Assembly: GCF_030028105.1 (NCBI RefSeq)
Contig: NC_092382.1
Span: 99,588,699-99,652,698, forward strand
Reading direction: 5' to 3'
Source: Mobula birostris
Lineage: Eukaryota
Length of the DNA stretch: 64,000 nucleotides
Within the stretch, counting starts at the first letter, position 1. Every line of letters begins with the position of its first letter. A program made the position numbers and the translations under genes. Positions 1 through 64,000 of the stretch are shown here, in pieces. The notes beneath the pieces are model-generated. The model searched no databases. It was not told the DNA's origin and was given only the letters and a program-made list of their open reading frames with translations.

Positions 1-342
1 GCCCTGAATCTACACAACAGCTTAGTCTGCACAGCTGCCTGCGGAAGCTGAGACAGACATGTGCCTGTGAAGAAAATGGAAGGATACTCTCATTCTACAA
101 GCAAATAAAAAAAATCGTTAGTGTATAGATAGAAAACTGACTGGTGATAGGTCAAATTGATGCCCCCTTCTCAACAGAGTCAAACTGCGCAGCAGCTTTG
201 AGTGTCCTGTGGACTCGGAGCCCAAGCAGAGTTTCTCGATAGTTATACAGAAAGAACTGCATCTCAGCAATCGAAAAGTAGCGTTCAGTACGCCAGACCT
301 GCCAGACAGGGACTTCAGGAGAGACGCTTTGAGATCATATAA

Positions 343-3300
343 CCATATAACCATATAAGAATTACAGCACGGAAACAGGCCATTTCGGCCCATCTGGTCA
401 GTGCCGAACTCTTACTCACAAATACTCCTACCGACCTGCACTCAGCCCATAACGCTCCATTCCTTCCCTGTCCATATATCTATCCAAATTAACTTTAAAC
501 GACGCAATCTACCCTGCCTCAACCACTTCTGCTGGAAGCTCGTTCCACACAGCTACCACTCTCTGAGTGAAGAAGTCCCCCCTCATGTTACCCTAATCGT
601 TTGCCCTTTAACTCTCAAATCATGTCCTCTTGCTTGAATCTCCCCCACTCTCAATGGAAAAAAAGCCTATCAACGTCAACTCTATCAATCCCCGTCATAA
701 TTTTAAACACCACTATGAAGTCCCCCTCAACCTTCTACGCTCCAAAGAATAAAGACCTAACTTGTTCACCCTTTCTCTATAACTTAGAAGATGAAACCCA
801 GGCAACATTTTAGTAAATCTCCTCTGTACTCTCGCAATTTTTTTGACATCATTCCTATAATTCGGTGACCAGAGCTGTACACAATACTCCAAATTTGGCC
901 TTACCACTGCCTTGTACAATTTCAACATTACAGCCCAACTCCTGTACTCAATGCTCTGATTCATAAAAGCCAGCATACCAAAAGCTTTTTTCACCACCCT
1001 ATCCACATGAGATTCCACCTTCACGGAACTATGCACCATTATTTCCAGATCCCTCAGTTCTACAGCATTCTTCAATGCCCTACCATTTACCATGTATGCC
1101 CTATTTTGATTAGTCCTACCAAAATATAGCACCTCACATTTTTCAGCATTAAGCTTTATCTTCACTCTTTCAGCCCACTCTTCTAACTGGCCTAAATCCC
1201 TCTGCAATCTTTGAAAACCTACTTGATTATCCACAACGCCACCCATCTTACAATCATCTGCATGCTTACTAGTCCAATTTACCGCCCCATCAGACTGATC
1301 ATTAATATATATGACAAACAATATTGGACCAAGTACAGATCCCTGAGTCACACCGCTGCACACCGTAGACCAAACTGACACACAGTTATCCACCACAACT
1401 CTCTGGCTTCTCCCATCCAGCCACTGCTGAATCCATTTTACTGCTTCGATATTAATGCCTAACGACTCAATCTTCCTAACTAACCTTCCGTGTGGGACCT
1501 TGTCAAAGGCCTTACTGAAGTCCATATAGACAACATCCACCGATTTTACCCTCCTCAACTTTCCTAGTAACGTCATCAAATAATTCAATAAGATTTGTCA
1601 AACATGACCATCCACGCAAAAATCCATGTTGACTGTTCCTAATCAGACCCTGTCTATTAAGATAATTATAAATACCATCTCTAAGAATATTTTTCATCAA
1701 TTCACCCAACACTGACGTCAAACTCACAGCCCGATAATTGCTAGGTTTACTCTTAATACCCTTTTCAAACAATGGAACCACATGAGCAATACGCCAGTCC
1801 TCCGGCACCATCCCCGTTGCTAATGACGTTTGAAATACTTCTGTCAGAGCCCCTGCTATTTCCACACTAACTTATCTCACGGTCCTAGGCAATATCTTGT
1901 CCGGAACCGGAGACTTGTCCATTTTTATATTCCTTAAAAGTCCCAGTACTTCCTCTTCTTTAATCGTCATACTTTCCATAACTACCCTTCTTGTATCCTT
2001 TATCTTACACAATTCAATATCCCTCTCCTTAGTTAATACCGAAGAAAAGAAATTGTTCGAAATCTCCTCCATCTCTTTTGGCTCCGCACATAGTCGTCCA
2101 CTATGATTCTCTAAAGAAACAATTTTATCCCTCACTGTCTTTGCGTATTAATATAACTGTAAAAACTCTTTGGATTTATTTTCACCTTACATGCCAAAGC
2201 AGCCTCGTATCTTCTTTTAGCTTTTCTAATTTCTTTCTTATGATTCTTTTTACATTCTTTATGTTCTCGAGCAGATATTTAACTCCAAGCTGCCTATATT
2301 TATTGCAGATCCCTCTCCTTTTCGGAACCAAGTTTCTTATCTCCCTTGAAAGCCATGGCTCTCTCAAACTTTTAACCAGTCCTTTCAACCTAACAGGAAC
2401 ATAAAGATCCTGTACCCTCAAAATTTCACATTTAAATGACCTGCATTTCTCTGTTACATCGCTTCCATAAAAGAAACTGTCCCAATCCACTCCTTCTAAA
2501 TCCTTTCACTTCTCCTCCAAGTTAGCTTTTCTCCAATCAAAAATGTCAACCCTGGGTCCAGTCCTATCCTTCTCCATAATTATATTGAAACTAATGTTAT
2601 TGTGATCACTGGAACCGAAGTGCTCCCCAACACATACCTCCGTCATCTGCCCTATCTCATTCCCTAACAGGAGATCCAACACTGCCCCTTCACTAGTTGG
2701 GACCTCTATGCAGTGCTGCAAAAAAATATCTTGCACACATTTGAAAAAATCCAAACTATACAGCCATTTTACAGAATGGGCTTCCCAGTATGTGTGTGGA
2801 AAATTAAAATATCCCATTATCACAACCTTGCGCTTCCTACAAATATCTGCTATCTCCTTACAAATTTGATCCTCCAGTTCTCGGTCCTCAATTAGGTGGT
2901 CTACGATACACTCCTATAAACGTCACAGCACCTTTTCTATTCCTCGGTTCCACCCAAATAGCCTCCCGAGACGAGTCCACTAATCTATCCTGCCAGATCA
3001 CCGCTGTTATATTTTCTTAAACAAGCAATGTAGCATCTCCCCCTCTTGTCCTTCCAATTCTATCACACCTAAAACAACGAAATGTTGGAATATTTAGTTG
3101 CCAATCAGACTCCTCCTGCAGCCATGTTTCACTAATAGCTACAACATCATATTTCCAGGTATCAATCCATGCTCTAAGCTCACCCAGCGTTCTTCCAATG
3201 CTCCTAGCATTAAAATAGATGCATTTAAGAAACTCTCCACCTCTTCCTCTCTGTTTATCCTTGATGGAGCAAACAAATTGTTATCTTTTTCTTCCTTGTC

Positions 3301-4330
3301 CCCTATATCTTCGGTCGGAGTTTTCCTAATATCTGTCCCCTGCCTATCCTCCCTCATATATTGTCTACTAGCTTTCTCTATTTGTGAACTAACCTCCTCT
3401 CTCAGAGTCTCTTTAATTTGATTCCTACCCCAGCCATTTTAGTTTAAAGTCTCCTCAGTAGCCCCCGCAAATCTCCCCACCAGGATATTGTACCCCTAGG
3501 ATTCAAGTGTAACCCGTCCTTTCTGTAAAGGTCACACCTGCGCCAAAAGAGGTCCCAAAGATACAAACATTTGAATCCCTGCCGGCTGCTCCAATCCCTG
3601 AACCACGCATTTATCCTCCACCTCATCGCATTCCTACTCTCACTGTCACGTAGCACAGATAGCAATCCCGAGATTACTACCTTTGCGGTCCTTCTTCTCA
3701 ACTGCCTTCCTAACGCTACATATTCTCCTTTCAGGTCCTCTCCCTTTTTCCTACCGATGTCATTGGTAACTATACGCACCTATTGTCAAGGGGCACAGCC
3801 ACTGGGGTACTCTCTATTACCTAACACTTCCTCTTCCCCCGCCAAGCAGTGACCCACTTGTCTGCCTCCTGTGGCCCCGGTGTAACCACCTGCCTGTAAC
3901 TCCTCTCTATCAACTCCTTACTCTCCCTGACCAGACGAAGGTCATCGAGCTGCAGCTCCACTTCTCTAACGCGGTCTCTCAGGAGCTGCATCTTGGCGCA
4001 CCTGGCGGAGATGTGGGCGTCCGTGAGGCCTGGAGACCCCAGGACCTCCCACATCCGGCACAGAGAACAACAAGCTGCCCTCACACTCATACTGCCCCTC
4101 TACTCAAATAACAACGGAAAATGAATACCAAACCCCCCTCGCCTCGCCCGTTTCCGCCTAAGCCCGTTGAGTCGAAGCCCTTAAGCCTTCACTCTGTTCC
4201 CGACTCACTTCGCAGCCGGCAAACGACGTGCTCGCTGTGTAAGACTCTGTTCCTTTTAAATGTTCCGCGCTGCACTGCCCGACCTCCCACGCCCTCGCAG
4301 TCCCGCCTGTCTGAACGCCGACAAAAGAAA
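343..4330 (-). mobile_element. Near full-length, decayed CR1 LINE (ORF1 zinc-finger/esterase, ORF2 endonuclease-RT)
   Basis: Minus-strand ORFs 713-1588 (YMDFSKAFDKVPHGRL, QGSVLGP, RPNLEYCVQLWSP), 1512-1865 (PEDWRIAHVVPLFEKG), 3444-3779 (SGNH-like ORF1) and 3821-4090 (CSLCRMWEV). A (TATGGT)n-type 3' tail lies at ~343-360. Many frameshifts. Confidence 0.9.
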
Positions 4331-4399
4331 GATACCGAAAAATTTATAACTGGCTTCCTCCACACTCCTCCGAAATCTTCTTGAATTGAAAAAGCACCA

Positions 4400-7250
4400 A
4401 GTCTGGCTGACACAAATATACGGAGTTGGACCCACCAAATTATCAATCATTCGATGGGGAGCATTTTGGGAACAGTGCCCATAATCGCAGATGTGTTATG
4501 GTCGTTCTAGGTTATGATCAGACTGGTCTTCACTGGCCAGAATTCAGTCTGCCGAATTCCGAATATAAATGCATTGGGCAGGATCTGGGGAATCGCCGCC
4601 GGGGCTAAGTCCACACCTCAGAGGTGGATGTTTTATAATTTGGATCAGAGTATGATTGACTGTAACATTTCTGACCTGAACGTCCGAGTCTTCAGGTTGT
4701 AGCAGAGGGATAGGGATATCGGCAGAGTGGGTGGCTTGGCTGTGCAGAAAATAACGGCACCTGCTCAGTAGAAAATGTAGCTCGGGATCGTAAGCTGTGG
4801 AATCCTTGTCGGCTGAGTTCCGAAACTGCCGGGGTAACAGAATCTTCATGGGAGGTATATACAGTCCTCCCAACAGTAGAAGGGATACAGACCACATATT
4901 TCAAGGGGAAAAATGTATGCCTGAAGGGCAATATTCTTCAGATCTTCAGCCATCGGATTTGTTTAAATGCATCTCGATTGATTTGGTTTGTTTTTGCCAT
5001 CCTGGACTGGGTGTTATGAAATGAACCAAAAATGATTTGGGGAGCACAAGGGAAAATAACCCTTCGGAGGCAGTGATCACACTCTGATTTGCTTCAAATT
5101 GACATATTACAGAGAGAAATTAAAGTCTAACGCAGCAGTATTTCGGTGCCGTAAACCGAATTATAGTGGTTTGAAGAAGGTCTCGACCGAAGTAAATTTG
5201 GAGATGCTGTCAGCGTTATTTGCAGGGCAGAAACGGTGTGAGTTTCTGGTAAAACGGGGGAACGTGCAGAATAGATCTATTCTGAAAACAAAAGAATAGT
5301 CGAAAAGCCAAATAGTACAATTGTGGAGGACAAGGGAAGTCAAACCAAACGTAAAAGCAAAAGAGTGAGCATACAACAGAGCAACAATGAAGATTAAGCA
5401 TACGGAGAGCAAGTAAACGATTCATTAGAAGGAAAAGGTGAAATTAGAAAGCAAGCTAATAAAAATTTCTAAGTGGATTTTACCAGCCTTTTCAAATATA
5501 AAGGAGAAATGAGAGTAGATGTAGGTCGGCTAGAAAATGAGGAACGAGAAAATACAACGATGGACAAGGAGATGACAGATGAACTATATGAGTGTGTAGC
5601 ATCAGTCTTCGCTGTGGAGGAATCGAGCAGCTTGCCTGATGTTGCACTGTGTGAAGGAAGAGAGGTGGGTTCACATACTGTTACAAGAGAGAAGGTGCTC
5701 AATCACCTGAAAGAACGGAGGTTGCATAGGTCACCCGGGCCAGACCAATTGCACCATTGGGCTCCAAAAGAGATTGTAAAGGCATTTTCAATGATCTTTC
5801 TAAAAATATTGGACTCCGTCATAGTATCATAGGGCTGAAAGATTTCAACTGCCACCAGATTGTTTAGGAAAGGAGGAAGGTAGCAGAAAGGGAAATATAT
5901 ATCATATATCCTAACTTAGTGGTTGGGAAGATGTTGGATTCAATTGGTAAGGGAGGGCAAATTCAGTACGTTCCTCTGCTGTCTCTATCAGTACCCCACG
6001 CAGTTACCATCAGCCTCAAGGGACTTCCATATTTCATAAATTTGCTAAAACCCTGCCGGACTTGCTGGATTTCATTGTTGAGAATCCATGCAGATAAATA
6101 AGCAGGACGCACCAGATGTTGTCCGTTTGGACTCTCAAAAGACATTTGACAAGATGCCACGCGAGAGTCTGCGTATCAAATTAAGAGTACTTGGTGTTGC
6201 AAGAAATAAGAGCGCATTAGGTGAATGGTCGGAGGCAGCGACCGGTGAAAAAAAGATCCGTTGCTCGTTGGTTGCCAGTGACTCGCCGTGTTCCGCAGGT
6301 GTCTGTGTAAGGAACACTTTTTTATGCTCTATGTCAATGATATAAATGATGGAACCGATGTTTGTTTGTTAGACATAGTTTGCAGAGTAGAATTGGCACG
6401 AAATTGGCAAGTGAAAGAAAATGTTGAGTAGAATTGGCACGAAATTGGCAAGTGAAAGAAAATGTCGAATAATGCATGGTCATGCACATTGGTAGTAGAA
6501 TTAAATGTGCAGTGCAGTCTCTTTGCTAATCGTGGATATTTTTTTTTTTCCACCAAACTTCAGTTCAAAGAAAATTGGGAGTTGTCGTACGGAACACCTA
6601 AAGTTTTAATGTTCAGGTAGAGTCGGAGGTAAGGAAGGAAAATACAAGGTGAGCATCCTTTTTAAGAGGTCTAGAAAACAAAAGTAGGAATTGAATGTTG
6701 AAGCTTTATTAGACAGTGCTGAAGCCTCAGCGTGAGGATTCTGAACAGTTTTCGGATGCTCATCAAATAAAAGATGTGCTGGCATTGGAGTGGGTCCGGA
6801 GGAGGTTCATAAGGATGATTCCATGAATGAAAGGGTTATCACACGAGAAACGTTTCATGCCACTGGGCCTCTACTCAGGAGGATTCAGAGGAATGAGGTG
6901 TGATCTCATTAAAACCTTACGAATGTTGAAAAAGCCTCGACAGACAGGATATGGAAAGGATGTTTCCCAAGGCTGGAGTGTCTCGGAAGAGGAAGCGACG
7001 CGTCTGAACAGAGATGCGGTCATTTAAAACTGCTATGTGCAGAACATTCCTCAGCTGGAGGTTGTGAATTTGTGCAATTAGTTGCTACATTCAGCTGTGG
7101 AGGCCAGGTCGTTCTGAATATTTAAGGCGGAGACCTATTGCTTGTTGATTGGACAGGGCAGCAAACATTCCGGCGATAAGGCCAGGAAATGGCGGTGAGG
7201 AGAGGAAATAAAGGATCAGCCATGATTGAGTAGACCCCATCTGCCAAGTG
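4400..7250 (+). mobile_element. Heavily decayed CR1 LINE ORF2 and 3' end
   Basis: Broken frames with CR1 motifs (KTFDKMP at ~6140, SPGPDQLH at ~5735, PLGLYS..FRGMRCDLI at ~6860) and CR1 3'UTR-like sequence near 7200. Confidence 0.7.
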
Positions 7251-7399
7251 GCCTTCAATCGGGAGATGAGGAAAGAAGACGCTGGAAGAACCGATCGGAG
7301 GATGCAATCCGGTGGGAGACGCGTTTGTTCGAGAGGATTGCGAGCGACATTCGGGAGGTGGTGCGTGTTGTCACATTGACCGAAGGATCAGCATTCGAG

Positions 7400-8450
7400 T
7401 GACAAGGAAGTTCAAGATGATCTCCTACCGGTACACATTTGACTGGTGCACATTTTTGTTCCTCGTTACTGACCCTTCACTTTAGTTAAGATTCATTAAT
7501 ATAATCTCTTTAATCGTAATCTGTCTGTTATTTCATGTCACTAATTTGAAACAGGGTTGCAAATTGCAGAGCGGCAAAACTGGTTTGTAACCGAGCCATC
7601 TTAATCTCACTAGCTTTGGGGGAACGGGAGAGTGCTTTTCCTGGACGGACACACCCGACGGAAACGGGGCGGAGGCCGGTCAGCATATATCCATTTCCAT
7701 ATACAACGAGATTCAGTTTCTTGCGAAGATGCTCAATAAATTATTAATAGAACAATAACCATCTCAGAATCTGTGACCATTAACAGACGATTAATAGAAC
7801 TATAACCAGACCATGTAACCATGTGGCTGATAAAAACGATTTTTTTTCAGTCCCCTGATTATCTTTAAAGCACATATTATTCTGCTAATCCGGCTGGGNN
7901 NNNNNNNNNNNNNNNNNNNNNNNNNNNNNNNNNNNNNNNNNNNNNNNNNNNNNNNNNNNNNNNNNNNNNNNNNNNNNNNNNNNNNNNNNNNNNNNNNNNN
8001 NNNNNNNNNNNNNNNNNNNNNNNNNNNNNNNNNNNNNNNNNNNNNNNNGAGGGGAGGGAGATCTTCACGCTGTTTCATTGTGTCTCCACACCGATGAACC
8101 GACTGTGAATACTCAGTGAAAGTATCTGCAACATGATAAGCAGCCGAGTTAAGAAAGGACAGGATGATCCCTAAATATGTCAAAAAAAAAAAGTCGGTAA
8201 CCAATCTAAATGGTAAGCACCCATAAATTGGAAACTGCATGTTGAGGGGAAACAGTTCACTCTTCTTAAGGTTGAAGTTAGAACCAGAAAAAGTACTAAA
8301 CTGAGACAACAAAGATAAAACAGCGGGACTGGATTTCTCAGGATTAGAAATATATAATAACAAATCATGTGCATATAATAATAACTTATGTATCTCATTT
8401 CCACAGGTATTACCAAGAATATTAGGTAAATCTCGAATAGCAAGTGCTAA
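7400..8450 (-). mobile_element. L1/Tx1-type LINE RT fragment spanning an assembly gap
   Basis: ORF 7800-8363 LLYISNPEKSSPAVLSLLSQFSTFSGSNFNLKKSELFPLN, typical of L1-clade RT just after the YADD motif. Confidence 0.6.
7899..8048. other. Assembly gap (150 N)
   Basis: Run of N. Confidence 1.
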
Positions 8451-8624
8451 GGGTTCAAGACCAATATAAAACAGTAATGGACTACGAAGACATCGCTGCT
8501 TACTGCCCCGAATTAAGCGAAAAAAGAGAAAACAAATTCTTCAATTGGTTAATTCATACTCTATATGTGCTAAACATGCGTTGATACAATTTAAAATAGT
8601 GCATAGGGCCCATAGGGCCTATTT

Positions 8625-10640
8625 GAAATTTTGAGGGTATGGAATCTTTATGCTCCTGTTAGGCTGAAAGGAAAGGTTAAACGTTTGAGAGAGCCATGGT
8701 TTTCAAGGGATATTGGAAAATTGGTGCGAAAAATGAGAGATATCTACTATAAATATAGGCAGCATGGAGTAAATGAGGTGCTCGAGGAATTAAAGAATGT
8801 AACAAAGAATCTTAGGAAAGAAATCAGAAAAGATAAAAGAAGATATGAGGTTGCTTTAGCAAATAATGTGAAAATAAATGTCAAGGGTTTCTGCAGTCAT
8901 ATTAATAGCAAAAGGATAGTGAGTGATAAAATTAGTCCCTTAGAGAATCAGTGTGGACAGCTATGTGTGGAGCCAAAAGAGATGGGGGAGATTCTGAACA
9001 ATTTGGGAACTATGATGATTAAAGAAGAGGAAGTTCTGGCTCTTTCACGGAATATAAAATTTTATCCGTCTCCTGATCCTGACAGGATATTCCATAGGAA
9101 CTTGAGGGAAGTGGGTGTGGAAATAGCAGGGGCTCTGACAGAAATATTTCAAATGTTATTAGAAACGGGGATGGCGCCGGAAGATTGGCTTATTGCTCAT
9201 GTTGTTCCATTTTTTAAAAAAAAAGGGTTCTAAGGGTAAACCCAGCAATTATCGGTCTGTGAATTTGACGTCACTGGTGGGCAAAGTGATGGAAAGTGGT
9301 CTTAGAAATGGTATATATAATTATCTGGATGAACAGGGTCGCATTAGGAACAGTCAACATGGATTTGTGCGTGGTAGGCAATATTTGACAAAATCATATT
9401 GAATTTTTTGAAGAGGTTTCTAGGAAAGTTGACGAGGGTAAAGCGATGGATGTTATCTATATGGACTTCAGTAAGGCCTTTGACAAAGTTTCACATGGAA
9501 GATTAGTTCGGAAGGTTCAATCGTTGGCTATTAACATTGAAGTAGTAAAATGGATTCATAGTGGCTGGATGGGAGACGCCAGAGAGTAGTGCTGGATAAC
9601 TGTCAGATTGGAGGCCGTTGACGAGCAGTGTTGGTCAGGGATCTGCACTGGGTCCAATGTTGTTTGTCATATACATTAATTTTCTAGATGATGGGGTGGT
9701 AAATTCGATGAGTACGCATGCAGATGACACTTAGATAGGTGGCGTTGTAGATAATGAAGCGGGTTTTCAAAGCTTGCAGAGAGATTTAGCCAACTTAGAA
9801 CAGTGGGCTGAAAGACGGCAGATGGAGTTTAATGCTGATAAATGTGCGCAGCTACATTTTGGTAGGGCTAATCAAAATAGGGCATACATGGTAAATGGTA
9901 GGGCACTGAAAAATGCAGGTGAACAGAGGTATCTCGGAATAATGGTGAACAGTTCCCTGAAGGTCAAATCTCATGTGGATAGGAAGGTGAAGACAGCTTT
10001 TGGTATGCTGGCCTTTATAAATCAGCGCATTGAGTATATGAGTTGGGATGTAATGTTGAAATTGTAAAAGGCACTGGTGAGGTTAAATTTGGAGTATAGT
10101 GTACAGTTTTGGTCACCGAATTATAGGCAAGATGTCAACAAAATAGAGACAGTACAGTGAAGATCTACTAGAATGTTACCTGGGTTTTATCACCTAAGTT
10201 CCAGAGAAAGGTTGAACAAGTTGTGTCTTTATTCTTTAGAGCGTAGAAGGTTGAGGGGGGACTTGATAGAGGTATTGAAAATTATGAGGGTGATAGATAG
10301 AGTTGACTTGGATAGACGTTTTCCATTCAGGGTGGGGGAGAGTCAAACAAGAGGACATGAGTTGAGAGTTAATGGAGAAAAGTTTAGGGGTAACATGAGG
10401 GGGAACTTCTTTACTCAGAGAGTGGTAACTGTGTGGAACGAGCTTCCAGCAGAAGTGGTTGAGGCAGGTTCGATGTTGTCGTTTAAAGTTAAATTGGACA
10501 GATATATGGACAGGAAAGGAATGGAGGGTTATGGGCTGAGTGCAGGTCGGAGGGATTAGGTGAGAGTAAGAGTTCGGCACGGACTAGAAGGGCCGATATG
10601 GCCTGTTTCCGTGCTGTAATTGTTATGTGGTTATATGTTT
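8625..10640 (+). mobile_element. 5'-truncated CR1 LINE (same family as 343-4330)
   Basis: ORFs 8631-9233, 9193-9402, 9774-10067 and 10173-10559 encode CR1 ORF2 pieces. 3' tail ttgttatgtggttatatg at ~10620. Confidence 0.9.
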
Positions 10641-11049
10641 AAAGCTAAATTAGCTCGTTATTACACTCCTATAAATCCTGTTTCTGATCGACGCCTCTCC
10701 GAGATAGCTTCTTTCACTCACACGTTTTTGTCATGTCTTTTTTTGAAAAAAAAAAAATACCGGAAAGATATATTTGGTATTATTTCCACTGTTCTGAGTA
10801 TTGATTTACAACCTCACCCGATTACCGGAATTTTTAGTTTACCAATATTAGAACTGAATCAGTTAACCTTTCTGCTCCTCGGATGAAACATTCCTTACAC
10901 TAATGGCTGGAAGATCCATTTTGCTGAATTGGAACGAGATCAATCCTCCCACCATATTCCTTTGGCTCGCTCAAACTATGTTGTGTTTAAACTTAGGAAA
11001 AACAAATAGAAGTGTCAGCATCCATTTTCAGAGGACTGGGACATAAGAG

Positions 11050-11680
11050 CAACTCTTCAGCAACCTATTAATCTGGATACTCTTCCTAGTTTCCGCCTCA
11101 CAAGCACGTGGCTCGGGCAGCCAGTCCTGGAGGTGCTGCCTTGTAACTTGGCCCTTATCTCCAGGAACTGGCAGTGCGGGACATCGTCAGTTTTCGTGCC
11201 CATGTCATTGGTACCTCAATGTGTCACGATTTCGAGCTGTTCGCACTGCCATTTAAGAATGCTGAGGACTCGATCCGAGATATCCCTGATGTTGTCGCGA
11301 CAGAGCCACCTGTCCGCACCACTAAAGAATATCCTATCGCCACGTCATGACTTTCACATTGCCGCCCCTCCCCCCACACCCCACCCCCACAGTCACCGCT
11401 CAACGCCCACTTCCCTTCTGAGTCACAGAGGCAAACTAAGTGCCTGAGACCCGAACAATGAGACTGAACACTGTCAGCTGATCCTCCTGACCCCAAACTC
11501 CGCGACGGCATCCAAACTGTTGAGGGAGATGGCCAGAGGGGTGCTCTCCCCTGGCCCCTTCAGCCGTTTCTCCTTTATCCCTGTTAAACAGTCTCCTGTG
11601 CCCGGCGTCCCGGGTGTAACTGCCTCTCTATATGTTCCGGCCATCACCACTTCAGCCTTTGGAAGGAACTGGAGCTCCAT
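11050..11680 (-). mobile_element. CR1 ORF1 (esterase-like) fragment
   Basis: Reverse strand resembles the CR1 ORF1 region (VAIGYSLVVR-like, CSQLEIVTH-like). Decayed. Confidence 0.5.
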
Positions 11681-11759
11681 TCCTTTCCTGTTATTTTCCT
11701 GTTATATATAATATAGCTGTTAATTTCCTTTTGTACAATTTTAGAGTGAATAAAAAAGG

Positions 11760-13202
11760 AAAGGAGCACCATGTAAACGTTTGGGTACCCCAAGAGATTT
11801 GAGCACTTTGATAACTTTTACCAAGGTCTCAGACCTTAATTATCTTCTTACGGCTATGGCTTGTTCACAGACATCGTTCGGAAAGGCCGTGTAATGAAAA
11901 TTTCAAAGCTTAAGAATACCTAGACTCCTCAAACCTTCTCTCAACAATCAGCAGCCATAGGGACCTCTAAGCAACTGCCTAGCACTCTGAGAATTAAAAT
12001 AAATGATGCCCACAAGACAGTTGAAGTCTAAGAGAAGATAGCAAAGCGTTTTCAGGTAGCCGTTTCCTCAGTTCGGAATGTAATTGAGAAATGGCAGTTA
12101 ATAGGAACGCTGGGGGTCAAGTTAAGGTCTGGAAGAACAAGAAATCTTTCCGAGAGAACTGCTCGTGAGGTTGCAAAAAGGGGAATTTAAAACCCCCATT
12201 TGACAGCAAAACACCTTGGGGAAGATTTAGCAGACTCTGGAGTGGTGGTGCGCTGTTCTTCTGTGCAGCGACACCTGCACAAATATGATCTTCCTGGAAG
12301 AGTCATCAGAAGAAAACCTTTCCTGCATCCTCACCACAAAACTCAGCGTCAAAAGTTTTTTAAGGAACATCCAAACAAGCGTGATGTATTTTGGAAACAA
12401 GTCCTGTGGACTGATGAAGTTAAAATAGAACCTTTTGGCCGCAATGAGCAAAGGCATGTTGGGGCAGACAAACGGTGCAGACTTTCATGAAAAGTACACC
12501 TCTGCAGCTGTTAAGGACGGCGGTGGGTCAATCATGCGTTGGGGTTGTACCGCAACCTGTGGGACGGGGAACATTTCACTGGTAGAAAGAACAATGAATT
12601 CAGTTAAATACAGGCAAATGCAGGAAGCAAACATCACACCATCTGTAAAAACGCTGAAGTTGAAAGGAGAATGTCTGTTACACCAGCATAATGATCCTAA
12701 ACACGCCTCGAAATCCACTATGGATTACCTCAAGCGGCACAAGCTGAAGATTTGGACATGGCTCTCACAGTTCCCCGACCTAAACATCATCGAAAGAAAA
12801 AACTGTAGATAGACCTCAAAAGAGCAGTGCATGCAAGACGGCCCAAGAATTTTACAGAACTGCAAGGCTTTTGCAAGGAAGAAAGGGCGAAAATCCCCCA
12901 AACAAGAATTGAAAGACTTTTAGCTGGCTACAGAAAGCGTTGACAAGCTGTAATACTTTCCAAAGGGGGTGTGGCTAAGTACTGACCACTCAGTGTGCCA
13001 TCTAGATTGTCTCAGGCCCTATTCCTCTTTGTTAGTTTGAAACTGTAAAATATGGAAATTATAAAATAATCTTGCTTAAAATATTAAAGAAATGCGTCAT
13101 CTTTAACTTTAGGCCTTTTGGAAATCTGGTCATCTTTTACTGGCTTAGCGATTCACAGTTACAGAACTTTTGACCGGGGTGCCAAAACTTTGCATGCCAC
13201 TG
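11760..13202 (+). mobile_element. Tc1/mariner DNA transposon remnant with decayed transposase and right terminal inverted repeat
   Basis: ORFs 12200-12490 (VLWTDEVKIEPFG) and 12435-12812 (GGGSIMRWGC, HNDPKH, SQFPDLNIIE). The right TIR ends ...CACTG|TA at 13202 (reverse complement CAGTGGCATGCAAAG). No left terminus seen. Confidence 0.88.
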
Positions 13203-13423
13203 TATGCAACTGTAATCTTTTAGAACTATCTTTGCAATAATTACTTTTTATCTGTGGATATCATAATTGTGTTTTTTGTTTATTTTCTGCGTGTACCTTC
13301 CTTTCCAAACTGGTTGCATATCAGTGCCCAGCTGTGTGTCAATAAGTGTCTCAATTTTGTGTCCATTTACATACGGCACGCATCCCTGGCGAGCCGGCTG
13401 CTGGGATTATTAGATACACTTCC
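13041..13423. repeat. Left copy of ~383-bp direct duplication flanking the L1
   Basis: Matches 16853-17236 with about 15 differences by eye. Ends exactly at the L1 poly(T). Confidence 0.95.
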
Positions 13424-16400
13424 TTTTTTTTTTTAATTTTATTTTTATTTGGATAAGGAATTCACAAATATCATGTACTTTTTTCACACATATAACCTTT
13501 TCCATTTTTTATATGTATAAAACTACAATTATTTATACATTCTTAAGTACACATTGAGATGATATAAAAGGAAAATAAACATTTAAATAGATAATTATGT
13601 ACTGTGGTAAATCTAACCTATTAGGCTAAGTAATGGAATTAGTTGCTAAGAAAAATGGTAATAATAGTTTCCATATAACCCTCCTGGACCATTTCCAGTG
13701 GTCCAAAATGTTGTATATAAGCCTATGTACCAACCATTGTAGGTGTTTATATCCTAAATTGTTCATGCTTGCTCCTGCCCGCGGACATAATTATCCAATC
13801 CCTATGTACTTATTTACTTATTTTTTATACCTTTCCCAAATCTTTCCCTTTACTTGTGTTAATTCTCTATTTTCCAAAAGAAAACAAAAAAAAAACAAAC
13901 AAACATTTAGACTAGGGGTGCTTACGTTAGCAATATTACTGTGTTGATGAAATGAGCAGTATAATTCATTAGGAGAGTCATCTAAAGTCTGCTCGCATTG
14001 GGGTTATATATTCAATCCATTTATTCCAGATTTGATATTTTTTTTTCTTTTTGCGTTCTCAGGGAGTAAGTCAACTTTTCCATTTTAAATATTTCCAAGA
14101 TAATTTCGTACCAATCTTCTAATTTAGGTGGTATTGGATTTACCCATTTTCTAGTGATTGATTTCTTACTTGCCGCTAAGAGGGCCTGCAGCAACTTTAT
14201 ATCTTCCTTGTGTTCAAGAAACAATACATGCTCCAAATAGAGCGTCTCAAAGTTCAGAGGTATCTGGGACCTAAGTACCTTAACTAATGTTCTATGAATA
14301 CCTTCCCTAAATAGACTTAATTTAGGGCAATCCCAGAAATTATGAAAATGATTTGCCTCCTTGGAGCTGCACCTTCTCCAACACATCACATTTGTATCTT
14401 TATATTTTTCCTGATATGGGGTCTTGAAGTATCTTATGATGTTTTTCCAACAATGTTCTCTCCAAGTCAAAGAATTAGTCGGGGACCATTGAAAGCTGCA
14501 GATCTCCCCCCAAACCTCCTCTGGAAGTACCAACTCCGCTTCTTTCTCCCACTTCTCTTTAATATACAGTGTATTTACATTTTTAGCATGGGAGAGTGCA
14601 TTATATAATCGAGAAACTGATTTACTAGGTATTGAACTGCAAGCCGAATTCAGAATCTTGAAAAATTCTAATTCTACGTTTGATAGGTCTGTATATCTAC
14701 AACTCTGGTTAACATAGTTTCATACTTGAAGGTACCTAAAAAAGTCATTATGTTCTAGGCCATGCTTGTTTTGCAGGATTTGGAAACTTTGTAAAACTCT
14801 TTTATCTATAAATGAGAGGTAGGTTGTAAGACCTTTCTTCATCCATAGCTCAAATCTTTTATCTCCTCTGTTGGGAAGGAATTCGGTGTCATATGCACAC
14901 CATCTAAAGAGTTTTAACATGTTATTAATTCCACATGAATTAACCACCTTCTGCCATACTTTTAATGTAAGATTTATCCAAGCGTTTTTAATTTTTTCCA
15001 ACTGGGCCATCAATCCATTGTCAGCTATTGAGGCCTGAAGAGGAAAACTGTCAACTAATCCAAATTCTATTTCCTTCCATCTAGCCTTATATTCCCTATT
15101 ACACCAATATAACAGAGGGGTTATCTGTGAGGCATAAAAATAATTTCTCAGGAAAGGAAGAACCATACCTCCTCCTTCCTTTTCTAACTGTAAGGTGTTA
15201 TATCGAATTCTAGGTTTCTTTCCTTGCTAAATGAAGCGGGAAATCCATTTGTCCCATTCCCTGAATTGATTATCATCCACCTCCACTGGTAAAGTACGGA
15301 AAAGATACAATAACCGAGGAAGAATATTCATTTTTATAGTATTTATCCTTCAATTTAATCTTAAAAAGGGGATAGGATTCCATCTATGCACATCTGCTTT
15401 TATCTCTGAGATTAATGGCCCATAATTTAGCTGTGACAATGTTGAAAGATCCTTCGGCAGGGTTATTCCTAAATAGTTTAATGATTTAGCTTCCCACTTA
15501 AGATCGTATGTATCCTGCAATATTTTGGATGGTGTATAATTTAAGGACATAACCTGCGTTTTCTTTACATTTATTTTATAACCTGATATTTTCCCAAAGT
15601 CATCCAACAGTGTAAACAATCCTATAAATGATTTTTCTGGTTCACTCAGATAGACCAAAACATCATCTGCGAATAACGCCACTTTCTGTTCAATCCCTGC
15701 CACCTTGACACCTTTTACGATTACGCTCTGTCTTATTAGTTGGGCAAGCGGTTCAATATATAGCGCAAAAAGGAGAGGAGAAATTGGGCATCCCTGTCTA
15801 GTGCCTCTCTCTAAGCTGAAGGAGTCAGAGAGGTCCCAATTTATCTTAATTCGGGCTGTAGGGCTGTCATATAGAGTCTGAATTACTTTAATAAACTTTT
15901 CTTGAAAGCCCAATCTTCCTAACACTCTTAATAGAAATGCCCAACTAACCGAATCAAAAGCTTTCTCAGCGTCCAATCCTACTACCATTGTCTCAGTCTC
16001 GTTCTTATTAACCTGTTCTAATATGTGCAGAGTTCTCCTTATGTTGTCCTGTGTTTGTCTTTGCTGAATAAATCCAGTCTGGTCTAAGTGGATTAGGCCA
16101 GGTAAAAGCTTTTCCAATCTGCGCGCTAATATAGTTGTAAATAGTTTGTAATCTAAATTAAGAAAACTTATTGGCCGATAATTGCCACATTCTAGTTTAT
16201 CTTTACCCTCTTTAGGAATAACTGAAATAACCGCTTCTCTCCAGGAAGGTGGAGTTTCTCCTCTCTGCAAGATCCAATTAAAGGTGTTAAGTAGTAATGG
16301 GTCTAACTGTGTCTTCAGGGACTTGTACCACTCTTAGGTAAACCCATCAGAACCCGGGGACTTTCCAGTCTTTAACCTAGAGATGGCCACGTTCAGTTCT

Positions 16401-16852
16401 TTGACAGTTACTGATTCTAATAAACTTTCATTTTGTAAATCTGTAAGTTTAGGTAGATCTAAAAAAATTCAATACACTGTCTATATAGGGCTCATTGGGG
16501 GCCCGGGGTTGGGAGTACAGCTCTCGATAATATGTTTCAAAACTCTCTTGAATTTTCCCTATTGTACTCTCCACAAGCTTTGTCTTTGGATTCTTTATTT
16601 TATGAATTGTATTGTCTGCTTGTTGTTTTCGTAATTTATATGCTAATAATCTAGCTGATTTACCTCCTACTTCATAATTCTTTTGTCTCAGGTAAAAATA
16701 TCGTATATTTCACTTTGCAATTTCCTAATTTCCTGTTTTCGATTTGAATTACTTTTGTTGCTATCCTCTCCAGTAGCGACTCCGGTTGGGTGATAACTTT
16801 AATAGGTAGTCCCCGTCCGCCAGGTCCAACGTTGCCTCCTCCACCGTAGCGT
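13424..16852 (-). mobile_element. 5'-truncated L1-clade LINE (ORF2 RT plus zinc knuckle, poly(A) tail)
   Basis: ORF 15350-16270 (YRPISFLNLDYK, LDAEKAFDSVSW, RGTRQGCPISPLLFAL, LFADDVL), ORF 14021-14533 (CWRRCSSKEANHFHNFWDCPKL), and a T-run at 13424-13435. Confidence 0.93.
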
Positions 16853-17236
16853 AACTGTAAAATATGGAAATTATAAAGTAATCTTGCTTAAAATAGTAAA
16901 GAAATGCGTCATCTTTAACTTTATGCCTTTTGGAAATCTGGTCATCTTTTACTGGCTTAGCGATTCACAGCAACAGAAATTTTGACCGGGGTGCCAAAAG
17001 TTTGCATGCCAGTGTATGCAACTGTAATCTTTTAGAACTATCTTTGCAATATTTACTTTTTATCTGTGGATATCATAATTGTGTTTTTGTTTATTTGCTG
17101 CGTGTACCTTCCTTTCCAAACTGGTTGCATATCAGTGCCCAGCTGTGTGTCAATAAGCGTCTCAATTTTGTGTCCATTTACAGACACGGCATGCATCCCT
17201 GGCGAGCCGGCTGCTGGGATTATTAGATACACTTCC
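16853..17236. repeat. Right copy of ~383-bp direct duplication (includes Tc1 right end)
   Basis: Near-identical to 13041-13423. Confidence 0.95.
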
Positions 17237-17503
17237 AATCTGCTTTTGTATCGCTTCTCTGACTGTCCGCCCATAAAGGGTTAACTGCACCGGTCATCCG
17301 TAGAACCTAATGAAGGGAGTGTCCGAGGGGATTGTCGACGTCACCGCGGAGGTGTGGCTGCTGGTTGTCTGCTCTCTTAATATGTCGCCCTCACAACGAC
17401 AGTGTCAGTGAGAGCCGCCAGTCTACGCTATCAGAGACCAGCGGCTGCAGACAGCGAGAAGACAGAGACCGGGTGCCGAACAGGAATCTGGACTATCGCA
17501 GCA

Positions 17504-17684
17504 ATGGATTATAATCTGCGAAGTGCATCGCCCAGTGCCACGGGAATAGCGAGGAATATTTTCTGGGCGTATCAATATCTTGTTGAATACCCCGAATGGC
17601 TGACGTTGGACTCTCGAATCACTCTTGCGCTTCTGACATTCCAACTGGTTTACTACCCGGTACTCGCAATTGTAGCTCTGCTTG
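17504..17684 (+). CDS. Exon 1 of GPR139/GPR142-like class A GPCR (N-terminus and start of TM1)
   Basis: ATG 17504, MDYNLRSAS...LVYYPVLAIVALL, 181 nt ending at a phase-1 donor G|GTAAGC that joins in frame to exon 2. YYPVLA..V-N matches the family TM1 pattern. Confidence 0.8.
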
Positions 17685-17999
17685 GTAAGCGTCTAGTCTC
17701 TTCCTGTTAATTGCGTTGAAAAATATAAGTCAGCCTCCCTTTCATACCTGTCCTCTAACGACTTGCTAGTTGCAAGACGGGACTTTCCAACCGGTATCGC
17801 TTCATCAAGCATCGGCTGAGTGTGTTTGATACAGTACGTCATGGATATCTTATTGCGAGCGTAAGGAGACATGTGATCCAAGGGGACTTTGTTATGTGGA
17901 TCGAGAGACGGCTTGCCCACAGAAGGCAAAGTGTTGTTACAGACTGTCGATTCTGCATTGAGTTCGTTGACTAGCGTGTGCCTCAGGGATCTGTTCTGG

Positions 18000-19100
18000 C
18001 ACCCCGACTCTTCGTGATGAGGAAGTGGAGCGATGGGTCAGTAATTTTGGTGATGAAAAAAGGTTGGGGGTGTTGTACGTAGTGTGGAGGGCTGTCAGAG
18101 GTTACTGCGGGACATTGATAGAATGAACAACTGCGTTAAGAAGGGTCAGATGGAGTTCAACACAGACAAGTGTGAGGTCGTTCTATTTGGTAGGTCAAAT
18201 CTGATGGCAGAGTGTATTATGAACGGAAATAATTAAAATAATTAAGTAGTTCCAACTTCTCACCAGGTCAAAAGCAGAAGGTCACGGGGGCATCATTACT
18301 GCCATGATCTGTCGGCGACGCACAGAGTGCAGAGGAAACTGACAGCGTGCAGTGGGATTTTAATATGTTCACCGAATGTAACACGTTTTTGCTTGAATCA
18401 CAAACGTTTAGTTTGCAGGTTCAGCAGGCTATCAATAAGGCAAATGGCATGTACGCCTTTGTTTCTCGAGGTATTGAGTTTAACAGCAGGGAGGTTCTGC
18501 TGCAACTGCACAAAGTACTGGTGAGGCGGCATTTGAGGAAATGTGCAGTTGTGGTCTCCCGACTTGAAGATGTGTAAATTAGCTGTGCCGGCGGTTCACC
18601 AGTTGATTCCAGAGATGAGGTGCTTCAGCTCCGAGGGGGAATTGAGTCGCCTGGGATCGTACCCGCTGGAACTCAGAAGAATGAGAGGAAATCTTCTAGA
18701 ATTATGGAATGGATAGAAAGATAGGAACAGTAAAGTTGTTTCCCCTATTAGGTGAGACTAGAACCATGGAACATAGCCTGAGGATCCTGTGGAATAAATT
18801 GAGGATCGTGATGAGGACAAACGTCTTCTGTCAGAGGCTAGTGAATCTGTGGACTTCTCTGCTCAATGAAGCAGTGGAGGCTAGCTCAATAAATATATTG
18901 AAGACTGGCTGCCATAGCTTTTGCATCGTAGACGAATTAACGGGCTGAGAGGAAAAGGTAGTTATGCGGCGGTGAGTCCTTGGTCAGGTCAGCTATCATC
19001 ATCTTCATTGCCAGATCACGCCAGTTCGAACAGATGGACTATTCCTGCTCCTATTACTAAAGTTCTTGTGTTTTCTCTCGTCATTACAGTTGAAGGAAGT
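18000..19100 (+). mobile_element. Decayed CR1 RT and 3' fragments in the GPCR intron
   Basis: Fragments such as KANGMYAFVSRGIEFNSREVLLQLHKVLVR and CQRLVNLWTSL. Confidence 0.7.
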
Positions 19101-19980
19101 TGAATTACTGTCACCGGGATACTTGGTAATTAATTAGTTCATTATTCTCTCAACACTTCCCGTTTGCAGCTCCTTCTTCTAGTGACAAAGATCAGAATAC
19201 ATTCCTTCAATCGGTTGCTATCTCTGCTTTGACCATAAGGTTCCGGAGCTAAATTCGGCCATTCGATCACCGAACCTTCCCCGCCATTCAATCGAAGCTG
19301 ATTCATTATCGCTCTCAACCACATTCGGGCGCCCAGTCCCGTAGCCATCGACGACCCAATGAATCAAGCGCACATCTCGTCCTCTAACAATGGTTCAATG
19401 ACCTGCCTCCCACAGCCGTCTGCGGCGATTAATTCCACACACTCACCTGTCTCGGTCTGAAGAAGTTACTACCCATCTCCGTTCTAAATAGATGTCCCAT
19501 AGCCATCGGCGGCCCGATGAATGAATAGCCCATCATACCCCTCGGCAAATGGTTCCAATGAGCTGCACCGCCCCACCCCCCAACACCCCAGCCGTCTGTG
19601 GCGATGAACTCCACACATTCACCTGTCTTGGTTTAAATAATTTTCTACCCATCTCTGTTTTAAAGGGATGCCTTTCTATTTTGAAGCCTCGTCTGCAGGT
19701 TGCAGACTCCCCCACTGCACCAGCAACACTCTCAAAGTCCACGATATCTAGGCCTTTCAATGTTCCATAGTTTTCAATGCGATTCCCTTCATTCTTCTGA
19801 ACTTCAGCAGGTACATTGCAATCACTACCAATTTAATAATTGCTTCCGATATTCTTCCGAGTAGATTCATTAACGCCATGTTCATCTCTGCTTTTGGAAG
19901 AGCTATAGATGAAAATAATTGTTTTCAGAAAATGCTTCCATCCAACTGCGTGTTAATCTTCCATATCTCCCTCCGCACAG

Positions 19981-20906
19981 TGAACGTTGTGACAATCGTC
20001 ATCCTGTCTCGGGGAAAGTGCGGTCTCTCCAAAGGCGTCACAAGGTACCTGGTTGCCATGGTAGCAGCGGATCAGCTCGTCGTTCTCTTCGATCTGGTAT
20101 TGAGCAAAATTCCGCTGACTTACATGCCATTGGCGGATTTACTCTGGTCGGACCGAGTTCCCGTGTGTAATATCCACGCCGTTCTGTTCTACGCCGCCAC
20201 GGACTGTTCTGTGTGGTTCACCGTCACTTTCACCTTTGATCGATTTGTCGCCATTTGTTTTCAGGAGCTGAAACGAAAATACTGCACCGGGCGAGCGGCG
20301 GCTCTGGTTCTGGGGACAGTGACTGTGCTGATCTGCGTAAAGAACATATTCTGGTACTTTATGCTCACTGGGTCATATTCGTTAATAATTACGTCCGTGC
20401 TCTGTATGACTAGTCCCCGTTTCTTTTCCCCATCTCAGGAGGCAACATTTGAACTGATGCATTTCTTCCTCAACCCAATATTCCCTTTTGCCCTGATTCT
20501 CCTGCTCAACAGTTTAACTATCAGGCACGTCTTGGTGGCCAGCCGACCCCGGAGGAGACTCCGCTGTTCGCGCAATGGCGAGACTCCCGCCGACCCGGAG
20601 ATGAAGAACCGCCGTCAGTCCCTCCTGCTACTGCTGGTGATGTCGGGGAATTTCATCCTGCTGTGGGCGTTGCTGACGGTGTATTCCGTATGGGATTGCG
20701 TGCATTTTTACAATTTCGGGAAACTCCCGAATTCTCTGCGGGAGCTGGGCTACATTCTGCAACTGCTGAGCTGCTGCACCAACACGGCCCTTTACGCCGT
20801 GGTCCAGTCCAGGTTCAGGGTACAGCTGAAGGAGACAGTGAGATCGCCCTTCAGTCTCATGGCAAAGTTTACTCGGCGTTGTCAGAATTGCATTAATTCT
20901 CAGTAA
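19981..20906 (+). CDS. Exon 2 of GPR139/GPR142-like GPCR (TM1-TM7); spliced product about 368 aa
   Basis: Acceptor CCGCACAG| at 19980. NVVTIVILSRGKCGLSK, CNIHAVLFYAATDCSVWFTVTFTFDRFVAIC, DPEMKNRRQS, QLLSCCTNTALY. Open frame to TAA 20906. Confidence 0.92.
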
Positions 20907-23250
20907 TGCTTCTCCCATACCATGCAAGATATTTCATTTCCTCTGTTACGTTAATTGGTCATTATAAATTAAAGGGCCGCTGGTACCGAGATACATTGCG
21001 CCATCTAAGGACCAACAGTTGAGAACCTACTGGACGTAAAACTTTTGAGACTGTCTTGTTCCACAAGGCTGATGCATAAGACCGAGCTGCATCAGATAGC
21101 ATGTATTTAACTTTGTCCTGGACATGGAGGGCAGAGGGCAGTGGTGGACGGCAGCCATTCTGCATGTCACAAGTGTTGGCGATGTCCTGGTGTTTACCTT
21201 GGATGTAAATTGGGATAACTCATAAATATTCTTCTTGGCGGCACAAAAGTTAATGTAGTTGTGGATGTTGAAGAAACTTTGTAAGTTTGCAGTTGGGTTG
21301 AAAATGTGGTCAGAGAAATCAAAACGGTGTCAAAGTAATACGACAGTTCAGTGTTTGTTGTTTCGAAACGATGGAGAAAGACGGGAATATCTCTTCGACA
21401 GGTAAGTCCATGAGTATGACCCACTGCTGTTTGACACACACTCAAAACATTAAAAAAAACTAGATTCCTATGCCAGCAGAAGGTGGCAGTCGACAATGCT
21501 GAGATTTCAAAGTTGTCACCCGGGAATCGTATTTTAGTCACAATGGAGGAACAACAGTCTATAGGTAAAGTTCGACGATGAGTTATTCCGGGGTTAGTGA
21601 TATACATAACTGACTCGGACGTATGCAAATGAGCTGAGTAATTATCTTGCGGACAAGAGACACAAAAATTCGTTTATTTTGCGACATGTACAAAGTGCCG
21701 GAGGATCTTCAGGCGGTAATTTCAAATGAACTCTAAAGAGCAAGACCGTTACACAGAGAGCAGTGGGTGCATGGGAAGCACTTCCTGGTGTGGTGGTAGA
21801 GACACTAGGAGGGAAGACCTTGAAGAGAAGCTGAGACAGAGATGTGTCTCTGAGGAAAATGGAAAGACATACTCATAATGCAAGCAGAGAATATTGGTTA
21901 GCCATCATGTTACTGATTTAAATATTTCAAGATGTTGTTTGCAACTTGACTCTGGCAGCCTCTACGACAACACTGCTGTCAAACTCTTGCGGCGCTTGTC
22001 CTTCGCTTGGACTACTTTAGTGACGCGAAGAAGCCGGTGCATGGACAACAGCCGGTTCTTCAAATGTTCCCGCCCAGTCTGCGCCCTGGAGGGGACGCAG
22101 TTCACCAGAGACGCGAACCAATGATCCCCTGGCATTTCCGGCTACTACTACCATTACTACTTCTACTTACCCTCATAACCTGGTTTATCTCTGTCAAATC
22201 TCCCCTCAATCTTCTGCATCCCAAGCAATAAAGTCCTAACCTATCCAATTTTTCCTTATAACTGATGTCCTTGAATCCCGGAGACATTCTTGTAAATTTT
22301 ACTTTCGATCGTACTTAGATGCTTCCTGTAGGTCGATGAAAAAATTTGCACCCAATACTTTAAATTAGGGCTCTGCAAAGTCTTATTCAAATTCAACATA
22401 ACACCCTATCTCCTGCACCCAATCGTCAGCTCAACTTAGATTATCGTCTAGCCTCTAGTGCAGTTGTCTGTTCTCGCTTCAGTCTCGCATCGTCATTCCA
22501 GCCTCGGATCCCCCAACACTTGGGTCCAAGCATTCTATTGCGAGAGGGGCAACGGCCACAAATCGGCGTCAGTCGTTTTACTTTCTCAGAATGCTAACGC
22601 GCACTCCGGCAAATTTGAAATTGCATCCGGTTTTGCAAATCGCACGCACAGGAGAGCAACAAACCACAAGGATTAGTTGTCCCTGCCCTATTCACCCCGA
22701 GCACATCCCTCCCCACCATCGGGCGTACACACAGCAGTCGCAGCCTCAAGTTGGCTGCTTCCTCCAGCACAGCATCCACCACCCCTACCCCGCCCCCCCC
22801 CCCAGCCATCTGCACCACGCCGTCCTCTCGCACACCCTATTGGACTGTAGGTACAGAAGGTGTCAGTTCTCACACGGCCAGGTTCGGGAACAATTACTTC
22901 CCTTGAAACATTCAGGGCAAAGGGACTGTCACAAACCAAATCGTTACCTTTGTACAGCATCATTTTGCTCTAGTATGGACACTGTTCCTTTTTTAACGTG
23001 TTGTGTACTACAACCAATGTGTATAATTAATGTTTAATTGTTTTTTTTTTTCTGGCGAGCTTTGTGTCTCTGATGTTGCTGGAAGTTCGTTTTACACTGC
23101 ACCTGTGCACACAGGAAGTTGTGCAGATGGCCAGAAAAGAGTCTCGCGATTTTTCTTTACGAAACTAAGTTTGACTTCGACTTCTCTGTTCTGCGATAAT
23201 CTTGCAGCCCTCCAGTCTGCTTCCGCTCCCCTGACTCTCGCGCTTCTGGG

Positions 23251-23289
23251 AGTTTTTGTCGCGCTCCGGTAACTATCGGCGCCGCCGTG
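23251..23289 (-). other. 23-RSS (CACGGCG-23-ACAAAAACT)
   Basis: Heptamer 23283-23289, spacer 23260-23282, nonamer 23251-23259. Confidence 0.92.
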
Positions 23290-23585
23290 AGTACTCCAGG
23301 CGCAGAAAAGCAAGGCCGAGTGACTGACTTGCAGCTCGGAGGACTTCAGGAGGAACAGCAGTTCCTCCGGTCGTTCGGCGACGAATCCATCGCCCACCTC
23401 CTGTGCAGTTACCGCCCCCGGGCTCACGGAATAAAACAGGTTCCGAAGCTGCTCTCCCGCGCGCTGCCGATACCAGAACATATAGAAGGTGCCGCTGCCC
23501 GACAGAGTTCAGTTTAGTGTCACATTGTCTCCTAGAGAGCCGCTGTGAGCCACTGGAGTCTGCTGGATGGTCTGCGAGCTCGCGG
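23290..23585 (-). pseudogene. TCR V-beta-like (CAWS family) V exon with Cys23 replaced by stop
   Basis: After acceptor TTCCCCAG: ASSQTIQQTPVAHSGSLGDNVTLN*TLSGSGTFYMFWYRQ...SHSALLFCAWST. TGA at 23509-23511. No convincing leader found. Confidence 0.9.
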
Positions 23586-24990
23586 CTGGGGAAAGATAAC
23601 GGGGAAGAGATGTGTCAGATAACAGGCAGTGTCGGACGGTGGGGTGCGGAAAGAGAATTTAGGCGCTGTGGGGTAAAGGGATCAACAGAGTAGGGGAGAG
23701 ATGGGTAGTAAGGTTCGGAAAGAAGATATAAAGAGATATAAAGTTAATTCGTAGAATTGGAATGAATCGTGTGCACCGTCCCGGTGTCTGTATCTTCCCC
23801 AACCCCCGCCCGGTTCCGTCCCACACGCCAGGAGCACCGTGCGGAGTTCCCCTCTCCATATCTCTCCCTGTGCCAGAGTCGCACCGTGCACCCCAGATAG
23901 AACAGTACAGAGCAAGCACAAGCCTGATGCCAGTCTACGTAATCGAGAATGTCGGCACGTGGCCCATGGCCCTCTTTTCCCTCTCTGTTCATGTGTCTAT
24001 CGAAATAATTCTTCAACCTCACCATCAGTACCCGCTGTGAATACAAAAGTGGTCATAGAAATCTCCTTCAAGAATTCCCTCTCTCAATTTAAAATCCCGG
24101 CCCTCTGACATCTCTGCACTGACTGTAGTTGTCCGCTCTGATCATTTTACAGACCTCTGTCAGTATCATTCCGCCGCCGACTCCACTGTTTGTCTAACAT
24201 CTTCTTAAAGCTCTCACTTACCGGGCTTGCGACCAGAAGTTAGGTGTCCGTTATAAAAAATAATAATAATGAAAAACAACACGCAGCATTTTTCCTACAA
24301 ATGCAGCCAGAAGAATTAACAATGAGAAACAATTGAATTAATATTTCAAATGTGTCCTCGACACCATTTTATAAAAAGGTGCACCCTGACATACAGATAT
24401 CGGTCCCCACAGCATTGACCGCTAAGGACCCTACTTGCGTCCATGGCCACTATCGGATCAACATGGACGGACTTTAAATTTCATCTGTCCTACGTGTCCC
24501 GCCATTGACAATGAACCTTGATTCATGCATCTAACCTCCGGCTTAAAGGAAGCGAACAAACGACAAGCAATGGAAATACGTATTAAATCTTTGCAAACGT
24601 TCTTACGGTGAGCGAAAAGCACCGTCGTGATTAACAGAATCATTCGCTCAGTCGACGTCTGTTGCTTCATCTTCAAGTAAGATGGCAGAATGTACGACGC
24701 CGCCCCCTTTATTGCGAATCTCGCCCTCTGATTGGCCGTCTCGCTCCTCTGTGTCTGATTGGGGAAGTGTGCGCAGAATCGGAGTGACAGAGGACGGATG
24801 TCCCAGTGTTGCAGAGGAAACAGGAAACACTCTCTATCCATCAGCTGAACATCTCAGCCATATCCCCGATGGAAATATACAGAGGTTATGCATATTGCAC
24901 ATCTTACCAGATTGCAATAAACTCAATAAATATCAATCAAATATTTAAAACGGGAGGTCGCTTCTTTGAAATTAATATTAGAACATTAGA

Positions 24991-25225
24991 GTAGTTGTTA
25001 GCGCGACTTTATTACAGCTCGGACTTTCCTGAGTTCAAGGTTAAATTACGACGTTGTCTGTGAGAAATTTGTACGTTCTCCGTGTGAACCGCGTGCTTTA
25101 CTCCCACATTCCAAAGACGGAACCTTTGGAACGTTAATTGATCATTCTGTTTTGCCGTGATTAGGCGAGGGTTAAAATCGGTGGGCCACGCGGCACGTTC
25201 CGCGGTGTAACCCCAAATATATAAA
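24991..25225 (+). mobile_element. HE1/V-SINE-type tRNA-derived SINE
   Basis: tRNA-like head and core (tttgtacgttctcc...ctcccacattccaaagacg...ttaattg). Related copies at ~27770-27965, ~40715-40950 and ~42040-42280. Confidence 0.65.
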
Positions 25226-26527
25226 CAATAATAAAGTACTAGGGGACAGTGCAACGATTCTTATTTCCGATTCTTATTTTAGAGTCAAGATCAAAGTTCG
25301 GTTTGTACATGTACATCTGAATCACCCTATTGCCAGTGTGCGAATCATTCCAGAACTGATTGTGATTCAATGCCAAGCAAAGAACACAGGACGACATCAT
25401 AACAGACAACATAGTAGCAACCATGGTATCATGAGCAATCAACGATTCGCAGAACGGTCAGATGCTTGGAGTTTGATGTGACTTGGAATGTCAGCAAATT
25501 CCTGCGATGGCAACACCGCTTCTTTTGAGGCTGCAAAGCACAGGACAGCAAGACGCTATCCTGTAGAGGGTTGTAGAATCAACTAGCTCCACTTGCATCA
25601 TCCAGCAAGTGGTCACAAAGGGCTATAGAATAAACTAGCCCCAGCAGGGACTCAATCTTCCCCACTACTCTGGACATTGTTCGGAGATGAGCGTTGTGCC
25701 TATCCAGCACTGAGGACCGTCGCCACCAGGGCCATGCCTTTGTCTCCCTGCGAACATCGGGTAGCAGGTAGAGAAGTTTGTATACCAGGACTTAGCGCTT
25801 CAGGAACAGCTTCTTACACTCCTCCATCAGATTTATGAGGGCACAAGAACTCATGAGGACTGCTACATTATTACCCTTTTACGCTCTCTCTGTCTCTGTC
25901 AATCTCTCTCTCTCCCTATCTAACTATCTATCTATCTATCTATCTCTCCTCCTCTTCCCCGCACTCCCCCGCTCTCTTCTCTCTTGCGAGCTCTATAACT
26001 TTACATAATGTTTTGTGGTGGACTGTTCAATTTACAGCCCCTTCAGTATCACTTACCCTCTCTCTTTCTCTCTCTCACTGTCTGCCGCTCTATCTCTGTC
26101 CATCTCCTCTCTCGCTCTCTTTCTCTCTCTCTCTTTCTCTCTCTCTCCAGCTTTTCGTGATATTTCTAACACAGCACCAACTTAGCGCCCTGTCAGTGAC
26201 ATGGGGCCGCGTTTAATTCTGTTTTCCCCGTTATTATGTGGGTCTCCTCCATGCGCCATCGATTTCTTACCATATTACAAGGAATAAAGCGTCAATTGGT
26301 CAGTTGGTCACGTGACTGAAATTGCCCTGCGCGGGTTCGTTGGGCTGCGGGTTTGCTGTAGCGCCAAAGAACGTAAATGAAGACAACTTATCTGGGAGTT
26401 CTTAAAAGAAACCACATTAGAATTAATAGAAATACATCATCACCCCTTCCAGTTGACAAAAGCATGCCGGGCTTGGCTTTGTCACTGTCACACAATGGTG
26501 GCCGACGGGCGCCCAATATTTGGCTCA

Positions 26528-26543
26528 TGCTGCCACCTCGTGG
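26528..26543 (-). promoter_or_regulatory. CTCF-like motif CCACGAGGTGGCAGCA
   Basis: Close match to the CTCF core, ~100 bp downstream of the RSS of the 26.7-kb V remnant, same strand. Confidence 0.7.
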
Positions 26544-26644
26544 AAGAAAGAAGTACTTCAGTACTGACAAAGAAAATTATAGTTAACATGGCGTTTGTCA
26601 GGTGCCTGTCTGCCTGTCGCCACCGCACCGTCCACGTTGGAGAA

Positions 26645-26683
26645 CGGTTTTGTAACGGGAGCCCCACGTCCTCAAGCTCTGCG
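26645..26683 (-). other. Damaged 23-RSS (CGCAGAG-23-ACAAAACCG)
   Basis: The invariant CAC is mutated to CGC. The spacer resembles that of the 52-62 kb family. Confidence 0.75.
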
Positions 26684-26943
26684 AAGTACTGCAAGCGCAG
26701 AAGAGGACGACCGATTGTGTGGGTGAGGGTTTGTTTGTAAAGCGGGTATCGCTGGATCTCTTGGCCGTGTAGCGGTCATGCGTGTAGCTTCTGATGGAGC
26801 CTTGCCCAGCGGAGGTGAACAAGAGGTCCAGTCCCTATTGATTTTGTACCTGTACCAGCATGCATGCGAGGTGCGTCTCTTTCCCGCCGGCTCCCATCGA
26901 CAGGGAAGAATACCACTGCCCCATATAACTTAGCCAGTATTCC
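26684..26943 (-). pseudogene. Decayed V-beta-like segment of the CACS family
   Basis: Reverse strand gives YMGQWYSSLSMGAGG..., WYR, LFTSAGQGSIRSYTHDRYTAKRSS...VVLFCACST with frameshifts and deletions. A degenerate leader with CCCG|GTAAGT lies at ~27128-27168. Confidence 0.8.
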
Positions 26944-28921
26944 CGTGGAACAGAGGTTGGCTGAGTCGATAGTGCTAGTAGCAGTACCACTCAGCAGGTC
27001 GCAAAGATATCGTAACGATTCGGCAAATTGGTTCTGCTGCTGCTGGAAACGCATCACCAGGGATCCAGGTCCCGCTTTACGAAGAACGCTATTGAGGCCC
27101 AAATTTCCCTGTTCTTTTGAAACTTACCGGGTATTCCTTTCCCCCGCTGCGGCCCATATCCCGCGCATACCCGAAACCTTCCAGGATCAAGAGAAACTTA
27201 TGAAACTTTGAAAACGTGTTTTAACGCGTATTGAGTGAGGTATGAAGGACCACTAATTGCAATATCGTCCAAAAAGGGTGTCCAGCTGTCCTAAGCCAAC
27301 TCAGAGGTTTCCATAGCCGATATCGCCCCTCCCATCTCCGTCAACATCCCCTTCTCTGCGCCTATCCCTGACTCCATCAACCTCTTCCTTCCTAATATAC
27401 ATCCCTGTTCCTGCTATCCCCTCCATCCCCAACACCTCTCCGCATCTCGGTCATCCTCTCCCTCCCCTACATAGCCCCCGTCGTTGTGATATTCCCCTCC
27501 TTTCCACTCTTCTCCATTTCCGTCACCCCCTCTCTCCTACATAGGCCTCGTCTCTGTGATCCCTCCCGCCCCGAATCCGTGAGCCCCTCCTTCCACGACG
27601 GTCACGCCTCGCTCACCATCTCCTTGACTGCTACTTTTGATTTGCAGTGTCTGCAGGATCTGTTGTGTCGAAAACAATAGATTAATCGGAGGTGCAGGAA
27701 CTTGGATGAGCTTATCTGCACACTGGAAGTGGCTGATGCAGCTACAGTTGCAATGACGCGTACGATGAAGGGTCAGCACTGTTGACGTGACGTTATGACA
27801 TCGCCAGAGACCCGGGTTCAGTTCTATAAGGAGATTCTACGTTCTACTCTTGACCGCGTAATGTTCATGCAGGTGTTCCGGTTTCATCCGGCATTCCGAA
27901 GACATGAAGGGCAGTAGGTTATTTGGTCACCTCTGTGCAATCGGGCCATGTTGGGTCACTCTGCCTTATCTCTACAAAAGGCACTGAGATAGGGGAGGAT
28001 TAGAGAGATAACGCTTCCAGGCTGAACGTATAGAATTGTTATGAAAAAAATGAAGATTTAGGAATACCATGTTCAGACAGAGGGAGGTGTGCATATGGAA
28101 TTAGCTAAGAATACCGCAACTATTAGAACAAGCACACAGGAATTTCCCAGCGGGTTTCGGCAGTATCTGCAGAGAGTGGAACCACATTAACTCTAGTTGT
28201 AAAGTAAATAACGTATTAAAGTATAAGATTCTGAAAGGGGCAGACATGAGGAATCTTCATTTATTCCAGGGTTTTTTTTTATTTTTATTTTACTCAGAGA
28301 ATCAAGGATGCCTGGAATGCTCTGTCTGCTACGGTGATAGAGGTAAATACATTAGAGCTTTTTAAGGGTCGTTTCGATAGACGCACAAATGTGAGGAAGC
28401 TGGAGGGACGTGGCCATGAAATATATAAGAAGGATTCGCTCTTCGGTGTTTTTGATTTGCTTTTAGCTAGTGAGTCTCAGCACTGTAGGCCAAAGTGCCT
28501 GTTCCTGTGCTGTACGTTCCTGTATAAAATGATCAATTACGTTGAGCAAATTCGGAAACCGTTATTTTTATTCTGGAAAACTACAGATACAACATACGCA
28601 GCTGAATTCTGTAGCTGTAAGGGGTTCGCGGTCCCGGAACCGTTGCTAGGTGGCACCTGTGCTTTGCAGTTTTCTGAGCGAAAGGAGAGACGCGTCGGAG
28701 CTTCCGCAACAACAATGATTTCGCGCCGATGCTGGCATTTGTCGCAGAAATTTATAACATTCAACAGAAAGATACTTGAGTGTGTTCGGACATTTCCCGG
28801 AGACTTTTCCTGCTCTCAATCGTATAGAATACAAACAAGAGAACAGATGGGCACAGACAAAGCTGGTGATGTCGCGCCAGATGAACAACGAGTTTGGTTC
28901 CCCAGTTCTATGACAAGGACT

Positions 28922-28944
28922 GCACACACACACACACGCATAAT

Positions 28945-28980
<36 letters not shown>

Positions 28981-29162
28981 CAGACAGATAGATAGATAGA
29001 TATGGATATAGATCGGCCGTCTTCAGATAGACAGATAGATAGAGAGACAGACCGACAAGGACAAGGACAGAGACAGACAGACACACACACACATACACAC
29101 ACACGCACACACAAACACACACACACACACACAAATATAGATAGATAGATAGATAGATAGAT
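28922..29162. repeat. Compound (CA)n/(GATA)n microsatellite
   Basis: Direct reading. Confidence 0.95.
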
Positions 29163-29229
29163 CAGAACAACAGTAGGATACGCGGGACGATGGATAGACA
29201 GAGGAGGAAGACAGAAAGTTCATTAATAT

Positions 29230-29520
29230 CGATGAGAATATAAATGATAGATCATACATCATTGGCAGATACACGGAGAATGTAAGGAGGCGGATTACAT
29301 GATTTTTTCTTCCGTTATTGGATGTTAGTACGTTTCGGTGGGCAGAATGCTCTGCTGTTTCCGTTTCGCGCTTCACTCGCTGACGAGTTTCGCGGTGCAA
29401 CAGCGCCCTCTTTCGCACAAAGATTTGCCGGAAATACACTTGCAGAAGTGTTTGGTTGATTTAAGCATTCATTCATTTTCCCATGGTTTATTTCCCTGTG
29501 CGTCCGGTGATCATACTACA
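29230..29520. repeat. Diverged duplicated element around a CTCF-like site (paralog at ~33830-34110)
   Basis: Shared blocks taaatgatagatc, ggcagaat, caacagcgccctctttcg, ccggaaatacacttgc and ccatggtttattt occur in the same order in both copies. Confidence 0.75.
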
Positions 29521-30349
29521 GGATAAACAGGCAAAAAATATGTTCTTAATAGATAGAGCCTGCCCGACGACACATAACCTACAGAATTCGATAAGCTGAA
29601 AAACACCAGAAATATACAGAACTAAAGAGGAAATTGAAAGACTATGGAATGGAAACATCTACAACCAGTAGTATCTACAACTGGTATCGTTCTAAAGGCA
29701 CGGCAGAACATAATTGCACAGAAAAATCCTCAGAAACCCACAGCACTAAACATAGTTTGAAAGTTCCGATCATTTAAGAAATGTGTCTGCTTGGTTAATT
29801 ATAATAATTATTATTATTGATAATAATAAAACTAAAATAATGGATAGTGTATGAAAAGGATCAGTAAGTAACCACAGAATAAATGGAGCCGATTGGGCTC
29901 TAAGGCGTTTGGATGACGTATGACGTCACCACCCGGCAGCTTCTGCAGCCAAGCTGAAGCCAAGTGCGCTGCTTCGCATTCCTTTGGACCACATCCGCGA
30001 GGCCGAGAGGAGGATCTTACTGTCTGGGCAGGCCAGGATCTCCATACTAATCGCCCATGTCTGCGGCAAGGAAAGGGCGCAACCATTGTCTACTTAGACA
30101 GACGGAGCCATGATGATTGGGCAATGGAGGGTGTTGTCCAAGAATGACACAGGTAGAAGTTTTCCATGGAAAATCACATATAGATCAATACAGTCAATAA
30201 ATTGAATCTATTAAATTACGTCTATTATTATCATTACTATTATTATTATCATTATTCTTATTGTAATTACTGTTATCATTATTATTAGTACTACCACTAC
30301 TATCAGACCCTAAGACTATAATATTTAGAAACAGGTTTAGGGATTTGGT

Positions 30350-32070
30350 CCATCAAGCCCACTTCACCATCTCATCAGGTCTGATATATTTTCATCTCAG
30401 TCCCAGTCTCCTGCCTTCTCCCCATATTCATTCAAGCCCGAAACAAACTGGAATCTATCAAACTCTGCCTTGAATATACGTAACTCCGGAAATTCACTCC
30501 TCTTCAGCTGAAGAAATTTCTCCACATCTTCATACTAAAAAGATGTCCCTCTATTGGAGGACTGTGTCCAGTCTAAGGCTGTCCAATGATTGGAAACATC
30601 CACTCCGCATCCACTCTATGTTCGCATTTCAATATTAGGTAGGTTTCAATCAGATCATCCCTCATCCTTCTGAATTCTAACGAATACGAGCCCAAAGACA
30701 TCAAAAGCTCTTCATATGACAAACATTCAATCCTGCAATGATTTTCGTGAAATTTCATTGATACCTCTCCACTCATTTCTAGGTTAAACGTCCCAAAACT
30801 GCTCCCAGTACTCCAAATGAGGCCTGTCCAGCGCTTCATCAAGTCCCAAATTCTTTGAGGAGATTACAAGTAGGATAGATAAAGGAGATGTAGTGAATGT
30901 TGTATATTTGGACTTTCCAAAGGCCTTTGACAAGTGCCACACATGAAGCTGCTTACCAAGTTAAGAACCCATGGCATTGCAGGAGAGTTACTAACATAGT
31001 TAGAGCATTGGCTGTTTGATAGAAAACAGCGAGTGGGAATAAGAAGATCCTTTTCTGGTTGACTGCCAGTAACTGGTGGCGTCCCGCAGGAGTCGGTGTT
31101 ATGACCACTTTTTTTTTTATGATGGAGTAGATGACTTTGTTGCCAGGTTTGCAGATGATACGAAGATTGGTGAAGGAGCAGGTAGTGTTGAGGGAACAGG
31201 TAGGATGCAGAAGAGATTCAACAGATTAGGAGAATGGGCAAGAAAGTGGAAAATGAAATACAATCTTCGAAAATGCACGGTCATGTACTTTGGCAGTAGT
31301 AATAAATGTGCGGACTATGTTCTAAAGGTTGAGCAGCTCCAGGAATCTGAGATGCAGAGGTACTGGGAATCCTTGTACGGAACACCCTGAATGTTAACTT
31401 GTAGGCTGAGTCGGTGGTTGAGGAATCAAATGCCATGTTTCTACTTATTTCAAGAAGTCTAGAATACAAGAGAAAGGATGCGATGCTGAGGCTTTAGAAG
31501 ACACTGGCGAGGCCTCATCTTGAGTATTGTGAACTCAATAGTATTGAGTGTGGGCCACTCATCTGATAAAGGAGGTGCTGACATTGCAGAGCATCTACAG
31601 GAACTTCACAAAGGCGATACCAGGAATGAAAGGGTTCTCAAGAGAAGAGGAATGTTTGATGGAACTGGGTCTGTACTCGCTGGAATTCAGAAGGGTGAGG
31701 GACGATATCATTGAAACCTTTCGAAAGTTAAAAACGGCCTCGTAGATGTGGAAAGTTTGTTTAGGATAAGAGGGTACAGTCTTAGTATAGAGGGTCGTCA
31801 TTTCAATACGGAGATGAGGTGAGCTTTCTTTATCCAAAATGCGGTGAATTTGTGGAATTTGTTGCCACCTGCAGCTGTGGAGACCAGGTCGCTGGGTGTT
31901 TTTTAGGCAGCGATAGATATGTTCTCGATTGGGCATGGCATCAAAGGTTACCGGGAGAAGGCCCGGAACTTGGGATGAGGAGGAGATTAAAAAAAAGTAT
32001 CAGCCATGATTGATTGGCGGAGCAGATTCGATGGGCCAGGCAGCCTAATTCTGCTTCTATGACTTATGGT
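30350..32070. mobile_element. CR1 fragments (minus ~30350-30840, plus ~30840-32070)
   Basis: LDFPKAFDK, FVARFADDTKIG and LGLYSLEFRR motifs. 3' UTR near 32000-32070. Confidence 0.75.
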
Positions 32071-34596
32071 CTTAATATTATAACACGAAAACAATACTCC
32101 AGATGAGGCCTTACATCACACTCTCAGCCAAATCACATTTACCAGAAACGCTCCCACAAAGAAACAACATCCGTTATGAAAGACCACGAACATCTCGGCC
32201 ATGCTCTCATTTCCTGTCTGCAGTTGTTACAGGAGCCTTTAGTACCACAATATGAGAATCCTATGGGCTCCCTCTCAAGGATTGTACATCTCATGACTAT
32301 TGATTTTTTGATTGATTCCATTGTGATTGATATTATTGATATTTTTTTATGTATTTGGTCAGTTGTGTCTTCTTTTGCACATCGGTTTTAGTTCATTTTT
32401 GCGTGTATTTTTTCACCGATTCCATTGTATTTCTTTCGTCAACCGCGAAAGCCGGCATGAATATCTATCCCAGGTTCTTAATGCACAATCAGAATTTTAA
32501 AAAAAACATACAGTTATGACTAATTACATCCAGACGCCATTTAGATTTTTAAACCCCGCTCTCCAACAAAAACATTACGGTCTTTCTAGCAGTGGAGCAC
32601 CTCTGCTCATAAACACTCCGATATCTTCGAAAACCAAACGCTCCCTCCCGCTTCCGAACCATCATCCGGTTCCGTCCACTTTCAAGCATCGACCGCTACA
32701 AGTATCCACCCACCACCACACCCCCCTCCGCCCAATCTCCTCCGCCAACTCCATCTAAAACACTCGGAGATTGCATGCACTGTCTCGATGGGCACGCACA
32801 CACCTACGTATTCATATGCGTGGATTTAGGAGCGCACCCGGATATGGCCGTGTCATCGAGTTTGGGAGTTTCGGCAAATATCAAAGGTGCTCAGATTTTG
32901 GGCTGTGACGTAGTTCAAGGTTGTATAATTTATACATATTTTGACAATAAATCTAATTTGAAGATTGACTTTTCTAAATGCCATGTAGGTGTCGGCGGAT
33001 ATTGACTATCAACGGGTTTTGGGGGGGTCGGCGGGTTTGTGGGCGTGGGCATTTTTGGCGTGTCCGCGCTGTTCAGGGTATTGGTGATTACTGACAGGGA
33101 CCGGGATTTGGTGCTGAGCAGGTATTACGAGTTGTGAGGATTTGTGGTGCCCACGGATTTGTCGGTGCATACAGATTTGCTGGAATCGGTGGATTTCGGG
33201 TTTTCGTCAGACATGTGGGGCGGGGTTGCACGTGCCTTTGAGGGTAAGCAAATTTGAGGGTATCAGCAACAATTGGCCTGCCACCGAATTACTGGGTGTC
33301 GGCGGGAATGGGGTATAAGCGGATTAGGGGCTGTCCGAAGAACCCGGAGTGGCATCAGATGCGGGGGTGCGCACGGATTTGGGGGTGCCAATGGATTCGG
33401 AGCGTTGGTGGTTTTCGGCGGGTCCAGGGATAATGGGAAGTCACAGGATTTAGGGGTGCGCACGAGTTTGGGTGTGTCAGCTGTTTTGGGGTTTATGGCT
33501 GGGGGTTCGACGGATGTGGTAGTGTCACCAGATTTGGGGGTGCTCGGATTATGGGGCTTTGACGAGTCGCAAAGTTGTATTATTGCTGTCTACTTTGATA
33601 GTTAAAGCAGTTGCCACTTTGAGATCTGAAGATGGGGACGGCAATTTTGCGAAACTTTACTGTCCTTGCAGACTTAAAGTTTGAAAGATTTGACCTGATC
33701 CTTGCTCTGGCGTTATCTGATGTGGAGTTTGTGGATATTATAACAGTTAGATAGATAGAAAGGCATAGTTCAGAGCCACAGAGTAATAAGACAAGTAGGC
33801 GCTAATGCAGATTGATTGAGGGTTCAGAACGTCTATTGACCGAGATACGATAAATGATAGATCGAAAGAGACACGGAGACCGTAACGAGGTAGGTTTCAT
33901 GATTACCTCGTTTGAACTGACATTACTACGTTTGAATAGGCAGAATAGACTGCGGTTCCCGTCTCGGGGTGCACTCTCTGTCGAATCCCGTGGTACAACA
34001 GCGCCCTCTTTCGGGCAAATTGTTTCCGGAAATACACTTGCCGACGTAGTTGATTGGTTGATTCCTTCATTCGCCATTTTACCATGGTTTATTTTCATAT
34101 CGGTCCGGATATAATATTACACACTGAACAAGCAAGAAGGTGATGGATTCCACAGAAACATAACATGCAGAAATCATGTCAATAAATCGGGGTTGAAGGT
34201 GAGTGGTGTGGGTGTTTAAGGGGCCTTTAAAACGGTGGGAGTAACACAGAATATTACCACCGTCAGAAGGACTTCTGGACCGGTACATGTAAAGGAAAGG
34301 TTTTGCTGTAAACACGCGAACTTCTGGCTAATATGATGGGCTTTGATAACACAGTTGGCCTACGCAGAAGAATGGGGCCGAGGGGTTGTATCTGCACCGC
34401 CTGGAACATAACTACAGACAATTACCATTTCTGTCCCAAGCAGACGATCAGATAATGATGTCGTCAGCAGGAGCTCAATCGGCAATTGGTGGATGGACAG
34501 TCTCGACGTCATATCCGGGAACACCCTCGACCGACAGAGCTTAGTTGAAGAAGCGAGTGAGGGGCGTTTGCTGCCGAACAGCGCTGCAGAATCGCG

Positions 34597-34660
34597 ATGT
34601 ATTTCCCTCCTGACGTGCCCCTTGTCTGCCTAACTTTATCCCTGACACTCTTGCACAAAT
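34597..34660 (+). CDS. Leader exon of V-delta-like segment
   Basis: MYFPPDVPLVCLTLSLTLLHK plus a phase-1 donor T|GTGAGT (64 nt). Joins in frame to 34808. Confidence 0.85.
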
Positions 34661-34807
34661 GTGAGTATTTTTCTTGATCAATTATTTCTCACACCGGGTG
34701 GAACCGGCCGATTCAAAGACGATCCAAATTCATATTTTAAATAGCGGGATACTATGCCGTTGTCATCCACTTGACCATGAATTACTTTCTCTTGCATGTT
34801 AATCCAG

Positions 34808-35104
34808 GTCTGTCGGCTGCGCCAACAGTGGTCCAGTTACCTACCGCGGCCTCGGTTCGGCCTGGAGAACATTTCAGTTTTGAGTGCAGTTTGGAGGGAG
34901 GCGGCATGGGCGACTACACCATGCACTGGTACAGGCAAATCGGTACGAGTCTGGAGCATGTCTGCGACGAGAATGGCTTATGCGCCTCAGCCTTTAAACT
35001 GCGGTTCACCACTAAGCTCGAAGCTGCACAGAACAGCTTCACTCTGCAGCTCAGCAGCTGCGAGGAGACGGACTCGGCGAGCTACTTCTGCGCAGCGAAG
35101 CTCG
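34808..35104 (+). CDS. Apparently functional TCR V segment of V-delta (TRDV2-like) type with extra cysteines
   Basis: LSAAPTVVQLPTAASVRPGEHFSFECSLEGGGMGDYTMHWYRQIGTSLEHVCDENGLCASAFKLRFTTKLEAAQNSFTLQLSSCEETDSASYFCAAKL. C23, W41 and C104 are present, the frame is open, and an RSS follows. Family assignment is by manual alignment. Confidence 0.88.
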
Positions 35105-35143
35105 CACGGCGGCTCACGTCTCGGGCTGCCTCAGACAAAAACC
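35105..35143 (+). other. 23-RSS (CACGGCG-23-ACAAAAACC)
   Basis: Heptamer 35105-35111, spacer 35112-35134, consensus nonamer 35135-35143. Confidence 0.93.
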
Positions 35144-35329
35144 TCCCCAGTGATTCGTAGAACAGTCAGCCCATCACAGTCCGTTGCCAGCCACTTTCTG
35201 TGCGTCCATCGAACTCATCTCCAAGTGTTATCTTTTTTATCAGTCTTTCCTCACACGCACATCCAACTGAAGTTTATTTGCGTGAAACGCTGCTGGGAGG
35301 AAGCTGAATCTATTATGAAGATCCTCCGC

Positions 35330-37090
35330 CGTCAGTGTTATCAACTCCGCATTACAGTAGATCCCACAACACTAGGTACCGTGATGGACTAACTTTCAGG
35401 GTTTGGACAATTCATGTCTATTCATTGATTGGTATAGTCGATCATTATGAATATAAGGCCGTATGAACCTAATATATGCGAGCAGAATTCGGCTATTTGC
35501 TCCAGCGAGTCTATTCCGCCACTTCATCTTGGCTGATCCAAATTTCCTTTTCAGCCTCAGTCTCCCTCTTTCTCCCCTTACCTTCTCATGCCCAAAACAT
35601 ACAAGAATCGATCAACCGTTGCCTTCAATAATTCAAAGGATTCGCCACTCTCTGTCCAAAGGAATTGCTCCTCACCTCCGTACTTCTACTTTGACACTGT
35701 GTCCCCCGGTCTAGGATTGTCGCACCTTTGGAAACATCTCCTCCGCGTTCACTCTATCAAGGTATTTCACCATTGGGCAGTTTTCAATCAGATCATTCCT
35801 CATCCTTCTTTGAGTTCCAGAGCAATCAAAACCTCTTTAAACCATAAACCTTTAATTTTCGGATCATTTTCGTGAAACTCCTATGAAACCTCTCCAGTTT
35901 CAGCACCTCTTTTTTGTAAAACAGGAAACCGACAACAGCACACGATACTCCAAATGAGGCCTCGCTGGCTCTTCATGAAGTGGGCCACATTATATTCTGG
36001 CATTTGTATTCTGGTACTCTTGAAATAAGTGCTATCATCACATGTGCCTCCCTCACCACAGAATGCACCTAAATGAATTTTTCATGAATCCTGCGCAATG
36101 GCTGTGAAGTCCCTTTGCGCCTTAGTTTTTTGGCATATCCTCTCCATTTAGAAAATAGTCTACACTTTCATTTCTTCTGCCAAAATGCATGGCCATGCAC
36201 ATACCGACACTGTACTCCATCTTACACTTCTCTGTCCACTCTTCTGATCCGGTGCTTTGGTAGCCTCTCTATTTCTCCCAGTGTAGGAAACATCCTCTCC
36301 ACATCCACGCTAACTAGGTCTTTCAATATTCACAAAAATTGCTGGCGAACGCAGCAGGCCAGGCAGCATGTATCAGGAGAGGTACAGTTGACGTTTCGGG
36401 CCCAGAACCTTCGTCTGACCAGGACTGTACCGCTTCCTACAGATGCTGCCTGGCCTGCTACGTTCACCAGCGTTTCTGTGTGTGTTTCTTGTATTTCCAG
36501 CATCTGCAGATTACGTCGTGTTTCCGCCTTCAATATTCGATAGGTTTCAATGAGGTCCCCCCTCAATTGTCTAAACTCCAGCAAGTACAGGCCCAGAGCT
36601 ATCAAACGCTCCTCGTATGTTAACCCTTTCATTCCTTGAATTGTCGTCGTTAAAATTCTGTGAACCCTCTCCAATATAAGCACATCCTATCTAAGATAAG
36701 CTGCCCTAAACTGCTCACAATACTCCAAGGTTGGCCTCACCAGTGCTTTATAAAGCCTCAACATCACATCCTTGCTTTTATTTTCCAGTCGTCTTGACAT
36801 TTTCTTTTTTGCTTATCCCGCTTGTTATTTCTTTTGGAATTCCCAGAAAGTTGTCAGGCAAGTTTTCGCTCGAGGAAACCATGCTGACTAGGTCCTATTT
36901 TATCAGGTTTCCCCAAGTACACTCGGACCTCATCCTCAATAACCGACGCCAACATCTTCCCAATCACTAACCTCAGACTAACTGGCCTCCAGTTTAATTT
37001 CCATCGTATTTGCCGGTGCTTCCGTGCATGCCGGCGGGAAAATAAATCGCAGGTAATACACGGTGACACATACGTAAGATCATACTAAAC
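35330..37090 (-). mobile_element. CR1 fragments with a nested Penelope-like end (~36320-36520)
   Basis: ORF 36330-36683 (MKGLTYEERLIALGLYLLEFRQLRGDLIETYRIL) and 36854-37069 (NWRPVSL..GKML). Confidence 0.65.
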
Positions 37091-37818
37091 TTAATTTGAA
37101 ATTTAAATGCTGAGCCTCCCAAGTCGGAGGAACTGTCGGCGATACCGTCGACCTTTGAGAACAGCAAATTTCTCTCAATAATTTTCTCAGTTTTGATCCG
37201 ACTCAGCGAGAACTTTGAGCGCTTTACTCTCAGGCATTGGTGATTGATACAACAGCAGGGGGCAGTAGAGGCATTTCGTTCGCTGTTGATGCGCTGGCCC
37301 TTGATGAGGGTGCTTCACCTGAGAGTCGGAGGTCCAGGGGTAGCATTACAGGGTTCTATACGCTCATCGACAAGGTTGAAGGTCAATGTCTCTTTGACAG
37401 GCGGTCTGAACCGAGCAGGCGTTCGTTTAATGTAGATGGATAAAATCTCACTCCGCCTCTGAGTTTCTGTTAATTACTGCTCATTTTTTCCGATCGGACC
37501 CACGGACTGCAGCCTCCTCAAAGCCCCTCGCTCTCTGTGTCGCCGTGGACTCGTTCGCAATTATTAATTGCCGTCAACGTGACACCACGCCGGGTACTGG
37601 TATAGGGGCACCGCCGAGATCCCGGAGACTCTCTGACCTGGAACGGATATATTGGTGGGCGCACGAGATGAGCTTTCAAAAGAAGTGCTAGAGATGGGGT
37701 AGAATTGCAACGCACAATTTACATTTGAAACAGGTGGCTTCGAAGGTTTCCCAGTGACCGTACTTGGCGCAATTTGTGAGTTTTTGACCGCCCAGCGTCA
37801 AACCTGTAACGGGATTAG

Positions 37819-38019
37819 GATGGGACAGCACAAAGTTCTGCAACGTACGACGGCGAAAGCAAGACCGGTGGTGTTGCAGATGCCCGGTAAGGAGCGCAGC
37901 AGTTGTGCGTGAGATTTGGGGAACCGGTTCAACGGGGAAGCAACCACTTCACTGTGTAGCTCGGCGGCTATAGGCAGGCAGACTCGAAGGTCTATCGCTG
38001 TGCCGCGAACGCCACCCAG
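37819..38019 (+). pseudogene. Decayed V-delta-like V remnant
   Basis: HKVLQRTTAKARP, QMPGKE and GSNHFTV*LGGYRQADSKVYRCAAN in shifting frames, then heptamer-like CACCCAG at 38013. No nonamer. Confidence 0.55.
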
Positions 38020-40703
38020 CGGCAAGAATCCGCATATAGCCGACCGCCAATGAGCGAAATTCATAGTTCGTTTTCTTACAGGCATTCCCAGAAAACTGAA
38101 GATACACCAGATGAAAAACAATACATAACTGATGCTAAGACAGTTGTGCAGAATCTGGTAAATCGTGCAAATAATAAAACCAAATACATTGATAAGAACA
38201 CGAGTTGGAAAGTGAGTCCGTGGATTGTGGAATCAGTTCAGCCTTGACGTGTGAGGCTTTCCACGCCGGGCGGGTGTCAGACCTAAGGCTCCTGTGCCGA
38301 CTGTCTAGTGGAAGAATATTGTGAACATCAGGACAGTACAATGGTCTCACACTGTCCCGATGTATAACTAGGGGACTGAAGACATTTACACAATACTGCA
38401 GTAATTTTATGTACTGCACGGTACCGCTGCCGAAAACAAATAAACAAATTGACAGATGTTGGTTTTAGTAAACGTGATTCTGATGCGGGTCTCTTTAGTG
38501 GGATAGTAGTGGGAAGCGGGGAGAGAGAGTGTTATCATGGTTGGGAAATGGGGAGAGAGAGAAGCACCAAGAAGATATTCTATAATGATCAATAAATCAA
38601 TTTACAGCTGGAGTACGAGAGTTCTAAGGAAAGATTGCAGACGGCGTAGGTTGATTTAAGATGGGGTTTGCGTAAGTAGCCTTCTCGCAGCTTACAAATT
38701 TCCGAGGAGAAGAGATGAGGTGGTCGACCGTTGTCGTGTTGCGGCGATTGGGCTGTCTCGAGCGAATGGACACAGGGTTGAAGTCAGACATGGGGTGCTA
38801 CACTTTTCAGGCAGAGGCCGGTGGGAATGTGGAACGAGCTGTCAAGGAATGTCATATCCTGCACACCAGTGTCAAGGAAACGGAAGAATAGCAAGTCCGG
38901 ACCGATATAGAGAACAGAAGAATAATAATGAACGGAAACAATAAATTGTTGTTGTTCGTTCATCGTGACGTCGAAGAGGACATTGACACCATAATGATGG
39001 TGTCGAGACTAGCGCGTAATTTAGATTTAACTGAGGGAGAGTTGCGCAGCGTCAGCCTCACTCTCTCTTCCCAATTCCCATCTGGATCCAGTGGCAAGGC
39101 AGAGTCTCGACGGCTGGAGATGGGACTAGGCGCAGTGGATGACCAGGACGTCTTCTGTGTCTTGTCCTGCTCTACACGTTCCACGACGTTTGCAGAGACC
39201 GCCTTCTTGACCATTGGACCTGCCATTGGTCTCGTCCGCTCAATCCGCCGGAGTCTGTCTTCACATGCTGGGATGGACAACTCCCTATCTCACCGAGGGT
39301 TTGAGACCCGTCGGCTACCTTCACTTGGTTTAGCTGGCTTGTCGAAGCCGTTGCTCGGGGTGTGGCCGCTGTCGCTTGCAAACAACTACGGGGAGCCACA
39401 GATGAGAGCTGAGTGCCAGGTGGGGATCAAAGGTGGACTAACCGCCCTGAAAAGGACACGACATGTTCCGGGGAACATGTCGCGAAACAATTAATACAAA
39501 TACATAAAATAGCTCATATCAATCCATGAGGTTATATTAGGCTATACATACTCTGTGACTGACGGGAAATAATAAGAGAGCAGTGATAGTTGCGGGAAGA
39601 GGGGGGAGGGGTGGGTGAGTGGATGGAAGTATCGATCAGGCACACTGTTTGGGGAAGGGAATTGTTTTATGAGGCTGATAATCATGGCGCGGATGCAACG
39701 TATCCTCTTCCTTGCTTCGATTGGAACAAACAGCCCATGAGAAGAGTAGGCGAGATCATTCATGATGATACCGGCAAGTTTGCCAGCGCCTTTCTGTATA
39801 ATTGTCATTGATGGCGGGGAGGAGTTTGCATGTGATGTGCACAGTCAGGAGTTCGAAACTGCTCACAGTGTAGACTGTTGTGCCATCGGTGTGAAGGTGT
39901 TTGTGAATGCGGCGATTTCTTCTGAATTTGATTTGAAAAAATCCCTCTTGTCTTGTTGACGTTGTTATATGCCTGGACCCAGGCCTCGATGTCTACCACC
40001 CCCTCTACCACGCCTCGTGCAGAGTCGCTTGGGTGACATCGGGGAACTTGTCAACGTGATTGGCCGGGTGTTTGGCCGTGCGGTCACGTGTGCAGAGTGT
40101 ACAGCAATGGGCGCCACACGGCGCCCTGGGGGATACCGGTGCAGAGGATGATGGGGAGGGAGTAGCAGTTGTGCATCCTGAGTATGTGAGGTCAGTTCGT
40201 CAGGAAGTCCAATTCACAGTTGCATTGCGGGGTATTTCTATCGATTAGTCGATGTTGTCACAGTTACGACATTTCAGTGCCTATCCGATGAATGGGCAAG
40301 CTGCACTGTCGCGCCTGTTTCTCTGCAGGATGACAGCAGGGGGCGCTCTAAGACCAAACGGAGCGGCAGTGACTTCTGAATGGGGCAGTTGTCAGTCGCC
40401 GATCTCGACCTTGCAATGCAAAAGTCCACATTTTCAAACCAAGCATCGTCACAGCCCAGCTTTCACTGGGGAAAACAACTTGACCTCGTTTTTTGACACT
40501 GAGACCGGTGTTGTCGAACCGAGGGACGGACGGCTTGAGGAAACCATGTTTTTGACGTACAGAAGCAGGTGTGTGCAACGGCAGACAAAGCTGCAACGGG
40601 AAACTCGGACGGATGGCCAGATAGATGGATTTATAGAGAGATACGTGGCAAGATAGTTTGCAAGATAGACCGATACATACAAATATATATGCATACATAA
40701 TAC

Positions 40704-43352
40704 ACACAAACGTACGTCGGCACCGTACCGTACTAATCAGCGCGTCGCTGCACAGCACCAGCAGCCTGGGTTCCGCTCCTTCGCCGTTTATAAGAAATTC
40801 GTAAGTTCCTCGCAGTGACGGCGTCAGTTCCCTTCGGTGCCCCAACTCCACCCTGGAAGGACGTAAGGGACAGGAGGTTAATTGATAATATTTATTTATC
40901 TGGACGTGGGGGGGGGGGGGATTCACTGGGTTGGACGGTTCTGTTACCATTTTTCTTTCACTTTTCTTTGAATGAAACTGAACTACCTATACGTTGAGAG
41001 ACAAACAAAGCGGCAGAAACTGTGCCCTAGAAACGGACACACAGGTCACACAACGAGAAAAATAACCCCTCATTTCATGTTTTGTCCCGCACATTTGCTC
41101 CGGCGGATACAATGAACATATATCGACCTTGTGTCTTCGCGCACTTCTGGTTTCTGCTCTGAATGCAACGTCATGCAGCGAGGGAGGGATGGGGATGCCA
41201 ATGACAGAATCGGGGACGGGGCGTTGCAAGCCAGACTGTAACCTTATACAGTCATTATATCTGTCCTCACGCTCCGAACAGGCCCTGCTCTTCCTGAAGG
41301 AGAACTTTACGTGAAGGATGCTTTTGTTAATGGCGTTTGTGACCTGCTTGTACAGCAAGGAATATTCAAATCCAATGTTCCCTGCTTCCGTGTTTGCATT
41401 CCTTCTTTCTCATTCTGTCTTATCCACTTTTCCACATTATCTTTACGTCACGTCCACTTCCTTACCCTGTGAGTATCATCTTTATGGACCCCTGTTCTTC
41501 CTCCTGCGTATTTTCCGAATTTGCTCTGCCATTATTTCCGCGCTTGGCCACTTTCAGAACTTATCCTGTCTCATCCTCGCGTTGCCTCGCACATTGCCTC
41601 CAGCTAACTCTCTGCATTTTCGCTCTCCTGTCTTCTCCGTCTCTCGCTCGCCCCACACCGCTCCTGTCTATCCATCGCTCTCAACCTCACCCCCGCTGTT
41701 CCTACCAGCTCAGCTTCGGCGCGTACCCTGCCTCTCCATTTTCCTCTCACCGTCCCCTACTGCTGCCATCTCCACTCTACTTCCTCCCATTTCTTTATTT
41801 ATCTGTCTACCTTTCAATAATTATCCCTCCTCGCTCCTTCCCTCCGCTTCGTGCTTTGACTCGGCACCGCCACACCCTTCCCTCATCCTCCCTATCCATC
41901 TATCTCTATCTATAAACCAGTCTTATCATTCTCCTTATCGATTTCTCCATATCTCTGTCTCATCTCTCCCTGGCGCGCTCTGGTTATTTCTCGATCACGT
42001 TCTGTTTTTCTGTACCTGCCTCTATTACACACAAACATACGGCGGCACCCTCACGTACTAGTCAGCGCGTCGCTACACAGCACCAGAAGCCTGGGTTCCG
42101 TTCCTTCCGCCGCCGATAAGAAATTCGTACGTTCCTCGCAGTGAGGGTGTCAGTTCCCTTCGGTGCCCCAACTCCACCCCGCAAGGACGTACGGGACAGG
42201 AGGTTAATTGGTCACATCTGTGTAATTGGGCGGCGAGGCTTCATTGGGTCGGATGGTTTTGTTAGCGAGTTTTCTATTTATGTTTTGAGTAAAACTGAAA
42301 TGCCTATGCAGAGAGAGAAACAAACAGGCAGAAATCGTGCTCGAGAAACAGACACACAGGTCGCACAACGAGAACAATAACTCTTCATTTCATGTTTTGT
42401 CCCGCACATTTGCTCCGGCGGATACAACGCACGTATGTCGACGTTGTACCTTCGAGCACTTCCGGTTTCTGCTCTGAATGCGACGTCATCCAGCGAGGGA
42501 GGGATGGGGATGCCAGTGACAGAAGCGGGGGCGGGGCGTTGCAAGCCAGACTGTAACATTATACAGTCATTATATCTGTCCTCACGCTCCGAACAGGCCC
42601 TGCTCTTCCTGAAGGAGAACTTTACGTTAAGGATGCTCTTGTTACTGGCGTTTGTGACCTGCTTGTACAGTAAGGAATATTCAAATCCAATGTTCCCTGC
42701 TTCCATGTTTTCATTCTTTCTTTCCCTCATCCTAATTCTGTCTTATCCACGTTTCCACATTATCTTTACGTCACGTCCTCCTCGTTCCCCTGTGAGTATC
42801 ATCTTTATGGACTCCTGTTCTTCCTGCTCCTCATTTTCCGGCCTTGCTCGTCCATAATTTCCGCGCATGGCCTCTTTCAGCACTTATCTACTCTCATCCT
42901 CGCGTTGCCTCGCACGTTCTCTCCAGCTAACTTTCTGCATTTTCGCTCTCCTTTCTTCTCCGTCTCTCGCTCGCTCCACACCGCTCCTGTCCATCCGTCA
43001 CTCCCAACCTCACCCACGCTCTTCCTGCCAGCACAGCTTCGGCGCGTACCCTGCCTCTCCATTCTTCTCTCTCTGTCCCTTATTGCTGCCTTCTCCACTC
43101 CACTTCCTCCCATTTCATTATTTATCTATCTACTTTTCAATAATTTTCCCTCCTCGCTCCTTCCCTCCGCTTCGTCCTTTGACTCCGCACAGCCATACCC
43201 TCCCCTCATCCTCCCTATCCCTCCATCTCTATCTATAAACCAGTCTTATCTATCTCCTTATCGATTTCTCTATATCTCTGTCTCATCTCTCCCTGGCGTG
43301 CTCGGGTTATTTGTCCATCACGTTCTGTTTTTTCTATACCTGCCTCTATTAC
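40704..43352 (+). repeat. Two-copy tandem duplication of a ~1325-bp unit (SINE, V promoter, leader, intron)
   Basis: 40704-42028 and 42029-43352 are collinear throughout, with TAC microhomology at the junction. Confidence 0.9.
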
Positions 43353-43754
43353 TGTCTGGACCTCTCTCCAGCGCACGGAGTCGCTGCCGTTACTGAATGT
43401 ATTTATTTTTCCCCCTCGTTTGTTCTTTAAATCACAAGCCGTGACTTCGACGGTGATCCGCCAGACACTCCACGCTGTTTCCGAGTCCCCCGGCCCGAAA
43501 CAAACTCGTCACTGCACGGTCGAGGGCAGCAGCAGCTACTGATTGTTCTGGTACAGACAATACCCGGGGAAGGATATTGTCGATGGCTGTTTTACTCGAT
43601 GGCTGCTCCAAGCGTGGCGCCGGACGCCGAGGTGGACGGGTTTACAGCCAGTCGACCGAAAAGCAATGAGTTCACTCTGAGCGTCAGCCGCCTGCAGCTG
43701 AACCACTCGGCCACATATTTCATATGGCATTGATAGGAGCCTCGAGCAAAAACC
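42633..43754 (+). pseudogene. V-beta-like (CAWS family) pseudogene: leader 42633-42669, V 43439 to ~43721, orphan nonamer 43746-43754
   Basis: Leader MLLLLAFVTCLY A|GTAAGG. V reads VTSTVIRQT...HCTVEGSSSY*LFWYRQYPGK, frameshift, then AEVDGFTASRPKSNEFTLSVSRLQLNHSATYF. Cys104 codons and heptamer are deleted. TGA at 43540. Confidence 0.88.
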
Positions 43755-45662
43755 CTCAGACAGCAGATGGTGAGGAGAACGAAGTAAGAGTAACTCTTGC
43801 ACCCAATTCCCGGTAACAGAAATGATCCACACTGTGGTGGGGAAACATTCTCAGCTTCTTCATTCCAGTTCCATATGCAGTGAAGTCCGCTGATAGCTTT
43901 GACTACCGTTACACCCGGGGATGGGCTGGGGACAGCCTGCCAATGTCGCCGCACATTCAGGCACCTACCGAGCAGGCCCATATTGTTCAATAGAATATCG
44001 AAAAAAGAACATTAAAGAAAAATGACAGAATAGACCAGAGCCCAATGCAGCCTCTTAAGTTCCTCCCTCCCACCCTAAAGCACATGCCCAGCCATCTAAC
44101 TCCAAGGAAAGCCGCCTATCTTTGGGATTGCAAGTACGGAGGAGGCTGCAAGGGGCGCTGTTGCACCAGGAAACACTGGAGCTGAAGAGCGCCGTGTCGA
44201 TTCAGCACCTGTTCTGATGAGGCTGTCTCCTTTAGTGAGGTCGTTAATCCTTACCGGACAGCAAATACGGGCCATGTTTACAGGGGGTTTTCGGAGCTGG
44301 CGGGTGTTCAGCTGAGCAACGAAACCTTTAGAGTTTCGAAGAATGTCGTATTCATTTATGTATTTGTCTATCTACCTTTCTATCTATCTATCTATTTATT
44401 TGTATATTTTTACTTGCTTTTTTTTTGAAATACAGTCCTTCAAGCCGCTCCGCCCACCCATCTAAGATTTCACGCTCGCCTAATCACGGCGCAGTTTGCA
44501 ACCAGCAATTAATCTACCAACCAGTACTGCGGGAAGAAAACGGACCATGGCGGGAGAACGTAGAAAAATGTTACATACAGCGACGTCACCTTATGTACCT
44601 GATGCCCCTCCCTCGCCTCCCTTCAGCCTCTTTTCCCATACACCCTACTCCTCTCTTCATTCATAATCTCCTCCTCTCCTTCATCTTTTTTTTTCCTGTT
44701 GCTCTTATCTCCTCTCCCCTCTCTCCCACTTGCTGCCATCCTCCTCATCTTATTAATCAACTTGCCTTTCACATCCAATGCCTGTCGTCTCCTGCATATC
44801 TCCATCATTGTTTCTCTTCCGAGTTCAAGCATGAAATTTGTAGCATGGAACCACAGCCTTGGCAACAAAAAACTAACTTCGACCTTTATAATTTTGTAAA
44901 CCGGTATGTCGTCAGCCGTTCCAGTGAAAATAAACCAGCCGATCATTCTTCAATACATCTGCAGTCCTCTTATCCTGGAAACACACCTATGAATATCCCG
45001 TCCGCTCTTCCTATTGTCGCAACACGATTCCTGCCCAAGCTGTGTTAAATATTGCGCTTGTGGTCCAACCCAGCACGACACCTTTCACCTTACACTCAGT
45101 GCTCTCCACCAGGAAGAGGAGGCCGTTTGTTCCTTCTCAGGGATGATGGTAGCAGAACGAAGTTCCGTCCCCAGTGAGATAAACATAGTTTTAACACAGA
45201 ACTATGGACGACGAAATTCACAGGGAAAATTTTAACTATAAATGCGATCGCAAGCAACAAAAAATCAGCTGTGGTTATACAAGTTCTGTTAATGATAGGA
45301 CTTTCAAAAGCAGGAAGGGCGTTACTTCTGGAAGAAAGCAGGAAAATGCAGACGTCGTGTCAGGGAAGAATCAAGTGAACGTCAATGCAATGAAATCCCA
45401 CTGTTTCTTTTCCACCTCACATTCCGGTAAATCGGCGTCAGTTCGGGGCTTGTCGGAGAGTGCTGGGTGTGCTGACGTCACAAGGCTGGTGTAAGAGCTT
45501 GCTTCTTGCCGGAAGATCGGCCACCTGCTCTCTCCTCGTTGTTCCCAAACCGTCTGCTTACAATCCACATCGCGTTTCCTCTGTCAAACAAAACAACAAA
45601 ACAGGACATGGCCACACGGCCACGTGTGCTCGCCTCTGCCACGCCGTTTACATGCAGTCTGG

Positions 45663-45701
45663 GGCTTTTGTCGAGCTCTTCCCTCTCGGCGAGTCACTGT
45701 G
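45663..45701 (-). other. 23-RSS (CACAGTG-23-ACAAAAGCC)
   Basis: Consensus heptamer 45695-45701, nonamer 45663-45671. Confidence 0.95.
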
Positions 45702-45997
45702 AATACTCCAGGCGCAAAAGTACACGGCCGAGTGATTCCCCCGCAGGCTGTTGGTCACCAGTTTGACCTCGTTAGCTTTCGGCGTCTGCAGGGTAAATCC
45801 ATCGACCTCCCCGTCGGGATTCTTAATATTAGCACCGTAGCTGTAGAACATGAACTGCGGCTCCTGCCCCGGGTACTGGCGGTACCAGTACACCTCATAA
45901 GTGCTGCTGCCCTCCAGGCTGCAGTTCAGGCTCATCAGCCTCCCCTGTGAACCGGAAAAAGCCGGAGGCGTCTGCTGGATCGTTTGCGAGTTCGCGG
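45702..45997 (-). CDS. TRBV: Apparently functional TCR V-beta V exon (CAWS family), inverted relative to its neighbours
   Basis: ANSQTIQQTPPAFSGSQGRLMSLNCSLEGSSTYEVYWYRQYPGQEPQFMFYSYGANIKNPDGEVDGFTLQTPKANEVKLVTNSLRGNHSAVYFCAWSI. Acceptor TTCCCCAG. Confidence 0.9.
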
Positions 45998-46340
45998 CTG
46001 GGGAAGAGAGGAGAGGGGTATGACCTCAGTAGGCAGGGAGACTCGGATCATGGAGACAGGGAGGAAAGAAGGAGAAAGAGAGATGCAGGAAGTAGAGGCA
46101 TATGGGGAGTAGAGAAAGAGGTGGGGAAGAAATAGAGAGAGCGAGAGAATAAAAGAAAATAATTATAATTGGATGGACGGAGGTGAGAACTAAATATCAA
46201 AGGAGCGCGACGATGGAATAAGTAAGAAAGAAACACAGAAGAGCGATGGGGAAACAAATAGTACAAGAATTAACGGAGCACAGGAAGGGTAATGTAGAAC
46301 TGGTTCCTTAAAATGCTCGCAAATTGAAACTCTCCTTTAC

Positions 46341-46377
46341 CGTGAAGCCAGACCAGCAGCTCCAATAACACGAACAT
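46341..46377 (-). CDS. TRBV: Leader exon of the 45.7-kb V
   Basis: MFVLLELLVWLH plus G|GTAAAG, 37 nt, phase 1, in frame with the V exon. Confidence 0.85.
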
Positions 46378-47011
46378 CTTTGAACTTAGACCGTTTCCTC
46401 CAAGTGGAAGGGAGATCGTAACGAACAACCTTTTGAATGCCTTGTCAGGTCATGGGCGAACGCATGAAGCTCCGCCTCTTACCCACACGTCACCGAGTTG
46501 CGACACCGGAAGCTTAGAGCTTGAATGGTGTGTGGATCAATTCATTTGCCGATTCGGATGACAGTCGAAAGGCCGGGCCCCATTCCAATTTCAGCAGGAC
46601 AACAGGAGCTGTCCCATCAGTCCTGGACACGACGATCTAACCTCAATGTCACAAATAGAGTCATTGTACCAATTTGGGAGGCGGAGAGAGGAATATAAGG
46701 AGGAAGGTACAGATTACGTTCAGCAGAAAGACAGATTACGTTCAGCAGAAAGACAGATTAATTTCGTATATGGTGGATCAAAGTGCCACCATGAATTGAA
46801 AATAACAGAGTTGTAGAATATATGTTACAGACTGTGACCTCTCGGCCCAAATGTTTATTGCTTCAGAGGTGTAAATGGTAGCGTCGTATACTAGTGCAAT
46901 ACGGAAACAATCGCTTTGGTCCAACTGGAAACCGCATATAAATAACCTCATAACTCCCGTCATGCAAGCTATGATCATGCCGTCCATTTGTCAGTGATGA
47001 CGATTGCAGTA

Positions 47012-47209
47012 GACATTGAAAGCGTGTAGCACGAAATTTTCCAGAAGTCAGCGAACAAAGCGAAGCAAAAGTGAATACCTGGCAACCAATTCGGCTGCGC
47101 GTTATATTTCGATAATGGGATTAACCGTCAAGCAACCGCTTTACTCTGCGACCCAGCAGCTGGGACTTGGACAACCCAAAGTCTTACTCTTGTGTAGAGT
47201 GCCACCGTG
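47012..47209 (+). pseudogene. Possible decayed V-delta-like remnant
   Basis: HEIFQKSANKAKQ (compare HKVLQRTTAKARP at 37.8 kb), then SSNRFTLRPSS.DLDNPKSYSCVE followed by heptamer-like CACCGTG at 47203. No nonamer. Confidence 0.45.
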
Positions 47210-47793
47210 CGGCGGTAATAAGTATAACCCCGAGACAGCAACTTGTGGAAAAGAGACAGTCACGACTACTGCGGGAATATTTGGCCATAAATGATGGTGC
47301 TGTGATGGAATCGACTGCGAGCCCACTAATCCTAACTATAACCCGCTCCCTGTAAATGCCTGCAAGAAAATGAATCTCTGGGTTGTCTATGGTGCCGTGT
47401 ACGTACTTTGATAGTACATTTATCTTGACTGGGACCTTGACTTTATCAAGGCCTGCAAAAATCTCCGGGAGCGCAGATAAGATGCGTCATCATTATTTTC
47501 CGGGGGTAAGAGGGATTAGCCCCAAATTGCAGAATTTAATATTAAGGGACATCTGTTTAAGCTCAGATGAAGTTAGACAGCTGGAATGAATTGTTGGATG
47601 AAGCAGTGGAGAAGGGCACGTGTACACCATTCGGGCAGGTACACCGATGGTAAAGCTTCAAGGATGTGTTGAGTAAATGGAGGTAAATAGAATTAAAGTA
47701 GACAGAACCATGAGGCACCTAAGTTGCTGGTTAACTTGACTATGAAGATGATCTTCTTTATCTCTATTCAGATCTTGAGGATGATCCGTGAGT

Positions 47794-47809
47794 CCTACAG
47801 GGGGCGCTG
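47794..47809 (+). promoter_or_regulatory. CTCF-like motif CCTACAGGGGGCGCTG
   Basis: Matches the CTCF core. Related + strand motifs at 40333, 44145 and 62607. Confidence 0.65.
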
Positions 47810-48105
47810 TTGAACCACGAATGCAAATCCTCTGTCGGTAGAGGATCTGTATTTTGAAAGCCTCCCTTTGCAGCTGAGGTCGTGAATCATTTTCTATCAT
47901 CGGGGATGTGGCTTCCATTCACAAAGATTTCTCGGCGGGCTGGCTGTTCCGCAGAGTTTGCAATATAACCGTCGCCGTGTCAATGAGAATGACCTGATAA
48001 TCTTCATTCAGCCCCACCATCGTTCCCCTGGGATATGGCTCAGTAACTCCTTCCTTGTCTGTGATACTGAAAGGCAATAGAATAATTGAAAAAAAATTGA
48101 TAATC

Positions 48106-48324
48106 NNNNNNNNNNNNNNNNNNNNNNNNNNNNNNNNNNNNNNNNNNNNNNNNNNNNNNNNNNNNNNNNNNNNNNNNNNNNNNNNNNNNNNNNNNNNNNN
48201 NNNNNNNNNNNNNNNNNNNNNNNNNNNNNNNNNNNNNNNNNNNNNNNNNNNNNNNNNNNNNNNNNNNNNNNNNNNNNNNNNNNNNNNNNNNNNNNNNNNN
48301 NNNNNNNNNNNNNNNNNNNNNNNN
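48106..48324. other. Assembly gap (219 N) in GATA-type repeat
   Basis: Run of N followed by (GATA)-like repeats. Confidence 1.
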
Positions 48325-48861
48325 AGATAGAGATATAGTTGGATAGATAAATAGATAGCTGGATGGAAAGGTACTTAGAAAATTTATGGATAGAAAGAAA
48401 GATAGATAGATGGATGGATAGACTTGTGTGAATCAAGAAGCAGTGGATAGGTTTTTCCTTCTTGCAAGAATTTCATGGTATCATGAAAATAATCGGGAGA
48501 AATTACAAAGAAAATAATATCAAAATTGTTATTCCCTTCTTAATTTGTAATACTGCATATTTTCCCCTTCATGATTACTAAACGAGAAAGCACCAGGGCG
48601 CGATGTGTTTCGCTTTTCCGTCCAGAACCGCTGCATCGCTCCTAATTCGCCACTGCGACAACTTCCCCACGTTCTCCCACCCCTCCCCATCTCAATTTGA
48701 TTGGCAATCAGAGAATGAACCAGGCGGCAACTACAGAGGAAATGACGTAGCGCCAATCAACCAATCCAATGGCGCCAGGAGCTATCAGATGGCACAATCT
48801 TCTGCTTCGAAAAGTTAGTCTTGAAACGCACTCCAATGCTAACCGGCATCTCGTAAAAATA

Positions 48862-49134
48862 ATGGTGCGTGGAGAAGATTGCGTTCTCTTAATCATGGAT
48901 TTGATCCCGTGTAAGCCAACACAGCAGAAGTTCAGAGAAAGGGCTACTATTCATTGGGAGATATTAGAATCTATTCGGATTTATATCTTATAAGGATTCT
49001 GTCCACGTACGTGGAGCAGTCGCCCCGTTCCCTGCAGCTTAATTGGGGAGATTCAACCACCATCCAACGCAGGCTGCTTAATACGTGCTACACCATTATG
49101 GATTGTTAAACACCTCGACACGTCAAGGCAATAG
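48862..49134 (+). pseudogene. CACS-family V unit 1: leader 48862-48910 and 5' half of V (48994-49134) truncated by L1
   Basis: Leader MVRGEDCVLLIMDLIP T|GTAAGC. V start ILSTYVEQSPRSLQLNWGDSTTIQRRLLNTCYTIMDC*. Homology stops at the L1 sequence. Confidence 0.75.
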
Positions 49135-50400
49135 GATTTGGATACAATTTAGAAAACACTGTGATTTACTGAGATTCTCCCTTTCTAGTCACAGTTTCCT
49201 AAAACTATTTTTAAGCCTTCTATGACCGCTGTAGTCTTTAAATAATGGGAAAGATTAGGCATTACATGCTTCCGGGATCTGTTTGTGGGAGGAGGTCTTT
49301 CTTCGTTTGAACAATTGCCAACTAAATATAGTTTACCAAAAGCCCACTTTTTCGGTACTTACAAATTAGAGATTTTCTGCGATCTCAATTATATACATTC
49401 CCTAATACACCTGATAAGAACATATTAGATGGAATTCTTAATATGAAACCATTCTATAATTGTTCAATACCCAATATTTATGATATGTTGTTGGGAATGA
49501 GAAATGCCTCTTTAGACAAGATTAAAATCTTTGGGAACAAGATTTACAGACCTGAATTTCTGAAGAAACTTGGAACGAGATTTTTAAATTGGTTAATACT
49601 TCACCGATATCTGCTTTTCATTCCCTCCTACAATGTAAAGTGGTTCATAGGGCTTATATGACCAAGGATATATTATCTCGTTTTTTTATAGGGATATATC
49701 TCCCTACTCTGATCGGTGTAACAAGGGAGAAGCTTCACTGATTCATGTGCTTTGGACTTGTCCAAATCTTGGAAAATATTGGAAGTATTCCAAACTTTTT
49801 CTGTACTCTTGAAAGTAAATTTAAGCCTGATCCTTTGACTGCCCTATTTGGTATTGCTGGAAGGAAAGATACAATTTTGAAGACATCTGATCTGCGCATT
49901 GTTTTTATCTCTCTTATGGCTAGAGGGGCGCTTTTGTTGAAATGGAAATATGCTGTTCCGCCTAATCATGCCCAGTGGTTACGGGATGTTATGGCACGCC
50001 TAAATTTAGAAAAGATTCGTTGTTCAGTTTCTGAAACTAACCAAGATTTTCAAAATTTGTGGGGGCCGCTTTTAAATTATTTTCATAATCTTTGACTTCT
50101 TGTTAAGGTATAGAAGTTGATTAATAGTATATTTTATTACCTGATAAGTTTCTTTTTTTCTTTTTTTCCCCCAAACAGCTTCGACTTTGGTAGTGCTTCT
50201 TTTAATAAAATTGTTTATATTCTAATATACGGATTAATCTAATCCATATGAATATAGACTAAGGAGTTCGTTAACGTGATTCAATATACTGTATTTGGTA
50301 TTATTATATTCTTTCTTTTGTATTATAATATGTATTCTCTCGAATTTTGTATTCTTCTATCTAGAAATCAATATAATATTGAAAAAGAAAAAGAAAGAAG
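49135..50400 (+). mobile_element. 3' fragment of L1-clade LINE with A-rich tail
   Basis: ORF 49745-50095 (KPDPLTALFG...ARGALLLKWK...NLEKIR) resembles the L1 ORF2 C-terminus. A-rich tail at ~50380-50400. Confidence 0.75.
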
Positions 50401-51819
50401 AAAGAAATCACACAGACAAGCAGACGAGCGTCTGATTATCAGCTGGGTCTCAATAGGTTGCAGGACTGTATCCGTGCGGTGTGCGTCTGCATTACAGACT
50501 GCAGTACAAATACTTTCCTTACCACAGCAGTTATATATCAGTCTAAACTACCCTGATAGTCATGTTCTTGTGTGTATTTACATTGGATACGAAAAAGACA
50601 CTATAGTAAATGAAGCAACACACAGAAAGCTGGACAATCAAGATGCAAAAGAACGCAGACAACACAATTATAAATAACACACATCGTCATCAATAAATGA
50701 TATTCAGAGCATGAGCTGCAGAGAGCTTGAAAGAGATTCTGTCGGTTTTGAAATAGTTCCGTGTTGAGGTGAATGAAGTTATCCACACTGATACAGGAGA
50801 CCGAATCTCCGTGGATAACTTCACTGACCGCAACACTGAAGAGCAAGATAATTGCTTCACTCAGGCTTGCCATGAGGGTATGACGAATGGCGAAGAATTT
50901 CTGTCGTGGAAGTGATACCATGATTTCGAAATGATAACAGTAGTAAGTTGGAGCTCTGAGCAGACTTATCAATTGGATAGAACCTGCGTCCCATGGGTAT
51001 GTGCCTCCCGGTTTCGAATCATCCAATCGCATCTGCTTGACATGAACTCATCTCAGGCCTCGTCGGCAGCTTCTCAAAATGCCAGCCGTCCAAAGGCGAC
51101 AACGTGCGGAGGAAGTGAATTAATTGAGACAGAGCCAACTCGAAACCAACTGCTTCGATATGCAGCGGCTTTCCGGCTATCTGATACTGGGCTTCACTTG
51201 ATTCCATATGGCGGAAGTGTACTCGTCCTGTACACCATAGTGTGGGGAAGATTCAGCCTGCCGCTGATTGTGGTGGTGATCCCGCGTAAGTAAAAATCAC
51301 AGGTTTATGGGAAGGGGGTTGTAGAATGCCCTTTGTGGAATGACGTACTGCAGCATCGGACGTGGTTAGGGTTGGTAGATTTCCTCATCAAGCTGTCTCC
51401 GTTGCAACTCATGGCCCGACAACGTCTGAACACTTATAAATGATTGCCGCGCTTGTCAGACTGTCCCACTGTGGAATAAGGCATTCAAAGGACGGGTGTC
51501 CCACAGTTACGCTTTTCAGTTTGGAAAAGGACCTCGGGGGTTTCTCGGAGGGTGTATAAGGCTCTATCCAAACTTTGTTCCAAACTTAAAAGCGGAAGAA
51601 AAGCTAGTATGCTCAACGGATATTTAACACCAACTCCAAACTGCGGTGCACTGCGTTTCGTTTTGCCTGACTTGGAGTGCGCGTGTGTCAGTGTTACTTT
51701 GCGTTTCGTATGTTTCACTTGGGGCTAAATGCTTGGAGTTGATCGCAGAGTGGCCAGTGTCTCTCGGGAGCGTCAGTCCCTTCTTTGTAGACACTGTTAC
51801 GTGTCAAAGTAATGAGTGA

Positions 51820-51867
<48 letters not shown>

Positions 51868-52109
51868 TGAGGGAAAGAGAGTGAGAAAGGGACAGAATGG
51901 TTATTCAGCTCAGCAGAGTTGGACTAGTCTGCTCTACCGGATCTGTTCCACCATTCAACCGTGGTCAGCGGGCGAGCATGGTGTTTCGTGCCCATGACAC
52001 GGCGCGCAATTGTGTGAATCGTTGAATCAATCGAAGAGTGGCCACGGTCCTTCGAGATCGCGAGCCCTTCCTTCTGTCTGGCCTCCGCGCACTTTGAACT
52101 GCAATTTCA

Positions 52110-52570
52110 ATACATTAAAATTCAAGCAACACACATCTAAATTGCTGGTGAACGCAGCAGGCCAGGCAGCATCTCTAGGAGGAGGTACAGTCGACGTTTC
52201 AGGCCGAGACCCTTCGTCAGGACTAACTGAAGGAAGAGTTAGTAAGATGTTTTGAAAGTGCAAGGGGGAGGGGGAGATCCAAAATGATAGGAGAAGACAG
52301 GATTGGTAAGGATGGAGCCAAGAGCTGGACAGGTGATTGGCAAAAAGGATATGAGAAGATCATGGGACAGGAGGTCCAGGGAGAAAGACAAGGGGGGGGG
52401 CCAGAGGATGGGCAAGGGGTATAGTTAGAGGGACAGAGGGAGAAAAAGGAGAGAGAGGGAAAGAATGTGTGTATACAAATAAATAACAGATGGGGTACGA
52501 GGGGGAGGTGTGGCATTAGCGGAAGTTAGAGAAGTCGATGTTCATGCCATCAGGTTGGAGGCTACCCAGA
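52110..52570 (-). mobile_element. Penelope-like element fragment in the V intron
   Basis: Palindromic end with a hammerhead core, typical of Penelope-like elements. Related copy at ~36320-36520. Confidence 0.6.
52189..52224 (-). ncRNA. Minimal type I hammerhead ribozyme motif
   Basis: AGTC-CTGACGA-AGG(GTCTCGG)CCT-GAAAC-GTC-GACT. Core, 3-bp stem II and 4-bp stem I all pair. Confidence 0.7.
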
Positions 52571-54202
52571 CATTAAGGTTCAATAGGTTTCTGTTTTACA
52601 GGGGTTCTGCCCACGTACCTGAAACAGTCGCCTTCCTCTCTATCAGTCACAGAGGGAGAGGCAGCCACCGTCTACTCTACGCTGACGAATACGGGCTATA
52701 ATGTTATGTATTGGCACAGACAGCGTTCCGATCGGGCAATGGATGCTCTCTTCTATTCAGCTGTGCATGGTTCCGTTACGAACTACACATCCGATTCCTA
52801 CACAGCGACAACACCCAGCAGCACTCTGCTTAAACTGGAGCTCAGTCGGGCATCGGCCTCCCTGCCACCGTTTACTACTGCGCTTGTAGTAGCGCACAGA
52901 ACCTGAGATAACGAGTCTCCCACTGCAAAAATCTTCCAGCCGATCAGAGGGAAGTTTGAACGTTCCTCTTCCACCGCACGGAGGCAGCACCGAGCTGTAG
53001 TAGACTGCTCCTTTCTATCCCGAACGGGCAGCGCTCGGCTGGCTTTCCGCCGGTGTTTCAGTTTCCTCAGGGATCACAAAGACAAGCGTTCCATTTGGAT
53101 GCGTAACTGCTTCACATCAGCTCTGCATTTGACAGCAAGATACTCCAGGGAGACGTTCAGATGCCCCAGCACGGCGTGGAAACATCTCTCTGTCTGTACA
53201 TCTGGTTAGCTCCGTAAAATAACCAGCGTAATCAAAGATCCCAGCCACCACTCGAGCAGCTTCTCTCTCGTTTGACTTCCGACTCTCAAACAGGCCGTTT
53301 GTACGATCTCAGGCTGCAATAATGTAGACTCTTCCCATCAGAACCTGTCTAATTATGATCTTCGTTCTTTCTTTAGCTAGACACTTGTGGCCATAATAAA
53401 CTAATATAATAATTTACCTTGTTCTCCCTCAATCCACAGTGCGAAGCAATTTGACGCTCTAACTTGCTCTTCAAGTGTAGGTAGGTCAGCAATATTTTTT
53501 TTTTACCGCCGATCGGTGTCCGATGATTTGCGAGAACTCAAAAGTTATGTGTTGCTGCAGAGTTCAGAGTCCGAAGTAAAATCCTAATCAAAACAGGAAC
53601 GTGGCACGAGCTACCCTGAGGTTAAATTTCTGGACAATTACAGCACATACGATGAAAGATAACAATAAAGTCCATGAAAACCCAGGCACAAAGATGGACA
53701 AACAGTATGCAAATAAAGGCAAAATGTGCAAAGACATATTAAGCATAAAACAATAAGTGTGGAAGTAATAAATATTATTGAGATCACAGTGGGTGAAAAT
53801 CTTGAAAAAGATCACCTAGGTTTTCAAATAGTTCAACGTTAAGGTGGGTGAAGTTGTCAACACCAAGCGAAGAGCCCGAACCTGCGGGGAAACGTCACTC
53901 ATCTCAACATTGAACGAAACAAGATGGCGGCTACACGCCGCCTTGCTGTGCGTTATGGCGAAGGGCCATTACTTTCTGCCATAGAAGCAATTCCCCTATC
54001 AGCGAATCCCAAGTAATTCAATTGAATCTCTAATCTCGTAATATATTCGTTTCATTCGGGTGAATTTACCGATTATTTGAAACCTGCTTCCCTTGGACAT
54101 GTGCCTCCCAGCTTGGAATTATCCAGCCCCTTCTGGAGGGGATCTCGACTCTCCTCGCCAGCTTGTCAGCACTGCTTTGAGCTCCAAAGAGGGATATCGC
54201 TG

Positions 54203-54214
54203 CGGAAGTGACGC
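54203..54214 (+). promoter_or_regulatory. ETS-CRE composite V promoter motif CGGAAGTGACGC
   Basis: ~120 bp upstream of the leader ATG. Equivalents at 58009-58020 and 60548-60560. Confidence 0.7.
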
Positions 54215-54330
54215 AATTGGCAGGGAGCCAATGGGAGAATTGCTTTATCTGGCCAGGCGGTGAGACTTCCCCGTGAATTGATACTGAGCTTCACTCGATT
54301 CCACACAGCGGAAGTATCCTCACCCTGTAA

Positions 54331-54382
54331 ATGATGCTGAGGGACTGGCTTTCCCTTCCGCTGATCGTGGCGATGATCCCGC
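54331..54382 (+). CDS. TRBV: Leader exon, CACS-family unit 3
   Basis: MMLRDWLSLPLIVAMIP C|GTAAGT, 52 nt, phase 1. Confidence 0.88.
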
Positions 54383-54988
54383 GTAAGTTAAAATCACAGG
54401 TCTGGGGTAACGGGGTGTAGAATGTCCTCAGTCCAACTACATTGTGCAGTGTCGGATGCGGTTGCTTGATAGATATTCTCCTCATGAGGCCGATGATTTG
54501 ATGCCTCCCTTTCAGCTCATTAGCCAAATGACAAAACGTTTTCTGACAGGTAAATCGTTACCGCGCTTGTCAGAGCGACCGAGTGTGGGGTTTTTCAGTT
54601 CTCTCACCTGGCTCTGAGGGGGTGCTATGGGTGTCTCATCCCACAGTAGTTCATTGTATTGATCGCAGAGCGACCGGTGTCTTTCGGGAGTACAATCCCC
54701 TTCTCCGCAGACATTTTGGGTGCGTGTCAGCGCTACAAGAAAGAGAAAGGGAGAGAGAGGGGGGAGAGAGAGAGCTCGTTTGAGTTAGGCTATTCAGCCC
54801 ATCGAGCCTGTTCCACCATCCGGCCAGGGTCATCGGGTGAGGATCGCATAGCACGCCGATCTGCAGGTTAATCGGAGAGTGGCCGTGGTCTGCCGATCAC
54901 ACCAAACTCTTTATGTGTCTAGCTTCCGCGCTCTTTCATGATCAATTCGGATAAATTGACAGAGTCTAATCTCAATTCTGTCCTACAG

Positions 54989-55282
54989 GGATTCTGACCG
55001 CCTACGTGGAGCAGTCGCTTTCCTCCCTGACAGTCCCGGAGGGAGAGACGGCAACTCTCTCGTGTACGCTGCTGAATACGGTCTATACAAACATGTACTG
55101 GTACCGACAGCGGTCCGGCCGGGCAATAGATGCTCTATTCTATTCTGCTGGGCAAGATTCAGCTATGAATTACACATCTGATTCCTGCGCGGCGACAAGG
55201 CCCAGCAGCACTCTGTTTAAACTGGAGCTGAGACAAGCATCGTCCTCCCACACCGCCGTCTACTTCTGCGCGTGTAATAGCG
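54989..55282 (+). CDS. TRBV: Apparently functional TCR V-beta-like V exon (unit 3)
   Basis: ILTAYVEQSLSSLTVPEGETATLSCTLLNTVYTNMYWYRQ...SHTAVYFCACNS. Acceptor CCTACAG, RSS CACAGAA-23-ACAAAAACT at 55283-55321. Confidence 0.88.
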
Positions 55283-55360
55283 CACAGAACTTGAAATAAC
55301 GAGTCTCCCTGTACAAAAACTGTCGAGCCAATCGCAGCGAGCTTCAGTGATCCTGTTGCG

Positions 55361-55376
55361 CCTCTAGGTGGTAGCA
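55361..55376 (+). promoter_or_regulatory. RSS-proximal CTCF-like motif CCTCTAGGTGGTAGCA
   Basis: 39 bp after the nonamer. Confidence 0.7.
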
Positions 55377-56560
55377 CGCGATTGTCTTTCCCTCTTCTGT
55401 CTCCTGCGGGGAACAGGCCTGCTATCTCAGGTATAACATACAGAAGCATAGCGGCTTGTTATTGGCTCTGCTCTGCAATTAAAGGAAAGAATATCGAGAG
55501 ATGTACAGAGCTGAGTTGATCAGATATCTGTCGACACAGCCCGTTACCTCAGCCAAGTAGCCAGCATAACAAAGGCTCTCTGCTGCTGTTTCCGACTCTT
55601 CTGCGAGGGGATGTTTTGATAATGTGCTCTCCTGACCTTACTATGCAGTTCCCTGTGGTCTTGTTCACCTGCACTGCATTTTTTCTCTGTCACTGTTAAA
55701 CTTTACAGCTGAACCTTGTTCTGCATCAGTGCGCTGTGTCATTATTTGACCGGTGTGAATGAGATGGAGGAGGATTCTTTCACTGAAGCTCGATACATTT
55801 ACGTTGTTCCATCTGAATGCACCGTGTAATAAATTGATCTCTCATCACTGCATAACTGCTTCGGCAGGTCAGTGCACGTTTCTGTTCTCACCAGCATACC
55901 AACTGCCTTCGTTGCCTGCCTCATTGCTCCCGTATCACCATAGCTTCCCCATCAACCCACAACGATTTCCCTGTGATTTCTATTCTGGCTTTGAGCATGA
56001 GTGTGTGTCGGATCATGGTTAACACAAATGCAATATGAGTAATTCAAGAAGATAGGTGTACGGATAGATAGATAGATATCCAGTAAAACAGTCAGGCAAA
56101 CATACAGACCTGGCAGCAAAATATCGTGTGCTGGTGTTCCCCCGGACACAGCCCATGATCTCTTCCTCCTTGAGATGATTTATTCCACTGTCGTCACTGG
56201 TATTTGGGATCATATTACTTAGATTTTCACTGTCGTCCGCCCTTCCTTACATGCCTTTCGTTTGTTCGTACAACTAATGCTCTGTTTTGCTTGCCCTGCG
56301 TTCATCTGCCTCTCAAGCACGTCTGCCTCCCAGCTTCGAATCATATAAACGTATCTGCATGGCATGAACTCATCTCGGGCCTCGTCGTCAGCTTCACCAC
56401 AATGTCAACCGGCCAAAGGGGGCAAGGCGCCGAGGGAGTGCGGTTATTGGCACAGAAGCATCGGTAAACCAGTCCGCTTTTTCAGACCACGCCGATAAAC
56501 TTGAACCTGAGAGCTGATACTGAGCTTCACACGATTACACATAAATATCGTGCCCTGGAG

Positions 56561-56612
56561 ATGATGTTGTGGTGGACGTTTTGCCTCCCGCTGATTGCGG
56601 CGATGTTCCCGA
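56561..56612 (+). pseudogene. Orphan leader exon (unit 4); V exon absent
   Basis: MMLWWTFCLPLIAAMFP A|GTAAGG with homologous promoter and intron start. No V is seen before the next leader at 58137. Confidence 0.8.
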
Positions 56613-57801
56613 GTAAGGTGACATCACAGATGGTGGGGAAGCAGGTGTAAAATGTCCTTTGCAAGCGGAAATAGTGCAGCATCTGACGTGATTAGGCTTT
56701 ATAGATATCCGCGTCATGACGCAAAAGATTTGAGGACTCTCCTTCAACCATCGAGCCTGATGACGAAGTGTCTTATCACTGATAAGCGGTTTCCGCGCAT
56801 GTCAGATTGCCCCAGGGTGAGATAGGGCATTGAATTCACGGATATTCCTGAGTTCCTCTACGATACCTGTAAGAGGAGCTCGGGGGTTTCTCGTTTTTTT
56901 TTTACGAGAGATTATGTGTCAAAAGTAAATGCGGATCAAATGCGAATATGCTCTTCTGCATTTTACCCCAATTCCTCACTTGTTGAATGCATCTCGTGTT
57001 TGTCTAAATTAGGGTACGGATGTGTCGGTGCCATCGTGTTATAGCCGGAGATGTAATTGGGGACAGCTCCCGCGTCGTATTCAATTCTCCACATGTTATG
57101 CGCTTCGAATACCCTCTGACAACCTAGTCCAGGTCCTGGTCTTCACATGTGGCTGAGCGACTATGCCCGGAGAAACTGTCTCTGCTGACATGGGAAGAGA
57201 AGAATGGCGGCTTACTGGCGCCTTAAAACCAGTCGCTTCGGGCAGATGGGGCTAGTCAGCCGCGGTTGGCATTTCATCTTGGGGAAGGAAAACTCTGATG
57301 TCAAACCTCCGCTGCTTTGCGGCTGTACCCATCCATGGGGAGGGTTTCAGTAGTGATTCCCCGGGGACAAATCCGGAGCTGCAGCCCCGAAATTAATCCT
57401 CTGTCGAATTTAAAGTTGACTGGCAGCTCCTGGGACGCCGGAGGTACCGAAATATACCGGTCTCTGTGGGGAAACTTGCTACATGGGCAACAACTTGCTC
57501 TCCATAACATACTGACCGGGGTTGCGTGTAGAGATAGAGCATAGAACATAGAACATAGAATAGTACAGCACAGTACAGGCCCTTCGGCCCACAATGTTGT
57601 GCCGACCCTCAAACCCTGCCTCCTATATAAGCCCCCAACTTAGATTCCTCCATATGCCTGTCTATGACGCAGCACCCATAGTCGACCCTGTACGAACGGG
57701 GTCTCGCTCTCTGACTCACTCGCCCTGCGTGGATGCTACCGGACCTTCTGGAGTCCTCCAGCATTTACGTCTTTTGATAGATAGATGAAGAGGGAGAGTA
57801 T

Positions 57802-57845
<44 letters not shown>

Positions 57846-58136
57846 TGAGAGAGATCTGAAGATTTTGTGTTTTTTTTCATTGGTGGTAGATGCTGTAGGT
57901 CTGATGCGTTAACCAATTGTATTTCCTATGAATGTTTGTTCAACTGTAACCGAAACTTTCGTTCGATATCGGCTTCTGAACTGTAATAACCTTCGTGGTA
58001 AGACGCGCAGGAAGTGACGCCTTCAACAAAGGGACAATGGGATTTCCGTAATCAGATAGGAGACAACGCGTTTCTTCTGAATACCGGCATTGCGCTGCAC
58101 TCGATGACAAAGTGAGCCGGTATCTCTTTAGAGTGG

Positions 58137-58188
58137 ATGATGGCTTGTGGAACGCCTTGCATCCTCCTGATTTTGCCGTTGATACCAA
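58137..58188 (+). CDS. TRBV: Leader exon, unit 5
   Basis: MMACGTPCILLILPLIP A|GTAAGT, 52 nt, phase 1. Confidence 0.85.
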
Positions 58189-58732
58189 GTAAGTCAAACC
58201 ATCACAGATCCACGGAAAGCGGTGTGGTTTTCCTGTTAGACTTACGCAGTCCGGCATTTTCCTTCCTTCAGCTCGGTAGAGGGTATCAAATTTGAAATCC
58301 CCTCCGAAGCTCATGTTCCAAAATGGAAAGATCAGACCACTGATGACAGCCGGCACGTTGGGTTTCGGAATTGAAATGACGTCCTCTCCAATGGACGGGA
58401 CTGAACGTGGAAGAGGGGACATGTATGTCTGTGCTGCACTGAGGGGGCTGAGGTACTGATACTAAATACGGATCAAATGCCAGCAAGCTGTCCAGTTTTC
58501 CGGTTCAGTTCCCCAATCTGGTCCAATGGCGGCTGATATGGCCCACGGAGCCGTACACCACTGTGACATTTCTCGCACGTTACTCACTAGTGATTGGATA
58601 TCATCCCGTTGGGTTTTGCTGAGGGTGGCCAAAGGATTTAAGATACGCGGGTTCCTTCTTTTTGAACATTTTAAACAATATCTGGTTGACTATTGAGAGC
58701 AAGTAGAGACTGATTGAATTCCTTTCTTGCAG

Positions 58733-59026
58733 CGATTCTGGCGGCTTACGTGCAGCAGTCGTCTTCCTCCCTGTCAATTGGAGAGGGAGAGTCGGCCAGC
58801 ATCTCGTGTACGCTGCTAAATACGGGATATCCAGCCATGCTTTGGTATAGGCAGCGATCCGATCGGACAATGGATGCTCTCTTCTATTCTGCTGGGCAAG
58901 GTCAGTCTATGAACTACACATCGGATTCCTACACGGCGACAAGGCCCAGCAGCACTCTGTTTAAATTGGAACTGGGCCGGGCATCGGCCTCCCACGACGC
59001 CGTCTACTACTGCGCTTGTAGTAGCG
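58733..59026 (+). CDS. TRBV: Apparently functional TCR V-beta-like V exon (unit 5)
   Basis: ILAAYVQQSSSSLSIGEGESASISCTLLNTGYPAMLWYRQ...SHDAVYYCACSS. Acceptor TTGCAG, RSS CACAGAG-23-ACAAAAACC at 59027-59065. Confidence 0.9.
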
Positions 59027-59104
59027 CACAGAGCTTCAGATACCGAGTCTCCCACTACAAAAACCCTGCAGCTGATTGCAGGCAGGTTCAGAGTTCCTTT
59101 TGTA

Positions 59105-59120
59105 CCAGCAGGTGGCAGCA
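59105..59120 (+). promoter_or_regulatory. RSS-proximal CTCF-like motif CCAGCAGGTGGCAGCA
   Basis: Close match to the CTCF core, 39 bp after the nonamer. Confidence 0.8.
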
Positions 59121-60015
59121 CAGGACTGTGTTTGGCAGCCACTTGTACTGTCGCGGACGGGGAAAACCTGGCTGGCGTTCTCTCCTGCTCCAATAACGGT
59201 CGATATCACCAGGACAAGAATTCTACCTGATATGGCAACTGCTCTACAGTTACCAGCAAGAAACTCCAGAAAACAATACGTCCGCACAGCTCAGCGGATC
59301 TTGGAAACGTCCCCTCGCTAACATCTCCTTCTGTCAGAAGAACAAAGACGCCAGCCACCAGTCGGTCAGAAGACTCAAGATCTGAATATACATACTAACA
59401 GTCGCAAAGCAAACCTTTTCTCCCGCTGTTATTCAACTCTCGAGTGGCCCATTTTCTACGGTGCGATGGTACAGAAATGTGGGCCGCTGACGTCACAATG
59501 AACCTCGTTTTGGTCCTGTACGTCAGTTCTGCTTTCTCTCGGCAGCTCTTAAACTTTATTGTCGTGCCTTATTCTACATCAGTGCACCGTGTACTGATTG
59601 TATATCTGTGAACAAGCTTATCACTGCATCTTGTTACAGGTGACAGTAGCAAGTCAATGTCAATACCAGCACCGATACCCTCCAGAGCTGCTGACTGACC
59701 CGCTAAGTTTCTGCACTAAGTTGACGGTGACACCAAACTGAGTGGAAAAGCAAATTGTCACGGCTGAACACATGAAGCCACACCCCTCAACCGTACGTTA
59801 GAATAATACCGAATATCTTAGTCATCACCGCGCTCTTTACGAGCAATGTGCTATGAAGTGGGAGACCGTGGTCTACCCAGGACCATGATTAATCCTGCTA
59901 ATTGTTTCTACAGAAGTGTTTTCCCTTTGTTTTATTCTTGGCAGTGTCTTTCCGAAACATTTTACCCCAGCCATTTCCAATCGTCATTAGAGATGTTCTG
60001 CCCGATATTAGTGGT

Positions 60016-60188
60016 TGTTCAAATAGGACTGAAAGTGGAACCATCTACCGCCTGTTCCCAAGGGTTCACGGGACCCCGATCGGGAATCCATTCAGTTGCG
60101 ACACCTTGCCTAAGGGTGACCCGTATCCTAGCGGAGGGAAGGAGCGCCTTAGACCTCCTTCGGAAGAGACCCACCTCCTCTCGTCACC
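60016..60188. repeat. ~170-bp element duplicated at 61973-62145
   Basis: First ~105 bp are nearly identical between copies. Probably a dispersed repeat fragment. Confidence 0.85.
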
Positions 60189-60677
60189 CACAGTACCGCG
60201 GTATCATGTGGAACGCACGATGGAGTTAAACAAGAGGCCGCGGGATAACAGAACCGGATCGGTTGATGCGAATGGAAGCAGTCGCGCTTGATGGTATTGT
60301 GCGATCAGGCGTGGATCAAACAGGCCGCTTGCTTTGAGGTTATGGCGAAGTGGGGAAGCCTTTCTGGCATCGATGTGTTAACTGGTTGAAGCTCTATTCT
60401 GTTTGCATAGTCCCTGCCGTGGGGTACATTGACCAATCATTTTAAAACGGCTTACCACGAGTGTACGCCTCTCAGTTTCTAATTTGTTTTGCATGAACCC
60501 ATCTCGGGCCTTGTCGTCAGTTCCACGAAAATGAAAAACGACCCAGGCGGAAGTGACGTAATCACGACAAAGACAACGGGAATCTAGTTCCTTTATTAGA
60601 CTAGACAGATAGACTTCCCTGAGAGCTGGTTCTGAGCTTCACTCGATCCACACAGAGGAAGAATCCTTATCCTGCAG

Positions 60678-61574
60678 ATGGTGGTGCGGAGGACAATTTC
60701 CTTGCCGCTGATCGTGGCCATGATCCCACGTAAGTAAAATTCACAGATCTCGGGGAAAGGGGTGTTGAACGACCTTTGTGTAACGACATGGTTCAGCATT
60801 GGACATGGTTACGCTTGGTAGATTTTCTCGAAAGAGGCCGAAGATTTGATGCCAACTTGGCAACTCATGAGCCGAATGAGAAAGCACCTTCCACTGATAA
60901 GCTTTCCCGCGCTGGTCGAACTGACCTAGTTGACATTGCGCGCTTCCTTCAGTTCCGCTAAGCCTGGAAGATGATTTCGGGATATCTCCGGGGATGAGTG
61001 GGGTTTTGCGTCAAAACTGAACGCGGACCAAGTGAGATTTGTACGATATTTAACCTCAGAATCAAAGCGTTTCGAAGAATCTCATTTTGTCTGAATTGGA
61101 GTACGTGTGTGTCAGGACGGTGCATCGCGCCTATTGCACGTCGCAGAGTAGTGCCAACCTTCGTGTTAACCTGAGAGTGGACGGCATATTTCGGGAACGC
61201 CAGCCACTTCCTTCTGTCTAGTTTACGCGCGCGCTGATCAGCAACTGAGGGACATTGGAGATTAATCGATTTTCTGCTTTACAAGGATTCTGGGCGCTTT
61301 CGTCGAGCAGTCGCCTTCCTCCTTGTCAGTCGGAGAGGGTGAGACGGCCAGTGTCTCGTGTACGCTGTTGAAAACGGACTATACACGCATGCATTGGTAC
61401 AGGCAGCGGTCCGACCAGGCAATAGATTGTCTCTTCTATTTTTTTTGTCAAGGTTTGGTTACGAACTACACATCCGATTCCTACACGGCCACAAGACCCA
61501 GCAGCAGTTAAAACTGGAGCTGAGAAAAGCATCGCTCTCCCACTCTGCCATCTACTATTGCGCTTCCAGTAGCG
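60678..61574 (+). pseudogene. Unit 6 V-beta-like pseudogene: leader 60678-60729, V 61285-61574 ending YYCASS
   Basis: Leader MVVRRTISLPLIVAMIP. The acceptor AG is changed to AA, and a 4-nt deletion gives TAA at ~61509. RSS CACAGAA-23-ACAAAAACC at 61575-61613 is intact. Confidence 0.9.
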
Positions 61575-61652
61575 CACAGAACTTCAGATAACGAGTCTCC
61601 CACTACAAAAACCTTCCGGCCGGACGCAGGGAGGTTTCGCGGTTCTGTTGCA

Positions 61653-61668
61653 CCACTAGGTGGCAGCA
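61653..61668 (+). promoter_or_regulatory. RSS-proximal CTCF-like motif CCACTAGGTGGCAGCA
   Basis: Close match to the CTCF core, 39 bp after the nonamer. Confidence 0.8.
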
Positions 61669-62989
61669 CAGGATTGTGTTTGACTGTTCCTTTCTGTCAC
61701 GAACCAGCAACCTTCAGCTGGTTATTTTAAGATGCCGCAGCTGCCTCAGATATCACAAAGACAAGAATTGCATTAAGACGTGTAACTGCTCGATGTGGAA
61801 AATGCACTGCAATTGAAGGCAATAAAAAACCGCAGAGAGACGTGCACCTGTCTCAGCATATCGTGCATACCTGCTACGCGCCTATCCATCTCGATAGCTC
61901 AGTAGGGCAACGAGCATAACCAAAGATCCCATCCACCACTCGAGCAGCTTTTCACCCGCTGTTACAGGACTCTGTTCAAATAGGACTGAAAGTGGAACCA
62001 TCTACCGCCTGTTCCCAAGGGTTCACGGGACCCCGATCGGGAATCCATTCAGTTGTGACACCTTGCCTAAGGGTGACCTGCATGCTAGCGGAGTGAAGTA
62101 GCGCCTTGGACCTCCGTCGGTAGAGACCAGTCTCCGCTCGTCACCAACATTACCCCAGTATAATGTGAAAGTTAAAACGTCGTTAAAGAAGAAGCCGCCG
62201 GATGACAATATCAGATCTGTTGCTGCACTGAGATAAGTATCTACAAGTGTGGAGTTAAGTTTTCTCGGGTCATGTACTCTGTTAAAAATGAATAATCTAT
62301 GGTAGTTGTCTTTAAGCTTTATAGATGAACGCAGGAACAGACAGATGACATCCAACATAGCCGTATGTCAATGGGAGAAGAATTACAGTCGGCCGTAGTT
62401 AGGTGGAATTGTGGAGATAATGTGAACCACTTTCAATCCTAAACGGACCTCGCATGACTTAGGGCAGTTCGCACTTACGATTGCAAGGGCCCATGACTTT
62501 ATCATACGGTTCTCTGGACCATGAACAGAATGCATGCAGATTGATGGCTGTGTGTGAACCTGTCCTTCTTTCTCTATATTCAGATTTCGCCAGTGATTCC
62601 GAGTCTGCTGCAGGGGGCGCTGTTGGACCATGAGGCACCAAATGTGCCGATCCGTCTGCCAGCAGAACAGCTGCATTTTGACAGGACTCTGAGCTGTAGG
62701 GTCGCTAACCCTTTCCTGTCACCAGACTCGAGGCTGTCATTCACAAGATTTCTTGTGGTGCCAGCTGTTCCGCCCTGACTGCAATTCAACCATTGGTCTT
62801 TTGCCTAGGACGACGTGGAATTCATCGCTCAAACTCCACGATCCTATACCGTGAAAATGACTCGGCAATTCCTTCCACTGCTACCTCGAAACCTATTTCT
62901 ATTTCAAAAATTATGTCAACGTGTAAAGAATAATTCAAGTAGATAGAGAGTGATAGATAGCCAACAAAATGGGGAGATAGACAGACAGT

Positions 62990-64000
62990 GAGCCAGACAG
63001 TTCCCCCTCGTATTACCCCTAAACCTTTGCCCCCTAGCACTCAACTAATGTCCTCTTGTGTGAATCTCCCCTACTTGAATGGATAAAGCCTATCCACGTC
63101 AACTTTATTTACCCCCCCATAAATTCAAGTACTTATATCAAGTCCCCCCACCCCACCCCAACCTTCTACGCTCCAAAGAATAAAGACCTAACTTGTTCAA
63201 CCATTCTCTGTAACTTAGGAGATGAAACCCAGGTAACATTCTAGTAAATCTTCTCTGTACTCTCTCTATTTTGTTGACATCTTTCCTATAATTCGGTGAA
63301 TAGAACTGTACACAATACTCCAAATTTGGACGTACTAATGCCTTGCACAATTTTGACCTTACATCCCAACTCCTGTACACAATACTCTGATTTATAAAGA
63401 CCAGCATACCAAAAGCTTTCTTGACCACCCTATCTATATGAGACTCATCTTCAGGGAACTATGGCCCATTATTCGTAGATCGCTCTGTTCTACTGCATTC
63501 TTCAATGCCCTACCATCTACCATATATGTCCTATTTTGATTAGTCCTACCAAGATGTAGCACATCACACTTATCAGCATTAAACTCCATTTGCCATCTTT
63601 CTGCCCACTCTTCTAACTGACCTGAATCTCTCTGCAAGCTTTGAAAGCCGACTTCATTATCCAGAACGCCACCTATCTTAGTATCATCTGCATACTAACT
63701 AATTCAATTTACCATTCCATCATCCAGATCATTAATGTATATGACAAATAACATTGGACCCAGTACATATCCCTGAGGCACAGCACTAGTTACTGGCCTC
63801 CAACCTGAAAACAGTTATCCACCACTACACTCTGGCGTTTCCCATCCAGCCACTGGTGAATCCATTTTACTACTTCAATATTAATACCTATCAATTGAAC
63901 CTTCCTAATTAACCTTCCGTGTGGAACCTTGTCAAAGGCGTTACTGAAGTCCATATAGACAACATCCATCTCTCGTTAACTGTCCTAGTAACCTTTTCAA
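62990..64000 (-). mobile_element. CR1 LINE 3' portion running off the window
   Basis: ORFs 63138-63428 (RPNLEYCVQFYSPNYRKD) and 63434-63637 (WQMEFNADKC). Same family as 343-1600. Confidence 0.9.

Follow-up and report, generated by a model that had tools for sequence, protein, structure and literature searches.

TCR-beta V segments and the motifs behind them

The window, that is the whole 64-kb stretch of ray DNA analysed here, contains V segments of a TCR-beta family with the CDR3 stem CACS, arranged as tandem duplicates. The V units lie 2.4–3.7 kb apart and are alignable along the whole unit; the window does not reach the D-J-C cluster with its CBEs. The V segments, their 23-RSSs and the CTCF-type motif copies that follow them are listed below, with scores from a CTCF position weight matrix (PWM).

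26528..26543, minus strand (V sense): CTCF-type motif CCACGAGGTGGCAGCA of the 26.7-kb V, 101 bp past the nonamer, 18.2 bits
26645..26683, minus strand: degenerate RSS of a badly decayed CACS-family V (26.7 kb), CGCAGAG (heptamer at 26683), spacer 23 bp, ACAAAACCG
52895..52933, plus strand: 23-RSS of the pseudogene V52.9, CACAGAA, spacer 23 bp, GCAAAAATC
52974..52989, plus strand: decayed motif copy of V52.9, 40 bp past the nonamer, 8.3 bits
ATG at about 54331, plus strand: leader exon of V55.3, GTAAGT donor
54989..55282, plus strand: V exon of V55.3, a CACS-family TCR-beta V with an open frame
55283..55321, plus strand: 23-RSS of V55.3, CACAGAA, spacer 23 bp, ACAAAAACT
55361..55376, plus strand: CTCF-type motif CCTCTAGGTGGTAGCA of V55.3, 39 bp past the nonamer, a weaker copy
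ATG at 58137, plus strand: leader of V59.0, GTAAGT donor
58742..59026 (start approximate), plus strand: V exon of V59.0, frame open
59027..59065, plus strand: 23-RSS of V59.0, CACAGAG, spacer 23 bp, ACAAAAACC
59105..59120, plus strand: CTCF-type motif CCAGCAGGTGGCAGCA of V59.0, 39 bp past the nonamer, 19.8 bits, the top score of the window
61295..61574 (start approximate), plus strand: V exon of V61.6, with a 4-bp deletion that shifts the frame and therefore makes V61.6 a probable pseudogene
61575..61613, plus strand: 23-RSS of V61.6, CACAGAA, spacer 23 bp, ACAAAAACC
61653..61668, plus strand: CTCF-type motif CCACTAGGTGGCAGCA of V61.6, 39 bp past the nonamer, 19.7 bits

V52.9 is a pseudogene on account of a frameshift and the replacement of Cys23 by Tyr. 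Within the window a stronger motif does not go with a more intact V: the intact V segments are followed by one strong motif (V59.0) and one weak motif (V55.3), and the pseudogenes by two strong motifs (the frameshifted V61.6 and the badly decayed 26.7-kb V) and one decayed motif (V52.9). The public sequencing runs found were either DNA or tiny libraries, guessed to be RNA, with almost none of the sequence; the V59.0 exon reached no more than 7% of its words in a single library of this kind, which says nothing about expression.

Grade, spacing and orientation of the motif

An exact search of the whole window for the pattern CCNNNAGGTGGNAGCA detected four sites, at 55361, 59105 and 61653 on the plus strand and at 26528–26543 on the minus strand, where dinucleotide shuffles predicted 0.25. 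The sequence-only reading had placed each of the three plus-strand motifs on the strand of the V, exactly 39 bp past the RSS nonamer. This was confirmed; the RSSs are 23-RSSs, and their nonamers end at 55321, 59065 and 61613. Also the decayed copy reported at 52974 was recovered, as CCGCACGGAGGCAGCA behind the pseudogene V. The minus-strand copy reported behind the 26.7-kb V is present, but it does not share the 39-bp spacing. The distance behind the RSS is thus fixed: three copies have 39 bp and the decayed copy has 40 bp, with the 101 bp of the 26.7-kb V as the exception. Relative to the V, all five ray copies are in sense orientation, as are the three copies found in the whale shark.

In pairwise alignment the linker of the 26.7-kb copy was longer by about 61 bp of insertions, which probably accounts for its 101-bp spacing, and its motif is identical to the 61653 copy at 15 of 16 positions although both the V exon and the RSS have decayed. 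A separate second site was set aside as the less likely account of this copy, the lengthened linker being preferred on the basis of the pairwise alignment; MAFFT, however, matched the motif with degenerate sequence about 60 bp downstream in the other copies.

The PWM was entered by hand, and its column sums are consistent. The three highest-scoring matches in the window are RSS-linked copies (19.8, 19.7 and 18.2 bits), and three matches of at least 18 bits were found where Markov simulation gave an expectation of 0.05. A PWM match at 60668 was rejected as a CTCF site because it coincides with the region of the V61.6 leader ATG. The CTCF consensus of the literature, the 14-mer CCASYAGRKGGCRS, was searched for independently of the PWM and was matched perfectly in the whole window only at 59105 and 61653, with one mismatch at 26530 on the minus strand and two mismatches in the 55361 copy. 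The differences between the copies had been claimed to stay within the CTCF consensus; this applies to the copies at 59105, 61653 and 26528 but not to the copy at 55361, in which two changes at moderately constrained positions give a score of 13.9 bits as compared to 19.7–19.8.

The window as a whole has about 8 times as many CTCF-like matches as expected (12 of at least 13 bits, against 1.5), with a strand bias of 10:2, and a second conserved CTCF-like block is present at four sites that do not adjoin any RSS. The blocks of this second class resembled promoter sites but were rejected as such, since they have no V exon downstream. Both the enrichment and the second block would fit motifs that bind CTCF as general architecture of the V array, with sub-domain boundaries, insulation of neighbouring V units or of their germline transcription, or cohesin loading or anchoring as their roles, and that do not raise the use of the preceding V. 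The persistence of strong copies behind a frameshifted and a badly decayed V points in the same direction, and in mouse Tcrb the V CBEs mostly do not adjoin an RSS (PMC5859386, Table 2). If closeness to the RSS were irrelevant, however, a fixed distance of 38–40 bp in both ray and shark would be difficult to account for, and the decayed motif at 52974 does follow a pseudogene. A role confined to array architecture is regarded as rather unlikely.

Conservation among ray paralogs and in the whale shark

The comparison of motif and flanks across the paralogs and the shark, set beforehand as the test that could refute the sequence-only reading, found the motif better kept than its flanks. Among the paralogs of this window no other 16-mer within about 330 bp of 3' flank is as conserved as the motif, which has a pairwise identity of 0.83 as compared to 0.63 in the linker and 0.58 in the next 40 bp. 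Conservation of the 3' flank thus peaks at the motif, and the objection that it is no better kept than its surroundings therefore falls. Among the three or four paralogs, 4 of 16 columns are variable in the motif and 47 of 79 in the flanks (Fisher p = 0.012). Identity sinks in the linker that separates RSS and motif, which indicates an island and not a decay of conservation with distance from the V. When the contigs of three related organisms were compared on 55750–61749, none of the 40 listed of about 820 differences fell in 59105–59120 or 61653–61668, but so short a part of the list is no evidence of conservation.

Relatives were supplied by an exhaustive search of representatives. The whale shark has three CACS-family TCR-beta V segments with a CTCF-like motif at +38, and these motifs are weaker (11.6–12.6 bits). 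In the spacer, the linker and the motif, ray and shark are more alike than shuffled sequences; identity peaks in the motif, where it also stands furthest above the null (0.64 against 0.43), but another 30 bp on the excess is gone and the sequence is no longer alignable. Four of the five most informative CTCF positions do not vary among the seven copies of ray and shark, and the information content of the PWM correlates with column conservation (rho 0.45, p = 0.05). The CTCF motif is absent from the turtle and alligator orthologues of the CACS V family and from the 'CAWS' V family of this ray and of the bamboo shark. Protein homology searches with the ray V exon, a Pristis V domain and a whale-shark V domain gave nothing new.

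These comparisons bear on another account of the spacing, in which the motif has no function: the ancestral duplication unit once contained it, and tandem duplication and gene conversion of the V–RSS unit have since multiplied it, so that spacing and similarity reflect paralogy alone. The units are indeed tandem duplicates alignable throughout, one copy has decayed and the sauropsid orthologues have none; furthermore, the paralogs number only three or four, and the test of the motif against the linker alone is marginal with them (p = 0.067). However, such an origin does not lead one to expect a conservation island separated from the RSS by a less conserved linker, nor the same offset in the whale shark, where alignment fails 30 bp further on. 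Also the survival of the near-perfect copy at 26.7 kb despite its decayed exon and RSS, and the rarity of an 18–20-bit match by chance (0.05 expected per window), speak against it, and we consider carriage by duplication alone very unlikely.

The whale-shark copies have G or A for C at core position 12, and one of them has T for A at core position 6, both constrained CTCF positions. Ray and shark have different 3' halves of the CTCF core, and conservation between the two extends to a GTTCAG block in the linker and to GATTG 8 nt past the core. All three shark copies that break these positions keep an E-box (CAGGTG, CAGCTG, CAGATG). Together these features would suit a factor other than CTCF: an E-protein (E2A/HEB) on the E-box CANNTG, another zinc-finger protein, or a composite accessibility module of about 60 bp after the nonamer. 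In the ray, however, CANNTG is lacking from three of the four strong copies (TAGGTG, GAGGTG), that at 59105 being the only E-box. Ray copies match the CTCF 14-mer with 0–1 mismatch, including the 3' half GGCAG which an E-box would not need, and the columns without variation are those where the CTCF matrix has high information. Binding by another factor thus appears distinctly unlikely.

Comparison with known RSS-adjacent CTCF sites

RSS-adjacent CTCF sites are the best-understood tie of genome folding to V choice, and they were worked out in mouse and human IgH. In IgH they are found 17–19 bp past the RSS in the mouse and 19 or 48 bp past the nonamer in humans (PMC6746451). Over 98% of the mouse VH CTCF sites have one orientation, and the sites are conserved above their flanks (Ciccone et al. 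2019, PMC6746451). Mutation of the VH81X CBE lowers the use of VH81X (Jain et al. 2018, reviewed in PMC6439775). The 3' CBE of mouse Trbv1 anchors loop extrusion and is required for normal Trbv1 recombination (Allyn et al. 2024, PMC10772921; bioRxiv 10.1101/2024.10.13.618029). The same motif is bound by lamprey, chicken and human CTCF (PMC5504073), and the little skate shows loop-extrusion signatures (bioRxiv 10.64898/2026.10.19.759930).

The nearest known counterparts of the ray core motif are the VH elements of mouse and human IgH, together with the 3' CBE of mouse Trbv1. The ray motif resembles the VH elements in its fixed short distance 3' of the 23-RSS nonamer, in its single orientation relative to V transcription, in being conserved above its surroundings and in its restriction to certain V families. 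Also the sub-consensus is similar, GACCAGCAGGGGGC in mouse VH and (C)ACCAGCAGGTGGC in the ray. The differences are that the ray locus is TCR-beta of a cartilaginous fish, that the distance is 39 bp and not 17–19 (mouse) or 19 or 48 bp (human), and that the ray elements are known from sequence alone. The V-region CBEs of mouse Tcrb belong to the same locus type, and the one just 3' of Trbv1 supports the recombination of that V. The mouse V-beta CBEs share a single direction and face the recombination centre (Loguercio et al. 2018, PMC5859386; PMC10772921). Of the 18 V-region sites of mouse Tcrb, however, only two lie close to an RSS and several coincide with promoters, and several V segments lack a CBE, whereas in the ray a whole V family has the site at one offset behind the RSS.

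A motif of CTCF quality, held at a fixed position and in one orientation and conserved above its flanks in ray and shark, shows that the sequence layout of mammalian IgH exists in cartilaginous fish too. The reading that we prefer, to which we give about even credence, is that the CACS V copies carry a selection-kept candidate CTCF element 39 bp 3' of the 23-RSS which acts as a loop anchor. CTCF occupying the element would point its N-terminus to the RSS-distal side, presumably in convergence with the CBEs of the recombination centre, and would stall cohesin as it extrudes the chromatin that separates the V array from the D-J-C recombination centre. Cohesin stalled there would hold the neighbouring RSS at the base of a loop, and the chance of synapsis with a RAG-bound D-J, and with it the use of the V, would rise. 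The sequence-only reading is partly supported: whatever it predicts at the level of sequence holds, and its proposal that CTCF binding promotes V use during cohesin/RAG scanning is a hypothesis by analogy with mouse Igh and mouse Trbv1.

No paper describing RSS-adjacent CTCF sites in cartilaginous fish was found in the library that was searched. The TCR-beta layout common to the ray and the shark suggests that the coupling of the RSS to a loop anchor is either old or easily re-evolved, and it shows that antibody heavy chains are not alone in having the RSS–CTCF layout. Closely related V segments are followed here by sites that range from strong through weak to decayed, a natural series for testing the mouse model in a distant lineage. 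More tentatively, and in our view with a good deal less than even probability, the RSS-coupled CTCF site might be an ancestral part of the jawed-vertebrate V unit, RSS and CBE travelling as one module. If this were so, loop-extrusion-guided choice of TCR-beta V segments would predate the split of sharks and rays and perhaps that of cartilaginous and bony fishes; sauropsids would have lost the module in the CACS V family, and mammalian IgH would have kept or re-made it.

Some CTCF sites consist of two parts, with an upstream motif read by zinc fingers 9–11 (PMC12885311, PMC5504073). The ray and shark copies have a GTTCAG.GTTCC-like block 6–9 bp upstream of the core, which partly resembles CTGCAGTTCC, agreeing at only 6–7 of 10 positions. 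Such best matches to CTGCAGTTCC were found at gaps of 2–9 bp, with a mean of 6.1, a small excess over the null of 5.35 from shuffled linkers; the copies are homologous and therefore not independent.

Among the 40 listed of the about 820 differences to the three related organisms is also 59068 G>C, which is located in the linker.

V segments of the array

The window covers a stretch of the V array of a T-cell-receptor beta locus. It is assigned to TCR-beta because the proteins closest to the ray V came from sawfish (a TCR-beta chain, 61% identity), nurse shark (a TCR-beta cDNA, 57%) and whale shark (a V, 56%), matches that are also consistent with a batoid. Four V segments on the + strand, at 52.9, 55.3, 59.0 and 61.6 kb (V52.9, V55.3, V59.0 and V61.6), are tandem duplicates with a spacing of 2.4-3.7 kb, and the V exons of this family end in CACS(S). 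The CACS family (YVEQ...MYWYRQ...ALFYS...NYT...CACS), named after its CDR3 stem, is common to sharks, rays, turtles, alligator and newt. The V exon is open in V55.3 and V59.0, each of which also has an ATG-bearing leader exon with a GTAAGT donor and a usable 23-RSS. V61.6 is frameshifted by a 4-bp deletion (61480 region), and V52.9 (52600-52894) is frameshifted and has Cys23 replaced by Tyr. A fifth, badly decayed member of the family lies on the - strand at 26.7 kb.

An additional V remnant with an in-frame stop was seen near 43549 (+). The stretches 56950-57750 and 59550-60350, between the V units, had very high contig depth in four related-species runs and are therefore taken as high-copy repeats (transposable elements). 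Also two repeat copies about 1.3 kb apart, at 41040 and 42355 (+), each end in an RSS-like CACAGGT-12-A(A/C)AATAAC (heptamer, 12 bp spacer, nonamer), with no obvious J-like or D-like coding sequence beside these ends.

CTCF-like motifs behind the V recombination signals

The pattern search matched CCNNNAGGTGGNAGCA four times in the window, against 0.25 expected. The window was scored with JASPAR MA0139.1 counts, the column sums of which were self-consistent, giving the position weight matrix (PWM) scores listed here.

CTCF-like motif copies, with position relative to the nonamer and CTCF PWM score
52974 (+), decayed copy, 40 bp past its nonamer, 8.3 bits
55361 (+), CCNNNAGGTGGNAGCA match, 39 bp past the nonamer ending at 55321, 13.9 bits
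59105 (+), CCNNNAGGTGGNAGCA match, 39 bp past the nonamer ending at 59065, 19.8 bits
61653 (+), CCNNNAGGTGGNAGCA match, 39 bp past the nonamer ending at 61613, 19.7 bits
26528 (-), CCNNNAGGTGGNAGCA match in V sense, 101 bp from a degenerate nonamer, 18.2 bits

The exact 39-bp offset on the V strand, proposed in the sequence-only reading, was thus borne out for the copies at 55361, 59105 and 61653. The minus-strand copy which it placed behind the 26.7-kb V is present and in V sense, but its offset is 101 bp and not 39; pairwise alignment put some 61 bp of inserted sequence into the linker, and the bases immediately 5' of this motif are still similar to those of the other copies. The copies at 59105, 61653 and 26528 (-) have the top PWM scores of the window, these three being at least 18 bits against 0.05 expected. 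Independently of the matrix, the consensus CCASYAGRKGGCRS (PMC6746451) has perfect matches in the whole window only at 59105 and 61653. Motif strength did not track V intactness when the V segments of the window were compared.

Pairwise identities by region were computed over the three copies with an intact motif.

Pairwise identity among the three ray copies with an intact motif
V exon, 0.79
Heptamer, 0.90
Spacer, 0.86
Nonamer, 0.93
39-bp linker, 0.63
Motif, 0.83
Next 40 bp past the motif, 0.58
Further downstream, about 0.4

Since the motif (0.83) exceeds both the linker (0.63) and the next 40 bp (0.58), it forms an island and not the tail of a gradient running outward from the V. Over about 330 bp of 3' flank, the best 16-nt windows all overlap the motif. 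The claim that the motif is better kept than its flanks agreed with the paralogs, variable columns being 4 of 16 in the motif and 47 of 79 in the flanks (p = 0.012), or p = 0.067 against the linker alone, both from a small sample. Because of this small sample, relatives outside the window were also examined.

Occurrence in other cartilaginous fish and vertebrates

Genomic loci of several species were reached via exhaustive protein search. The whale shark locus included three CACS-family V segments, each with a CTCF-like motif in V sense 38 bp past the nonamer (CCAGCAGGTGGGGTTA, CCAGCTGGTGGAGACA and CCAACAGATGGGGCCA; 11.6-12.6 bits). In the joint alignment, the nonamer had a ray-shark identity of 0.96, the spacer 0.44 and the linker 0.50; past the RSS identity peaked at 0.64-0.70 over CACCAGCAGGTGG and dropped to 0.16 more than about 30 bp past the motif. 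The shuffle test placed the greatest ray-shark excess identity in the motif (0.64 vs 0.43) and detected none further downstream, so the stronger conservation of motif than flank held also between ray and whale shark. Of the five CTCF positions with the most information, four do not vary in any of the seven ray and shark copies, and per-column conservation correlates with matrix information content (rho 0.45, p = 0.05). Constrained positions of the motif 3' half are altered in the whale-shark copies, and all three read as E-boxes, which makes the binding factor less sure in the shark than in the ray.

Two further blocks are common to ray and whale shark: GTTCAG(A/G).TTC, about 8-20 nt upstream of the core (59085-59096 and equivalents), and GATTG, 8 nt downstream of it (59128-59132 and equivalents). 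These might be upstream and downstream modules of CTCF, or the site of a second factor.

No CTCF-grade motif was found within 220 bp of the RSS in V segments of the CAWS family, either in the ray (45701 (-) and 23289 (-)) or in about nine copies of two bamboo shark loci, and presence or absence of the element is therefore family-specific and stable. Neither one turtle (L006:3823) nor three alligator CACS orthologues (L004:10805, L008:7890 and L008:10446) had such a motif within the same distance, the best CTCF score beside sauropsid CACS RSSs being 4.5 bits. It was also absent from one teleost V array. In the loci sampled, only cartilaginous-fish members of a single V family carry the element; the pattern may reflect a lineage gain in cartilaginous fish or a loss in sauropsids, both of which fit it.

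Relation to known CTCF elements and other sites in the window

RSS-associated CTCF sites of IgH lie 17-19 bp past the RSS in mouse and 19 or 48 bp past the nonamer in human, over 98% of those at mouse VH segments are oriented alike, and the sites outconserve their flanks (PMC6746451) and control the use of the adjacent VH (PMC6439775). The ray element resembles these mammalian elements in position, direction, motif type and conservation. By this likeness, it is a putative RSS-associated CTCF element of the IgH type, belonging to a TCR-beta V family of cartilaginous fish. The mammalian motif is reasonable for a ray, because the same motif is bound by CTCF from lamprey to man (PMC5504073) and loop-extrusion signatures have been observed in skate (bioRxiv 10.64898/2026.10.19.759930). 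In mouse Tcrb, the V-region CTCF-binding elements (CBEs) are all oriented towards the recombination centre, only two of them being near an RSS (PMC5859386), and the Trbv1 3' CBE is a loop-extrusion anchor supporting Trbv1 recombination (PMC10772921; bioRxiv 10.1101/2024.10.13.618029). No publication describing CTCF sites beside the TCR recombination signals of sharks or rays turned up in the literature search.

Since zinc finger 7 of CTCF recognises the core at its CCA end (PMC12885311), the N-terminus of CTCF on a V-sense motif would face away from the RSS, towards the downstream side. The window is without D-J-C, and this direction would be the correct one if D-J-C lies downstream.

Altogether 12 PWM matches of at least 13 bits were present in the window (1.5 expected), ten of them on the + strand, the sense of most V segments of the window. 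A second conserved CTCF-like block, AGRGGGCGCTGTTGNACC, was found at four sites.

29401-29419 (-), AGRGGGCGCTGTTGNACC block
33999-34017 (-), AGRGGGCGCTGTTGNACC block
47791-47809 (+), AGRGGGCGCTGTTGNACC block
62604-62622 (+), AGRGGGCGCTGTTGNACC block

Two pairs of otherwise unalignable sequences have just these approximately 20 nt in common. Two of the sites have a leader-like ATG open frame about 110 nt past the block, with no V exon behind it, one running into the N gap at 48106-48324. The AGRGGGCGCTGTTGNACC blocks may be what is left of CTCF sites of the promoter type.
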